Shown: in pieces, positions 1-64,000 of the stretch | How the letters are laid out: the number at the start of each line of letters is the position of its first letter | How positions within the stretch are numbered: the first letter of the stretch is position 1 | Assembly (NCBI RefSeq): GCF_016432865.1 | Contig: NC_067401.1 | Coordinates: 205,592,001 to 205,656,000 of the forward strand | Length of the DNA: 64,000 bases | Direction: 5' to 3' | Source: Antechinus flavipes | Lineage: Eukaryota | Notes under the pieces: generated by a model | Database searches by the model: none | What the model saw: only the letters and a program-made list of their open reading frames with translations | Told to the model about the DNA's origin: nothing | Position numbers and translations under genes: made by a program

Positions 1-204
1 AGAGAAGATGGGGAGGGGAAGCTCTTGGCTCAAATTGACTAATCTGTTTAGAGATTATGAGATTAACTCTTGAAGGATTAAATCCAGGATAAAAGTGTCT
101 TTCTGTACAAAGCTACAAAAACAAAAGAAAACAACAAAAACCATCCTTCAAAATACAAATTGTAAATAGAATTCATATGAGCCTTTGAACCCTCAAATAA
201 CCTC

Positions 205-1443
205 TTTTTTTATTATAGCTTTTTATTTACAAGTTATATGCATGGGTAATTTTACAGCATTGACAATTGCAAAACCTTTTGTTCCAATTTTTTCCCTCCT
301 TTCCCCCACTCCTTCCCTCAGATGGCAGGTTGACCAATACATGTTAAATATGTTAAAGTATAAATTAAATACAATATATATATATATACACATGTCCAAA
401 CGTTATTTTGCTGTACAAAAAGAATCAAACTTTGAAATAGTGTACTATTAGCCTGTGAAGGAAATCAAAAATGCAGGTGGACAAAAATAGAGGGATTGGG
501 AATTCTTATGTAGTGGTTCATAGTCATCTACCAGAGTTCTTTCACTGGGTGTAGCTGGTTCAGTTCATTACTGCTCTATTGAAGCTGATTTATCTCATTG
601 TTGAAGAGAGCCATGTCCTTCAGAATTGATCATCATATAGTATTTACTATATAATGTATAGTTGAACTATATAATGATCTCCTGGTCTTGCTCATTTCAC
701 TCAGCATCAGTTCATGTAAGTCTCTCCAAGCCTCTCTGAAATTATCCTGCTGGTCATTTCTTACAGACCAATAATATCCCATAATATTCATATTGTAATG
801 CCGGAGAAACTGAGGCAGGAAAGAGATTAGAGAGTTTTTCATATTTTATTAATAGGAGAGTAAGATTGACTGGACAGGACTCTCATCTCAAATTATTCAG
901 TCAGAGAGAGATACTGGGACCAAGGAATCCATGTTGGTTCCAGAGCTGGAGGAGACTGTCATCCCAAAGAATCCAGCATCCAGAATCCAGCCTCCAGCCT
1001 CTAGCCTCCAGCAATGAATGGAGGAGCCCCAACTTCTTAAATACCTTTTCTCTAAACAAAGGAAGGGGTAAGAAGCTGTCAGGATGGGGGAGGCTATAAA
1101 TCCTAAAAAAAAAATCCCAGAGACAGAATGTCTGAATTCACAGAGATATCTTGGAATATTTTAGAGGGATATAGTAAATTCTTGAGGACAGAAAAGAATC
1201 AGGAGGTCTACTCTCTTGTTTATCTTGCTAACAATTTATAACCTTAGAGTAATTGGTCCTCAGTCAGACCAGGGGGGGAGTTTACAACTTAGGGGATTGA
1301 CACAGAACAGTTAAAGAAACTGAGAAAAAGGAAACTAGTGCAGGGAAACTGAGTCAGGACAGTTAAAGAGAACTGTGGCATAACAATATACCACAATTTA
1401 TTCAGCCATTTCCCAATTGATGGGCATCCACTCAGTTTCCAGC
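205..1443 (-). mobile_element. L1 3' fragment (ORF2 end plus 3'UTR), antisense, split by an LTR insertion at 794-1385
   Basis: Poly-T from 205. Reverse complement resembles the L1 at 18102-19168. The 633..842 minus ORF gives the L1 ORF2 C-terminal motif (YYWSVRNDQQDNFREAWRDLHELMLSEMS). Removing 794-1385 and one ATAT restores contiguous L1 sequence. Confidence 0.85.
794..1385 (-). mobile_element. Solo ERV LTR, 592 bp, with 4-bp TSD
   Basis: Termini tgtaatgcc...ggcataaca (imperfect 9-bp inverted repeat, TG...CA). ATAT at 790-793 and 1386-1389. Minus-strand TATTTAA (1037-1043) lies upstream of minus-strand AATAAA (845-850). Short internal tandem repeats are typical of U3. Confidence 0.8.
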
Positions 1444-2749
1444 CTCAATCTCTTAATCCATTAGTCAGGATGATGATTTTCTAACCATTTAATTTAATAT
1501 TTTATTTTCCCCAATTACATGTAAAAAGTTTTATAATATTGTAAAAACAATTTTTAAATTCTTTTTTTTTTCAAAATTTGAGTTCCAGATATTCCAGCCC
1601 CTTGAATTTAGCACCATCAAATTTCCATAGTTTTTCCTTATCATTTTACACTTTTTATAGCAAAACTTCAAACTCATTTTGCCATTAAAATTATCTTTAT
1701 TGGACTGGCTGAAAAATAAAAACATATTAGGCAAAAAGTTTAAAGATCTAAACAACCCTTAGTAATTAGTTTTCTCATCTATTGCTCGAGGAGAGAAAAT
1801 AGAACAGTGGAATAGGCTTGCCTTACTTCCAGCAATTTCTCTGGAAGCAAGAATTCAGTCACTGTTTGCTAGATTCCCTTAGTAAGCCAAAGTTAGAGTC
1901 AAGGAAAGGAAAAGGCTCCAGCTGCTAAAAGGCGTCTCTTATCTCCTGGAAAGAGTTGTTCACTTGTGGCTGTCACTTCTACCACACCTACACACTCTCT
2001 CTCTCAAACTTTTTTCTGGACCCACTTCAGAGAGATTTCTCCAACTTCCTCTATGTCAGAAATTCCACCTCCAGTCCTATTTCAAGATAAGGGCCCTCTC
2101 TTCTCTTGGGAAAAATATATCTCCCAGAGTCCCTCAGTGAAATCCACTTCATTTGTATGTCATGGTATCAACTCCTTCATGTCATAGTCAACTTGTAAAA
2201 TGAAGGACAAACAACAATGTGTATGTGTTTGTGTGTTTAATTGTATTCAATCTTCCTTTATTCAATTCAGAGGAAAATGAACTTTACAGGATGCCCATCT
2301 CCACCCTTTCCTCATAACTATATGCTCTTCATCTTATGTACTTTTATTATAAAATTGAAGTTTCCCTCCCTTTCTTCCTCCTTTCCTTTCCAGGATAGTT
2401 CCCTGTCCCTCTTATTTTTATATTCTTCTAAATCATGAAAACTAGAACAAAACAATCCACAAGCCCTCTGTCATTTTAACTTTTCTATGTCCCTTCTTTA
2501 AAGATAAAGATATCAGAAGACATTTTTGTTAACCTCCTATTAATATGTAAACAATCCATTTCCACATTTTCTTTGTCAATTATACAAATGTGTGCCTTTC
2601 TGTGTTTCTCTTGGTATCTGCATTAAATTTCTAGGAATAACACAAAAGTATATCAAAGACAGAAAAAAAAAATTTTCCTTCTAAGGGGAGACTTTTCTCG
2701 AATTCTTCCTCTAGTTACTTATTAGTACCTCTTTACCAATCCACCTAAA

Positions 2750-3200
2750 TTACCTAGTATCTATATATCTAGTAGTAATGTTATGACATATTACTATGCC
2801 TGGCTGATGAGCAGGATTGTCAAAGTGATCGCTCTCATTTACTGCTGCTCACCTTATGTGAGTTGGGTTATTCTTTCCCAAAAACTACCTCAGGTTTGAC
2901 TTTCTAGTCTCTAATTTCTTGTCCTTTGGAGGAGTAGTTTTCCTCTGAAACCAGACACAGGAAAACAATGAGAAGAGAAAAAGGCACTTATCATACCTGT
3001 CCCAGGACATCTTCGCCTCCTCCAGCCAAAGCTGTTGAATCATTTGATCACAAAATAAACTACTTTAAATGTCTCTCTTCCTTTCTACCCTAGTAAATTA
3101 GAAAAATATGGATCAATATTTCTATTTCTAATATATTAAACCCCTAGTAAGAGAACTTTACCAGCAAAATATTCTACAATTAGCAAATATATTTCTCTTC
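2750..3200 (-). mobile_element. Very old LINE endonuclease remnant (CR1/L2-like, family uncertain)
   Basis: Minus-strand translation shows decayed APE motifs in the expected order: VLLLG(D)FN-like at ~3135-3160, GEDVLGQV-like at ~2995-3020, and ESDHF at ~2820-2835. Many stops. Confidence 0.3.
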
Positions 3201-3543
3201 CACATTTTACTATGCAATGCTCATCTTCCTTTCCTTCTATCTCTTCTTTTTTCTCTTTCTCTCAATAATGAAATATATAAATCATCATTGCAATGATTAG
3301 CCACTTTTATTTAATGTAAGCAGGAAGTTAATGGTGTCACCACGTTGAGGCAATTCTCTCTGAGACCTCCCTCTTCCTTCTACTGCTCTTAGCTAGTTCT
3401 GGCATGGCTTCAGCTGCCCACTTTAGTTTTGCAGAATGGTTCTTTTTGCCAGTTCTGTGGTTCAGACAAATTCCCTAGGCACCAAATAGGAAGATAATGG
3501 GGAATTTTTCAGATCAGAAGCCAATCTCTCCAGGATCCTATTG

Positions 3544-3558
3544 AATATATACATATAT

Positions 3559-3593
<35 letters not shown>

Positions 3594-3610
3594 GCATATT
3601 TATACATATT
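3544..3610. repeat. Compound (AT)n/(GT)n microsatellite
   Basis: atatatacatatatatgtgtgtgtgtgtgtatatatatatat seen directly. Confidence 0.9.
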
Positions 3611-3734
3611 ATATTTACTTAAATACCTATGTGTTGTTTCCCTCAATAGAATATAAATCCCTTGAGGGCAAGGACTGTTTCATTTTTGGTTTTGTATCTC
3701 TAATACATAGCAGAGTACTTGCTGATCAACTGCT

Positions 3735-3930
3735 TTAGTCATGTCTGACTTTTTGTGACCTCATTTGGGGTTTTCTTGGCAGAGATAATGAAATGGTTCA
3801 TCATTTTCTTCTCCAGTTCTTTTTACAGATGAAGAAACTGAGGCAAACAGAGTTAATTGGCTGAGTATCTGAGACTGGATTTGAATTCAGGTCTTCTTGA
3901 CTCCAGTACTAGAGTTCTAACCTAGTTGCC
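3735..3930 (-). mobile_element. MIR-core / Mar1-type SINE
   Basis: Contains ...ttggggttttcttggcagag...ttttacagatgaagaaactgaggc... (CORE-SINE core plus RTE-like tail). Similar copies at ~6255-6480, 14020-14240, 26090-26440, 27690-27880 and 52970-53220. Confidence 0.75.
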
Positions 3931-4044
3931 CTATCTGGCATATACTAGATGCTTAAAAAATGTTTGTTGCCTGACTGATTGTCACGTCCTGGTGTCCATT
4001 GCTAAATATCTTTTGTTTAGAGATTAGGGGCTCTGGAATAAGCT

Positions 4045-4280
4045 CATCTGGTACAAATTCAAAGGGGCAACTCACAACTTTATCACCACTTACTCCCTCA
4101 CCATGGTGAATACTATGTCTGGGCTCTGAAACAATTATGTCAAGATGCCAGACCAAAAAAACACCTGTGAGAACCCTCCATTCACCACAATTAAGACATA
4201 AGTGGGAAAAGACCCAGGAGCCCCTACACTGTGGGACTTGCAGCTGCACACTTACTCCCAACCTCAACTGGCCCCTTTGC
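4045..4280. promoter_or_regulatory. Candidate PTCRA upstream T-cell enhancer
   Basis: Dense motif cluster in non-repeat DNA: E-boxes CATCTG 4045, CACCTG 4162, CAGCTG 4241; TCF-like TTCAAAG 4058; RUNX ACCACA 4184; CSL/RBPJ GTGGGAA 4202; Myb/E-box CAACTG 4265. About 6.2 kb upstream of the PTCRA ATG. Confidence 0.45.
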
Positions 4281-4964
4281 CTCCTTTACTTACTCTTTCT
4301 CTCTCTCATTCTCACCACATGTTCTATTCACTGTCAGGTATAAGCTGGTAAAAAAGAAAAAAAAAAATCAATGGCTCCACAATATACTTGTTTAGCTGCA
4401 GGCCCTGAGAAAAGTGCCAGTGAAATTCAGCTATTCTGGGTATGGCTGGACAGTTTTCAAGGGATCTTGCACAGACAGCCCAAAGAGCTTCCTGTCCCTT
4501 CTTCTCTTGATCTACCCATTCTCTCTACTGACACAGGCGGTCAATGATGGTGCAGTCTGTCTTTGGCTAGTGGTGGCTCAAACATCAGGACTGGGTTTCA
4601 GAGTCAAGACTCCAGAGTCTTACACTCTGGAAGGAAAAGGAAAATACCAAAGCCAATCGGCAGTCCTAGAGAAAGTGAAGTACTAAGAGAGAAAACTGAA
4701 ATATGGAAGAATGACAGAGAGACCCATTTACTACTTCTGGAGTACAAGACAAATGGCTCAGTCATGAGAAATAAGAAAAACTTTAGTTATTAAAACTGGA
4801 GCTCAATGTCAGAGAAGGACCAGACTTGAAGTTGATTGAGGTCCTTAACCCCAAATCCTGGGATCCTTGGATTCCCTCCTTGGGAGCTGAATTTGTCCCT
4901 GAGGCAGGACTGAGTCTAAAGGAGAGATTAAATGATTCCACTTGGGTTCTTTTCAACAATGAGG

Positions 4965-5350
4965 TGATTCAAGGCAATTCTAATAGATTTGTGATGGAAA
5001 GTGCCATCCACATCCAGAGAGAGAACTATGGAGACTGAATGTGGCTCAAAGCATAGTATTTTTACTTTTTTTCTGTTGTTTGCTTTTTTCTTTCTCTTTT
5101 TTCCTTTTGATCTGACTTTTCTTGTACAGCATGATGAATATGGAAATGTTTAGAAGAATTGCATGTTTAACTTATATTGGAGTGCTTGGTATCTGGGGGA
5201 GGGAAGAATGGGGTAGAGAGGAAGAAAAATTTAGAATACAAGGTTTTTGCAAAGGTGAAGGTTGAAAACTATCTTTGTATGTATTTGGAAAACTAAAATA
5301 CGATTGAAATTTTAAAAATAAAATAAAGTAAGCTAGAAAAAATAAATCAG
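4965..5350 (+). mobile_element. Old L1 3'UTR fragment
   Basis: Resembles other L1 3' ends in the window; G-rich segment followed by an A-rich tail. Confidence 0.6.
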
Positions 5351-5479
5351 AAAGAAAATAAATTATTCCACAATGAGTTCTCAGGGATAGACAAGTTCCT
5401 CTATCTTCTGCTACTATTCAAGTAGATTTTTTTTTTCTTGGAATTGTATAAAGATCTCTTGAAGTTCTTCCCACTTTCA

Positions 5480-6065
5480 GTTCCTTCTTCCTCCAATCCA
5501 GCCTTCATATCATTGCACAATTATCTTCCACATATGCAGTTCTGATCACATTATCCCCTTTCTCAAGCCACTCTGAGAACACACTATTGCCTATCAAATC
5601 AAATGCCAGACTGCTTGTCTTGGGATTCAAATCTCTCCAATATGATGTCACCTTTTCCACCTTTCCTCACACTACTCCTGTCTGTATGTCCTATACTCTA
5701 TCAAATTAGCCTATTCACTGTCTTCTGAAAACTCCAGTTTCTATAACTATGTTCACATAATTACCTGAAATGTATTCCCCTGATTTCTGCCTGTTCAATT
5801 CCGGCCCTTTCTTCAAAACCCAGCTCAAATGCCACCTCCTCCTTAAAGCTTTTCGTGATTTCTCCTTTCCCCTCACTCATTTCTTGGCCAATATTGATCT
5901 GCATTTATTATGTTCTCTCTTCACATCATACAAAATATGTTTGTTAGTGACCTGAAAGCAGATGGCTTTTCCTATTAATTTACATACCTCTCCCTTCTTC
6001 CTCACACAATATACCTGTCACAATTCCTTGAACTCAATAGATGCTTAGTAAAATTTTAGTTGAAT
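5480..6065 (+). mobile_element. L2 3' fragment
   Basis: L2-type motifs ctccaatcc..., cagctcaaatgccacctcc, terminal tagatgcttagtaaa...gttgaa. Similar L2 remnants at ~7270-8130, 27900-29150, 54430-55660 and 62940-63290. Confidence 0.55.
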
Positions 6066-9000
6066 CCAACCGAGTTAATTTGGAATGGAATTTGAATTGA
6101 ATAAATGCTATGGGGGATACCTCACATAGGCCAAGGCAGGAATTCTAAGGAAATATCTTAGGAATGCTTGGTCCTAGGAGTAGGAACCTTCCTTTATCCC
6201 TTTTTCTTATCATGTGTTTTGATTGCTATTCCAAAAGGCTGTGGCTTTCAGTTATTCTGACTCTTTGTGACTCTTTTGGGTTTCTCTTGGCAGACATACA
6301 GGGTGGTTTGCCATTTCCTTCTTTGCTCATTTTACAGGTGAGGAAACTGAGGTAAACAGTTAAGTGGCTTGCCCAGTGACTTGTCACACAGCTAGGAAGT
6401 GAGGTCGGATTTGAACCCAAAAGATGAGTCTTTCTGATTCCAATCCCAGTGCTCTATCCACTGTGCCACCTAGCTGCTCCCTCCCAAAGGCAGTTACCTG
6501 AAAGAGATATAAATTCAAATCCCAGCTCTGTCACTTAATATTTTGGACAATGTTCTTTCCCTCTCTGGATTTCTGTTTCTTCTAAAGTGACTTCTAACCT
6601 GGGGTACATATACTCTCATGGGATGTTAAAAGTTTATCAAGGGAGTATAGAGAATATCTTGTAATTAACTGTGTTATTTTATTGAAATATTCTAAAAGTG
6701 TTAGTGAAAAAAATTATAGATTAAAGAGAGAACAACAAGGAAGTAGAAGGGAAGAGAATAACAATTTATGTATTATTTTAAGTATTATATGCCCAATACT
6801 TCACAAGTATTATCTCATTTGATCGTCACAACAACCCTTCAGATAGGTGCTGTTATTATTCCCAATTGATAGATGAAGAAACTGAGGCAAACAGTCATTA
6901 AATGTCTTGCCCAATATCATCCAAAAAACAAATGTCTGATTTGAACTCAAGACTTTCTGACTTTGGGCCCCAGCACTCCATCTGCTGTGCCAGCAGTTGG
7001 CTGACTAGAATATGTTTGGAAGAAAGGGTAAGAAAGACTATAATGGAATCTGAAATTCTGAAAGAAAGAGTTGAAGCTATAATACCTACTCACCAAAACC
7101 AAATAAACATAAACCCTTACCATATTGAGCTTTAAAAAGCCAGCAATTTAAACACAAATGATTTTATCTTTTAAAATAACTAGAAAATGAACTAACTTGC
7201 AATGAAGTTAACAAAAGTTTTTGAGTGCTCATGTAGAACTATATTCCATTATTACTAAACATGCTATAAGGCTTGATGTTCATTTACAACAACTTATCTC
7301 TTTGAATCAGGATTCTTCATCCTATTACAATGGTTTGCTGATTGATTTGCCAATCACAAGCCTCTCCCAACTCCAGCCCATCCTCCACTCACTTCTCAAA
7401 AGTGATCTTTCTAACGTGTAGCTCTGATCAAGTCAATCAAACTCAATAAACTCCAGTGGCTCCTCAACCTCCAGCATCAAGTATGAAATCCTCTATTTGG
7501 CATTCAGACCTTTCATAATTAATTCCCTCCCTTCCACGACTCACTAGCTTTCTAATCTTTTTACACCTTATACTCCACACATACAGAGAGACACTGGCCT
7601 CTTTCCTCTTCCTTGAACAAAATATTCTGTCTTCTGACTCTGGGCGTTTTCATTGGATGTCCTCCCTATCTGGAATGCTCTTCCTCCTCATTTCTGCCTC
7701 CTGGCTTCCTTCCAATCCTAGCTAAAATTCTACCTTCTTTTAGAAGCCTTTCCTGATCTCCCTTAATCCTAATATTTTATATTTTTATTTTCCCCAGTTA
7801 CATGCAAAACTATTTTTTACATTTGTTTTTAAAGAGTTCCAGATTCTCTCCCTTACTCCCCCACCCCATGATCCATTAAGAAGGCACATGTGAAGTTATA
7901 CAAAACATTTCCATAAAATTCCCCCCCTTAATCCTAGTGTCTATCTTTTGTTGACTCTATATTTTTATATAGAGACAAACAAGCTCTATCTCTATTTTGT
8001 TTGTCTATTGTTGTTTGCAATTTGTCCCTCTGATTAGCTCTTTGAGCTCCTTAAAAGCAGGGAATATCTTTTTTGTTTCTTTATATTTCTAGCACTTAGC
8101 ACAGTATCTGGCACATAGTAGGTGCTTCATAATTTTAAAAAATATATATTTATTTTTTAAATTTAATTTAATTTTTATTTTTCCCAATTACATGTGAAAT
8201 TAGTTTTCAATATTCATTTTTGAAAGATTTTGAGTTCAAGATTTTTTTCTCCTTTCTTCACCTTGCGTTCCCCCAAGACAATGAGCAATCTGAAAGAGGT
8301 TTTTCATGTACAATCATTTTAAACATATTTTCATATTAATCATGTTTTGAAATACAAATCAAAACAAAAGAGAAAAACCAGGAGAAAGGAAAAAACAAAA
8401 ACAAAGTGAAAATAGTATGCTTTTGTTGAGTGAAACAAAAGAACCAAGAAAACATTGCACAAAGCATCAGCAGAATTATTCAATGAAAAACTATGATAGA
8501 CTCAGTTCTTCTCGTTGGTTCAGTGATCCAAAGCAATACCAGCATACTTTGGATAGAAAATGCCATCCACCTTCGGAAAGAGAACTGCAAAGACTGAATG
8601 TAGATCAACACATACTATTTTCACCTTTTTTTCCTTATGGTTTTTCTTTTCTGTTCTGATTTTTCTCTCCCAACATGATTCATATGGAAATACATTTTGA
8701 AAAAAATGAATGGACGTGTATAACAAAAAAAATGTTTTTACATGTAACGGGGAAACAAAATAATAATAATAAAAGAAAATAATATGCTTTGATTTGCATT
8801 CAGTTTTTATAGTTCTTTCTCTGGATGTAGATGTCATTTTCCATCACCAGTCTTAATAAATATTTATTGACTGACTATTCTCTTTTTTTAAAAAAAACTT
8901 AATAGTATTTTATTTTGAAATTACATATAAAGATAATTTTCAACATGCATCTTTTTTTATTAAATAACTTTTTATTGATAGAACCCATGCCAGAGTAATT

Positions 9001-10274
9001 TTTTACAGCATTATCCCTTGCACTCACTTCTCTTCCGATTTTTCCCCTCCCTCCCTCCACCCCCCTCCTCAGAAGGCAAGCACTGACTAACTATTCTCAA
9101 TCAAATCTAAAGCAAGAAGAAAATTGAAAACTGAGCATGATATATTTCGTTTTCTTTCAAAAACTATATAGTAGGAATAAAACTGTTGGTTGATAAACAG
9201 AATCAAAGGCTTCATTAAGTAATTTGACGGTGTTCTGATAAACATTTAAAAATTTTGTGATACTACACATATCATTACATAACAAATTAAGTTTCTCCAT
9301 AAATCATTCATTGATATCTTTATTTTATTTTTTATGTGCATGTGCTCTGTTAAACTATAGAACATTTCATGTTGAACAGGGATTATTGGAAGGTTTACTG
9401 AGAGCCAAGAGGTATAAAGACTGAATAGAGCTGCAAAAGCTGATATAATGGAACACTATTTAAAAAAAAATACAAAAGGGATGTGTTCAAAGAAATCTAG
9501 GAAGACTTTTATGAACTTACACAGCAACATAATGGAACTAGGGGAACGATTTATGCAATAACAACATTATAAAAACAAAGATGACTTATCTCTGATCAAC
9601 ATCATGGCCAACCTTGATTTCAGATGATGATCAGATGATATACTGATGATCAAGTATCCTTTTAACAGAGAAGTGATAGATTCAGGATGTAGTGTGAAAT
9701 ACATTTTTGGACATGGACAGTGTAGGAACTTGTTTTGTTTAATTCTGCTTATTTGATACAAGGGTTTTGTTTGTCCTTTTTATTTTAAATTGAGAGAGAG
9801 GGAGAGGAAATAAATGTTTACTTATTGAAAATTATTTTTATTTAATAACAAATTAATACTTACTGTTATAAACAATATAATTATATTAATAAATATTAGT
9901 TGTTAATAAATAAATGAGAAGTGTTAATAAATTAATAAATATAATGTTATGTTTGGCTTATGATAAATTAATACAAAATAATAAAAAAACAAACATTTAA
10001 AAAATAATTTAAAAAATTAATTTAACTTTAAAAGATTTTGAATGAAGGAATTAGACTAGATGAGGTCCCTTCCAACTCTAAATAATACTGAATTTATGTT
10101 GTTGCACACAATTCCAGGGTGGAGGTTTCAAACTTGAAAGAAATTGACCACTGAGACTTACAGATGGATTGGTCAGAGAGCCATTCCTACCTAGAGTGAG
10201 AGACATTTCTTTGGGGTTCCCAGGCATAGGATTAGGAAAAGGGTAGAGATTAGAGGGAGGGGCTAGTCAACTTC

Positions 10275-10424
10275 TGGGAAATAGCTCTGGTTTAGAGCAG
10301 CTCAGTTGCAGCTGGGTCTGTGGTGTGGAAGGTAGTTTTGTGGGCAACGTGGCATGCCATCTCCACCTCCCACCTCTTAGGGAGGGAGCTACAGCTGTAG
10401 CACCTTCACCTCTCAAGCTGGACC
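10275..10424 (+). promoter_or_regulatory. PTCRA proximal promoter / 5'UTR
   Basis: TGGGAA 10275, CAGTTG 10303, CAGCTG 10309 and 10392, RUNX TGTGGT 10319, all immediately upstream of the ATG. Confidence 0.55.
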
Positions 10425-13400
10425 ATGGCAAAGCCCTGGCTGCTGCTTCTCCTGACCCTGGGAACCCCAGCTCTTCCCACAGGTGAGTCCCTCTCTCCCT
10501 GCTTGGTCTAGCCTTCTCTTTCCTGTCTTTCTGGGTTTTCCTCTGGCCTGATGCCCTCAGCATGGGTTGGGGATAGGAAATGGGACAACTGAACTCCTCT
10601 TCTAAGGTTCCTGTAGGAATCCTATAGGTCTCCTTTTTTCACTTAGTCTCTTTTCCTTGCCACCCTAGGTACCATGCTCTGCAGGAGAAGGCTCCCATGC
10701 TCTTGATCCTGAATACTAAAAGCAAACAGTTGAGAGTAGGGAGGTTTTAGATCCAGCCTGAAGTCACTCTATCATCTCTATCAATACCAGATTGATTGCC
10801 TATTACTTTTAAAACAAAAACCATCTTCTAAGCCTAGCATTCAAGGCTTTCAACTGTCTGGTCTTAACCTAACTTTCTTTATTTCACCTTTCTCCTTTTG
10901 ACACTATAATTCCAGCCAAACTGGACTACTATTCCCAATGTTCCTCCAAACTCCTCGTCTCTTCCTGCTCTGTGGGAAGTGAGTCTATTTGTGTCAGAAC
11001 ACATATACATAATACAAGAAAACAATAGAGACAAGGAAAAATTGAATTAGAGATGGTGTGATATAGATCCAAAAGTAAAAAGGAAGTCAACACAATGGAT
11101 AGAGGTCCATCACAGTCCAGGGGATTTGGGTTCAAATTTGACCTCAGATACTTACTAGTTGTGTGAACTTGGATGAGTCATTTAATACCACTTACCTCCA
11201 AAATTTTAATTAAAAAAAAAAAAGGGAGATCAGAGGAAAAAGAAATCAATATAGGCTAAAGTAATCTGGGAAGGCTTCATGGAAGGTGGTGGAGATAAAA
11301 TTAGTCTTGAATCTACAAATGGATAAGTGGTGAAGAATTCATAGACCTCTGTCTATGGCTTTATAAAACTGGAACCTAGAATATAAATGTCAAAGCACAG
11401 AATATAGAATATTGAGACTAGATGGGACCTTAGAACATGGAATGTGGGAGCACAGATTATTAAATGTAAGAACTGGGAAGAACTTTTGAGAGTATAGAGC
11501 CTGACTTTCCAAATTTAATAATAATAGTTAGCATTTTATTGAACTTAAAGATTTGCATAGGCCCTTAACTCATTTCTTTTGACCCTCACAAGAACTCTGC
11601 ACTATTATTATTATTCCCCTTTTACTAAGATTGAGAAAAGTTAAATGAATCACTGCTAATAAGTCTCTGAAATGGGACATGAACTCAGTCGGGTCTTTCA
11701 AGTCAATGCCATCTCACACATGTGTCCCTCTCCAGGTATGTGTACTGCTCCCTTCCCCTCCATGGCTCCCCCGCTCACCCAGGTGGTAGATGGGCAACAG
11801 AAGACGCTGGTGATCTGCTTGGTTCTTGACATCTCTCCTTCGTTTGCGGATGGTTCCATCTGGTTCTCATCTGGCAATGGCACCACCTTGGATGCCTTCA
11901 CTTATGGTCCCTCACCAGCTGGGGATGGTACCTGGAGCAGCCTGGCCCAGCTTTCCCTCCCTGCTGAGGAGCTGGCTTCCTGGGAGCCTCTGGTCTGCCA
12001 CACAGGGCCAGGCTGGCAGCCCCAGGGCCCAAGCACTCGTCCTCTTCAGCTATCTGGTATGGAAAACTAAGACCCTGTCTCGATGGAGCTTCTAGAGTTT
12101 AAGGCATTGTCAGATCCCTTATCTCCTGATACTTTCCCTCCTTTTGACCCCCTTCTTCCAAGAAACTCCACCGTCTGGGAAAGTGCCATTCTTCACTTTG
12201 GATAATTAGTTACAATTTCCAAGCTGAATGTATTTTAGATCAGCCAGAATTAATTTGCTATTTCACCTTAAGTCAGTTTTCTTCCGTGAACCTAATATGC
12301 CCCATCTGTCAGGTACAAAAAAATAATACCTAAAATGTCTTTTTCACAGAGCTGTTATCTTCATTAGACGACCTGTGAAAGTACTTGGGGAAAAAATTTT
12401 CAACACAGTATTATTGTGGGTGCAAGAGAGACTAAGGAAAATTCTTGAGAGAAAGGAGAACTGAGCAAGGGAATTCTCACTCACTGGGGTAATTTTGCCT
12501 CCAACAAACATTTATTATGTTTCAGGCCCCTCATCTATGGCATGTCTTACAGTGGCCTTGAGGAGCCAAAATGGCCTTGAGGCAATTTAATCTAGCTTCC
12601 CTTCCCCCATATTACAAATGAGAGAGCTGGGATATAGAAACGTTAAATAGTTTGTCTAAGGTCCCATGAATTTATGGAAGAGCAAAAATTTGAATCTAAG
12701 TTCTCTGACTCTAAATCCAAGGTACTTTCTCCAATATTATGCTCATGATACAAAGAAACATGGCAGAAGTCCCTGTCTATAAAGAGCTTAAAGATTAGCT
12801 GAATGCAAACTCTTTTTCTTTGGTTTTGGCAGGTGAGCCCAAGGCGGAAAAGTGCCAACAGGAGTTAACTACTGGTGAGTAATTGGATGGATGGTGAAAT
12901 CTGGAGGCCAGGCACCTGTGTCCTGTTGAAACTAAAGTGATTTGGGTGATAATAATCAGTCTCCTCATCAAAGGCAGTATGAGACTATGTTGACTCACTT
13001 GGTAACCCTGGGGTCAAGTACTGACCCCATCTGAGCTTCTTCACTTATCTCATCTGTATATAGTATTCCCTCTGGACACTCTCCTAACCTGACTTGAGGG
13101 CTGGCTGTCCAGAGATTGACTATTAACTAATTCAAGGTTCAAAAGAGTAATCTGTAGGGCTGCTCTATTACTAATATAACTAATGAATTTCAATCTGCAT
13201 GCTTCCCATCAATAGGCACTCAGTAGAAACAATTAACTCTTAGCAGAGGCCTTTATTCAGATTGAATATTAAGAATAGTACCTATGCAACATTTCCCATG
13301 TAGATCTGTAATACATTCTCCCTTAATCACACACAGGAACCTCAGGAAGAGTGAACTACATGAGTACACTGGTATTGAGGCACACTTAGGGGGGAGACAA

Positions 13401-14910
13401 CTTAAAATTCATGACACTTTGGGACCTGGAAATCCTTTTTCCTCTATAATTTTTTAGAGTTCTCAATGCTAGGCTCCCCAAATCTGATCTTCTCTATAGC
13501 CAGCTCTGTTCTCTGCTGCCAAAGAACCTTTTTCTTAGTTACTTTTCCCCTCTGTATCTATGTCTTTCTGGAGTGTGTGTCTTTGTTCCTTCAATTGTGC
13601 TTCATATTCTTCCAAACTGACCAACTTTTGACCTGCCAGATAAGCTATTTTCCTCTGAGCAAGTCACTATTAGATGCCATGACATTCCCTAATGGAGAGA
13701 AGAGGGAGGGATAGAGGACAGAGACCTGCATAGCACAGCCTCTTCACAAAATGTAACTGAACCTTGACTCCTTGGGAACTAAAGCTTTGTTCTTTAGCTC
13801 TTTAAAATCCCGCTTGTTCGATAAGGTTTGTCCCTTTAATTAATTCAAAGAAATATAGTTCGTATCCCAAAGGGAATATAGTATAGATACTTCTTTACCA
13901 GCTGCTTTAACACCTTGTAATTACATTCTGGGCGTTAGGAGTTAGGGTTGGATCAGAGAACAACTATCTTACATGTAAAATGGGAGGGAATCATTGATCA
14001 GAGTTTCTAAGCCTTCAAAGTCTTTGTTATTCAGTCATTTTTCAGTGGGGTCTACCTCTCTGTGACATCATTTGGAGTTTTCTTGGCAGAGATACTGCAG
14101 TAGTTTGCCACTTCCTTCTCCAGCTCCTTCTACAGATGGGGAAACTGAGATCAACAGGTTAAGTGACTTGCCAGGGTTACACAGCTAGTAAGTATATGAG
14201 GTTGGATTTGAACTCAGGGTCTTTCTAATTCTAGGCCTGGAACTCGGTCTCTATGCCACTTAATTGCTTGTCTTTACATGTTCTTATTAAATAAATTATT
14301 CTCCTGGTTCTACTCATTTCATTCTGTATCAATTTATACAAGTCTTCATAGATTTCTCTGAAACTGTCACTTTCATCTTTACAGCATAATAATATTCCAT
14401 TACATTCAACCAGTTCCAATATTGGGGTTATCCCATTCATTTATTGTTTTTTGCCACCAAAAAAAAGAGTTGCTTTAAATATTTTTGTATATTTCTTCTT
14501 TCTCAGAGCCTTTGGGTTCTGAGGATCACAACCACACACAGTAATGACCTTGGGGTTCATCCTAGGGGGATCAAGGATTTAATTCTTAGGATTACGGACC
14601 AACATGTAAAAATGGCTCTTTGTTGTATAGCTTAGTATTTGTATTGCTGGGTTAAAAGACATACACGGTTTAATCATTTGGGAAACATATTTCCCAAACT
14701 GCCTTGTCCCAGGCATCTCTTGACTTTTTGTTTCTTCCACCAGGACCACATGGTGTCTCTCAGACACTGATGCTAGGGGCCATTCGGCTGATCCTCTTCA
14801 AGCTGCTTATATTTGATGTGCTAATGACCTGCAGCCACCTTTGGGCTCTGAGGATCACAACCACACACAGTAATGATCTTGAGGTTCATCCTAAGGGATC
14901 AAGGATTTAA
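10425..14910 (+). CDS. PTCRA: Pre-T-cell receptor alpha chain, 195 aa
   Basis: Exons 10425-10482, 11736-12056, 12833-12874, 14744-14910, all phase-1 GT-AG. Leader MAKPWLLLLLTLGTPALPT. Ig domain PFPSMAPP...CLVLD...WFSSGNG...WEPLVCHTGPG. Connecting peptide with Cys (GEPKAEKC). TM LGAIRLILFKLLIFDVLMTCS with the conserved R and K. Confidence 0.97.
14295..14705 (-). mobile_element. Old antisense L1 ORF2-end fragment in PTCRA intron 3, interrupted by the 14509-14617 insert
   Basis: Both flanks of the insert (gttgctttaaatatttttgta... and ...gtattgctgggttaaaagacatacacggttt) align by eye to the reverse complement of L1 18420-18540. Confidence 0.7.
14509..14617 (+). repeat. Direct duplicate (copy A) of the PTCRA exon 4 cytoplasmic tail / proximal 3'UTR (copy B at 14838-14945)
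   Basis: 109 vs 108 bp, about 7 differences by manual alignment (~94% identity). Confidence 0.97.
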
Positions 14911-15865
14911 TTCTTAGGATTAAGGACCAACACGTAAAAATGGCTTTCTTCCTGCCTCCACTGTATGAAGATGTTAGTAGATCTTGATTGAACAAGAAAA
15001 GAATTTTGAGTCCTGTAGAGAGAGGCTGAAAGATGGGGATTCTGAGCATATGACTGCCCTATCTTTACCTTATGGGAATACAATGATAATATTTTCCGCA
15101 ATTCTTGGAATAACCTTCATTTCCAGCCACCAGACTACTCACTCCTTCTTGTAAAGTTCTATTCAGGATCAACATCCTCCATGAAACCTTCTTGAGTGAA
15201 ATTATAGGAGGTATTAAATGTTTCCCAACCTAATGAGCTCCTATATTTAGTTGTGTAAATGTATTCACTTTGACTACTTCTAGGCAGTCAAACCTGTAAT
15301 TTCTCTTACTTGAGAAGAAGCAATGTATGCCCCATCAGACTTCAAGGTTTCTGAGGTCAGGACCTAAGTCTTTTGCACTCCACTAGGAACACTCTCAAAC
15401 ATCAACTCTTAAGGAGTCCCCAGACACATATAGATGCATATAAAGTATACAAAATGGAATCAGGAGGTTAACCTCATACACAATGGAATATTGCATCCCT
15501 TGGGAGCTGTCAAGGAGTGAGAATGGAACTCAAAAAAATTCGGCAAGCCTTGACTCAGTGACAATGTTTTAAGATACTACCCCTGGCACTGGAGCAGGCA
15601 AGCAGAGCAGCCCAGGGATGGAGAAGAGGAGGCTTTGACATGGTACAAAGAGGATGTGACCAGAGTTGAGCAGGAGTTGCTCAAAATACAGGCAGAGTGC
15701 CCTACCCATTGTGCTGCTAGACAGAACTGGTGATTTCTACTCTCCCTTTCCATTCTCCCATTCTCTCAAGGGAGAGATGAACTTGCTTCTTAATTTGTTC
15801 TTCAGGATTTTGTATTGCTTTCCATTTTGCCATTTGTTTTGAAAAGAAAATCATTTCTCTGAGAT

Positions 15866-15871
15866 AATAAA
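15866..15871 (+). terminator. Likely PTCRA poly(A) signal
   Basis: First AATAAA seen after the stop codon, followed by a GT/T-rich tract (ggtttatatgtctgtgtcc). An ATTAAA at 15213 is an alternative. Confidence 0.5.
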
Positions 15872-18101
15872 TTCACTGAATTATTGGTTTATATGTCTGT
15901 GTCCTTGGGGTAAATGAAACCCAGAAGTAGCATTGGATGATGAGATATACAGGGAAAGGGATAGATCTTATTATGACTAGAAAATTTCTGGCAAAACTGG
16001 GGACAGAATGAATGAAAGAGGTTTTATTGATTTATATTTTTATACTTTCCCCCAAACAAAGGATCCAGACCAATACCTCGACACATATGAGTCAGCAATC
16101 CTAGTGAAGTGAGTTATATAATTGAGCTGAACTAACCTTTTTAAAGGATATAACCTCAAACACCTCATTCTTGTTTGGGCTTTTTAAAATTTTATTTTTT
16201 ACAGATTTGAAAGCAAAACCATTCTCCCAGGAGCAGAGTCGAAAGTCTTAACTAGAGAGAAATTTACCCTAGAAAGTCCTGGGAAAGAATGACAATACCC
16301 AAATAATGGTGGGAAGGGAGCAGTCCAAAGGGAATAACAAAGAGACAAACAAAAGAAAAACTGATATTATGCTTCTTTATTAACAGAGACTTGATCATTT
16401 AATATCAGACTTTTGCTAAATTACATAAGGAAAGTATATATTGTACCTCTCTTCTCAATAGTGAAAAGAACATTAAATTTGGAGCCGGAAGACCTTGGTT
16501 CAAACCCTTATACTATTATTTACATCCTGTCTGATCTTGGTCTAGCCCCTTAACCTTTGAAACTTGAATCCTTCATCTGTATTTTTAAAAGGAGGGAGGG
16601 GAGTGGGTTAGATGACCTCCAAGGTCCCTTCCAGTTCTAAATCTGTCATCAGATGTTTTCTACAAAGACTTCTTACAAGAGAGATTTCCCGAGCTGCTGG
16701 AATGAAAGGAAAAATATGAATGAGAGTCAGCACAGATAAAGGAGATATTTTTAAAAGCTGGTCTCTTTGACTAGCAGATCGGATCTCTAAAAGCCCCATC
16801 AGGCTCTGGAACTCTATGTTCTATGGCTTAGCTTGTATTAGGCAGAGGTGGAAAGTTCCAGATGAAGAATAGAGCCTAGAGAAGTGCTTTTGGGAAGCGT
16901 CAGAGAAAAGGGAGTAAGGAATCCTTGAGAGCTCAGTTTCCTCCTTTGTAAAATGATATTGGATTAGTAGATGGTCTGCTAGCTCTGGCACTGTGCAGAG
17001 AAAGGAGAAAAAATAGCAAGAAGGAATGTTGGAACAGAGGAACAGAGAATCGATCCCCCTGGATATTTTAAATGAGCATGGTACTGAGCCAAAGCCTTGT
17101 GTAGACTTGATGGGAAGTTTTCAAAGGAAGCTGATTGGGGAATGAGGTCATCCCATATTCAGCTGTGTTTCCCTTTAGGATGTCTCAATATTGAAATGCC
17201 AAATTAAGTTAACTATCCACTCTATGAAGGTTATTCACATTACCAAAGAGAATTGTTGAATTTACAATGGTCCAGAGTGTTCTAGTGCCTCTAAGTTAAC
17301 AACTGAGCAGTTAGGAAGGGAAAGGAAACCTTAAAGCCACAAAGCTGAAAACTACTCTTCACTAAAGAATATCAGACTTATGGCTGAAAACCTTGAGAGG
17401 TCAAATAGCCCAACTGCTTCTTTTTACAGCTGAGAAAGCAGAGGCCCAGAGAGGATTGAAGTGGCTTGTCCAGAATAACACAGATATAACAGAACTATGA
17501 TTTTATTCAGGCCCTTTTGATTACAAATACAGGCCTCTTTCTGCTGCACCATTACGATCTTATTAATCAGGATGAATGAATATATTCTCTAAGGCCAGAA
17601 TATAAGATTAGTGGTTGGGGAATGTGTATAAAGGGAGAGAAGTAGAGAGGAATATAACTTGACTTCAAAAAAATTCCTCTAAGCAGCATCAGGAGAACAT
17701 TGTAACAGAAATATTGTAACAATGACCAACTGGGAAAGATTTAGTTATTCTGAATCAACACAATGATCCACAATTCCAAAGGATTCATGACACTGTCTAC
17801 TTCCAGGGACAGAACTAGAAATCTAGGTGCGGGATGAAGCATATTTTCTTTTTCTTTATTTTTCTTGGTTTTTTCTTTTTCACAACATGGCTAATATGGA
17901 AACATGTTTTGCATGATTTTATATGTATAATGAGTATCATATCTTTTTCCTTCTCAATGGGTGGAAAGGGGCTAAAGGGAAGGTAGAAATTAAGAACTGA
18001 AAATAATTTTTTAATTAAAAAAAGAGAGGAAATTCTCATAACCTTGGGAACTCACTTCCTTCCTCATGTGAGGCATGGTTAAAAAGCAAAAGCAGTTCTC
18101 A

Positions 18102-19168
18102 ACTGACTCAAATTTATAAAAAAATCAAGCCATTCTCCAATTGATAAATGGTCAAAGGATATGAACAGACAATTTTCAGATGAAGAAATTGAAACTATTA
18201 CCACTCACATGAAAGAGTGTTCCAAATCACTATTGATCAGAGAAATGCAAATTAAGACAACTCTGAGATATCACTACACACCTGTCAGATTGGCTAAGAT
18301 GACAGGAAAAAATAATGATGAATGTTGGAGGGGATGCGGGAAAACGGGGACACTGATGCATTGTTGGTGGAGTTGTGAACGAATCCAGCCATTCTGGAGA
18401 GCGATCTGGAATTATGCCCAAAAAGTTATCAAACTGTGCATACCCTTTGATCCAGCAGTGTTTCTATTGGGCTTATACCCCAAAGAGATACTAAAAAAGG
18501 GAAGGGGACCTGTATGTGCCAAAATGTTTGTAGCAGCCCTGTTTGTAGTGGCTAGAAACTGGAAAATGAATGGATGCCCATCAATTGGAGAATGGCTGGG
18601 TAAATTGTGGTATATGAATGTTATGGAATATTATTGCTCTGTAAGGAATGACCAGCAGGATGAATACAGAGAGGCTTGGAGAGACCTACATGGACTGATG
18701 CTGAGTGAGATGAGCAGAACCAGGAGATCATTATACACTTCGACAACGATATTGTGTGAGGATGTATTCTGATGGAAGTGGATTTCTCTGACAAAGAGAC
18801 TTAACTGAGTTTCATTGGAGAAATGATGGACAGAAACAGCTACACCCAAAGAAGGAATACTGGGAAATGAATGTGAACTATTTGCATTTTTTATTTTCTT
18901 CCCGAGTTATTTTTACCTTCTGAATCCAATTCTCCCTGTGCAACAAGAGAACTGTTCGGTTCTGCAAATATGTATTGTATCTAGATATACTGCAACATAT
19001 TTAACATATCTAGGACTGCTTGCCATCCTGGGGGGGGGGGGAGGAGGGAGGGAGGGGAAAAAACGAAACATAAGTGATTGCAAGGGATAATGTCGTGTAA
19101 AAATTATCCTGGCATGGATTCTGTCAACACAAAGTTATTATTAAATAAAATAAAATTTAAAAAAAAAA
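18102..19168 (+). mobile_element. Young 5'-truncated L1 (open ORF2 C-terminus, 3'UTR, poly-A)
   Basis: 14-bp TSD AAAAGCAGTTCTCA at 18088-18101 and 19169-19182. Uninterrupted 203-aa ORF 18161-18772 with the CWRGCG...HCWW and PFD motifs of L1 ORF2. G-run in the 3'UTR and an A-tail. Confidence 0.97.
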
Positions 19169-19199
19169 AAAAGCAGTTCTCAGTTCTCCCTATCCTGAC

Positions 19200-19223
19200 A
19201 ATAATAATAATAATAATAATAAT
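19200..19223. repeat. (AAT)8 microsatellite
   Basis: Seen directly. Confidence 0.95.
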
Positions 19224-20119
19224 CACAGGTAACATTCTGATGGAATTGTAGAGTTTATAACCACTGTGAGAATAGAGAATACATGAGTCATTTTACAAAT
19301 GAGGAAACTGAAGCAAAAAGAGGTGAAGTGACTTGCCCCCAAATCCCACAGATAGTAAATAGAAGAGGCAGGATTTGGACCTGACTCTCTAAACTCCTGC
19401 TCCAATATTCTTACAGCACAAGGCAACCTCTCCTCACGCCTATTGTTATCAGGAAGACCAGATGGCCCAAGAACTTGTGAGGAAGGTGCTTATGGGGATT
19501 CTGGGTGTTCAGCTTCACATCAGAGAGTAGGAGGGATAACTGAAAAGAGATGGAGACTAGGCTTGAATCATTGAGTTCCCTTAGTAACAACAAGAATGAT
19601 AGAAAAAAAATTTGGAGGAGTCTCTATTCTCCTTGTAAAGGTTCATCAGCAGAAAAGGGATTAATAGCTGCTTTCAAGACAAAAAAGATAATTTTTTTCT
19701 TTTAATTAATTTTTTCTCAATTACATGTAAAGGCAATTTTAAAAATAAGAGCTTTCTATTTTTTTCAAAAAGCAAAGATAGTTTTCAACATCTATCCTTG
19801 CAAAACCTAGTGTTCCAATTTTTTCTCCCTTCCTCTCTACCTCCTTAGACAGCAAATAATCCAAAATAGGTTACACATGTGCAATTATTCTAAACATATT
19901 TCCACATATATCATGCTGTGCAAGAAAAATCAGATCAAAAGGGCCAAGAAAAATGAGAAAGAAAGAAAAAACAAGCAAACAAAATATTATGTTTGTGATC
20001 CACATTCAGTCTCCAAAGTCCTCTCTCTGGAGACAGATAATTCTTTCCCTCTCAAGTCTATTGGAATTGCTGTAAAGACAATTTTTTAACATTTTAAAAC
20101 ATTTTTAAGTTCTTATAAC

Positions 20120-21230
20120 CAAAAGGCTATAAAGCTGTGCATATCCTTTGTCCAGCAATGCCACTGTTAGGTCTGTATCACAAAGAGATTTTTTTTTTTT
20201 TAAAGAAAAAGACTATTTGCATAAAAATCTTTATAGCAGCTCTTTTTTTGTGGTAGTTAAGAATTAGAAATTGAGGGGATGCCTATCAAATGGGAAATGA
20301 TTAAATAAGCTATGGTATGTGATTATAATAGAATATTATTGTGCTATAAGAAATGTCAAGCAAACACCCAGAGAAAGAACTCTGAGAGATGACTATGAAC
20401 CACTCCCTCTATTTTTGTCCATCTGCATTTTTTATTTTCTTCACAGGCTAATTGTACACTATTTCAAAGTCCGACTTTTTTTATACAGCAAATTAACTGT
20501 TTGGACATGTATATTGTATGTAACTTATACTTTAACATATTTAACATATATTGGTCAACCTGCCATCTGGGGGAGGGGGAGAAGGGAAGGAGGGGGAAAG
20601 TTGTAACAAAATGATTTGCAACTGTCAATGCTGAAAAATTATCTATGCATATATCTTGTAAATAAAAAGCTACAATAATTTTTAAAAATGAAATGTTACA
20701 AAGAAAAAATAAAGACCTAGTGGGTATGAAAAAAAAAAAAAAAGAAATGTCAAGCAAGATGATTTCAGAAAAACCCGAAAAGATGTATATGAACTATATA
20801 AAGTGAGCAGATCCAAGAGAACATTATACACAATAACAGCAATCTTGTATAGTGAATAGTGAACGACTAGACTATTCTCAGCAAAACAATGATCCAAGAC
20901 AATCCCAAAGGACTCATGATGAAAAATGCTATCTGCCTTCAGAAAAAGAAATAATATTGTCTGAACACAGTCTGAACCCAGAACACAGAAACATACTATT
21001 TTCCTTTCTTCCATTTTTCCTTCCTCATTTTTTTTCTTTTCTTCTTCCCTCCTCTTTTCCCTCCTTCCTTCCTTCCTTTTTTTCATCTTCTTGCACAAAA
21101 TGACTAATATGGTAATGTTTTACATGATTGCTCATATAATTTAGAATTTAAAACTTAAAAAAAAAGGATGTTAAAAAATTTTATATATAATTGGGGGAAA
21201 CAAAATATTTTTAAATATTAAATTTTGAGT
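20120..21230 (+). mobile_element. Older L1 3' region hosting a nested L1 insertion
   Basis: ORF2-end-like sequence from 20120-20363 resumes at 20742 after the nested element. Confidence 0.65.
20364..20741 (+). mobile_element. Nested L1 3' fragment with poly-A tail and probable 3' transduction
   Basis: Perfect 16-bp TSD AAGAAATGTCAAGCAA at 20348-20363 and 20742-20757; A-tail just before the second copy. Confidence 0.85.
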
Positions 21231-24200
21231 TCTATATTTTCTACCTCCCTCCTTTTCCCCCCCTTGAGAAGGCAAGCAACTTGATATCATATGCAATTAT
21301 ATAAAACATATCTTTATATTAGCTATGTTACAAAGAAAAGAAAAAATTTTTAAAGTTTTTAAAATGTTTCAATCTGCATTTAGATTCCATTAGTCCTTTC
21401 TCTGGAGGTGGAAGAAGGGTCATTCTTAAGATTATGATGATAATGATAATGACAGCTCATAGTTATAGAAAGCATTATGCTTTGCAAAGCACATTACATC
21501 CATAATCTCATTTAACCTTCACAGCAACTATCTGAGATAGATGTCCCAACTTGGCTTCATTAGGACCATACATTCAGTCATTCAACAAGTATTCCTGGAT
21601 TACCATCTTTTTCCTTTTAAAATGTTTTATTGATCCTTTTAACTTATTGATATGATTATCTTTTTTTAGTATTCCTTCACATAGTAATGTCCCTTCTTCA
21701 CCCTCACCCCATTTGACCCCTTTTGGTAATATAACCAATGTGGGAATTTTTTTCTTTGACTGTCTACATTTGTTATAGTTTCTTTTTTTAAAAAGCCATG
21801 TTTCATTTCCCCTTCATTCTCTCTAGCCATTTCCTCCCCCTGGCTGACAACTTGAGCATCATCCCCCCTCACCCCTCCAATTCTGGAAGCATGAACTAAG
21901 ATCAAATTATATCAAATCAGCTTACTCCCTCAAATGTCCTACTTATCATCCCCATAATTTTCCGAATGAAAATGACACCTATCCCATCACCACTCCCCTA
22001 CTGATGTTGTTTTCCTCCTTAAGCTTCTTTATAACGCCTGTGGGTAGATACAAAGATATTCATGAAGGATTCTTGACTTGAGGAGCTCATATTCTAAAGA
22101 AATGAAATTTAAAGGGAGCAAGAGCAAGTTAGTTTTGCCAGGAGGAAATCTATGATTTTATATCTGTATAGCACTTGCTATATAGTGGATTATTTGTGAA
22201 GACAAAAGATATGTATATTTATATGGCTTATCTAAATACATAGACACAGCTCAAGGGTGGAGGGATAATTACCTTTGGAATATGGTCCATTCTACTCAAA
22301 AAAGAAGAGTACCATTCCTACTTTGAGGGAAACAGGAGTAGAACTATGACTGGACATTTGCTCTTCCTTTTGCCTATCTTTAAGAGAAATATCAGACTAA
22401 AATAAAAATCTGTCTTCTTGAATATTAGTAGTCTAGGGTTAAGAGTGGCTCAGAAGAAAAGCTGCTTTTCTGGTTGCACTTATATGGGAGAACAGATCTT
22501 ATATTCCCTAGCTTAGCTCTTTCTTACCAAATGCCAATTATATAAAAGACCATCATAAATAGCAAATAAAGCCATATGTTCAAGCAAACAGAAAATAGAA
22601 ATAGAGACTTATTTAAACTAGACAATACCAAAGAATGTACCAGAGTGAATGAGCTCTTTAGCTGAGAGTAAGATGAGATCTCAGCTCAAACCAAGAGAGC
22701 TCAATCTCAACTAAAGAGGTCCATTTTGCAGTTTATAATGAAGCAAACTAGAAATACCCTGAAGGGCCTGCTCCCCCAACATGTCTGCAGCTTGTGTGTG
22801 TGTGTGTGTGTCTGCCAAAGACATTCTGGAAACACAGATGTTTCTCTCCTCAAAAGCTCTGCCACTAACTCACAAATGAGGTTCACAGAGTTGCTTCATG
22901 TTCAGCATTATCCTTGCCAATTCAGAATCACATGTTTCTTCTGTCTACAAAGTCACATGCAAAAAAGCCTCAGGCTTGGTTGGAAGCCTAATTACAATCG
23001 TTTGCAAGCCATGTGCACTTGGCAAGGTAATGCTGTGGGAGGTAGTGAGAACACTTAAGCATTAAATCCCAAGTCCGGGGTTCAAATCTTTGCTCTAACA
23101 ACGATTAGCTATACAAGCCTGGACAAGTCAGTCATGCTCTCTATAATTTACTTTTCTCATGTGTGAAATAGAGATGCAAGAGCTCATTGCTAAAGAGATT
23201 GCCTCTGTGACAAGAAAACCTGACTTCAAGTCCTGTTTCAGACATATATTGACTATATACTCTGGGTAATTAACTTAACTTCTCAGCACCATTCATACAA
23301 CGTTCTTAAGATTGTAGGTTGCTTTTGTACACTGAAAGCATCCTATGAATTCATAGATCAGGTTTAAAAAAAATGAGGTAATAGTATCACCCATTTAACA
23401 GAGTTATCAAAAGAAAATTATTTAAAGCTCCATTTAAGTATGAATTATAACATTTAATTGAGCCCATTCAGAGATGGGCAGGAATTCTATATTGGTCCAA
23501 ATTTCAATTCTGCTTGCTCTCTCAAATCTGGATTGGACAAAACCTGAGTAAGGTAGCAAAAAACAAAAACAAAAACCTTAAAACTAATGGAATGTCTGCC
23601 TATTGGGGGATGACTAGACAAGTTATGATACATGTGAAATGATAAAATAGACATTTTTCAGAAGATGCCTATGAACTGATATAAAGTAAAAATCAGGATA
23701 ATAATGTATACAATGATAACATGATAAAAACAATTTTGAAAAACTTAAGAACTCTGATTAATACAATGACAATGATTCCAGAGAATTGAAAATGAAGTAT
23801 GCTACCCATCTCTGACAATGAGATGATGGATTCAGGGTGAAGAATAAGACTTTTTTTTTTTTTTTACATAAACAATTTAGAACTTGTTTTTCTTTTACTG
23901 TCCATATTTGTTATCAAGATTTTATTTTTTCCTTTTTTGATCTGATTTTTTTTTTCTGAGGCAATTGGGGTTAAGTGACTTGCCCAGGTCACAAACCAGA
24001 AAATGTTAGGTGTCTGAGGTCACATTTGAACTCAGGTCCTTCTGATTTCAGGGCTATTTCTCTATCCACTACACTAACTAGCTGTCCCCTATTTGATTTT
24101 TTTTGTACATCATGATAAATGTGGAAATATGTATAGAGGAAGTGCATGTATTTAACATATATTGGATTACTTGCTGTCTAGGGGAGGGGAAAGGGGAAGA

Positions 24201-27200
24201 GAGGGAGAAAAATTTGGAGCACAAGGTTTTGCAAGGGTGAATGTTGAAAACTATCTTTGCATGTATTTTGAAAATAAAAAGCTATTTTTAAAAAAGATTT
24301 TCTTTTTTTTTAATTGTTCAATTGGAGGGAGGCATGTGAAGGGGAAAAAAGAAATGCTTATTAATCAGAAACAATAATAAACTTAAATTGAAGTGGGGGA
24401 AGGAGAAGTATTAAACAACAACCACAAAAATCTGAGTGTTGCCTGGAATTGCCCTGTTAGCATCATAGATACAGCTTAAGTCTCTCCAGCAACAGGAATA
24501 GTTTCTCAACATGACCACCTCTCACTCCCCATCTCCTAACTTCCAGACCCAGGCTTCTGGTGCACAAGTGAAAGGACACATAAAAGTGGGTTCCCTACCA
24601 TTGCCAGATCCTTGCCCCAATACTTTGGAATTAGGAACCTTTTTACAAATTCCATCTGCTTTTACTGTGCATTCCTGAGCACGGAGAGAATAGTTGGAAA
24701 GAGGAAGGAGAGACTTGGGAGTTCCTTTCCTCAAACTCCACTTTCTTCTTGACCCTTAGATGACCTCGGGGTGATGACTCAATTTTAAAGTTGGCATTTG
24801 GTGAAACTCTAAGTCCCCAAGCCAGTATAAAGTAGGATGTGCATGGAAGAGGAAGAACTGTGTTGCAAACATACTTTTCCCCTATTTTATCTCATACCAG
24901 GAAGTAGATGAAGAATGTTCATAAAGAATTTTTGTAAATCAAATCTTATTTCTCCCCATTCTCTCTCCCTACCATTTTTCTCCCCCCCACCTCCCATGTC
25001 CATTTCCCTACCTTCCCCTCACCCCTACAATCAAGTGACTTATTCTATCCTTAGACCAAAACTTTATCCTGATTCCTGATTTATGAGGCAATTTGGTACA
25101 ACAAAATGAGCCCTGAATTTGGAAACAGAGGGCTTAGGTTTAAAGGTCCCTTGCAGGTCTTGGGATCTTGGGATTTAACTTCTCTGTAATTCAGATTGAG
25201 GAGCTGTCTTAAAGGATGGGAAGAACATTCCCAGCCCTTAAAAAAAAAAAAAAATCCAAAAAACCCTTTGGAATTTCTGCTTTTGTCGCCAGGTGTCAAA
25301 TTATGGAGAGCTTTGAACTGATTTAGGAGGGGAAAAAAGCCTGCCATTCAAAGTCAGTCTCCAAGGGAACCTGGATCCCAAACCAAGCTGGTTGGAAAGG
25401 GGGGAAGTGAGGTAGAGGCAAGTGCTAGGGGCTGAATGGGGATTTTGCATGTGTTCGGAACATGAGGTATCTGCGAGTGCTGGATGGAGGTGGCTGGGTG
25501 GATGTGGAGCTGGGTGGGAGGATGCTATAGGACTAAAGGGAAGGGGGAAGGGTTGGAAAGAACCATCTGTCCCTCCTGGCTTCCAGCCAGGGATTGGGGG
25601 TCATCAGAGATAGGGAGAGATCTTAGATTCAGGTCATCTAGTGTAAATCCATAGTTTTACAAATCTGGAAACTTGGATCTGGAGAAATTTGCCCAAGATC
25701 ACACACATAGTAAGTGGCAGAGGTAGGGTTGAAAGTCAGGTCCTGTGAATTAGCTTTCCTTCTACTGTGCCCTACTCCTCAGAAATGAGGAGAAAGCTAG
25801 TAAGGCATAACACCATGGTTACACTTATTTTGGATGCAGGGTCAAGGGATGCAGTGGACTCACCTGGCCCTCTGTGTGCAAGGTATCACCATGGTATTTG
25901 AGCCTGGACAGTTTCTTAAACTCTGTCTGCCTTGGACAATTCCCTGGATCAGAAGTCCTTCACATTAGGTCACCCCCTGAAACCCCTTCAGGGGTGCTTT
26001 TCTAACAATAACAAGAGGTTTTAATTTCTAATAATGTGGTAAAATTCAATAAATATGGCACAATAATTCTTAGTTATTGTCCACTCTTTTCAGTCAGGGT
26101 CTGACTCATTTGGGATTTTCTTTTTCTTTGCAAGGCAATTGGGATTAAGTAACTTGCTCAAGGTCATACAGCTTGTAAGTGTTAAGTATCTGAAGCTGGA
26201 TTTGAATTCAGTTCCACCTGATCCCAGGGTCAGTGCTCTATCCATTTTGTCACCTAGCTGCTCTTTGGGAGTTTTCTTAGCAAAGATACTGCCATTTTCT
26301 TCTACAGTTCATTTTACAGATGAGGAAACTGTGGGAAAAAAGGTAAAGTGACCTGGCTAGGGTCACACTGCTACTAGTGTCTGAAGCCAGATTTGAATTC
26401 AGGAAGATGAGTTTTCCTAATTTCAAGACAGGCAGGAAATTCATGTAACTGGCTGAATACTTATACTGAGTACTTGGGCCTGGAGTCAAGAAAAATCATC
26501 TTCCTAAGTACAAATCTGGACTCACTTTACTAGTTTACAGAGAGACTCTGAGCAAGTCACTCAACCCCATTTGCCTCAGTTTCCTCATCTGGAAAATGAA
26601 CTGCAGAAGTAAATAACTCTAGTATCTTTGCCAAGAAAACCCAAATGGCATCACAGAATCTAACAAGACTAAGCAACAACAAATTTTACAAAAGACTTAG
26701 AGATCAGTGAACTCATACTAGTGGGAAAATTCTCACAGAATCTTTCAAACAAATTGGAATTTTAAAAAATGTGATATATTTTTTAAATTACATGTAACCT
26801 GTGTATCAGTCTCATTTAAGAGAATATGCTATATCCAAAAATAACCTCTCCATTTTAGAGTAGAAGAAATTGAACCTTAGGTAGATAAATAGACTTGTCC
26901 AATTTTTTTGAAGCTTGTAGTAAATGGAAAGAATGATGATCTCTGAATAGGTATATGACGTATTAATCTCACACAAGAGCAAAAGCAAATGTGATGGATG
27001 AATAAATAGTATGAAATCTGAAGCTCCAACAGGAGACGTAATCCACCCAAGACTAGAGAACTAGCTAGTAACAATTGAACTTGAAATGGAAATATTGATG
27101 GATTTGTAGTCAGGAGAGACAGGTTTGAAGCCCAGTTCTGACACTAAACCTTTGGTAAATCAGTTAATCTTACCAGTTTCATTGCCATCAGAAAAATGGA

Positions 27201-29736
27201 GGTAACAATATCTACAAAACTTAATCACAAGCTTTAAAGTGTCATTTGTATATGCAAGTTATTATTATTTCCACTAAATCACAGAATTCCCAGATGGGGA
27301 CAACTGTGATCTAGGAGAGGGTTGGACAGCATCAGTTTGGGATTGGGATGTGTTAGACTGGAATCAGGTGGGTGCTAGATTTGGCTTCTACATTTGATAC
27401 TTACTAAATGTGTACCATGAGCAAGTAATTAAACTTTCTGAACCTTAATCTCCTCATTTGTAAAATAGAGTATACCATTAATATCTATCTCATAAGACTG
27501 TTGTGGATAGTTTCTTCAACTTCCCTTTTCAGCATATCATAACCTCATGATAATATTTCCCATTCTCTCTCCCTTTTTTCATTATTTACCTTGCAAGCTA
27601 CTTTCCATGTGCTCTTGATTTCACCCATCCCTCCTTCTCCTGTAGAATTGAGGCACTTTTTTTCCCAATCATTTAATTAATTCTCTATGATCCCATTTGG
27701 GTTTTCTTGGCAAGAATACTAGAGTGGCTTGCCATTTCTTTCTTCAGCTCATTTTACAGATGAGAAAATTGAAGCAACACAGTTAAGTGACTTTTCCAGG
27801 ATCACCAGCTAGTAACTATCTGAGGCCAGATTTGAACTCAGGCTTGGAGTCCACCAACTGTGCCACCTAGCTGCCCCTTTAGCAGAATGCTCCCCACGAG
27901 TCTCCCTAGTCTTCAGTCTCTTCCTATCTACTGGTTTATTCCCTGCTGCTTACAAATATGTTCAATGCTCTCCCTTTCTTAAAACATCTCTGTTAAACTC
28001 AAACATCCTCTCTAGGTGTTATACCATATCTCTCCTAGATAAAGCCAATGGTACTCACTGTCTTCACTTTTCATTTTTTTGCTCTTCTTTTTTTTTTTTT
28101 TAACCTCATCATTATACAGACACTGCTCTCCCCAAAGTTACCAATGACTCAGAATAACATGTACACTTGTAGCAATATTAATAAATTGCCAAATCTCCAT
28201 TCTCGGGCTTCTTGATCACTCAAACCTATGAGATATTTTGAATGGAATATTTCTCCAGTGTTTCAAATTTGAAATGTTCAAAAAAAGAAGTCACTATCTT
28301 TTCCCCAAAACCCACTTCTCTTATGAATTTCCTGAACTTTCTTGTTTCTCCTGAGTGTATTACAATACCTGTGATCACCAGGTTTGTCATTCTCAATTCC
28401 TTGGTCAACCCACATAGCCAATCCGTAGTCACCCATCACCCCTCCCCCCCAGCTTTTCATTTTTATTTTTAAATTTCTATTCCCTCTTATGTTTGTCTCT
28501 TTTTTTCTATCCATTTAGCTGCCACCCTCCTTAAGATACCAGCTCCCACTTGGAGTAACTGCAGTGGCCTCCTCCACAAATAGCTGCCAATAAGGTTTCC
28601 CCAAAGCACACAAATTCCAAAAGCTTCCAACCACCCCTGGAATTAAATGTAAACTCTAGCCCCTTTCTAGCTGCCTTGTTATCCATTATTCTCCTTCACA
28701 CTCCCTATGGCCCATTCCAGCTGGCCTTCTTACTGTTCCTTCTCTACATTTCCCCATCCCTAATCTGCCTGCTGTTACTTAGTGCCTAGAATAGTCTTCA
28801 ACTCTGTCTCTTAGAACCTCATCTCTTTCAAGACTCAAATGAAGAATGATTCTCTACATGATAACACAAGATATCCATGATAACGATTATGATTTTCTAC
28901 CTCTGGGCTTCTCTGAAGCCCCAGCTAAATCCCACTTTCTTCAGGGAAGCCTTTCCCAATTCCCCTCAATTCCAGTGCTTTTTTCAGTTGATTATCTCCA
29001 ACTTATGAGGCTTATTTTACCATAATTGCTTGCATATTATCTCTCTCATTAGATTGTGAGCTCCTTAAGAGCAGGAGCTTTCTTTTGCTTTTCTTTGCAC
29101 CTCCACCATTTAGCACATAGTATGATACTAATTAATTTGCTGTATTTACTGACTTATACATGAGGACTTAGCTGACACCCAGTCCTCCTCCAACAGTTAC
29201 CTTACATCTATCTCAATCAGTAAACATCTGTATAAACATATATTTCTAATAATTACCTTGCATGTTTTCTTTCTTCCTCCCCCCCCAAATGTATGTATAT
29301 ATATGCTCTTTTGCATCCATTTTCTATCTACATCCACATGTATGTATAGATATAAGTATATATATGTGTATGGTATATAGATACATGGATGTTCACATAT
29401 AGAACACACACACATTTAATACTTACATCCATACACACGTGTGTGCACTGCAAGCATGTGCATGCCCAGGTACACGTGTTGTTCCCTAGAATGTAAGCTC
29501 CTTGAAGGCAGGGGCCGGTTCACTTCTGAGTTTGTAGTCCCGGCAACCCCTCGTAGTGCCTGGCACATAGGAGGCGCTTAATAAACGCCCGCTTGTTGAT
29601 TTACAACGCAAACAGAACGCTTTTCAATCCTTTAAGTACCACATAAATGTCGGCTCTTATTACTGTTCCCACCTTCTCACCCCTCCCTGGGGACCCGCTT
29701 CCTCTCTTCCCCCTCCCCTCAAATAGCAACGATGCC

Positions 29737-30050
29737 ATTGGTCACAGCAGCCACCATAGGCCCTCTGATTGGTCGGAGCGGGCACCAGCCCTCCCTTCCC
29801 CATTCGTCAGTCGATGAACTCCCGTCGAAGGCCCATTGGCTGTTTCGCACTCGGGCGCTCATTGGTTACGGGAGCGAGCTGGAGGTAACTGCACAGGAGG
29901 TGAGGGCTACTGGGCGAAGAAGGAGGGAAGGAAGAAGAGTGAGGGGCTCGCCGTTGCCGTGGTGACGCCCAGGCACGTGTGCAGTCCCGGAAGTGGCTCC
30001 AGGAAGCGGCCGCACGGTGGGGGGGGAGGAAGTGCCGGCCCGGCCCGGCC
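29737..30050 (+). promoter_or_regulatory. CNPY3 CpG-island promoter
   Basis: Four reverse CCAAT boxes (ATTGG at 29737, 29768, 29835, 29861), CACGTG at ~29974, ETS CCGGAAGTG at ~29987, CpG-rich through ~30360. Confidence 0.75.
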
Positions 30051-33000
30051 ATGGAGCGGCCGCTGCCGCCGCCGCTGCCGCTCGCGCCCCGGTCCCGGCC
30101 CCACCGCTTCCTCCTCCTTCTGTTGCTGCTCCTGCTGCTGCTCCTGCTCTCCCCCTCGGAGTTGAGTGCCTCGGCTGAGGAGACCGATTGGGTCCGACTG
30201 CCCAGCAAGTGCGAGGGTGAGGGGGGTGGGGTCGGGATGGATGGGGGGGAAGGAGTGCGAGGAGGACGAAGCGGAACTTGATGTGGAAGCGGGGGTGGGG
30301 CCTGAAGGGAAAGGGCGGGTCCTCTTGGTGGGGGGCGGGACTTAGGGGCGGGGCGGGGCTTGGGTTTAGGGCAAGAGGCTGTGCTAGGAAGCAAAGAGCG
30401 GAGAGATAAAGAGAGGGGGCTCTTGTGGAAAAGCTGAGGTCTGTGCCTGGCACTTAAGAGGTTCTTAATTAGTGATAGTTGAATTGAATGGTAAGAAGAT
30501 AATAAATGGAGAAGGGAAAAGGATCTCAGGCAGAAAAGGGAAAGCAGTAAGTAGTGCCTTAGACCTAGAGTCAGGAAGGCCCGAGTTCATATCATACCCC
30601 TGACATTCAGTAGTTGTGTGATTCTGGGCAACTTATTTAAACCTTTGCCTCAGTTTCCTTTTTAGGAAAATGGGATAATAATAGAACCTGCCTCGTAGAG
30701 TTGTGAGAATCTGTCTATATTATATATTAGCAGCATATGTGAGGATGGGAAAGAAAGGGGATAGAAGGAGTGAAGGGCAGAGTTTAAAAGAGTATATAGT
30801 TGTTTTTTAAAAATGTTCCAGAGAAGGTAGGGAAAAAAGGGATGGCAGTGGGTAGAGCACTGGTCGAGTATTCAAAAAGACGAGTTCAAGTCATTCCTCA
30901 GATACTTACTAGTTCTGTGATCTTAGGCAAGTTACCTGATTGTCTGCTAATTTCTTCATGTATAAAACAGAGATAATAATAGCACCTCCCTTTTAAGGTG
31001 GTTGTAAGGATCACATGAGATAGTAGTTAGTAAAGCTCTTAACGCGGTGCTTGGCACATAATAATTGCAATGTAAGTGTCAGCTCATGATCATTATTAAT
31101 AATCATGAAAGGAGAAAAGTTGGAAAGTTTGAATTTCTAAAGGCTTTTTGATTCCCTCTACTTTGGTATCATTTTGGTGAACACTTCTTTCAGGAAGTCC
31201 TTCTGGATTCCTGTAGATATGGACTCAAGTCCTTATACTTATTATTACTGGCCCAGTGACCCTGGGAAGTTCACAAGATTCCTCTGGGCCTCATTTTCCT
31301 CACAAATAAAATGAAAGAATCATCTGGATCATCCCTTTCTGTTCAATAGTTGTTTGACTTATTTTATACCATATTTTGTCTAACATGTCTGTGCACATGT
31401 TAGATTGTAAACACTTTGAGGGAATATTTTCATCTTTGTGTCCCAGTACAGAGGACAGTTCCTTGTGCATAGTAAGCATTTAATGAAATTTGATGAATTG
31501 AAATGAGAACTGCTTTTCCACTGCTTAGACATTTCTTAAGTATGTAGAGTGCCTTGCTATATTCCAGGGAAAATATTATTAATGAGAGAGTCATCCCAGC
31601 CCTCAGAAATCTTATAATCTTGTAGGCCAGGCCACTTGTTTCCTCTCCATCCTAGCTCAGAATATCTCGTTTCACCAGTTTTTGTTCTCCCCTCTCTCTC
31701 CGCACTCACTCTCCAGGTCGAGGATCCCTCCATCTATCCTGCCTCCCTTGGCAGAGGGCTTTTTATGGTTTCATTTTTTCTTCCCACTTTTTTTCGTTAT
31801 CTTGAAACTAAGGGGCCTCAAGGACAGTTTTTTTTTCTCTTTACTCTCACTTTAGTTCATGTTCTTAGAATGAGGTCAGAGTTTTCTCCTAACAGGGAGA
31901 ATTTTAGAGCTAAAAGTGATTTTATAAGAAAACTAGATCAAGAACTAGAAGACCTAGGATTGTGTGATAGATATGTCCTGAGAAACTAATCAGTTTACCT
32001 CTCTGAGTCTCAGTTTCTTCATCTATAAAATGGAGAAAAGATTAACCCTGCTTACTCATAAGATTAGTGTAAGAGTCAGATGAGACAGTGTATGTGAAAT
32101 CTAAAGTTCATCTAATGTTTATTGTTAAGTGGATACAAAGATAGATATGACACAGATATTGGGACAATAAGTTTACAGATAAGGATGATACAGAGCAAGT
32201 AAGAAAAGTATAAAGAGTTTAGACAAAGACACTTGAGGAGGAAAAAATGATTTTAAATAAAATTGGGTTAGGGATGACCTAAGTGGAAATAGGAAAGAGG
32301 AAGAGTCCATCTCAAGCACGGGGCATAGCACGTCAGATAAGGCAAACAAAAGGTGTTTTAACAAAATAAGAATATAGTAAAACTTTGGGTAATTCATTTC
32401 TCTTGGAGTTTGATACCACTGGTGTAAGCAGAAGCAAGGAGGTAAGAAGCAGCATGATGGGAATTAAGGAGGAAGATAACCCAGTTTGGCTGGAATCTAG
32501 ACAACTCAATGAGAAAGGGGGTAGTATAAGGTTGGAAAGGTAGGTTGGAACCTAATGGAGGGCCTAGAATACTAAAATGGAAGTGTATGCTTATATTTGG
32601 TAGATGGCATTGGTTGTTATTATCCCCCCTCCTCATTTTATAGGCGATTCAACAAAGATGGTTAGAGCTTCACACTGATTTGGCAAATTCCAGCCCTCAG
32701 GCTTTTCTTTACTATGCTATTATTAATAATAATTTTATATTCTCATATAAGTGTTTATTGTGCCTGGCCCACAGAGCTGGGCTTCTGGCCCATTAGCCTG
32801 GGAGAGAGACAGGCCTCAGCACATGTGAACGTTGTGCAGATGCCCAGGAAAGGGATGGGTGGGTGGATAGCCAGGAGTTTCTGGGTTCCATGCCACAGCC
32901 TCCCCAGTTCTGGTTCTGGGTGGGATCCCCAGAGGGGCTTGTTAGGTGGTGAAGTTTGGAGGAGTTGAGGAGATGGCTTATGGTTGGATGGGTGTAGAGT

Positions 33001-35211
33001 AGGAGGGTATTCCAAACCCCCAGGCCTCGCAGAATTCACACAGAGGGCGTGGGAGAAGGGGGCAGAGAAGCCAGAAAGATGATGTGCTTTCCTGGAGTGA
33101 AGGGATTGAATTGAGGAATGTAGAAAAAGAGATAGCAGATGGCATGAAATGGAGAACTAGGGAGGTGAGCTGTAATTTAAATTCAGACTCTCAAAGAACC
33201 AGCTTATTTGATGAAATTATTCAAGAATCATTTCTTTATGTCCCTAGATAGAGTCTCAAGGCAATTAGTTAATGCATATGATAGAAAATACCATCATATG
33301 ACTTTCCAGGGCATGTTACTTGTCACTGGTAAATTGGTTTTCCATCAGCTTTTGCCATCAATATTTTAATTGTAATAAAGCTTAGGCTCAAGGCTATATT
33401 GCATTAAAAGGGGCATGAGGACCTGCTTAGTCCATAAGCAAATGTTAAGTCATTTTGTCCTCCTTTCAACAATATTTATTGCTTATTGAATATCTATTGT
33501 ATAACAGTCACAGTGAAAAAGAAAGAAATAGAAAATAAAGACCTTAATCTTGAGATGCTTATAGCCTGGAGGGAAGGAAGAGACATGAGAAAGTAGCCCA
33601 AGACATTTTTAAAATGCCACACAAGGAAGGCCAAATAAAGAAATTCATTTTGAGTATTTAAGTGTTAAAGGGACCCTGTAATCAGAAAATCAGTAAGCAT
33701 TTATTGAATTCCCATCATGTGGCAGGCACTTGTTAGGCATTGAGGATACAGAAAAAAGAGGGGGGGAAATGGCAAAACCTCCAACTTCCTTTCAAATGGG
33801 GAAAGCAACACTGTTCATGTATACTAGGTCACTTAATGGGAAAGCTGCAGCAAGAAAGCAAGAAAGAACTTCCTGCAGAAGAAAAAGCCAGGGATCCCAA
33901 GAGAAGGGGGTGAGGTGGTAATGCTTCTGGCTCAGGAACGTGCATAGCAAAATGTCAGGGCATAGAAATGAGAAAGAAAATGTCTTATATGAGAAATAGA
34001 AAGAAGGCTGATATGACTGGGTTATAGAATGCATGGAGGGGAATAATATATGATAGAGGTAGGAAAGGGTAAATGGTAAAAAGCTTTAAAACAAGAGTTT
34101 ATTGAGAAGGGGAGCGACTTAGTCAGATCTATGATTTAGGAAAATCACTTTGATAATTAACATAAACAGCAAGATGAGCATCAAGTAGGTTCATCCAAAG
34201 AAAGGGTTTCCTAGAGGTACTGAAGATACTGAATGTGGATTGGGTAGCATGAGCAAGAAAGGTGTTCTAGGCTGGTGGAGGGGGTGGGGGAGAGGAGGGA
34301 GGAGATGGTGTTTTCATCAAAAGAAAGCTGGAACAGACAAATCCTGTGGGAGACTGGCAATAAATTTGTTTGACTGGAGCAAGAAAAGGACAAGAAATAG
34401 GCACTGAAGGGAACTTGGAATATGGGTCTCAGGTTTGCCTTAGCTGGAGAGTGCCCTGAAGTGTCATCCATTCACCCACCTATGCTCTGCCTCTTTCTCC
34501 TAGTGTGCAAGTATGTAGCCGTGGAACTGAAGTCAGCTTTTGAGGAGACGGGCAAGACCAAGGAAGTGATTGATACAGGCTATGGCATCCTAGACCAGAA
34601 AGCCTCCAGAGTCAAATATACCAAATCGTAAGTGAGCAGTGGGTACATAAGTCTGCCTTAGTCCATTCCTGGAGGTGATGGGGACTATCTGCCCCCTTCT
34701 CATCTCCCAGGAGAAAACAATGACTCATAAGGCCATGTGATGGAATGGAAAAAACATTGATTTAGAAATCCATAGAGTTGAGTTTTAGTCCTGGTTCTGC
34801 TACTAATCATTGTTAAATCTTGAGCAAGTGATTTCCTTTCTGTGGGCCTCAGTTTCCTTATCTATAAAAGAAGCGTGTTTGACTATATGGTCTCTCTAAG
34901 GCCCATTCTGGCTCTGGCATCCTGTGATTCTATGGTTTCCTCCCTCCCCCCCGCCCCCAGGTAGGAAAAACTTGTCCTTATTCCTGTGGTGGCAATAGTA
35001 GGAACCAACTGGAAATGGGTGGGGAGATCAGTACTCTTTATGTTGACATTTCTTCAGGGATCTTCGGTTAATTGAAGTAACTGAGACTATCTGCAAGAGA
35101 CTTCTGGACTATAGCTTACATAAGGAAAGGAGTGGCAGTAACCGGTTTGCTAAGGTTGGTATCATCCCCTTCATTCATTCATTCTGTCTGAAAGAGAGAG
35201 TGAGTGAGTGA

Positions 35212-35259
<48 letters not shown>

Positions 35260-37905
35260 CCTTGTGAGTGTATGTCCTTATGTGGATCGGGTGAGTGTAA
35301 TTTGAAGTGCAAACCTTGGGAGGTCTTATTTCCCGTAGCTGGCTCCTGTTGCTCTTTATCATTTTATATTGGTACTCTCTGTTTAACCCTTTCAACCCCA
35401 CCATTCAAAGATAAGGTTTGTATTCCTCTTACCAACTGACAGTAGAAGTATTCTGAAAGGCCTGACAGTGCTGATCAAGATTGCTGAAGTCCCAATGGCA
35501 GAAGTGGTCAGAGCTACTCATTTGTGGTGGGAGCTAATGCCAGCTTCCAGACTTTTAGCGCTCTTCAGAATTAGAGAACTGGGTCTCAAGTGAATCCTGA
35601 GTAAATATGAACAAAAGGTTGGGGAATAGGAAAAGTGAGTAAGTGAGGAACTTGGGTTGAGGCTAGAGAGCAAAGATAAGAGTACGAAGTCATGACTACT
35701 GAGTAGCAGCCCAGAAAGAAGGCCAAAATCAAGACCAGCAGTAGCAAGACGGAGAAAAAGCCAAAGTAAGATATGAAAGGCCCGATTGGCACTGTGACTG
35801 GGGGCTTCCCGTTCAGGTGTGGGCTGGATTAGATGGTCGTGGAGATCCCACTAACTCTGAGATGCTATGATTTTGTGGTCCCTGCAGCTTCAATATAAAA
35901 ATGTCTGTCACTGATACCTTCAGGAATTGAGAAGGGCAGGTGGGCAGATACTCTTATGTTTCTTCTTAGGGCATGTCTGAGACTTTTGAAACACTCCACA
36001 ATCTAGTTCACAAGGGGGTGAAGGTAGTGATGGACATTCCCTATGAACTGTGGAATGAAACTTCGGCTGAGGTAGCTGACCTCAAGAAGCAGGTATGTGT
36101 CTGGGGAATTCCCCCACCTGTTCTTAGTGTCATTCCCTTCTCCTCTTTACATTTTCATAGAGGATTTTGTTTGGATTTCTCCTTTTCCCATTTCACTACC
36201 TACTTATTTGTGCATGGTTCCTCCACTCCCTTCAATTTATCTCCCCAAAAACCTAGCACGGTGCACGGTACAGAGAACTAAAATAGTGTTTGTGGAATCA
36301 GCAAGATAGCACAGCACAGATAGTGCCTGGGAGATGAATTAGGTGTGTGTTGTCGGGGAAAGACAGAATATGAGTTCCCAAATCCCAAGGCCCCTTCTTG
36401 CCACTTGTACCATTTTAGTCTTTTGTCAGCAAAGACAGATCAGGAATGGGGGTTCATGTTGATCAGAAGCACAAGCTGCCACCAGAGAATCCAAGTGGAG
36501 TTGGCAGTGATAATGGTTTGTCAGTATCCCTTCCTGGGGCTCTCAGATAAGCCTTTATAAATATGATATAAAATTCTTATAATGAAGAAACTGGGCTAGC
36601 TGATTTCTGAAAGGACCCTTGCAGCTGTGACATTCTACATTCTGTGTATCTGTGCCTCTGTTGGGTTCTGCTTTAGTGTGATGTGCTGGTGGAGGAATTC
36701 GAAGAAGTGATTGAGGACTGGTATCGGAACCATCAGGAAGAGGACCTAACCTCTTTTCTCTGCGCCAATCATGTGCTAAAGGGGAAAGACACAAGTGAGT
36801 CTGAGATTGGGGGCGGGGCAGGGGGCCTCAGGTCACTTACCCCTGCTGGAATGCCTAGATTTGGTGAACACTGGGAAAATAGGGATGGGGTGGGGATCTC
36901 AGATGACAGAGATCTTGTCCTTGGAGAGCCTGGATTATTTGGAGAGGCTGTAGCTCCACACAGCTTTGAAAAAGATTCAGAATATTTACAAAGTAGATAC
37001 CAGATGAGTTTAATGTGGTCCAGGCAAAGCATGTGTATCTAGGCCATTAGGTCATGGGCATCAGAGGCAGAGGTCTGTGTTGAAACCATCAGAGCTCCCC
37101 CCAGACCTGGTCACAGCTGTCTCCTCAGGGCTCTAGCCCCCTCAGGACCATGTGACACTTACTCTCTACACTGCCTCAACCCATTTTACTGTATAATGTG
37201 CAGAGTAAAAAATATTTAATCTTTTTACTCAGTATCCTAACCCTCTTCTTTTTATTCAGTATATGTTGTGTTCCACATATTAGTCCATCACCTCCCAGGG
37301 ATGAGGTCAGTAGCACCATGAGGATCATGCTTTGAAATAACACTCTTAAATCATGCTTGATCAGATTTATCACCAAAGTGATATTTTCCCTGTTTCATAC
37401 TTAAAGAATCAGGTTTAGAGACATTAAGTAAATTGACCAGAGTCACACAGCTAATGAACAGGCCAGGATTGGAACCTACTTCTCTTCTGACTACAAATGC
37501 CTGTTTACTTAATGAATATAAGGCTGTTCCTTATATCCCTATCCTGCTCCCTTTCCTTAGCATCCTCTCCCAAACCTTATTACAGTAGGCTCAGGCCAGT
37601 GGTTGATGCCCAGCAGGTACTTGGCAGATGACCATTTCTAGTTGTTGCTGCTTGAGCATTGTGTCCCTTCCCCTCTCCCCTCACCAGGTTGCCTGACTGA
37701 GCAATGGATCAGCAAGAAGGGAGATACAGCAGCCTTGGGAGGGAAGAAAGCCAAGAAAAAGGGGGGCAAAAGCAAGGCGTCCAATAAGAAGAACAGCAAG
37801 CAAAGGAAAGACCCAAGAAACCTAGATGAGGATCCTCATCCCGAGGAGGATGAGGGTGTCCAGAAAGCCACCCCTCTCACACACAGCCCCACCGATGAAC
37901 TGTAG
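30051..37905 (+). CDS. CNPY3: Canopy FGF signalling regulator 3 (PRAT4A, TLR-specific gp96 co-chaperone)
   Basis: Exons 30051-30216, 34504-34627, 35058-35154, 35970-36092, 36677-36794, 37688-37905. Motifs [75 protein letters not shown]-terminus ...PTDEL. Confidence 0.98.
35198..35256. repeat. (GAGT)n followed by (TG)20 microsatellite in CNPY3 intron 3
   Basis: Seen directly. Confidence 0.95.
37100..37247 (+). repeat. Diverged intronic copy of the CNPY3 distal 3'UTR (partner at 38337-38485)
   Basis: About 78% identity over ~149 aligned positions by hand, mostly transitions; perfect 23-bp core aatgtgcagagtaaaaaatattt. Confidence 0.9.
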
Positions 37906-38441
37906 AATCCAACTGAGCACCCCATCTACTGTCCCAGGGGTGCAGAAGGAAGCCCTTGGCTGAGGGAGACTCTGTCTTCTCGTGCCTCTGGCAGACAAGG
38001 ATGGACTCCCCAGCTCTGGGGGTTCACTGCACCCCCTGCTGTGCCCTTGTCCCGCTGAGGATTACAGAGCCTGCCCTTCCTTTTCCTTTCCTGGCAGCCG
38101 CTTCTCCCCTGGGCTTGGAAGAAGAGCTGTGTGGCGGCCCCAGAGCTAAAAACTGCATTATAAACCTTCAAGGGATGAGTCTGAGCATTGCCGAGCCCTC
38201 AGGGAGGACTCTATCCCTCATTGTCCCATGGGTGCACCCCTACCTTCTTCCAGTGGGAGTGGTTCAGCAACACCACTCCCCAGTTTCAGAAACACCTCTC
38301 TCCTGGCCCCAGTCTTACCAGGAAGGCCTTCCTCATCCCAGTCCTGGTTGAGGCCGTTTTCTCCAGGGCCCTAGCCCCCTTGCAGCCATGTGACACCCAG
38401 CCTCTACTCCTCCCCATCCCATTTTACTGCACAATGTGCAG

Positions 38442-38447
38442 AGTAAA
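38442..38447 (+). terminator. Probable CNPY3 poly(A) signal (AGTAAA variant)
   Basis: No AATAAA found between the stop codon and the GNMT promoter. AGTAAA is followed by U/GU-rich ttttacttggtgt...tttttttgtg. Confidence 0.45.
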
Positions 38448-40953
38448 AAATATTTGGCCTTTTTACTTGGTGTCCTAACCCCCTTTTTTTGTGCCTCTCA
38501 ACTGGCTTTTCTCCCATTCTTCTACCCAGAATTCATGGGAATTGACATAAGGATGGTGTAAAGGTTAATGAACCCTTTTTGGTCCTTGATTTCCCATTTA
38601 TTCTGGGGAACTCTTGCAAGCTGATCTGGAAGAGCAATAGCAAAGAGAGAATCCTGGTGGGGATATTGTGCGTGGAGGGAGTGGGAAGGGGAAGGAAAGG
38701 TAGAGAATGCTAAACGGAAGTACAGGGGAGGAGAGGACTGGTAGTAGGATGGAGGTTGTCCTTCACATCAGCCCCTACCCTGATATATCGAGCCTTGAAA
38801 AGAGACTGCAAGGACGGTTTTTAAACATCCTATTCTAGAATAACAGTCAAAAGGACATCTGTCCTTGTTCCCACTTGATTTTCTGGAGTCCTTTCCTTTT
38901 CTGTTCTTGAATTTGAGTCTTCCCCACCCCCAAGCAGCAGGCTTCCTTTTCCCTTTTCTCCTTTCTGCCTAATCACCTCTATTGGGTACCTTTCAGCAGG
39001 CTGTTCACCCCTGTCCTGTCTCTTCCCTCCTCCCTCCTTTGTGATTCCAGGTTTTGTGTAATGTATTTACTGTTTTCCCTTTTCAGGGCTGCCCCTTGTC
39101 ATTGAACTTTGTTCCCCAGTTTTTTCCTCTCTTCGTATCACGTAGGACTTCCTCTCTTCCTCCTCCCCCTACCCCAGCCAACACCTGCTCATTTCATGAT
39201 GTCCTCTGAAGTTAGAGGGTAATGAGGCCTTTTTTGTCCCTCCCTGCTAGTCCTGAAGGCAACCTGGAGCAGCCGGGCCCAGAGCCTGCAACACCTGGCA
39301 CTAACGGTGCAGGGTACAGTTAGCGTGGGACTGGTTTGATTTCTTCTCCCACATCTCCCTATTGAAAAGGAAGAAGCCATCTTGCTGAACTCCCCCTAAG
39401 GCTACTCCCTTAAATTTAGTGTTGAAAATGACCCTGTTTTTCCTGACCACCCAGCCTAAGTCCAGGCCCACTGGCCAACAAATGGGCCAACTAAGAGGCC
39501 TCTAGCTCTGGTGGAGTGGTTTGTGAACTTGTAAGTCCCACAGTCTTGCCCCTCCTCCCCTTTGCGGAGGAGTTAAGGCAGGCTTTTCCTTGAGAAATGC
39601 AAACTTTTTATCTTCTCTGGTTGACAGCCCTCCTGCTGTGGATTGAAGGAAAAGCAGAGACTGACTCTTGGAGATTACTTCTGTCAAAGACCTGCCCTTA
39701 CTCTCCTTATGTTTGGTGGGACCCAATTGATTCAATTTTCCCATGGAAATTCAATGCTCAGGGCTGACATTTGGAACAGAATTAGGAGTGGGGTAGAGAG
39801 AAGACACCCACAGTGTAAGTGGGTCACATCTTTGCTTCTCAATCTGTTTCCCAATGTCTGACACTTTTCCTCTCAAAAGTTTCACTAAACAGGACTATCC
39901 AACAGAGAGAGAGTTCATCTCTTTACCCAGGATTTATTTCATCGATTTCTTAGGCAGAGGTTTGGCCTCTTTCTGGGGTGGCAGCTAGGCTGTCCAATTG
40001 TGTGTCGCTAGGACTTCTGCTCCGCGCTGACCCTGAGCCTCTCCCCTCCACAGCTAGCCTATCACTATGTTCTTTTTGGTGTTTGAGCAGGCAGGAGCCC
40101 TTCCTCCTCTCCCTTGTGTTTAACATGCTCTGACCCCTGCCCTGCCTCCCCTCCACATCCTGGGATCTTGGGAGGACCTGGGTACACTGGTTTACCCCCC
40201 TTGCCCACTAAGCATTGAGTATCCCCCCCTCACCCCCACCCCCACCTGCAACACCCTGTTTTATATCCCACTCTTACCAGATTAAAAAAAAAAATTGAAG
40301 CCAGCTCCAAGTTCAATGTTCTAAAGATAATAAGCTGGTTTTATGCCAAACCTCCCCACACACATACCACCTCAAACCCAGCTCACCCTATGGACCCGGC
40401 TCCCTTGGGCCAGCTCACCAGTGCCCTGGAGAAGGCAGAAGCTAGGAGCTGTCTATGCTAGACATAGAAGGAATTGGTATAATTACTTTTTATAAGTGCA
40501 TCCTATGGGGGGGAAGAGTTATGAGGTAGGATGTTGTGACCTGATGCATCAGTCTTCCCCCCCCCCCCAATCCCTTGTCTGCGTTCCTGCTACTTCGGGC
40601 CTGGTGCCCAAGTGGACACTCATGAAAGGCTTAAGGTTACCCCCTGAAGCAGTCTCGCTGAGCCCTTGGAGTTACTCGTTTGCCCTTTCTCATCCTACCC
40701 TTGGCTCCCAGAAGCTCGGGATGCTTCTTTCCCCTGGATGCCAGGATGGGGCTGGAGGGGAGATCTCCCACATGACACGTTTCTCTCTAGCTAAGGGTTG
40801 GGAGGTGGGGTAGAAGAAGGCCATTCACAGAGCCTGGGAGGTCAGGAACTGCGGGTTCCTGGCTCTGGGAGAAGAGCAGGCAGGGGCGTGTCCTGGATCT
40901 CACCTGCCATTGGACAGGTTAGGCAGGCTGGGCAAAAAAAGCCGGGGCAGCCT

Positions 40954-40958
40954 TATAA
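40954..40958 (+). promoter_or_regulatory. GNMT TATA box
   Basis: TATAA 46 nt upstream of the ATG at 41000, with reverse CCAAT at ~40909 and GC-box-like GGGCGTG at ~40884. Confidence 0.7.
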
Positions 40959-40999
40959 GTGTGTCGGCAGGTGGCCGAGGGGCTGGGGGAGCTGAGAGG

Positions 41000-43900
41000 A
41001 TGGCAGACAGTGTGTACCGGACCCGCTCCTTGGGCGTGGCGGCCGAGGGGCTCCCAGACCAGTACGCCGACGGGGAGGCAGCGCGGGTCTGGCAGCTGTA
41101 CATAGGGGACACCCGAAGTCGTACTGCTGAGTACAAGGCCTGGCTCCTGGGGCTGCTGCACCAGCACGGCTGCCAGCATGTGCTTGACGTGGCTTGTGGC
41201 ACTGGGTAAAGCCGGGGAAGCACAAGGCGGGACATGCTCCGGAGGCGGGGATGGGGGGCTAAGTAGGAAAAGCAGGCACCTGCCCAGGTGGTCCCCAGGA
41301 ATTGCCTAGGTCTGTACCTGCAGCAGGGAAAGCAGAGGAAGTGGAGGTGTGAGACAAGCACGAATACATGAGTGAAATAGGGGGAGCTGGAAGTGAGGGC
41401 AGGGTGGGAAACAGGCGGGGAAGGTGTTACTTCCCCAAAGTAAAATGGGCTGCCTCTCTCTGGTGATGGTGAGGAAGGAAGTCACTTGTCACTGAAACGT
41501 AGTCTGGCATAATCACTGGAGTTTCTAGAGAGGGAGGTCATGCTTTGGGTAAGGGGTGAACTGGATGGTTCCAATTTCTCTTCCAGTTCTGAGGTGTTTT
41601 GATTCAGTGAGTTAAAAGTAGTGGTGGTAGTGGTATATATGTGTGTGTGTGGAGGATAATGATGGGGAGGGAGGTCGGTTCAGCACCAGGGTAACTCATT
41701 TACAAGTACTGGGTTCCTCCTTCTGGTCTTCCTAGTCCCGTTCTTCCTTTGACCCTCAGTCCCCACTCCAAAAACATCCTTTCTATCCCTGCTCTTCCTT
41801 AACCCTACTAGTCTCCATCACTCCTCTTACCCTTTTCCCTCTCCCCTTTCCCCTTCTGACCCCTCTTGTCCTCATTCTCTCTTCTCTGGCCCTTCTCCTT
41901 CCTCCTCCTCCCTTTCCGCCATCCTATCACTGCCTGCTGGACCTGGCACAGGGTGGACTCCATCATGCTGGTGGAAGAGGGCTTCAAAGTGACCAGTGTG
42001 GACGCCAGTGACAAGATGCTCAAGTACGCCCTGAAAGAACGATGGAACCGTCGTCATGAGGAAGCTTTTGACAAGTGGGGTATGTGGGACTGGGGGGTGA
42101 TCTTGGTCTAGAAGCAGAGGGACCGTGCAGAGAACCAGCATTCTTCACATACTGTCCTCTGAAACACACCAAACCGGGTGTCAGAGGCTCTGAGTTCTGG
42201 TCCAGATTCTGCCATTACTTGCTATGATTTATAGCAAGTCATTTCTGTCTGGGCCAATTTTTTCCTTTGTAAAATGAGGGTGTGGGAATAGGTAGAACAG
42301 GGAATAGTGGAACAGCCAATTGAGGAAAAACCTGGTTTGGAGTCCTGTCTTAGGCTGTTAATAGCTATGTGACCCCCGAGGGTTACCTAACCTTTGTGCC
42401 TCACTTTCCTCGCCTGTAAAATGAAAGATGGGACTCCTTCGATGGCCTCAGAAGTCCCTGCCAGCTCTAGCTTTAAGATTCTATGACCAGATGGCTTTCT
42501 AGCTCTTTTTTTATTTTTTCTAGCTCTGTAAAATAACTTCTTGGGAGTTTGAGTAGTATACCACTGAATAAGTAGATTAATTTAGGTAGCATTTTCATTT
42601 TTATTACATTACATCAGCCTATCTATGGGCACTTGATAATTTTCCAGAGGATTAGACATGACCCATCTAGCTCTTTTAACATTCTGAGTCTGCAAGGAAA
42701 TTATTTTTTCCTTCTTCCTGTTCTCTCCCTTTTTTGCTCCTAAATTCATGCCTTAACTTTATTCTGGTTCAATTTCTATTTTCTTCTCACTGTAGCTTCT
42801 CTTCAGGAGCTCTTGTCTCTCATGGCCAAGGATCTTTAAGAGTTTAGTGTCTTTTTCCATGGTTGATTTCAAAGCCAAGTTTCTTGCGTCTAGCAATAGA
42901 GAGCTGTCCCTTGCCCTTGCTTCTCAATTCTCCAATCCCTTTCATTTTTCCTGAGAACAGTTTGGGTTCCCAAACTCAGTCATATCGCTCATCCCTGCTC
43001 TGGTGACATGGGACTGGGCATCAGCATGATTTACTTTTAATCCTCCATTTGCCATTTACTTTGCTCTGACAGTGTAACAATTCTAATTCTGAGCCTCAAT
43101 TTCCTCATCTGCCAAATGTCACTACTAATTGTTGCCCTGCATATTTCATAAGGCTGTTGAGACAGAACTGAATGAGAAAACAATGATGGGGAACGTGCTT
43201 TGCAAACTAGAAAGTGCTATCCACGTATAAGGAAGGAATAAGGAAGCATTATTCTTGTCCTGTTTGAACAGAGATGGTCAGATCTGAAGAGTAAATCCCA
43301 GTGGATCAGGCAGGGGATAGTGTAGCCATAAGTTATCTGCTTCCTATAGGTGTGACAGCCAATAGGGAGGGTAAGGAGACCCAGACCCTGAGATAGAGGA
43401 AATAACCAAGGGGATGGTGATCATTCCCCTCTTTCCATGGCAAAGCAGCTGCCTCTCTGATCCCCATCCCATCCACAAAAAAATACCCTTAAGTAGCAGA
43501 GAAACCAGAGGGGTGATGGTGAACCTGGATTCTTTCCTTGTACTCTTTCTCTCTTCTCTGAGATGGATCAAGGGAGCTCAGCAGCCATAACCCATCTCCC
43601 TCACCTTCCTCCCTACTAGCTCTGCCCTGCTCCTACCCTTCTACCTTTGTGTCCTTAAATATTTACCTTAGTCCAGGGGTGTGCTCATAAATGTTTAATA
43701 AACTGGGGTGGGGGGAACTTACCCTCAACACCCTTTTAGGTTTAATCATCACCATCTCCTCCATTACTTTCTAAAGACTAGACAATCAACAAAACAAAGC
43801 AAGTCCAGGTTGTGTCGTTTGCTGATTTCTGAAGTGTGTTCACACTGAAAAATTTAACAGCCAGTGAGAAATCCCCCACACCTCTGCCTTATTCCCTTGG

Positions 43901-46858
43901 TGAGATCCATGTGTTCTGCCCCACTCCTTCCCTTCCCTTGCCCTTTCTCCCCTTTCCCCAGAAAATAACAAGTCCACTTGGTTGCTGGCCTCTGCTTCAG
44001 GACTACAGCCTGTGTTTAGGCTTGTTGGTCATGGTGGGATGCGGAGTACCTCCAGTGCCATTCTCTTCTCTATTCCCTCAGTCATTGAGGAGGCCAACTG
44101 GCTGACCCTGGACAAGGATGTGCCCCTGCCCGCAGCAGGGGGCTTTGATGCTGTTATCTGCCTAGGTAACAGTTTTGCTCACTTGCCAGACTGCAAAGGT
44201 GAGAAATGAGATTATGACTTTTCTTCCTAAGGCCATCTCCCTACAGAGCCCTAGTCCCCTCTCGCAATTATATTGGTTAGATTGCTCCCTTAATCAGCAA
44301 GGGAGGTAAGAGTCTTACAGCCATCCCCTTCATTATATTCCCTCTCCCAGGGATCAGGTGTACACATACACACACACACACGCACATGCGCGCGTACACT
44401 CCCTCCTCCCTAGGCATAGCCTTCTGCCATGACATTATTCCCATTCCTCATCTCCCCCATCCCGGGCCCAGAAGGCCAGTTAAGGTTGGGTCAGGGAAGG
44501 GAGGAAGCTATGGCACTGAAGACCTTTCACTCCTTGTTCTGAGCTCAGGCGACCAGAGCGAGCATAAATTGGCCCTGAAGAACATTGCGGGCATGGTGCG
44601 GCCTGGAGGCTTACTGGTTATTGATCATCGAAACTATGATCACATTCTCAGTACTGGCTGTGCCCCACCTGGCAAGAACATCTACTATAAGGTGTGGTCC
44701 CTGGGTGGGGAGGGCTGGCTGAGTACTGAGAGGGCATCCAGGATGGCAAACACAGCAACAGAAGTCGTAGAGGGTAGCCCCGCAATAGCAGCAAAATCCC
44801 AAAAATGAGGAGGGAGGGACTGGGTAGTTTAATAAGCCTTTATTGAGTGTGCCAAGCATTGTGTTAAACACAGAGGACACAAAGAAAAGCTAGCCCTGCT
44901 CTCCAGGAGCTCACATTCCAACGTGAATACAACCTGTGAATACTTAGGTACCTACAGCATACATAGGGTAGATGTAATGGGGAGGAAGGCACTAGCATCT
45001 AGGGCAATGGGAAAGGCCTCTCCCCAGCAGAAGGTGGAACTTAAGGTTAAGGTTTGAAGGAAGCCAGGAAAGCTCAGGGAATGAGATAAAGGGGGAAAGT
45101 AGGTCCAGGGGACAGCCGGCATAAAGAGAGAAAGATGGTTGATCGTATGTTAAATAGAGAATCTGAGTCACGAGGCTGGGCTGTAGAGATTAATGAAGGA
45201 GATATTGCATGAATGGAAAAGTGGCAAGGGGCTAAGGTATGAAGTGCTTTATGTACCAATAGGAGAAGTTTATATGATTTGTTCTTGAAGCAATCAGGGT
45301 TAAGTGACTTGCCCAGGGTCACACAGCTGGTATATGTCAGATTGGACTTGAATTCAGGTCAAGTGCTCTTATCCACAGCACCACCTAGCTGCTACAGAAC
45401 TTTATTTTGGATACTGGATATCATAGGGAAAATGTGAAGATTGTGCACTATGGGAGAAACTGGCACAGGACTTCCTAGCATGGCACGTCCTCAGGAGAGA
45501 AAGTGCTATTCTATGCTCTATAAGCAAAGAACTGAAGCAGCTCAAAAGAAATATGAGATGTGCAAATTTAGAGAATCCACATATTTGTGCCCAATTGGTG
45601 GAAGAGCATTCCAAGTTCATTCTGATCAGCCCAGTGGACACAATATAACTTGACTCTAAAAGTAGAGTCATTTGACACTAGATCAGACATTATGGAATGA
45701 GAGTGAGGAAGGAGTTGAGGATGACATCCCAGCTGTGAGCTTGGTTAACTTAACTGTCCTTAAGACTAATCAGAGAATCTTGTAAAGAGAAAGGTTTAGG
45801 GAGCAAGTTTTGTTTTAGACAAGCTGCCCAAAAGATAGTTGACGATACAGACTAAAAATGGATATACAAATCTGGGAATCACAGATTGACAGATTTAGAG
45901 CTCAAAAGGATATGAGAAGCCATCAAATCTAATCCATCATTCTATTGATGAGCAAACTGAACTATAGAGAGGTGACTCTTCGGTGTCACACAACCAACAT
46001 TTGAATTATCTACAGAGAGAAAAACTGAGACCATGGGAGCAAAGAAATCACCAAAAGAGAGAGCAAAGAGGGCCCAGAACAGTCTTGGGGGATATCTGAA
46101 GATGTAAATGGAAAGGACATCAATTGGCAATAAGAGGGCCCTTCTGAGGGAGGAAATAGAGTCCTAGGAAATGAAGAGAGGAAATATATAGGAAGGAGGT
46201 AATTTGTAAGAGTCTCTATAAAGGAACCTATAAACATGGCCAAGGCTTTTACAAGTGAGTAAGCATAGGGCCTGGGAGGGGGAGGGGGAGCTAGGAGAGA
46301 TAAAGGGGCACAGCACTGATAACTCCTTTCTCTACCATCCAGAGTGACCTAACTAAGGACATCACTACATCAGTGCTGACTGTGAACAACAAGGCTCACA
46401 TGGTAACCCTGGATTACACTGTCCAAGTACCTGGTGCTGGGCAGGATGGCAGCCTTGGCTTGAGGTACTCAAGCTGTTTTCAGAGGAGGGAGAGGGAAGA
46501 GTTGGAATTGTAGGCTCCCCCAACTGCACATGTTCCTGTGGTTCACCTTTTCCTGAGATTTCTAGGCAATTTCCAGGCCTAATCTGAATCCTTATTGAGG
46601 AATCCCCATCCATGTCTTTTGCCCCTGTTCTCCCCAACCTATTCTCTAACTTCTCACATCTGTCTACATCTCTGGTCCCGTTGCAGTAAATTCCGTCTCT
46701 CGTACTACCCTCACTGCCTGACACCCTTCACAGAGCTTCTTCGGGAAGCCTTCCAAGGGCGGTGCCAGCACAGTGTCCTTGGAGACTTCAAACCTTACAA
46801 GCCTGGCCAAACCTCTGCACCCTGCTATTTTATCCACGTGCTCAAGAAGACTGGCTGA
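41000..46858 (+). CDS. GNMT: Glycine N-methyltransferase, 295 aa
   Basis: Exons 41000-41205, 41952-42079, 44082-44198, 44549-44691, 46343-46464, 46687-46858 (888 nt). [22 protein letters not shown]..., SAM motif [33 protein letters not shown]. Confidence 0.99.
44358..44399. repeat. Alternating purine-pyrimidine tract (CA)n/(GC)n, potentially Z-DNA-forming
   Basis: gtgtacacatacacacacacacacgcacatgcgcgcgtacac in GNMT intron 3. Confidence 0.7.
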
Positions 46859-46899
46859 ACCACCATGAAAGCACTTCATAAACCCAACACAACACTTCT

Positions 46900-46905
46900 A
46901 ATAAA
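46900..46905 (+). terminator. GNMT poly(A) signal
   Basis: AATAAA about 40 nt after the stop codon. Confidence 0.85.
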
Positions 46906-47521
46906 CAAGATTAACCTACAAGGCAAAGTCTGGAGTGGGAGTTTGTGGAGTCCTGGGGAGAGGATGTGCTCTGAGTCTCACCTTTGATTTGGGAACAAAT
47001 AGTATAGAAGTGCCTTTTCTGTTTCACTGTGTATGTGTTGAAAGATCTTGCCTTTCTGTTAGTCCTTTTTTTACAAGCCTCTCTTCAAATCCAGAGCACT
47101 CCTGACTCTCAAAGCCTGTGTCCCAGACTGCTTCCTGGATAAAGAGAGAAACTATGGAATAAGCAGTGTGGGATCTCCATCTCGATATGGGACTTTGAAC
47201 AAGTTAACTTTTTTTTGAGGATTGAGGCTAGAAAAGGTTTCTCAGCTCTCTTCCAGCTATATTCTGATTCCTGTTGTCATCTCTAATTCTTGGCTGGATA
47301 ACATATATTGGCCCTAATTTCCCCAGGGTCTTTGGGCTCCGGTCTCACCCCTACAAAACCAGAAGAGGGCAGCACACACTTGTTTTCGACTGGAATAGTA
47401 AAGACTAGATAGAGGTAATGAAAACCATTTCTAGCCTCGTAGCGGAGTCCCAGGAAGCTTTCTCCATCTTCCTTTCTCTATGCCTGTCCCTGTCTTGACC
47501 AAGCACAACGCCTTTAAATGT

Positions 47522-47527
47522 TTTACT
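47522..47527 (-). terminator. Possible PEX6 poly(A) signal (AGTAAA)
   Basis: No minus-strand AATAAA found between the PEX6 stop and GNMT. AGTAAA about 490 nt after the stop, followed by GU-rich gttgtgcttgg. Confidence 0.35.
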
Positions 47528-48016
47528 GATACTTAAGGTAAAAAAATCACTGTCACTTCCCAAAGACTTTTTTTCCAAACAAACATAACAACAAAGCACA
47601 CTGGCTATATCTGAAAAGATAGGTCTCATCTAACATCTACAGTTTCTGATCAGAAACTGGGGAAGGCATGTTTCACCCATGACTCAGAATTGATGATTGG
47701 TCACTCAACAGTAATGTATGAAACTCCCAAACTAGGCAAACAGTGGAAAGGATGAACTTGAGACAGGAAAATTTTCTTTCAAGTCCTACTACTTACTCCC
47801 CACCTACCCAGGTCCCCTTAGTTTACACTTCTGTGGCATTTGAGCTTCACACCTTTAGGTGACAGTGTCTTCCCTCCATGACAGCAGAGCTGAGCAGGGA
47901 AGTTTCTCCAGGTTAGATAGCCTGAGGACTGAATTACACTGCCCACTCCAATTGATTTGCTGATATCGTTCCAGGGCTGGTAGAGGGGGTAGGACTAGGT
48001 ACAACCCAAAATGATT

Positions 48017-59898
<11,882 letters not shown>

Positions 59899-59994
59899 GA
59901 TAGCGACTGGAACGTTGTAACGGGGACGGCCGCTTTGCCTTCCGGACCAGGGGAAAGGAACGCGAAGCTGGAGCTCCCGCAGCGGGCCGGCAAC

Positions 59995-60147
59995 AGCGCC
60001 ACTTCCGGCTCCTGAAGAAGGGCGGAGTGGGAGTACAGGAAATAGAAACTGGGAGGAGGAGGAGAAGGGAAGGTAGTTGGAACTTCTGCGCAGACTCCAA
60101 AAGTCAGAGGCGGTCGACAGGAGCTTGACAGCCGTAGCCATGGTAAC
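59995..60147 (-). promoter_or_regulatory. PEX6 promoter: ETS site, GC box and RFX X-box
   Basis: CACTTCCGG at ~60000-60008, GGGCGG at ~60020, GTAGCCATGGTAAC at 60134-60147 (matches GTNRCC-N0-3-RGYAAC). CpG island ~59150-60030. Confidence 0.65.
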
Positions 60148-60639
60148 TGGGGCTGCTTGTGCTTCTGCATCTACGCCTGTTCTATTCTGACTGTGGTCTT
60201 AGCGGGCAACTGTCCACTCTAAGTGGCGGTATGAGAACCTATTTGCGGTGCTTATTGAGACAGTATTGGGTTCCTTCCTCCCAAATAGTTGCTTTCCTTT
60301 TTACCACATTCTACCAATCATAATTTTACTTTGCTGACTTTGCCCTAATATGTCTTTATAACGGTTTGCTGAATGATTGTTAATACGTTGTCATGAAGCT
60401 TAAGTTCTCTCCATTGCTCTAGGAAGGATGATTGAAGCATAGATTAAGCAATTAGTAGGCGCTAAATTCTGTGCTAAGCCCTGGAAATACAAAAAGAAAA
60501 TCAAGACACTCTCAGGTCTCAAAGAACTCTGTTCTAATGAGGGAGACAATGCATATGGAAAATTTCGATTTACAGTCAGGTGGAAAGGGCACATGGTCTT
60601 AGGGTGCAGGGTCAAAGCAAATGATAATACCTCTTCTTT

Positions 60640-61060
60640 TATTTATTTATTTATTTATAATAACTTTATATTGACAGAATCCATGCCAGGGTAATTTTTT
60701 TACATTATCCCTTGCACTCGTTTCTGTTCCTATTTTTCCCCTCCCTCCCTCCATCCCCTCCCCTAGATGGCCAGCAGTCCTATATATGTTAAATATGTTG
60801 CAGTATATCCTAGATACAATATATGTTTGCAGAACCGAACAGTTCTCTTGTTGCACAGGGAGAATTGGATTCAGAAGGTAAAAATAACCCGGGAAGAAAA
60901 ACAAAAATGCAAATAGTTTACATTCATTCCCCAGTGTTCTTTCTTTGGGTGTAGCTGCTTCTGTCCATCATTTATCAATCGAAAAGGAGTTAGGTCTCTT
61001 TGTCAAAGAAATCCACTTCCATCAGAATACATCCTCATACAGTGTCGTTGTTGAAATGTA
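60640..61060 (-). mobile_element. Antisense L1 3' fragment of the same young family as 18102-19168
   Basis: High similarity to the reverse complement of 18740-19150; (TTTA)n tail; possible 10-bp TSD ac(c/t)tcttctt with one mismatch. Confidence 0.9.
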
Positions 61061-61959
61061 ACTTCTTCTTGAATGTTATTTCCACAGACAAAATTCTATC
61101 AATGTTTGATGGAGAACCATTTGACATTACCAAGGACTTTGGATAACTAGATCTTTCTTTCTTGGGTCTTCAGTAGACGTGACTCTGACACTTGCAGGAG
61201 CAGTGGCTAGACTCCATCTTCACAAGGGCTGCTTCTGAGGATGATAGATGGAGGAATTGGGATGGAAACGCTCTTCCCAAGGCTCTTGGGTCCAGGCTCT
61301 TAGTCAATCCTAACAGGATCTAAGGGAAGGTGGTGATGGTGGTGCTTTGATTTGTCTTACACATCCTACCTCCTATCTCTTCCTTACTTTGGATGAGGGA
61401 AGCTGGTTAGTAGCTTGTGTGTGGCAATTGGCGGGGATGGCTAGCCTGTTCCTCACAGGGGTTGCTTTTCCAGATGAAGGCTTTCAGGGTTGGGCTGGAG
61501 GCAGGACCTACAGTAGTCTGGGAGGTCCTATGAAATTGTTAGTGGAAGTTAGCGATTTTTACTAGTGGTTGTAAGGAAGGAGGACCCACTTCATCAATGA
61601 TTTCTCCCCCAGTGATGATTGTGGGGACTAGACTGGAAACAAGTCTTATATGTTATTTTTTTTTGGCGGGGAGGTACTGCTTTTCCCAAAGCTCTTGGGC
61701 TCTCCTTCAAGGTCTGAAAGGAAATGTAAGTTTGTTGCAGTCATGACATTTGTTATCTACACAGTCCCAAAAATATACTTAAAATACTCCAGAAGTGGAT
61801 TTTGTTTTATGGCATTTATAGTATGTGAATGGTCAAATCAATCAATCATCAAGCATGGATTAAATATCCAGTGTGTCAATAACTGTTCTAGTTATTAGGC
61901 CCTGAGAATACAAAGGCAAAAATTAAATATTATAGTGCTTGTTCTTAAAAAGTAACAAT

Positions 61960-62170
61960 CCTAATCTTAATTCATTCTTTCTCTGTACAGTTCCTATCCA
62001 TGCTCTCCCATAAATTTGCCCTGGGAATCCACCCAGCCTTCTTAGATTTCTGCTAACGTCAGGAGAATACCAGTGGAGCATTTGAGCTGTCCATTGAGCT
62101 ATCCACCTGTCGTTCCCCTTTCTTGTCATGGCACTCAGCCCATTTGTTTCTTTGCTCCTACATTTCCCTG
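61960..62170 (-). mobile_element. RTE-clade LINE 3' ORF fragment
   Basis: Minus translation NDRWIAQWTAQMLHWYSPDVSR...YGRAW resembles the RTE C-terminal motif (DNRWT..VL.WYP....R). Confidence 0.55.
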
Positions 62171-64000
62171 ATGACATCTTTTACTCAATTTTTTTTCCAA
62201 GTTCTCTTTTGTTAAATGTTGTACATGGCTCACACCCACTGTGCACCTCTCTGTTCCCTTTTGTGTGAAACTCATTTTAAATTCTTTGGATGACTCACAT
62301 CTGTACAAAAGCACCAGTAGAATATTGGTATTATTAAGATGGAACTTTGTTTCTGGGGGAAGTTTGAGGTTATTAAAGGATCTCTCATTTACACCATATC
62401 TCTTATATGTATATAGCTGTTATCTTGTTCTCTCCCTTTTTTAGAATATGAGTACCTTGAAGAAAGGGACTAGATTTTAGTCTTTGTATTTAGAGCACTT
62501 AGTGGAATGCCTGGCACACATGAGCAATTAATAAATGTTTATTGACTAACACTTTTTTTTGAGATATGCCACATGTCCATATAACTGAACTGCATTGTAA
62601 ATATTAGTGTTGGGATAGCCAGAGCTATTTTTAAACTTTGACACATCCAGGAGATGATTTGGGCACCATTCCCTTTGTAAGTACAGATTACTACTTCTCT
62701 ATGACTTCTCATCTTGTATAATTATTGCTATGTTTTTCTGTAAGTAATAACAATAGTTCGCATTTATAGAAATACCTTAAGGTTTATAAAATACTTTCCC
62801 CACAACCACCCTATAAGGTAAAAGAACACAATTATTATTATGCTCATTTCTCAGATGAATAAATTAGCGCAAATACAAAATATACATACTCTTCCAATTC
62901 TACATGTATGAATGTAGAAAGATCAACATTGATCTTCTGGCTGTTCCATAAAAAGATACTCCATGTCTCAGTCTCTGGCTGTCCCCCATGCCTCTCTTTT
63001 ACTCTCTAAGGACTGACGTCCCTGATTTCCTTTAAGCCCCACTAAAATCCTACCTTTTTACAGGAAGTCTTCTCTCACCTGTCCTCATTCCAATGTGTTC
63101 TCTTTCTTAATTATTTCCTATTTATCTTGTATATAACTTACTTGTACATAATTGTTTGAATGTTGTCTCCTCCATCATCTTGAAAGCTTCATGAAGGCAG
63201 AAATTGTCTTTTGCCTCTTTTTGTATCTTCAGTAACTGGAACATAGTTGACTTAATAAATGTTTGTTGAATTGAGTTGAATTTGATTTGATATATTGGGA
63301 GGAGGAGGAGTGAAGAGAACAAGCATGTATTAAAAAGTGCTTTGTAAATATTATCTCATTTGAGAATCACAATTCTTCCATGTAATTGCTGTTGTTTTTG
63401 TTGTTGTGGTTTAGGGTGTTAGAACCCAGGAAACATGAACCCAACCTTTCCTGAATGGGCTTCCAGGGCTTCCCTGACATAGCATATTGCCTCTTGTTGA
63501 CCTTCCAAAGATCCACTCCAAGTACTAGATGCATCCCCTGTTTCTTTTACTATTTCATCAGTCCCAGTGCATCAATTAGTGTGCATTTGCTTTCCTTCCC
63601 TTTCTCTACAGGAGCAGCCTACCTCTTTTTCTTATTATATTTATCCTTGTTGATGTCTGGGTACCACTTATGGAAGGCAAATTATTACTAGTAACAAGTT
63701 GCAATACAGTCTATTATTGAGGCAATTGGATAGCTCGGTGGATAAAACTCAGGTCTGGAATGGGAAAGATCTGAATTCAAATTCAGCTTTACGCAATTAT
63801 TAGCTGTGATCCTGGAAAAGTAATCTCTGTTTTAACCTTGGAGCAACTAGAAAGCTCAGTGGATAAAGTGCTGGGTTTGGAGTGAGAAAAGATTGGATTC
63901 AAATCCAGGTTCAGACATTCACTAACTGTGTGACCTATTAAATGACACAAGTCACTTTACCTTTCTTGGTCTAAATCCACTGGAGAAAGAAATGATAAAC

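What the first reader, a model, noticed from the sequence alone, without database searches (positions are those of the whole stretch)
14480..14945. PTCRA intron 3 holds a copy of the gene's own tail behind a new splice acceptor: possible soluble pre-TCR-alpha
Seen: 14509-14617 is a ~94%-identical copy of 14838-14945 (cytoplasmic tail plus start of the 3'UTR). It is embedded inside an old antisense L1 fragment, with no poly-A or TSD visible. Immediately upstream is a pyrimidine tract plus AG (atttcttctttctcAG, 14505-14506). Splicing exon 3 (phase 1) to 14507 reads EPLGSEDHNHTQ-stop (14544). The product would be 152 aa: leader, Ig domain and the TCR-beta-linking Cys, but no TM helix. No strong donor was seen before exon 4, so this would be an extended last exon and should escape NMD. 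Inference: a secreted or decoy pTalpha, or a way to dampen pre-TCR output. The insertion looks like a templated repair patch.
Basis: partly seen in the sequence, partly recalled or inferred. Interest (0 to 1): 0.7.

Follow-up and report, generated by a model that had tools for sequence, protein, structure and literature searches.

The report
Unspliced repair-scar copy in PTCRA intron
A 109-base copy of the end of the pre-T-cell-receptor alpha gene really does sit in the gene's last intron behind a splice-acceptor-like site, but the RNA assemblies available show only normal splicing, so it is most likely an old, harmless DNA-repair scar and not the source of a soluble receptor chain.

Summary
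Window 14509-14617 is a 109-nt direct copy of 14838-14945, the end of the PTCRA coding sequence plus 35 nt of 3'UTR. The copies differ by 6 mismatches and 1 indel (E 1e-42), and there is no third copy. The copy interrupts an antisense L1 fragment; removing it restores L1 colinearity. The junctions carry microhomology: about 6-8 nt on the left, 2 nt on the right. There is no poly-A. Genome contigs of two relatives about 1-1.5% diverged carry it with both junctions, so it is neither an artefact nor recent.

The acceptor, however, is L1's own antisense sequence. It has no branch-point motif, and sites with equal or better simple metrics occur about every 2 kb.

Transcript contigs from the same organism (X7) and a relative about 6% diverged (X1) join exon 3 only to the normal exon 4 (14744). 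Neither has any contig over 14601-14742, which the proposed extended exon must cover. Contigs cannot exclude a rare isoform.

Verdict: an ordinary templated-insertion scar. The soluble pre-TCR-alpha idea is unsupported. The scan noted similar scars elsewhere in this genome (CNPY3, B4GALNT4, C4).

The parts
14509..14617 (+). Copy A: the derived 109-nt templated insertion in PTCRA intron 3
   Evidence: 93.6% identical to 14838-14945. It interrupts an otherwise colinear L1 fragment. It is present with both junctions in DNA contigs of organisms D and E, which lack the extra G at 14565.
14838..14945 (+). Copy B: the source segment in exon 4, comprising the last 24 codons, the stop at 14908-14910 and 35 nt of 3'UTR
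   Evidence: The reading frame continues from the TM region. The bilby PTCRA tail has the same length and frame. The segment lies within spliced transcript contigs of X7 and X1.
14231..14508 (-). Antisense L1 fragment (ORF2 C-terminal part), left of the insertion
   Evidence: The minus-strand translation matches the L1 ORF2 C-terminus at 18161-18769 (E 2e-9), which itself matches human L1 ORF2p residues 1076-1265 (E 3e-63). DNA depth here is very high in the relatives.
14618..14700 (-). Antisense L1 fragment, continuation to the right of the insertion
   Evidence: The alignment to two other L1 copies of the window runs across the junction once 14509-14617 is removed; scores rise from 77 to 103 and from 85 to 103.
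14487..14506 (+). Acceptor-like pyrimidine tract plus AG, contributed by the L1 antisense strand and not by the insertion
   Evidence: 15 of 18 pyrimidines, a pyrimidine run of 13, and C at -3. No branch-point motif in -50..-10. On the + strand of the window, 34 AGs score equal or better. The L1 relative at 18 kb has a similar ttttttag at the same place.
14542..14544 (+). Stop codon of the hypothetical exon 3 -> 14507 reading frame
14718..14743 (+). The canonical exon-4 acceptor, with a consensus branch-point motif TCTTGAC (14718-14724)
   Evidence: The junction is used in transcript contigs of X7 and X1.
10425..10482 (+). PTCRA exon 1 coding part (leader)
   Evidence: ATG and a GT donor. The exon 1-exon 2 joint, GT..AG, is seen in X1 record 1.
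11736..12056 (+). PTCRA exon 2 (Ig-like domain)
   Evidence: Pfam PF15028 PTCRA, E 2.9e-61. 91% identical to bilby and 87% to wombat PTCRA.
12833..12874 (+). PTCRA exon 3 (connecting peptide EPKAEKCQQELTT, containing the Cys)
   Evidence: It forms the 42-nt middle piece of X7 record 17.
14744..15890 (+). PTCRA exon 4: TM helix, short tail, stop at 14908-14910, and a 3'UTR with AATAAA at 15866-15871
   Evidence: Transcript contigs cover 14743-15875.

Best explanation
This is a neutral, old templated insertion, a replication or repair scar. A break or stalled fork inside an antisense L1 fragment in PTCRA intron 3 was repaired by copying about 108 nt from the same chromosome 329 nt downstream, within exon 4. 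Copying was primed at the microhomology (C)CTTTGGG, and the strand returned to the L1 at CT/CTTTG. The patch happens to lie directly behind an acceptor-like pyrimidine tract plus AG that belongs to the L1 antisense strand. That site is not detectably used: PTCRA pre-mRNA is spliced from exon 3 to the normal exon 4, and the patch is removed with the intron. Shown here: the copy, its derived status, its presence in three organisms, and canonical splicing in two. Inferred: the template-switch mechanism, DNA as the template (not RNA), and neutrality.
For: Removing 14509-14617 restores colinearity with two other L1 copies. At the left junction, L1 relatives read CTCTTTGGGG immediately after the break and the source begins CCTTTGGG. 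At the right junction, CT is shared. There is no poly-A. Copy B is ancestral: the bilby tail has the same length and frame, and at 14894 and 14933 the outgroup transcript X1 carries copy A's state. The unit is low-copy, since DNA depth over 14601-14974 is about single-copy in X8 and X10, whereas the L1 and SINE bins reach 10^4-10^5. Copy A is present in organisms D and E with both junctions (X10 records 13 and 14, X8 record 29). For RNA, X7 record 17 is exon 2 (177) + exon 3 (42) + exon 4 (160) = 379 nt, and X1 record 7 joins exon 3 to 14743/4 at depth 440. In both runs the depth in bin 14601-14787 equals exactly the share from exon 4, so there is nothing over 14601-14742. X1 does show an intron-2-retaining contig at depth 33, so transcripts at roughly 8-10% of the main form can appear. 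The acceptor lacks a branch-point motif, and comparable AGs occur at 0.53 per kb. Intronic transposon splice signals are abundant but rarely reach mRNA (abstract of PMC10901741).
Against: By simple metrics the acceptor looks as good as the gene's real acceptors. Only assembled contigs were available, not raw reads, and contigs drop rare variants. PTCRA depth in the same-species run is low (6-9). The tissue and developmental stage of the runs are unknown. It is unknown whether organism A (X1) carries the patch at all. The patch is longer than typical Pol-theta templated insertions, which are generally under 25 bp (PMC12426944). It is direct and 329 nt from its template, unlike the inverted, within-100-bp class defined in PMC8421209. 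The exact repair pathway is therefore not established.
Confidence: 0.85

Rival explanations
1. The L1-derived acceptor at 14505-14506 is used at a low level or in a stage-specific way as an alternative 3' splice site. This would give an extended last exon and a 152-aa pre-TCR-alpha that keeps the leader, the Ig domain and the connecting-peptide Cys but lacks the TM helix. Such a product could be splicing noise or a functional decoy or dampener.
For: The AG, a pyrimidine tract with 15 of 18 Y, C at -3 and a 37-nt AG-free zone are comparable to the gene's real acceptors. The frame, the stop at 14542-14544 and the absence of a downstream donor are confirmed, so the stop would lie in the last exon. 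Antisense L1 splice sites are known to be functional in mouse (PMC2176070). Contigs cannot exclude rare isoforms.
Against: There is no contig over 14601-14742 in either transcript run, although the canonical junction is assembled in both, and a roughly 8-10% intron-2-retention form is visible in X1. No branch-point motif is present, and such sites are common. The acceptor predates and is independent of the patch. No database protein of 58-185 aa is a near-identical PTCRA, so no 152-aa isoform turned up; this is a weak negative. Only isoforms A and B are described for human and mouse PTCRA (PMC10958617). From domain knowledge: without the charged TM residues the chain could not assemble with CD3, and its partner TCR-beta stays membrane-bound, so free secretion is unlikely.
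Confidence: 0.1
2. The patch was copied from PTCRA RNA instead of DNA, either by RNA-templated break repair or by an aborted, endonuclease-independent L1-type insertion of a transcript fragment.
For: The copied segment lies wholly within one exon, so RNA and DNA templates cannot be told apart from the sequence. The insertion is in direct (sense) orientation.
Against: There is no poly-A tail, and the copy does not reach the transcript's 3' end, stopping about 945 nt before it. The flanking CTTTG repeat is explained by microhomology with the source and is not a target-site duplication. PTCRA is a thymocyte gene (established knowledge), so germ-line transcripts to serve as template are not expected. 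The DNA template is only 329 nt away in cis.
Confidence: 0.07
3. Both copies are fragments of an interspersed repeat, or the copy is an assembly artefact.
For: The region is repeat-rich, with L1 and a very high-copy SINE-like element at 14040-14226.
Against: There is no third copy in the window. DNA depth over both copies is about single-copy in two genomes. Independent contigs of two other organisms cross both junctions. Copy B is coding sequence shared with bilby.
Confidence: 0.01

Closest known systems
Templated insertions from microhomology-mediated template switching (MMBIR/FoSTeS-type, MMB-TI; PMC8421209)
   Same: The inserted sequence is copied from a nearby template in cis and flanked by microhomology. 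It carries no poly-A or target-site duplication, and it interrupts otherwise colinear sequence.
   Different: As defined in that work, the class is short, inverted and templated within 100 bp. This patch is 108 nt, direct, and templated 329 nt away.
Polymerase-theta (TMEJ/MMEJ) templated insertions (PMC12426944)
   Same: Break repair that copies flanking sequence after minimal base pairing and then re-anneals.
   Different: Those insertions are generally under 25 bp. This one is about four times longer, with longer microhomology at its left junction.
Exonization of antisense L1 sequences (PMC2176070)
   Same: The candidate acceptor lies on the antisense strand of an intronic L1, the configuration known to provide functional splice sites in mouse.
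   Different: No inclusion in mRNA was seen here. The would-be exon body is not L1 but a patch of the host gene.
Known PTCRA isoforms pT-alpha-a and pT-alpha-b (Saint-Ruf 1998, as cited in PMC10958617)
   Same: Alternative splicing of PTCRA does exist in human and mouse.
   Different: The known variant skips exon 2 (the Ig domain) and keeps the TM. No TM-less natural isoform was found in the literature searched.

Membership tests
PTCRA (pre-T-cell antigen receptor alpha, Pfam PF15028) | Ig-like ectodomain matching PF15028 above the gathering score | tested here: met
   Exon 2 translation: E 2.9e-61, 205 bits against a cut-off of 23.1. 91% identical to bilby PTCRA.
PTCRA (pre-T-cell antigen receptor alpha, Pfam PF15028) | Connecting-peptide Cys, a TM helix with basic residues, and CNPY3 downstream | tested here: met
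   EPKAEKCQQELTT. TLMLGAIRLILFKLLIFDVLMT, with R and K. CNPY3 lies downstream according to the scan's note, and the synteny rule is given in PMC9614664. The CNPY3 identity itself was not tested here.
Templated insertion / template-switch repair scar | The insert matches a template nearby in cis and is the derived state | tested here: met
   Outgroup states and the bilby tail show that exon 4 is the source.
Templated insertion / template-switch repair scar | Microhomology at both junctions; no poly-A, no target-site duplication | tested here: met
   Left: about 6-8 nt (CTTTGGG), inferred from two L1 relatives. Right: CT. No A-run. The ancestral L1 sequence at the break is inferred, not observed.
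Polymerase-theta templated insertion (TMEJ) | Small size (generally under 25 bp), with the template in the immediate flank | tested here: not met
   108 nt, with the template 329 nt away, against the description in PMC12426944.
Alternative 3' splice site / alternative terminal exon | AG preceded by a pyrimidine tract | tested here: met
   Not distinctive, however: equal or better sites occur at 0.53 per kb.
Alternative 3' splice site / alternative terminal exon | A recognisable branch point 15-45 nt upstream | tested here: inconclusive
   Neither YNYURAY nor yUnAy is present in -50..-10. The true exon-3 acceptor also lacks one by this crude test.
Alternative 3' splice site / alternative terminal exon | Junction present in transcripts | tested here: not met
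   Only the canonical exon 3-exon 4 join is seen in X7 and X1, with zero contig depth over 14601-14742. Contigs only; raw reads were not available.
Processed retrocopy / L1-mediated transduction of an mRNA fragment | 3' end of the transcript with poly-A, plus target-site duplications | tested here: not met
   The copy ends about 945 nt before the poly(A) signal and has no A-tail.

The most novel reading that the evidence does not exclude
In thymocytes of a particular stage, for example in pouch young, the L1-derived acceptor is used often enough to produce a TM-less pre-TCR-alpha. This chain would pair with TCR-beta through the connecting-peptide Cys but could not recruit CD3, so it would act as a lineage-specific dampener of beta-selection. 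The patch would supply the short in-frame ORF and stop that make the product stable and NMD-resistant.
Probability: 0.03. Interest if true: 0.55.

Novelty: new member of a known kind. Interest (0 to 1): 0.15.

Why it matters
As it stands this matters little. It is one more germ-line templated-insertion scar, of a type the scan has met repeatedly in this genome. It is useful mainly as a well-resolved example, with the source, the target, the microhomologies and a minimum age all readable. It is 108 nt long, direct, and 329 nt from its template, so it lies outside the size and orientation ranges on which Pol-theta and MMB-TI detection tools focus. A genome-wide census of such patches in marsupials could say something about which repair pathway makes them. 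If the acceptor were used after all, this would be the first natural TM-less pre-TCR-alpha. The present RNA evidence points the other way.

Tried and rejected
1. From memory of the human L1 sequence I first took the L1 fragment for sense-oriented. That was wrong.

2. Pfam gave nothing for the L1 ORF2 C-terminal ORF; the PDB sequence search identified it.

3. MAFFT with the insert left in aligned the L1 copies poorly. A pairwise alignment with the insert removed was decisive.

4. A tandem duplication of a 329-nt unit was rejected, because only the first 108 nt of the two periods are alike.

5. A TE origin for both copies and an assembly artefact were both rejected.

6. Fetching the bilby PTCRA locus to date the patch failed: no DNA was served because the file is too large. 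The wombat hit has no contig on record.

7. No run on record as RNA was found. X7 and X1 were recognised as transcript assemblies only from their exon-only, GT..AG-joined contigs.

8. MaxEntScan and SpliceAI are not available, so transparent tract metrics were used instead.

9. The joined (spliced) protein models, 195 aa and 152 aa, were not sent to any search or fold tool. Searches were done exon by exon by reference. Reading frames and lengths across exons were computed in a script that printed only the terminal peptides.

Full report
**Observation.**
- The window holds two direct copies 329 nt apart: 14509-14617 (109 nt, copy A) and 14838-14945 (108 nt, copy B). They differ by six mismatches and one single-base indel.
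- Within the 64-kb window the match has a blastn E-value of 1e-42, and neither copy has a third relative.
- The tract tatttcttctttctcAG ends at 14505-14506, directly before copy A.

**Gene and exons.**
- Exon 2 (11736-12056) matches Pfam PF15028 (PTCRA) with E 2.9e-61. It is 91% identical to bilby and 87% identical to wombat PTCRA.
- All four coding exons have GT/AG borders, and all introns are in phase 1: 10425-10482, 11736-12056, 12833-12874 and 14744-14910. Together they make 195 codons plus the stop.
- Exon 3 encodes EPKAEKCQQELTT, with the connecting-peptide Cys.
- Exon 4 encodes the TM helix, with its Arg and Lys, and a 24-residue tail.
- AATAAA lies at 15866-15871.
- Copy B covers the last 24 codons, the stop and 35 nt of 3'UTR.

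- Joining 12874 to 14507 gives ...TT-EPLGSEDHNHTQ-stop (TAA at 14542-14544) and a 152-aa product.
- In that frame copy A is read one base out of register with the real tail, so none of the tail's peptide is carried over.
- No GT between 14507 and 14743 matches more than 6 of 9 donor positions. Use of the site would therefore make an extended last exon.

**Which copy is the original.**
- Copy A sits inside a fragment of the 3' part of L1 ORF2, in antisense orientation.
  - An intact 203-aa ORF at 18161-18769 (+) matches human L1 ORF2p residues 1076-1265 (E 3e-63).
  - The minus-strand translation of 14234-14440 matches that ORF (E 2e-9).
- I first judged the fragment to be sense-oriented from memory.
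- With 14509-14617 removed, the intron aligns to two other L1 copies of the window straight across the junction. Scores rise from 77 to 103 and from 85 to 103.
- The bilby PTCRA tail has the same length and frame as the window's exon-4 tail.
- At two of the six mismatches (14894 and 14933), the transcript of a relative about 6% diverged (X1) carries copy A's base. Those two changes therefore happened in exon 4 after the copying.
- Copy A is thus the derived copy, a snapshot of an older exon 4.

**Junctions and likely mechanism.**
- Left junction: L1 ...CTCAGAG | CCTTTGGG.... The two L1 relatives read CTCTTTGGGG or CTCTTTGTGA immediately after the break, and the source segment begins CCTTTGGG. 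That gives about 6-8 nt of microhomology.
- Right junction: the patch ends ...GGCT and the L1 resumes CTTTGTTG. L1 relatives read tCTCTTTG, so CT is shared.
- There is no A-tail. The apparent flanking repeat of CTTTG is what a template switch followed by a return to the point of departure would leave.
- The best-fitting mechanism is a replication- or repair-associated template switch (MMBIR/FoSTeS-like, or synthesis-dependent repair). It would use the DNA 329 nt downstream as template.
- The patch is longer than Pol-theta insertions, which are generally under 25 bp (PMC12426944). Unlike the MMB-TI class as operationally defined, it is neither inverted nor within 100 bp of its template (PMC8421209).
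- An RNA template cannot be excluded from the sequence. It is less likely because PTCRA is a thymocyte gene (established knowledge) and the copy does not reach the transcript's 3' end.

**Presence in other genomes.**
- No run was on record as RNA.
- Genome contigs of organisms D (X8) and E (X10), about 1.1-1.4% diverged over the introns, carry copy A.
  - X10 record 13 crosses the left junction (14463-14551).
  - X10 record 14 and X8 record 29 cross the right junction and continue into exon 4.
  - Both organisms lack the extra G at 14565, so the indel is private to the window's organism.
- DNA depth over 14601-14974 is about single-copy, whereas the L1 and SINE bins reach 10^4-10^5. The unit is therefore not an interspersed repeat.
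- The patch predates the split of these three organisms.
- Copy A shows four substitutions in 108 nt, against roughly 2.9% per lineage between the window and organism A. This suggests an age of that order, but the counts are too small to say more.

**Is the acceptor used?**
- X7, from the same organism as the window (0-3 differences per contig), and X1 (organism A) both consist of exon-only contigs with GT..AG joints. They are therefore transcript assemblies.
- X7 record 17 (379 nt) is exactly exon 2 (177) + exon 3 (42) + exon 4 (160).
- X1 record 7 joins exon 3 to 14743/4 at depth 440, and X1 record 1 joins exons 1 and 2.
- In both runs the depth of bin 14601-14787 equals exactly the share from exon 4 (45/187 x 9.19 = 2.21; 45/187 x 440.6 = 106). 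No contig covers 14601-14742, which an exon extended from 14507 must contain.
- X1 does contain an intron-2-retaining contig at depth 33. Forms at roughly 8-10% of the main transcript can therefore be assembled.
- Limits of this evidence:
  - These are contigs, which drop rare variants.
  - X7 depth on the coding exons is only 6-9.
  - Tissue and stage are unknown.
  - It is unknown whether organism A carries the patch.

**How good is the acceptor?**
- By transparent metrics it matches the gene's true acceptors: 15 of 18 pyrimidines, a run of 13, C at -3, and 37 nt without an upstream AG.
- However, 34 AGs on the window's + strand are equal or better (0.53 per kb), including one more in intron 3 (13457).
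- It has no branch-point-like motif, whereas the exon-4 acceptor has a consensus TCTTGAC at 14718.
- The tract and the AG belong to the L1 antisense strand. The L1 copy at 18 kb has ttttttag at the same place.
- So the acceptor was not created by the patch and must exist in very many L1 copies.
- Antisense L1 splice sites can be functional (PMC2176070). Intronic transposon signals are abundant and rarely reach mRNA (PMC10901741 abstract).

**Databases and literature.**
- A word search with exon 2, restricted by design to proteins of 58-185 aa, found no near-identical PTCRA and so no 152-aa isoform. This is a weak negative, since the species may not be represented.
- Only isoforms A and B, the latter skipping exon 2, are described for human and mouse (PMC10958617). 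Searches for a natural soluble form found none.
- From domain knowledge: a TM-less chain could not bind CD3, and its partner TCR-beta remains membrane-bound. 'Secreted' is therefore the less likely fate even if the isoform existed.

**Context.** The same window has a second case in the neighbouring gene: 37126-37252 against 38364-38490, about 80-85% identical (note s1-189104). The scan noted others in this genome (s1-192119, judged an ordinary repair scar by its follow-up; s1-189124). These notes are unchecked leads, but they fit the reading that such patches are a routine mutational class here.

**Verdict.** The soluble or decoy pre-TCR-alpha reading is unsupported by the RNA evidence available and is improbable, though rare use is not excluded. 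This is an ordinary feature of low interest.

Noticed in passing
window 37126-37252 and 38364-38490: A second intragenic direct copy in the neighbouring gene (CNPY3 according to the scan's note): 127 nt at about 80-85% identity, 1238 nt apart, including an AGTAAAAAATATTT stretch near the gene's 3' end. It looks like an older event of the same kind as the PTCRA patch.
   Followed up: partly
window 18161-18772 (+): An open 203-aa ORF that is the C-terminal part of L1 ORF2p (E 3e-63 to human ORF2p residues 1076-1265). This is a comparatively young L1 copy; Pfam has no model that hits this part.
   Followed up: partly
window 14040-14226 and 11048-11234: A very high-copy interspersed repeat (SINE-like). 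Summed contig depth is 3-4 x 10^5 and 3 x 10^4 in the two whole-genome runs, with many chimeric joints between the two places. The two form the 26-nt inverted repeat I1 neighbourhood.
   Followed up: no
window 12029-12473: In the transcript run X1, a contig continues from exon 2 into intron 2 at about 8-10% of the depth of the spliced contig. This indicates retention of intron 2, or pre-mRNA.
   Followed up: no
window 15083-15762 (3'UTR): The PTCRA 3'UTR of organism A differs from the window by several indels: an 18-nt insertion behind 15588, a 10-nt deletion at 15762 and a 4-nt insertion behind 15083. The 3'UTR therefore evolves freely.
   Followed up: no
window 14933: The C here, which creates a CpG, is private to the window's organism. 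Organisms A, D and E, and copy A, all have T.
   Followed up: yes
window 14509-14945: The two direct copies bracket the canonical exon-4 acceptor and the whole TM-coding segment. Recombination between them would delete both and place the L1 acceptor in front of the tail. No such allele was seen in the four runs, and the idea is speculative.
   Followed up: no
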